Notes under the pieces: generated by a model | Seen by the model: the letters and a program-made list of their open reading frames with translations, nothing else | Told to the model about the DNA's origin: nothing | Database searches by the model: none | Origin: an uncultured archaeon | GTDB taxonomy: Archaea > Asgardarchaeota > Thorarchaeia > Thorarchaeales > Thorarchaeaceae | DNA length: 13,844 bases | Direction of reading: 5' to 3' | NCBI GenBank assembly: GCA_964590575.1 | Contig: CAZPWM010000083.1 | Location: forward strand, 1 to 13,844 | Program-made: the position numbers and the translations under genes | Part shown: positions 1-13,844 of the stretch, piece by piece | Numbering within the stretch: the stretch's first letter is position 1 | Layout of the letters: the number at the start of each line of letters is the position of its first letter

Positions 1-270
1 TGATGCCCCGGTTAGATCCGTTCCAGTGAATGCATCATCAATCTGGGCTTGAGCCCTCGCTCTCATCAGGATTGGACAGGGTTTGATACCACAGAGATGC
101 CGATGCCCCATACACCTAGCACACACTCTATCATTGAACGACAACTGCTTTGCCGATTTCGGCGTGGGGGCTAGTTTCATCTGCTCCAATTGATAATCAT
201 CCAAGTTTCTTTTCTTCTCAACAGGACTACGTATTGTTTCAGTACATTTAGACCTATACTTTCCTCTCAA
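1..270 (-). CDS. nreA: Nre family archaeal DNA repair protein (NreA-like), N-terminal part; runs off the left edge
   Basis: Not in the ORF track. The minus frame ending at position 1 is open from 294 and translates ...MKLAPTPKSAKQLSFNDRVCARCMGHRHLCGIKPCPILMRARAQAQIDDAFTGTDLTGAS. CxxCxGxRxLCGxxxCPIL followed by GAS (expected to continue SPP) is the Nre N-terminal signature. Start uncertain: TTG 270 (GGTG just upstream) or ATG 180. Confidence 0.85.
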   Translation of the reverse strand, partial: MRGKYRSKCTETIRSPVEKKRNLDDYQLEQMKLAPTPKSAKQLSFNDRVCARCMGHRHLCGIKPCPILMRARAQAQIDDAFTGTDLTGAS

Positions 271-283
271 AGACACCGAGAGA

Positions 284-763
284 TCAGAAGGGCTTCAGTA
301 ACCAGATCTGTCGGGTCTCATAGAATGACAATATAATTGCGATTAGACTCATCGCGATGAACATGATGTCCCCTCCTGTTAGGGGCCATGATGCAAAGGT
401 TATGAGATAGACAGCCAACATCGCACTGAATAGAGTGCCCAAGAAAAGGAATCTAGGGAGAAGACGTGTACCGAACTTGATGAAGAGAGAGAGTGAACCT
501 ACCCGGACTGTTCGTTTCACACTGTATACGCCATCGATATCCTTCTCGACTAAGTCAAGTTCCGACAGTTTGGTGAGATGATGGAGTGCAAGACTTGGAC
601 TTGAAAAACTCAAAGCCCTCTGAATATCTCTTACCCCCATCTCTCCATTAGATAGAAGTAATGCATAGACACTCATTGTTCGACCCTTGAGAAGTTTGTC
701 TACAAGGTTTCGATCAGTTTCATCATTCGAATTTGGCATAACATCGTCAATTGCAATTATCAT
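284..763 (-). CDS. Membrane-anchored winged-helix (ArsR-like) transcriptional regulator with two C-terminal TM helices
   Basis: wHTH motif MGVRDIQRALSFSSPSLALHHLTKLSELDLVEK, then two hydrophobic segments (FLFLGTLFSAMLAVYLITF; IMFIAMSLIAIILSFY). True start may be ATG 739. Confidence 0.8.
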   Translation of the reverse strand: MIIAIDDVMPNSNDETDRNLVDKLLKGRTMSVYALLLSNGEMGVRDIQRALSFSSPSLALHHLTKLSELDLVEKDIDGVYSVKRTVRVGSLSLFIKFGTRLLPRFLFLGTLFSAMLAVYLITFASWPLTGGDIMFIAMSLIAIILSFYETRQIWLLKPF

Positions 764-765
764 CT

Positions 766-806
766 ACAAATAAAATAGAGTGGATGGGCGCAATCGCCCA
801 TCACTC
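766..806 (-). terminator. GC-rich hairpin plus T-rich tract (intrinsic-terminator-like) overlapping the stop of the 801..1514 gene
   Basis: Plus strand GAGTG-G-ATGGGCG caat CGCCCAT-CACTC (778-806) forms a 12-bp stem with one bulge. On the minus strand it is followed by TATTTTATTTGT. Confidence 0.55.
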
Positions 807-1514
807 AGGATAAGATACGTTGGTTGTTATTGCAGTGTACAGGGCATTGATTCCAGCTGTCAAATGACCTCCTTCCAGGAGCCAGACTCCAGGATCTGCC
901 CCTGTATTGATAGGCCAGCCAAACATGTTGAACTCACCGCTCCAAGTTCCATTTTCCATAAAGAGCAGTCCGTCAGTATTGGAAAAGCCTGAGAAGAAAT
1001 ATGTACCATCATCGAAGTAGACATAGAAATAGAAGTCTATAGGCCAAGTAGTGGGGAATGAGTCCTCCGGAGGAGTCTCCGGTGCTTCCATCTGACCTAT
1101 ACCATCATCGATAAGTGATCCACTAATGCTGTTCCAGTCTGTGGTTGAGATATGACCGGTTCCAATGATTTCTGCGTCGTATGGTGAAAATAGTACTTGA
1201 ATATCGCCACCTGTGGTTGTACGGTTCATCCGAACTCCATCAACGTAAGCACCAGGTTCAGATTGTGCATAGAAGTCAGTGATGTCTTCATTCACGAAGG
1301 TGCAATTTAACATGAAATAGAATTGCACATGTTCATTCATTGAATTAAGGAAAATAGCAGTTTCCGCACCCAACCCTGTGGGAGTTGGCGGTGTTGGTTC
1401 ATTGCCTCCTGGAAAGTAAATTGCCAAAGCAACAACTCCCGCTGTAATGACAACGGCAGCTAGCACTGAAGCCATGACTTTCCCTGAAACACCTGTATCG
1501 AAATTTCTCATCAT
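801..1514 (-). CDS. Membrane-anchored or secreted acidic surface protein, hypothetical
   Basis: N-terminal hydrophobic segment (VMASVLAAVVITAGVVALAIYF), Pro/Thr linker (EPTPPTPT), acidic body with no Lys after residue 12, sequons NCT, NRT, NGT and NVS. SD-like AGGTAAT before the ATG. Confidence 0.8.
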   Translation of the reverse strand: MMRNFDTGVSGKVMASVLAAVVITAGVVALAIYFPGGNEPTPPTPTGLGAETAIFLNSMNEHVQFYFMLNCTFVNEDITDFYAQSEPGAYVDGVRMNRTTTGGDIQVLFSPYDAEIIGTGHISTTDWNSISGSLIDDGIGQMEAPETPPEDSFPTTWPIDFYFYVYFDDGTYFFSGFSNTDGLLFMENGTWSGEFNMFGWPINTGADPGVWLLEGGHLTAGINALYTAITTNVSYPE

Positions 1515-1569
1515 AATTACCTACAAGGATTATAGTGATGAAATTGAATATGACTCTACGTTTTGTACA

Positions 1570-1605
1570 GGGTGTTCGATTTACTGAACAGCCCAAAGTA
1601 TATTT
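1570..1605 (+). promoter_or_regulatory. Candidate BRE/TATA for the 1633 gene with an upstream inverted repeat
   Basis: CCCAAA-GTATATTT (1592-1605) lies about 30 nt before ATG 1633, with no SD (leaderless-type). GGGTGTTC-N8-GAACAGCCC inverted repeat at 1570-1594. Confidence 0.4.
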
Positions 1606-1632
1606 CACTATCACTTCTAGCACGTTATAGTC

Positions 1633-1935
1633 ATGCCAACACGAAGAGAAACAATCGCGGAACTCTTGGAAAGAGCAGAGCATCCAATGACTGCTGAGGA
1701 AATCTGTGAGATACTGGACATTAAGAAACGGTCAATTGTGTATGAGGATATAGATCACATCTCTAAATCCGTGAAGAGGGAAAACAAAGAACTTCTGATT
1801 CGTCCAGCAAGTTGTGGAAAATGCCAGTTTGTATTCAAGGTTGGAAAGACAGCAAAAGCACCTAGTAAATGTCCCAAGTGTAGGTCTCAGTGGATTCTCG
1901 CCCCAGCGTTCATCATCAGATACAGAAAGCGATAA
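1633..1935 (+). CDS. Archaeal transcriptional regulator, HTH fused to Zn ribbon (COG3357 / PF0610-like)
   Basis: TRRETIAELL...VYEDIDHISKS...PASCGKCQFVF...PSKCPKCRSQWILAP matches the family pattern, with two CxxC pairs. Confidence 0.9.
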   Translation: MPTRRETIAELLERAEHPMTAEEICEILDIKKRSIVYEDIDHISKSVKRENKELLIRPASCGKCQFVFKVGKTAKAPSKCPKCRSQWILAPAFIIRYRKR

Positions 1936-2241
1936 TCAATCCAGTTTGTGAACTTTCTTTATGCCAGCACCTTCGTGTTTAATGTCGGTCACGCGAGAAA
2001 CAATGAAGTCAGAGAGTCCATACTCCGCCTCCTCAACATAACCGTGAACTATCACTTTCATACCAATCCGAGGGAGGAATCTGTGCTTATCCATGACACC
2101 AGAGGAAAGTCGCACATTATACGTCTGACCTGTTTCCTCGTGTTGCACCACAATATCAGTTGTCCCATACCATCTACGAGATGACACTTGGGTTGTTTTG
2201 CTCTTGCCAACCTCTCGAATGATTCCCCTAATCACAGTCAA
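1936..2241 (-). CDS. Small OB-fold-like hypothetical protein
   Basis: Beta-rich pattern VIRGIIREV...YNVRL...RIGMKVIVHGYVE...FIVSRVTDI is typical of OB folds. The TTG start overlaps the EndoQ TGA stop (TTGA, 2238-2241). Confidence 0.65.
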   Translation of the reverse strand: MTVIRGIIREVGKSKTTQVSSRRWYGTTDIVVQHEETGQTYNVRLSSGVMDKHRFLPRIGMKVIVHGYVEEAEYGLSDFIVSRVTDIKHEGAGIKKVHKLD

Positions 2242-3515
2242 CGCTTTTCACATTCCCATGGAGGTATGAGTGAACCATATCGACCACCGCCACCAATTAC
2301 ATATCCTATCGATTTAGTCCGATATGCTTCAATCATCTGAGCCACTCGTTCATTTTTCGCTCTTATTTCTTCTATAGGGGTTTCAGTAAGGATGAGTGTT
2401 TCGGGGCCGAATTGTTCTCGCATTTTGTCATAGAGAAACCTTACCTGTTTCGAAGTGGAGGATTTCACATCAAGAGAGAGTGCAATAATATCTAAGAGTG
2501 GTGCAATGTGTATGTAAGGTGGACGATGAGAAGGAGTTATTACTTCTCCATCTCCTATTGCAGCCGCACGGTCGTTAACTCCAAGTCTGAGTTTTTTGCC
2601 ATCAGCTGGACATATCACCTTCCGTTGGTGGATTTCGTCTAGAAGACGCTTTTTTTCTGCGGAATTCTCACAACTAATGTAAATATTCAAGTCATCGAAA
2701 CTTGGTGGTTCGTTTCCATATTGTACAATTAGGGTCCTCCTGCAACTTGAGCAGAATGACAAGAAATACTTGCCAAGCCTAGGATCAAGTCCAACATTCA
2801 GCACAGGTTTCCGTTCATTCTTGCGGATGATTGCACGCTTGAGTTCATCAAATGTGGGTTTCATCATCTCAAACCTCACAAATTCTCGGCCGAGTTTGTT
2901 TGGAGACGGAGAGTGTGCGTCGCTGGATGTGATGAATGTAAGACGCCTGAGATCAGGAATGAAGTCTGCTGTATTGGAGTCTGCTGAGAGACCCAACTCT
3001 AAGAAATGGATATAGGGAGTTTCACTACCGTAACATGATTTCAGACTTGTGTGTTTATTCTCTCGAAAGATAGACCTAAACGGGGTAAATGCATGTGCTG
3101 GTCCTATCATTCCACCGGCGTCTCTGACTAGTCCTGCAAGCGTTTCACCATATACTCGTACTCGTGGGCGTCCGCCCCACTCATCATCGATATTGGGAGA
3201 ATGTGATTTCAGGGTTTTTCTCAGTGCTTCTACAGATTCAAAATCAGGGAGAACAATGAGATGATGGATTGACTCGTTGTCTTCAATCTCGACAGTAGGG
3301 ATGAATGAAATAGAGTCATGGGTCAGTATATCATCCTTTAAGACGAGGTTCTTTCGAAGGTGTCTAAGCCAATCTGGTTGAGTAGCATCACCGGTTCCAA
3401 TTAGGTGCAATCCCTTTTCATTGGCACCTTGAGCGAGCATTGGAATGGTCATGTTTTTACTTACACCAATTGAATGCAATGAATGGATATGCAGATCCGT
3501 ATCGAATAGAGGCAT
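2238..3515 (-). CDS. endoQ: Endonuclease Q family (PHP phosphoesterase with Zn ribbon, TIGR00375/COG1379)
   Basis: DLHIHS, GTGD, EIED...IHHL, GPAHAFTP, ELGLSADS, SDAHSP..LGRE, GLDPRLGKY, RPPY..IAPL and GGGGRYG are collinear with Thermococcales EndoQ as recalled. SD GAGGT upstream. Confidence 0.92.
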   Translation of the reverse strand: MPLFDTDLHIHSLHSIGVSKNMTIPMLAQGANEKGLHLIGTGDATQPDWLRHLRKNLVLKDDILTHDSISFIPTVEIEDNESIHHLIVLPDFESVEALRKTLKSHSPNIDDEWGGRPRVRVYGETLAGLVRDAGGMIGPAHAFTPFRSIFRENKHTSLKSCYGSETPYIHFLELGLSADSNTADFIPDLRRLTFITSSDAHSPSPNKLGREFVRFEMMKPTFDELKRAIIRKNERKPVLNVGLDPRLGKYFLSFCSSCRRTLIVQYGNEPPSFDDLNIYISCENSAEKKRLLDEIHQRKVICPADGKKLRLGVNDRAAAIGDGEVITPSHRPPYIHIAPLLDIIALSLDVKSSTSKQVRFLYDKMREQFGPETLILTETPIEEIRAKNERVAQMIEAYRTKSIGYVIGGGGRYGSLIPPWECEKR

Positions 3516-3526
3516 ACACAGATACC

Positions 3527-4519
3527 TCAGAGATTGATAACAACTTTAGTCACTGATGGTTGGTTTGCAAACTCAAATGCCTTAGCTCCATCCTCTAGAC
3601 GGAATGCTTTTGAAACAAGACGCTTTACCTCAATACGACCCTTTTGAAGCATCTCGAGGGCTTCAGGATAAGGACCTCTGCTTGCACCTTTAACAGTGAG
3701 TTCCTTGTTCACAATAAGAGTTGGATTAAACGAATATTCAAGACCGTGCATGCTCTTCAGGTTGACAATTCCCCCGTTCCGAACAACATCAAATGCCATT
3801 CTAATGCCATCAGTGTTACCAGTGGCTTCTACAACAATTCTTGGACCGACACCATGAGTAGCATCAAGTATTTTCTTCTTCCAGTTATCATTGATATCCA
3901 TTGCACTCAACAAACCAAGTTGACGAGCAAGCCCTAGTTGCCATCGATTCCTTCCAATAATATATACATCAGCACCACTTGCATCGTACACTTGTGCTAA
4001 AAGAAGAGCAATCTTGCCACTGCCAATGATGAGCACTGCTTCACCACTTTCAGCAGGACTGTCAGATTCAGTTTTTATTGCAGATGCAAGAGGTTCTGTA
4101 AAAGTACCAGATATCACATCAACACCCGCAGGAAGGGGATGAACCAAGTCAGCAGGGACACAGATGTATTCTGAGAGACCTCCATCTCTTGTAATCCCAA
4201 GAACTTCCTTGTCCGCACACTGATGACGATTGCCAGTTCTACAGTACCAACATCGACCACAGGATATGTCAATTTCAGTTGTAACTATAGTGCCGGGAGT
4301 TAATTCGGGTACGGAACTCTCGTGCACAGCTCCAACAATTTCATGCCCCAGAACAATTGGAAGGGGAGCTTCAAAATCGCCCTTCCAGATCGAGAGATCG
4401 GTACCGCAGACACCTACAGAACGCACTTCTATTCGGACATCACCCGGCATGAGTGGTGGAATTGGAGTGTCCGCGATCTGAAGGCCATCTGCAGTTAATA
4501 CAAGCGACTGCATTTTCAA
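3527..4519 (-). CDS. Zn-dependent medium-chain alcohol dehydrogenase (threonine/sorbitol dehydrogenase-like)
   Basis: Catalytic Zn motifs GVCGTD and LGHE, structural Zn CGRCWYC..C, TEPLA, Rossmann IIGSGKIA, VVEATG. Start TTG 4519 or ATG 4513. Confidence 0.93.
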   Translation of the reverse strand: MKMQSLVLTADGLQIADTPIPPLMPGDVRIEVRSVGVCGTDLSIWKGDFEAPLPIVLGHEIVGAVHESSVPELTPGTIVTTEIDISCGRCWYCRTGNRHQCADKEVLGITRDGGLSEYICVPADLVHPLPAGVDVISGTFTEPLASAIKTESDSPAESGEAVLIIGSGKIALLLAQVYDASGADVYIIGRNRWQLGLARQLGLLSAMDINDNWKKKILDATHGVGPRIVVEATGNTDGIRMAFDVVRNGGIVNLKSMHGLEYSFNPTLIVNKELTVKGASRGPYPEALEMLQKGRIEVKRLVSKAFRLEDGAKAFEFANQPSVTKVVINL

Positions 4520-4543
4520 CTTCCATCTAATTTCCTGATGGGG

Positions 4544-4569
4544 AATAAATCCTTCGATGTTATCAACAT
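4544..4569 (-). promoter_or_regulatory. Candidate BRE-TATA for the dehydrogenase-endoQ-OB operon with adjacent palindrome
   Basis: Minus strand CGAAGG-ATTTATT (4556-4544), 25-30 nt before the start. ATGTT-atc-AACAT palindrome at 4557-4569 abuts the BRE. Confidence 0.45.
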
Positions 4570-4637
4570 ATCACTTATCAGATTCATCGCAGACCTCTAT
4601 CTTTGAGCTAAACAATCAGAATCACTGAGGGAATCAG

Positions 4638-5525
4638 ATGGAGAGGTCTGTAATGTTCAATGGTAGATTGAACAAGGATGAAGTAGACATTTGGTTGGAC
4701 CTATTAAAAAACACCAGCGAGTCTAGCTACAAAGATCGTGATCTCGCAAAAGCATTCTTGATGCTCCAAGAAAGTATGATGTTTGTTTCATCTCTAAAGA
4801 ACAAGACCATCGGTGGGACATCGATTTTCAAAGATAAAACTAGACTTGCGATGGTCCTGACTTCTGTTGTTGTAGATAAGGAGTTCCGAGAATCTACTGC
4901 CTATCAGATTATTAAATCGTCATTGCCGTTTTTCAAGACTGTAGCGATTCGTGACGTGGATGCATTAGTGTCATCTGAGTGTAGTGAGAACTCGCTTGGA
5001 TTTCCCCTCAGTCTAGAACTTGATCCATGGGTTGCGGATATACTCAAGCGCATTGGATTTGAAAAAGTGGGAATCCTGGAACATTGCTCATTTGAGATAG
5101 ATGATATAATCAAAGAGAGTTCTATGCAGTGGGGAAAAGGAGTCAACAATGAAGGAATCAGAGAACTGATTTGGGATCAGAGCAAATCAATGGGATTGAT
5201 TAATTCTATTGTTTGGCTTGCCCGAGATTTTGCAGCAAGTAATAACTGTCTTGTGACAGTTTCTGTAGAGGGAGAAACAGCGGCAGTCGCAGGTTTCTGG
5301 AAAATGTCGAATGCACTTTGCGTTTCACCACTTGTCACAGACCCAGTGAAATTAAACTGGGAACAAGTAGCAGAGAGTTTAGTTGCAGAAGCCGTAAAAA
5401 GTGATGCAAAGCTAATTGAACTACCGCTCGTGGGAGAGGGACAAAAAGATTTAATCAGAGCACTTGAAAACAGATGTCGCTTTTCAGCGCGTAGGAAATT
5501 ATTATTGCTGAGGAAACCACTCTAG
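4638..5525 (+). CDS. Hypothetical protein with degenerate tandem GNAT-like fold
   Basis: FVSSLKNKTIGGTSI...SVVVDKEFR (motif A-like) and LKRIGFEKVG (motif B-like). The second half repeats the pattern (VSVEGETAAVAGF...VSPLVTDP). SD-like GAGGGA upstream. Confidence 0.6.
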   Translation: MERSVMFNGRLNKDEVDIWLDLLKNTSESSYKDRDLAKAFLMLQESMMFVSSLKNKTIGGTSIFKDKTRLAMVLTSVVVDKEFRESTAYQIIKSSLPFFKTVAIRDVDALVSSECSENSLGFPLSLELDPWVADILKRIGFEKVGILEHCSFEIDDIIKESSMQWGKGVNNEGIRELIWDQSKSMGLINSIVWLARDFAASNNCLVTVSVEGETAAVAGFWKMSNALCVSPLVTDPVKLNWEQVAESLVAEAVKSDAKLIELPLVGEGQKDLIRALENRCRFSARRKLLLLRKPL

Positions 5526-5583
5526 TTTTTAGATAGTGAGAAACCCTTTTGTTCGATACCACTTTGTCAAGGTTGGTCATAGC

Positions 5584-6588
5584 ATGTCTACAGTCAGTCT
5601 GAGAAAAAGCGGCACCGGTTTCTTATTGGAATACGGTGATGTGAAGCTCGCTCTTGACACAGGCATCCAGGGTGAAACTACACTTCTCTCACATTCTCAT
5701 TCAGACCACATTGGCGGTCTCAGAAACGCTAGGCACATCATTGCTACTGAAGGAACCTTCGATACCTGGCATGCAAGGAGATCAGACAAGCTTGGAAGTA
5801 AAACCATTATTAGGCATGGAGATATGTTTGGGCAGATAGGTGTAAATATCACAGCACTGAATGCAGGGCATGTTCTTGGTTCAACTATGTTTCTTCTGGA
5901 GTTTGATGATAGTCTCAAGGTCCTCTACACAGGAGATTTCAACAGTGTAGATAGTTTAGTTCACAAAGCAGCAAAACCTGTTGTAGCAGATGTTTTGATA
6001 ACTGAGGCGACTTACGGAACTCCGCAGTGGGTTTTTCCAAAAAGGAAGATAGTCTACAACAATATTCTTGATGCTGCAACAAAGGTCGTAGATGAAGGTC
6101 GAATACCTCTGTTCCACGCATATTCACTGGGAAAGTCTCAGGAAGCAATTGCACTTCTCCAGAGTGGGGGATTCAGAGTGATATCTGGAAACACAAGTAT
6201 AGACAAGGTTTGCTCAGTTTACAAACAACACGGAGTCGATTTGCGACATCATACGATACAGAGTGAAAACATTACGGATATTCTTGATGAAGGAGCAGTC
6301 ATAGTGAGTTCGTCTTTTCGCCATACCAAAGACAACCTCCAACGTACACTAGGCAAGAGTGTGTTTGCTAAGTATGAAACCAGACTTGAGCATTTCAATC
6401 TCTCAGGATGGACCATGGCTAAATATAGAGAAAGAGGGTTTCCATTGAGTGCTCATTCTGATTTCAATGGTTTGCTGAACTTTGCTAGAGAAGTCAAACC
6501 ACGAGTTGCATACTGCTTCACAGAGAATGGGAGAACACTCTCAAAACATCTTTCAGACAATGGCATACATGCTGTGCCACTCGAGTAG
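5584..6588 (+). CDS. Metallo-beta-lactamase / beta-CASP family nuclease
   Basis: ALDTG, SHSHSDH, AGHVLGS, YTGD, TEATYG, YSLGKSQE, LSAHSDF. ATG 5584 is preferred over the in-frame GTG 5536. Confidence 0.9.
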   Translation: MSTVSLRKSGTGFLLEYGDVKLALDTGIQGETTLLSHSHSDHIGGLRNARHIIATEGTFDTWHARRSDKLGSKTIIRHGDMFGQIGVNITALNAGHVLGSTMFLLEFDDSLKVLYTGDFNSVDSLVHKAAKPVVADVLITEATYGTPQWVFPKRKIVYNNILDAATKVVDEGRIPLFHAYSLGKSQEAIALLQSGGFRVISGNTSIDKVCSVYKQHGVDLRHHTIQSENITDILDEGAVIVSSSFRHTKDNLQRTLGKSVFAKYETRLEHFNLSGWTMAKYRERGFPLSAHSDFNGLLNFAREVKPRVAYCFTENGRTLSKHLSDNGIHAVPLE

Positions 6589-6598
6589 GTGATCTGTC

Positions 6599-7153
6599 GT
6601 GGAAAAAGTTCTGTCAGAGATGGTTGAGCCAGTGCACGCAGATTCTTTCTTTTCTGTTTCTCGGACAGGAGAGGTACATGAACGACTTTGCTTTGAGTAT
6701 CTTGATCCTGAAGGTTATTATCGCAGAGTTCTACGTGATGAGAAGCTCCAAAGAAAAGAAATAGAGAATCTCGTCGGCAATATGCAGTATTTTCTTGACT
6801 TAGAGAGAGTTGAGATTAACAGCGAACGAGTTAGGTCGCATGTGGACTACTGTGATATTTTCCTAAAAGGCGCAACAGAAGTCGTGTCTGTGATCTACTT
6901 GATTGACTTTTCAGGGAAGTTCCAAGCTGGAGTCAATAAAATTGAGACTTGGCTTGAAGAAGAAGAAGCACCCTACGACTTCGAAATCATATGGAGATTT
7001 CCTGTTGGTACAAACATCAAAGAGATTGAAACAATCATGGACTTCGAGATTTATGGAGATCTTGTGACTCTGTGGGCACTAGAGGGAAACGAGGTTGGTG
7101 GCTACGAGAGGATGGAATTCGACTTGACAAATTTTATGGTTGATGCAAGGTGA
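6599..7153 (+). CDS. Conserved archaeal hypothetical protein (acidic, beta-rich)
   Basis: Long ORF with a strong SD (AGGTGATCTG) 2 nt before GTG. Motifs Y.DP..YY, NMQYFLD.E.V.IN, EEE.A.YDFEIIW..P and VGGYE..F resemble, from recall, an uncharacterised family in TACK/Asgard archaea. Confidence 0.8.
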   Translation: MEKVLSEMVEPVHADSFFSVSRTGEVHERLCFEYLDPEGYYRRVLRDEKLQRKEIENLVGNMQYFLDLERVEINSERVRSHVDYCDIFLKGATEVVSVIYLIDFSGKFQAGVNKIETWLEEEEAPYDFEIIWRFPVGTNIKEIETIMDFEIYGDLVTLWALEGNEVGGYERMEFDLTNFMVDAR

Positions 7154-7410
7154 ATCTAGTGCAGTCAGCTGATTTCATGAACTTGTTAGCGTGGGCTCTT
7201 ATCATTCTGGGAGGCATCATCATTCTTTCGGGATTAGTCTCAATGTTGTTACATTCAGATGATGAGGGAGTTGACCATCGGACTGAAAGCAAGGGAATCA
7301 TTCTCTTAGGTCCAATCCCTATCGTCTGGGGTTATGGAAAGAAAACTTGGATAGTTGCGGCCATTGTTGCGATTACGCTAACTATCATTATAATTATCTG
7401 GTTTTCCTAA
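7150..7410 (+). CDS. DUF131 / TIGR00304 family small membrane protein
   Basis: TM helix, then ESKGIILLGPIPIVWG (the DUF131 GPIPIVFG signature), then a second TM helix. GTGA start/stop overlap with the upstream gene. Confidence 0.88.
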   Translation: MNLVQSADFMNLLAWALIILGGIIILSGLVSMLLHSDDEGVDHRTESKGIILLGPIPIVWGYGKKTWIVAAIVAITLTIIIIIWFS

Positions 7411-7670
7411 CCAGTCCATCCGCATTCGGAACATTGGTTGATAGTAGCAAGCAGTCTTACTACTTTCCCGTTGAGAAGACAATCAGGACAGATATCCAAC
7501 ATTTTTCTACAGGTTGGGCAGATGCTTTTCTTGTTCATATCCCTGATGCAAGTAATAGTACCGCATGAAGGACATCTAACTGCATGATTCTGACAATACT
7601 CATTTCGACAACGGTCACAGCGAAACTTTGACTTTTCATGACAAATAGTACAAGACCGCGCCAACCGCAT
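7407..7670 (-). CDS. Small multi-zinc-finger protein (eight CxxC/H/D knuckles)
   Basis: CTIC, CDRC, CQNH, CPSC, CIRD, CPTC, CPDC and CSEC in about 85 aa. Start uncertain: TTG 7700, ATG 7670, or TTG 7664 (preceded by GGTGG). Confidence 0.8.
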   Translation of the reverse strand: MRLARSCTICHEKSKFRCDRCRNEYCQNHAVRCPSCGTITCIRDMNKKSICPTCRKMLDICPDCLLNGKVVRLLATINQCSECGWTG

Positions 7671-7791
7671 CCACCGAAAACTGGCGTTAACAAGCCCCAA
7701 ATAAGTTTCGTCCCAAAAAGGGAGGTATTACCTAAGCCATACCAAACCTCATAGATACATGATGAAGTTTCTTTTCTGAGGCGTTGGAAAA

Positions 7792-8052
7792 ATGCTATTC
7801 GTTTGCAGAATGTGCGGAAAAACCTCCGCAGATATCGATATGGTCTTGGAAGGTGCATGCAGTTGCGGCTGTTCTCATTTTCAACTAGTGTCTGAAGACC
7901 GTTCGGAATTCCCAAAGGAGATAGATGAGAAGGAATCGATTAGGAGAGACTTGCACAGATGGCTTGACTTGAATCTTGATTCAATGCCGCCACACGTAGT
8001 GGGAAACATACGTGTTCTTTTTGAAATCGAGAAGGACAATGCTACTTCATAA
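7792..8052 (+). CDS. Zn-ribbon protein, OapC/DUF2072-like N-terminus
   Basis: CRMCGK...MVLEGACSCGCSHFQLV resembles the OapC-type C..CG...L.GC..CG...F ribbon. SD-like GAGGCG upstream. Confidence 0.65.
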   Translation: MLFVCRMCGKTSADIDMVLEGACSCGCSHFQLVSEDRSEFPKEIDEKESIRRDLHRWLDLNLDSMPPHVVGNIRVLFEIEKDNATS

Positions 8053-8058
8053 TTTGCT

Positions 8059-10680
8059 TCATTCTATCATTGATTCTTGTTCCAGAGGTCTCTCAATACG
8101 AGCTATCTGATCCTCGATCTGTACGTGAAGGTCAGTCTTACCGGCGACATTAGCAATTCTCTGAACTGCCTTCAAACTGTGAATTAACGAGTCAAGCCAC
8201 GAGAAAAGATCTCCAGGATATGCCCAGAGCTCAAAATCATCGTGAAGTTTTTGAGCGAGCCCAGAGGGATTATAACCCTCTTTTCTCCGCTCAACAAGCC
8301 ACCGCCCCAGACTGACTTTTCCGTGATCACATTCTGGATAGTCGCGGCAACCACAATTGAAGAAAGTCGTAGTCCACTTACCAAATACCTCGAAGACCCA
8401 CTGTGGAAGTCTTCCGGCTCCACTCTTTGGTCTACTTGCGTCACCTATCTCGCTAAACACACCTGAGAAGAGACGGGTTGGCATATGCGTCCGGAAAGCT
8501 GAATTAATTTCCTCCTGCATTTTAGCACTTAGGTAAATATTCTCGAATGGTTCGAGCATTATTGCAATGTCTGTTACATCATAGGTAGAAGTTAGCTTCA
8601 TGACCTCCAAGCCCATACTAGGAGTTAAGAATGAGAGAGATGTAGCCCGTCCAAGGTCAGTTGGATGAACACCACCTTCTTTCACACGAACCATATGCGT
8701 GCGAACAAGATGTTTGAGAGCTTCGGATGGTGGAACGGACATTGAAAGCATCCGTTTGTATGCGCGAGCTACCTCCTTGAGATCAACAAGACCTGTTGAG
8801 CAAATGGTGGCGAGTATTTGTTCGGCACAAGTTTCTTTGTCTGCAAAAGGTTCTACATCCTCAATAATTCCATTCAGTAGTTCTACTGCAATTTCATCCT
8901 CTGTTTTATCCTGACCACCGTGATACTTCCTTTCAGGCTGGACAATGAGGTAAACCTTACCTCGATCATGCTTACCAAGGCGACCAGCCCTTCCAAGCAT
9001 CTGCTCAAACTCTGCAGTTGACAACCACTCCGCACCCATCGCTAAAGTTTCAAAAATGACTTGTGAAGCTGCTAAATCAACACCTGCACCAAGTGCAGCT
9101 GTTGTCACTATACTCGAATAACGTTGTTTAGCAAATGAATACTCAGTCTTGCGTCTGCGAGAGTAAGATAGACCTCCGTGGTAAACAGACGTTGAAACGC
9201 GCTGTTCTCTAAGCCAATCGCTTAGAGCATGAGCGCGGCGTCTTGAATATGTGAAAATGATGGATTGTCCCTTGTTTCCTGAACTACTGACATGACGAAA
9301 CTCCTCATTGACAAGACGACGAATCATGGATCGTTTTTCCTCATCAGAGCGGGCAAATACTAGATGTCGTTCCAATGGAACGGGTCGACCCTCATAGTTA
9401 ACGAGTTTCATTTGGAGTTCCTTTGCTAGGATCTGAGGTGACCCAACGGTGGCAGACAATGCGAGATACTGTGCCTTTGGATAGTGCATCCGCATCCGAG
9501 TGAGAAGTCCATCAAGTTCAGGACCTCGCTCAGGATCAGCCAGATTCTGTATCTCATCGATTACAACAGTACCAATATCTCCAAGGTCAGATGTGTTACC
9601 TGATCGGAAAATGAGGTCAAGAGCTTCATAAGTCGCACAGACAATGTTGGCTTTCGAAATATCTGTATCAACAATGGGCTTGCCTTCATCGCCAACATCC
9701 AAACGAGACATTCCCACCTTAATACCAACCCTTAGTCCGAGTGACCTGTAACGCCTACGAAATTGCTCATACTTCTCATTAGTCAACGCCACTAAGGGAG
9801 ACATATAGATCATCTTCTTCCCCTGCATGGCTTTTTGAACACCCGCAAGCTCACCTAAAAGTGTCTTACCTGATGACGTAGAGGACACTATCAACATGTT
9901 GACATCTTTGAAGAGTCCGGCATCTATAACCTGAGACTGTATAGGTAGTAGTATCTTGAAGCCATCAGAAGCGAGCTGCTCCTTGAATTTTTCTGGAATC
10001 GGGAGATCAGATATCTTTCTAGTCCCACCATCTTCTTTGGCTACTACAGTATCAATAAGCGTTAATTCTGGTTCTCTCGTAGGGTCAAATCCAGGACTCA
10101 TCATCTCAACAAGTCGTGGTATTGACTTCACCTTGGTGACCTGTCGCTCGAGCTGATTCATCATGGCTCGAGAGAGATGAATACCTAGAGTTTTCAACTC
10201 GACCTGAAGGTCCACTTGTGCGCAACTGGTACAAGTAACTTGATTTTTACTTATTTTAACTGCATTACGGCGTGTCAATATCGTGAGTCGATCGTTGCGA
10301 AGACAGTGCTGACATGTGGGTACAACCCGCGGCTTTTCCGTATTCAAGCGAGATAGCATATCTTTGAGGTCTTTGAGAAAATCTGGTTTCTGTTCTTTCG
10401 GAATAATGATGTGTTTAGCGTTTCTGATTATATCATGCGCTTCCTTGGGCTGAAAATAAAGCGGCTTATTATATTTGACAAACCAAAAGCGCTTAATTTC
10501 CATGAGGCCTGATTCACGGCGACCGTATTCCACCATACCTCCAAGTATAGAACGTTGACGGTTTCGCAGGACATCAGAAAAAATATCTACTCTTGTTGTC
10601 AGCTCTTGTCGTCCAGTCCTGAATACTAGTGTATAGGGCTTTCTGAGCTGTTTCTGTATGTCTGCATCAGCAATTTCCAA
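8059..10680 (-). CDS. Archaea-specific Ski2-like SF2 helicase (ASH-Ski2 / COG1202 / DUF5814-containing)
   Basis: Q motif LLPIQ, motif I TSSGKT, Ia PLVAL, II DEIQ, III SAT, YHGG, V ALGAGVD, VI QMLGRAGR. N-terminal CQHC...CTSC and C-terminal CGCRDYPECDH are typical of the family. Confidence 0.92.
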   Translation of the reverse strand: MEIADADIQKQLRKPYTLVFRTGRQELTTRVDIFSDVLRNRQRSILGGMVEYGRRESGLMEIKRFWFVKYNKPLYFQPKEAHDIIRNAKHIIIPKEQKPDFLKDLKDMLSRLNTEKPRVVPTCQHCLRNDRLTILTRRNAVKISKNQVTCTSCAQVDLQVELKTLGIHLSRAMMNQLERQVTKVKSIPRLVEMMSPGFDPTREPELTLIDTVVAKEDGGTRKISDLPIPEKFKEQLASDGFKILLPIQSQVIDAGLFKDVNMLIVSSTSSGKTLLGELAGVQKAMQGKKMIYMSPLVALTNEKYEQFRRRYRSLGLRVGIKVGMSRLDVGDEGKPIVDTDISKANIVCATYEALDLIFRSGNTSDLGDIGTVVIDEIQNLADPERGPELDGLLTRMRMHYPKAQYLALSATVGSPQILAKELQMKLVNYEGRPVPLERHLVFARSDEEKRSMIRRLVNEEFRHVSSSGNKGQSIIFTYSRRRAHALSDWLREQRVSTSVYHGGLSYSRRRKTEYSFAKQRYSSIVTTAALGAGVDLAASQVIFETLAMGAEWLSTAEFEQMLGRAGRLGKHDRGKVYLIVQPERKYHGGQDKTEDEIAVELLNGIIEDVEPFADKETCAEQILATICSTGLVDLKEVARAYKRMLSMSVPPSEALKHLVRTHMVRVKEGGVHPTDLGRATSLSFLTPSMGLEVMKLTSTYDVTDIAIMLEPFENIYLSAKMQEEINSAFRTHMPTRLFSGVFSEIGDASRPKSGAGRLPQWVFEVFGKWTTTFFNCGCRDYPECDHGKVSLGRWLVERRKEGYNPSGLAQKLHDDFELWAYPGDLFSWLDSLIHSLKAVQRIANVAGKTDLHVQIEDQIARIERPLEQESMIE

Positions 10681-10735
10681 CCTATAGGCCTCTTCCGAGA
10701 AGCACTACATTGCACCAAAGACTCTTGTGGTTGCA

Positions 10736-11512
10736 TCAAAGTTCGTAGATATAGGACTCTTTCTCTTTCTCAACAATAGACAGAGTTCGTTCGAGCTCTT
10801 CACCGATAGCTTCCATTCCGGTCTTTGAGTCCATTCCAGCCTTTTCAACGATCATCCAATCAGACATCACATCAATATCGATAAAACTACTAAATTTATT
10901 GAAAGGTGTCGCCATTACCTTTGTTCGTTCCTTATGCCAATACTTACCCTCATTAAAATATTCTACAAAAGATTTGTACATCGGACCATTCGTCCCTGCG
11001 AGAATGAATTTTGCACGCTGTAAACCAGATATATGTGAAACATTGATTCGCGCAAAGATTTCTTGGTAATGTACAGTGTGGGGGAGATTAGCCTTTGTTT
11101 GGACTGTAGCTAGAGGTTCAGCAACGAGAACATTTCCTTTTTCCTTTACCAGATTACGAATGATAGTGACAATCTCCTCTTGTTTTCGCGTACCTAGAGG
11201 ATCGATGACTTCAGGATTGACGATATCTACCTGCGGTAATGGTTCATCAAAGCGAAGCTTTGTTGGATCGAAAATGAGTGCTGAAAGATATTCGAGAACA
11301 TCGACCTGTATTTTCCCTTTAGTCGCTACACCTTTGAATATTCCAGGACCGATAAGAACAGAATAAACACGAGTTCCCCGAATGATTGACCAAAGCTGAT
11401 TAGATAAGATAAGGGCTTTCCCCTTTAAGTCAGCATCTTTGAAAGCGCCAACCTGAAAATTATAACTCTCAATGTCGATTAACCAATAGAGAGGTGTTTG
11501 AATAAAACTCAA
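10736..11512 (-). CDS. Hypothetical protein, 258 aa (alpha/beta)
   Basis: Long ORF that tiles the strand. The TTG start overlaps the upstream TGA (11509-11512). No motif recognised. Confidence 0.75.
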   Translation of the reverse strand: MSFIQTPLYWLIDIESYNFQVGAFKDADLKGKALILSNQLWSIIRGTRVYSVLIGPGIFKGVATKGKIQVDVLEYLSALIFDPTKLRFDEPLPQVDIVNPEVIDPLGTRKQEEIVTIIRNLVKEKGNVLVAEPLATVQTKANLPHTVHYQEIFARINVSHISGLQRAKFILAGTNGPMYKSFVEYFNEGKYWHKERTKVMATPFNKFSSFIDIDVMSDWMIVEKAGMDSKTGMEAIGEELERTLSIVEKEKESYIYEL

Positions 11513-12696
11513 GATGCATCCACTCGGTAATAGTTTGTATTGACAAAATCATAAATTATCGATACGGAGAGTGTGGCTCTCTCAGCTTCAGGTGCGTTTG
11601 CTATTGTAGCCTTGGAATTCTGAATTACCTCTGCTATATGAGTGCCAACCAAATTGAGTCTGTCAACTAGTTCAGTCAAGCATTTCTCTACGCTTTCAGC
11701 ATGTGTGTTCTCCTGATATTTCAAGACGCGTAGCACACGGCTAATTTTTTCCTTGAGATATTCTTCTCGCTCGTTGACTTTCCGCCTTTTTGTCAATTTG
11801 ACATCACGCTCAAGAAAATCAAAAGGAGAAGATAGATCTGGTTCAGCTTTATTCCCTCTGGTTGAAGTGACACCAATGGAAACATATGGAGCCCTATCGC
11901 CTCTTCCAGTGGTTGGGCGGGGTGCGAGTTGAAGTAGAAAATGAGAAACTGCTCTCAGAGTCATTTCATCAAAGGGAAGTCCCAACTCTTCAATCAGCGT
12001 ATCAATACGAGCGATGGACACATCCATTGTAAAGGAATCAGAGGGTGCAAGTAGGCGTTCTCTGAGAACTCTGAAAAGAGCTTGAGTTCTTCGCTGCACT
12101 TGTATAAATTTGCCATTCAGCGTACTTGTGTTCCATTTTGTTAATCCTTGACCAAACGAGATAAGGACATCCTTGCTTGTGGCTTTGGGATGTTCCTTAT
12201 ACCATTCTTCAATGACCGGGGCAATTATTGTTTCAGACATCTTTGTCCTCGATGCTATGATTGAGAGAGCTTTTTCAACTTCGATAGAGGTTTCTTCAAC
12301 ATCCTCTTCTAGATTCCCAAGTCCTCGAACCTGAATCTCGATCTGCCTTACAAAACTTCCATAGATATGAGATATCCATCGTCCTTCAATAAGTGCGAAT
12401 TCCATGATATTTCCGGGCAGATTGGGAATGTCCTCAGCAACTGTGGCTCTTCTCTGAAGCTCTGCGCTTAGAAGCCTTACCGCTTGTTTAACTCCCATGA
12501 TTCCATCCATATTAATCAGATATGCAACCATCGCTATCTCCAAGGGACAGGACAATTCTTCAGAAATTCTCCGTGCATCTGCTTCCGGCACTCGCCTCAC
12601 ACGCTCTCTCAAATTAGCGTATTTGTCAGCGAATTCTTGAACCAGCTTCTGACGACTTTCAACAGCTAGTTTCTTAATATCGGGTTCAAGTAGCAC
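11509..12696 (-). CDS. Hypothetical protein, 395 aa (largely alpha-helical)
   Basis: Long ORF with SD GAGGTATCTG 3 nt before GTG, amphipathic helical pattern, and a distinctive block RGNKAEPDLSSPFDFLERD. Confidence 0.82.
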   Translation of the reverse strand: MLLEPDIKKLAVESRQKLVQEFADKYANLRERVRRVPEADARRISEELSCPLEIAMVAYLINMDGIMGVKQAVRLLSAELQRRATVAEDIPNLPGNIMEFALIEGRWISHIYGSFVRQIEIQVRGLGNLEEDVEETSIEVEKALSIIASRTKMSETIIAPVIEEWYKEHPKATSKDVLISFGQGLTKWNTSTLNGKFIQVQRRTQALFRVLRERLLAPSDSFTMDVSIARIDTLIEELGLPFDEMTLRAVSHFLLQLAPRPTTGRGDRAPYVSIGVTSTRGNKAEPDLSSPFDFLERDVKLTKRRKVNEREEYLKEKISRVLRVLKYQENTHAESVEKCLTELVDRLNLVGTHIAEVIQNSKATIANAPEAERATLSVSIIYDFVNTNYYRVDAS

Positions 12697-12830
12697 GTGC
12701 AGATACCTCTTATCCCAAAGACTTGCTCTCCGCTATGGAGTAGCAAAACTAGTTCGGAGAGTGGCTAAATAACGGTATTTCGTTCATAATGAATCGAAGA
12801 GAATGAAGGCAAGCATTACTGATGGATTTC

Positions 12831-13031
12831 TCATGCGCCACCAGACAGGAGTAGGAAGTGTATACCAAATCCTAGTAAGATTGATGCAAGGAACAATGCA
12901 GAACCAACCTTGAACCTTGAGAAGTGGCGTCCATGTTCAATGTGAATGACTAACCATGCCGCAGCAAAAATACCTAAGAAAATGAACACGAGTGAAATAG
13001 GAAAATATAATCCTTCGAATCCTTGGAGCAT
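12831..13031 (-). CDS. OST5/TMEM258-like small two-TM protein (oligosaccharyltransferase accessory subunit homologue)
   Basis: LGIFAAAW and ASILLGFGIHFLLLSGG align by eye with recalled human TMEM258 IGMFFTAW and ASLFMGFGVLFLLLWVG, with similar spacing and size. SD GAGGCG at 13043-13038. Confidence 0.8.
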   Translation of the reverse strand: MLQGFEGLYFPISLVFIFLGIFAAAWLVIHIEHGRHFSRFKVGSALFLASILLGFGIHFLLLSGGA

Positions 13032-13061
13032 ATTATTCGCCTCTTCTTACTTATAGGGGTC

Positions 13062-13082
13062 CGAATTCGTTTCTAATTTAAA
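13062..13082 (-). promoter_or_regulatory. Candidate TATA box for the OST5-like gene
   Basis: TTTAAAT (13082-13076) lies about 45-50 nt upstream of ATG 13031, leaving room for the SD-containing leader. CGAATTCG palindrome at 13062-13069. Confidence 0.45.
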
Positions 13083-13087
13083 CGTTA

Positions 13088-13844
13088 TCACGCTAAGAAA
13101 TCATACTCAAGCGTATAATCCTTGTCATCGATTGACACAACGCGGACTAATTTTCCTCGCTTTTTAGCAAGACGTCGTTTTTCAGAGAAACTCAGAGATG
13201 GATCATCGGGAATCTCAATATCTTCAATGACGAAATTATTACGGGCTGTAATATTCTTCGTTTTAGGGTTAATCTTGTCTCTAAGGTCTGGTATAAATGT
13301 GTCAAGAATGTATTCTAGAATCTCTGGTGTGTTTCCCAGAGAGCCTTTAATGAAGACAGGGTCCTTCTCCTCAGTTTCCTCACTTTCTTCTTTAGGACCC
13401 CCCTTTGGAAATGAGGTCTTTGTAACAATCTGCCATGGTTTGGTCCCGGCTCGAGGGGTTAGCGAGAGAAGGTAGAAGGTTGTTGGGTCATCGAGATCAA
13501 AGAGTGCTTTGATATCAGCGATAGGTGCAACCTCATCCAATTTAGCCTTGAAAACTGGAGCACCCTTGCCTTGCGATTTCTTCCAAGTGATGGGCATATT
13601 CAGTTGACCGAATTCTTTGGTTCGATCACTGTAAGTAATCAACATACCTTTCACTTTGTGAGACCCATCAGGAGCACCCAAAAGATATCCCTTAAGGATA
13701 GTTTTCTCCTGATCGAGATCAGCCTTGAACTTTAAGCTTGCTTTACTGAGAGTAATCTTTGTTCTTGGACCAGGATGATTACCAATTCCGTATTTCACCA
13801 ATCTTGCGTGTGTAAACTCATCAGGTGTTCCTTTGATTATCTTA
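13088..13844 (-). CDS. Conserved archaeal hypothetical protein, 5'-truncated by the window edge
   Basis: The frame stays open upstream of the TTG at 13801 (KIIKGTPDEFTHARLVKYGIG...), so the true start lies beyond 13844. C-terminal block F.IEDIEIP...R..AKKRGKLVRVVSIDD...YDFLA. Confidence 0.82.
   Translation of the reverse strand, partial: KIIKGTPDEFTHARLVKYGIGNHPGPRTKITLSKASLKFKADLDQEKTILKGYLLGAPDGSHKVKGMLITYSDRTKEFGQLNMPITWKKSQGKGAPVFKAKLDEVAPIADIKALFDLDDPTTFYLLSLTPRAGTKPWQIVTKTSFPKGGPKEESEETEEKDPVFIKGSLGNTPEILEYILDTFIPDLRDKINPKTKNITARNNFVIEDIEIPDDPSLSFSEKRRLAKKRGKLVRVVSIDDKDYTLEYDFLA

Follow-up and report, generated by a model that had tools for sequence, protein, structure and literature searches.

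The 13,844-nt stretch of Thorarchaeia DNA considered here (the window) carries, close to one of its ends, a short open reading frame that a preliminary description had read as a stand-alone archaeal homologue of Ost5/TMEM258, a subunit of the oligosaccharyltransferase (OST) that, to our knowledge, was long regarded as eukaryote-only. Two questions arise from this locus: does it encode a genuine member of this family and, if so, what could the protein do in an archaeal cell? The plus-strand frame of 12831–13031 is closed by many stops and the coding frame is on the minus strand; it gives the 66-aa protein with two hydrophobic segments that had been announced and contains both of the stretches then quoted. 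The gene, its putative signals and its two neighbours are located as follows.

12831..13031, minus strand: ost5, ATG to TGA, encoding a 66-aa protein (P0001) that is almost certainly an Ost5/TMEM258 homologue (ORF, Pfam PF05251, TMEM258 in the PDB, pN/pS)
13040..13043, minus strand: GAGG, putative Shine-Dalgarno site, −12 to −9 relative to the ost5 ATG
13077..13082, minus strand: TTTAAA, putative archaeal TATA box, about 46–51 nt upstream of the ost5 ATG
13088..13843, minus strand: upstream neighbour of ost5, 251+ aa, truncated by the contig end (256 aa in locus L014), syntenic
12765..12782, minus strand: CGAAATA..TTATTTAG element, conserved, 50–65 nt past the ost5 stop, putative promoter of the downstream gene
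11509..12696, minus strand: downstream neighbour of ost5, 395 aa, no confident family, syntenic

Comparison of ost5 with 23 orthologues gave pN/pS values of 0.10–0.36 (median 0.21), which indicates purifying selection, and the variable columns of the orthologue alignment at codon positions 1, 2 and 3 amount to 39, 19 and 59, each out of 61. Because pN/pS is low and third codon positions are the most variable, ost5 is a real protein-coding gene. It is also conserved and single-copy, the family profiles giving one Ost5 match in this genome; two PF05251 matches on other contigs (C151 and C20; E 0.01 and 0.06, in long frames) are not recovered by these profiles and were rejected.

The gene had been credited with its own TATA-like element and Shine-Dalgarno site, and both motifs were located upstream of the start and recur in the genus. 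The TTTAAA is found upstream in 22 of 24 orthologous loci (window counted; these kin are not independent), for a background of 335 out of 56,624 60-nt genome tiles (0.6%) that cover coding and intergenic DNA alike, and GAGG occurs within the last 30 nt before the start in 20 of the same 24 loci, window counted. Downstream of ost5, TTATTT(A/G) is present within 150 nt in all 24 loci of the genus. This conserved element resembles the promoter of the next gene, which suggests that ost5 is probably transcribed alone, as its own unit. A sigma-70 promoter scan was disregarded, as it is not applicable to archaea. Two metatranscriptome runs contain 5–6% of the words, and one contig in X1 spans 12855–12956 with 13 differences; given these differences, it belongs to a relative and provides no evidence for transcription of this ost5.

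The upstream neighbour, ost5 and the 395-aa gene follow each other in this order in 24/24 loci of the genus and in 52 of the 56 loci found by a scan of the genome collection with an archaea-only profile (A3, whose patterns are biased towards Thorarchaeia), all the named ones being from Asgard archaea. In other families, the upstream neighbour also adjoins ost5 in L032 and L034 and the 395-aa gene does so in L033. Neither Pfam nor NCBIfam contains a family matching the upstream neighbour, and a third conserved flanking gene (10736–11512, minus strand) has no confident family in either. The 16 other ORFs of the window that were scanned gave no match to the Pfam families of STT3 or ribophorin, in keeping with the reported lack of aglB and ribophorin genes there. 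The word 'stand-alone' also holds more widely: the nearest neighbours (one to four genes; the Ost5 protein alone in L082 and L086) scanned in 20 ost5 loci across the phylum include no gene for an OST subunit. Genes for S26 signal peptidases lie at most two genes from ost5 in 3 of these 20 distant loci (L070, L072, L084) and an Alg9-like glycosyltransferase gene is close to it in one. Elsewhere in the window are found an 873-aa DEAD/DEAH helicase with DUF5814 (8059–10680, minus strand; Hel308-like by NCBIfam, below cut-offs), a small zinc-ribbon protein (7792–8052, plus strand) with a weak match to the origin-associated protein OapC (E 0.001, below cut-off) and a TIGR00375-family PHP-type protein (2238–3515, minus strand; E 3.5e-78, below cut-off).

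The Ost5 protein shows two Kyte-Doolittle peaks (19-residue windows) of 2.52 (start 11) and 2.21 (start 44–45), separated by a polar, basic loop. AlphaFold, run on an alignment of 55 sequences, predicts a hairpin of two helices (residues 9–33 and 39–63; mean pLDDT 91.3), which can be placed on the gene as follows.

12933..13007, minus strand: predicted helix 1 (model and hydropathy), residues 9–33, with transmembrane segment 1; G20 and W26 conserved
12909..12944, minus strand: His/Arg/Lys-rich stretch, residues 30–41, at the end of helix 1 and in the loop (conservation across alignments)
12843..12917, minus strand: predicted helix 2, residues 39–63, with a GFG motif at residues 54–56 (12864–12872) common to human TMEM258

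H30, H33 and H36 are invariant in 55 close homologues; this cluster is conserved within Thorarchaeia and variable in distant Asgard orthologues, only G20 and F55 reaching at least 90% conservation phylum-wide. Conservation along helix 1 has a periodicity near 105 degrees that fits one conserved face, contacts within the hairpin and contacts with a partner not being separable in this signal. In eukaryotes, both termini of Ost5/TMEM258 are outside and the loop is cytoplasmic. By the positive-inside rule, R35, R39 and K41 would likewise place the basic loop of the archaeal protein in the cytoplasm.

Several searches bear on the identity of the protein. The best Pfam family is PF05251 (E 1.6e-5), matched by residues 8–65 over profile positions 11–70 of 73, with a score of 25.5 bits that is below the gathering cut-off (27.4); DUF350 comes second, with E 0.036 and 49 of its 133 positions covered, and NCBIfam gives no match at E 0.01. 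PF05251 is matched by 54 of 55 close homologues. Its cut-off is passed by phmmer relatives P0053, P0058 and P0063 (27.7, 30.0 and 35.4 bits) and by the profile-linked Asgard orthologues of L076–L078 (33.6–45.3 bits). With the single sequence, the best match in the PDB is human TMEM258 (E 0.007), which is also the best match of the archaea-only profiles, from the narrow A1 (E 0.016) to A3 (2.8e-6) and the widest, A4 (4.5e-11, the next match having E 0.038). The link to TMEM258 thus becomes stronger as the profile widens. The members of A4 were collected by sequence and profile searches starting from P0001, without the use of Pfam; P0057 and P0064 (repeat artefacts), P0067 (partial) and P0065 and P0066 (long N-termini) were left out of the Ost5 alignments.

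Comparisons of folds go in the same direction. TMEM258 chains are ranked first and second by Foldseek (TM 0.79 and 0.73; E 0.085 and 0.18, not significant), TMEM258 and yeast Ost5 take the first three ranks in VIA-align (Z 9.2, 8.8 and 8.8), and the top cluster in the ESM Atlas is Ost5 (score 0.93), with PF05251 on 46% of its members. As hairpins are common, the agreement in fold is weak by itself: the Foldseek E values are not significant and a designed helical protein reaches Z 8.5. Taken as a whole, these data indicate that the 66-aa protein is almost certainly homologous to Ost5/TMEM258, as first described, with support from sequence, profile and fold and with no unrelated family giving a better match; the human TMEM258 residues that the description had given agree with the aligned PDB chain. 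Its remark that automated annotation could miss such a protein is right only in part: databases call these proteins 'hypothetical', 'MnhC' or 'DUF350', but many of the entries have a precomputed PF05251 match.

The family occurs in 24/25 genomes of the genus, 48/48 of the family and 183/201 of the phylum, nearly always once, and the named close relatives are from Ca. Thorarchaeota. The 18 phylum genomes without an Ost5 match include two single-contig ones (G052 and G095) and those of two families (f15, 0/3; f20, 0/4), which may reflect either divergence or true dispensability. Two or three matches are found in G035, G057, G089, G186 and a few others, with two distinct loci in G057. In another family (f22), the homologues are longer (150–166 aa; P0065 and P0066, encoded by L073:4781–5275 and L083:5074–5550) and have, ahead of the hairpin, a hydrophobic segment at the N-terminus and a linker rich in Thr, Glu and Asn.

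The protein resembles human TMEM258 (6S7O chain C) and yeast Ost5 (6EZN chain E) in being a two-helix hairpin, in the structural match over 62–66 residues, in the G..W pattern of helix 1 and the GFG of helix 2, and in having a ribophorin I partner encoded in the same genome. It differs from them by its length (66 aa, versus 79 for TMEM258 and about 85 for yeast Ost5) and by a low identity in structural alignments (24–32% with TMEM258, about 10% with yeast Ost5). Unlike TMEM258, it has a His-rich loop, and it would sit in the archaeal cell membrane.

Homologues of Ost5/TMEM258 in Asgard archaea are not a new finding. The available part of Eme et al. 2023 (PMC10307638) describes them in most Asgard classes and reports the homology and distribution of OST5, not its binding, whereas the available part of PMC8993221 attributes Asgard Ost5 to a 2017 paper. 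Supplementary Table 3 of PMC10307638 has at least 235 OST5/PF05251 rows, with some unlikely long proteins among the first 30; at least 28 OST5 rows share the loop motif, all labelled Thorarchaeia or Thorarchaeota among the matches listed. One of these proteins, from SMTZ1-45 (locus L088), is identical to P0001 at 58 of 65 positions (89%) and syntenic. Published Asgard Ost5 proteins already include near-identical sequences from Thorarchaeia, and the present gene, another genome's copy of the same family without substantive difference from the candidates of Eme et al. 2023, adds nothing new to that report. In the literature searched, where subscription journals are poorly covered, no test of Asgard Ost5 binding was found.

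What the protein could do depends on its possible partners. These were sought in the same genome, which is 91% complete, and the two that had been expected, STT3/AglB and ribophorin I, are indeed encoded there, on other contigs. STT3/AglB is encoded on contig C8 (profile E 1.6e-48; 908 aa, L008:6767–9493, minus strand) and carries the motifs WWDYG and DEGKWPWM, of the type given in the accessible text of PMC11284389 for STT3/AglB of Loki- and Thorarchaeia. Its two close sequons, N565 and N569, may be the double sequon that the accessible text of PMC8993221 describes in Asgard/TACK AglB and eukaryotic STT3. About 3.5 kb from STT3 lies a gene for a 139-aa protein of the Ost3/6 family (E 2.4e-10; L008:12981–13400, minus strand), which matches the PF04756 profile in its membrane part only. 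We take this membrane-only protein to resemble DC2/OSTC. The same locus has a 1103-aa ORF (L008:1546–4857, plus strand) whose N-terminal half is long, acidic and of low complexity and whose C-terminal region is LAGLIDADG-type endonuclease-like by eye.

Ribophorin I is encoded by a single ORF on another contig, located as follows.

L051:3947..6925 (G000:C19, about 7946..10924), plus strand: Thorarchaeia ribophorin I, 992 aa (profile-based domain layout)

It was reached by tblastn from the matches of relatives. A direct search with Pfam Ribophorin_I was empty; the absence of ribophorin I that this would have implied was rejected, the empty search being a false negative resolved via these relatives. 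The tail of the protein matches the OST1 domain of MK-D1 (8WHN, E 8e-6), and a ribophorin I profile with other Asgard sequences (A5) matches human RPN1 (3.8e-32) and yeast Ost1 (2.6e-18), a result that is partly circular, as A5 was seeded partly with Pfam Ribophorin_I matches. Divergent from this gene lies a glycosyltransferase family 4 gene (L051:2718–3755, minus strand; PF00953, E 1.5e-27), presumably AglH/Alg7-like.

In the Thorarchaeia ribophorin I, the core is preceded by three further regions, namely a DOMON-like one (E 5e-5), an FKBP-type PPIase domain at residues 148–231 (E 9e-8) and a Big_7 domain. The FKBP stretch is present in 83/88 aligned homologues and the core in 60/61 genomes of the family; the protein reaches about 990 aa, versus about 580–720 aa in the other Asgard frames examined. 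In NCBI, several of these proteins appear under FKBP-type isomerase names, and an annotation as FKBP isomerase alone is frequent. By eye, a conserved glutamine (Q168) occupies the position that we take to be that of the catalytic aspartate of FKBP12, so that the module may act as a chaperone and lack isomerase activity. No description of a DOMON/FKBP fusion to Thorarchaeia ribophorin I was found in the literature searched. Among 40 of the at least 142 ribophorin I rows of Eme et al. 2023, a single one is from Thorarchaeota, and its protein is a 452-aa fragment that lacks the FKBP part.

Across the 201 genomes of the phylum, ribophorin I is found in 192, both proteins in 174 and neither in none, all 18 genomes without an Ost5 match having one to ribophorin I; as both are near-universal, this co-occurrence fits a partnership and is otherwise uninformative. 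Compared with the eukaryotic OST, Ost4, DAD1, OST48 and ribophorin II have no match in the genome, the same searches having matched no control genome either. The available text of Eme et al. 2023 (PMC10307638) restricts subcomplex III (DAD1, OST48 and ribophorin II) to Heimdallarchaeia. A match to TRAP-beta was also observed (C70:3238–3528, plus strand, L067; E 1.4e-5, above cut-off), inside a 561-codon open frame. A comparable set is known from Prometheoarchaeum syntrophicum MK-D1, for which the available part of Carilo et al. 2024 (PMC11417166) models a Sec61/OST/TRAP translocon that also has Asgard OST1, OST3/6 and STT3; its main text, as available, uses neither 'OST5' nor 'TMEM258'. The OST1 of MK-D1 has about 607 aa, whereas that of Thorarchaeia, with about 990 aa, has DOMON, FKBP and Ig domains in front.

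Since the genome encodes STT3/AglB, a membrane-only Ost3/6-family protein and ribophorin I, a reduced multi-subunit OST is likely, by analogy with the eukaryotic enzyme. The following model can be drawn for the part played by Ost5. The 66-residue protein would form a membrane hairpin with its two termini outside the cell and its basic loop in the cytoplasm, as in the yeast and human structures. This hairpin would pack against the single membrane helix of ribophorin I (Ost1), at residues about 806–823, giving the equivalent of 'subcomplex I', and would help to seat ribophorin I on the STT3/AglB oligosaccharyltransferase. Its role would be structural and non-catalytic, namely to stabilize Ost1 and to contact lipids at the interface with STT3, again by analogy with yeast and human, within a reduced OST of the cell membrane made of STT3, Ost1, Ost5 and a DC2-like Ost3. 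In yeast, according to the accessible part of PMC7226087, both helices of Ost5 pack on the single helix of Ost1 and lipids bridge its helix 2 to STT3; yeast does not require the protein, whose function that review gives as 'not clear'. Taken together, we consider that Ost5 probably helps to dock Ost1 onto STT3/AglB in this way.

Three other explanations have to be weighed against this docking role. The first, which we regard as unlikely, is that a true Ost5 homologue acts outside an AglB complex; it could, for instance, form with ribophorin I a scaffold for the translocon or for ribosome docking. AglB would then work alone, as in most archaea, and the eukaryotic OST would have recruited the Ost1–Ost5 pair later. 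That the genes are unlinked, with ost5, the ribophorin I gene and the STT3 gene each on a different contig, is in line with this, but the accessible text of PMC11284389 describes agl genes as dispersed in an Asgard genome, so that a lack of linkage is to be expected. The binding of ribosomes by the cytoplasmic domain of MK-D1 OST1, described in the available part of PMC11417166, also favours such a scaffold, as do the signal peptidase genes close to some distant ost5 loci and the lack of matches to Ost4 and subcomplex III in the genome, for which the controls are uninformative. Conversely, the presence of STT3, an Ost3/6-family protein, Ost1 and Ost5 together in one genome argues for the AglB complex, and so would the N565/N569 pair if it is the double sequon shared by AglB of Asgard/TACK archaea and eukaryotic STT3, as given in the part of PMC8993221 available.

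The second explanation, a role proper to Thorarchaeia in which the His-rich loop (H30, E32, H33 and H36) would bind a metal ion or a lipid head group on the cytoplasmic side, accounts for the invariance of the three histidines among close homologues; it is nevertheless very improbable, given the absence of the cluster from distant Asgard orthologues and from TMEM258 and the restriction of strong phylum-wide conservation to G20 and F55. Such a loop function is compatible with the docking of Ost1. Finally, that P0001 is an unrelated small membrane protein of the MnhC, DUF350 or LysE type, whose Ost5 match is an artefact of hydrophobicity, is barely credible: the database names, the matches of 8/55 members to DUF350 (best E 8.2e-5) and of 1/55 to LysE, and the sub-threshold Pfam score of the single sequence speak for it, but nearly all members match Ost5, which fits in length and over its full extent, and A4 favours TMEM258 by nine orders of magnitude, MnhC-type PDB chains scoring E 0.11 or worse against A1, A3 and A4.

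The docking of Ost1 by Ost5 may be extended, more tentatively, to a minimal, OST-A-like enzyme of Thorarchaeia with four subunits, namely STT3, a DC2-like membrane-only Ost3, Ost5 and the ribophorin I with its fused extracellular DOMON and FKBP domains. If this is true, peptidyl-prolyl isomerization or chaperoning of the emerging chain would be directly coupled to N-glycosylation by a single polypeptide, and Ost5 would belong to the core of the ancestral Asgard OST as a near-universal subunit. That a multi-subunit machine for N-glycosylation is older than eukaryotes is a published view, to which the occurrence of Ost5 in 183 and of ribophorin I in 192 of the phylum's 201 genomes lends support.
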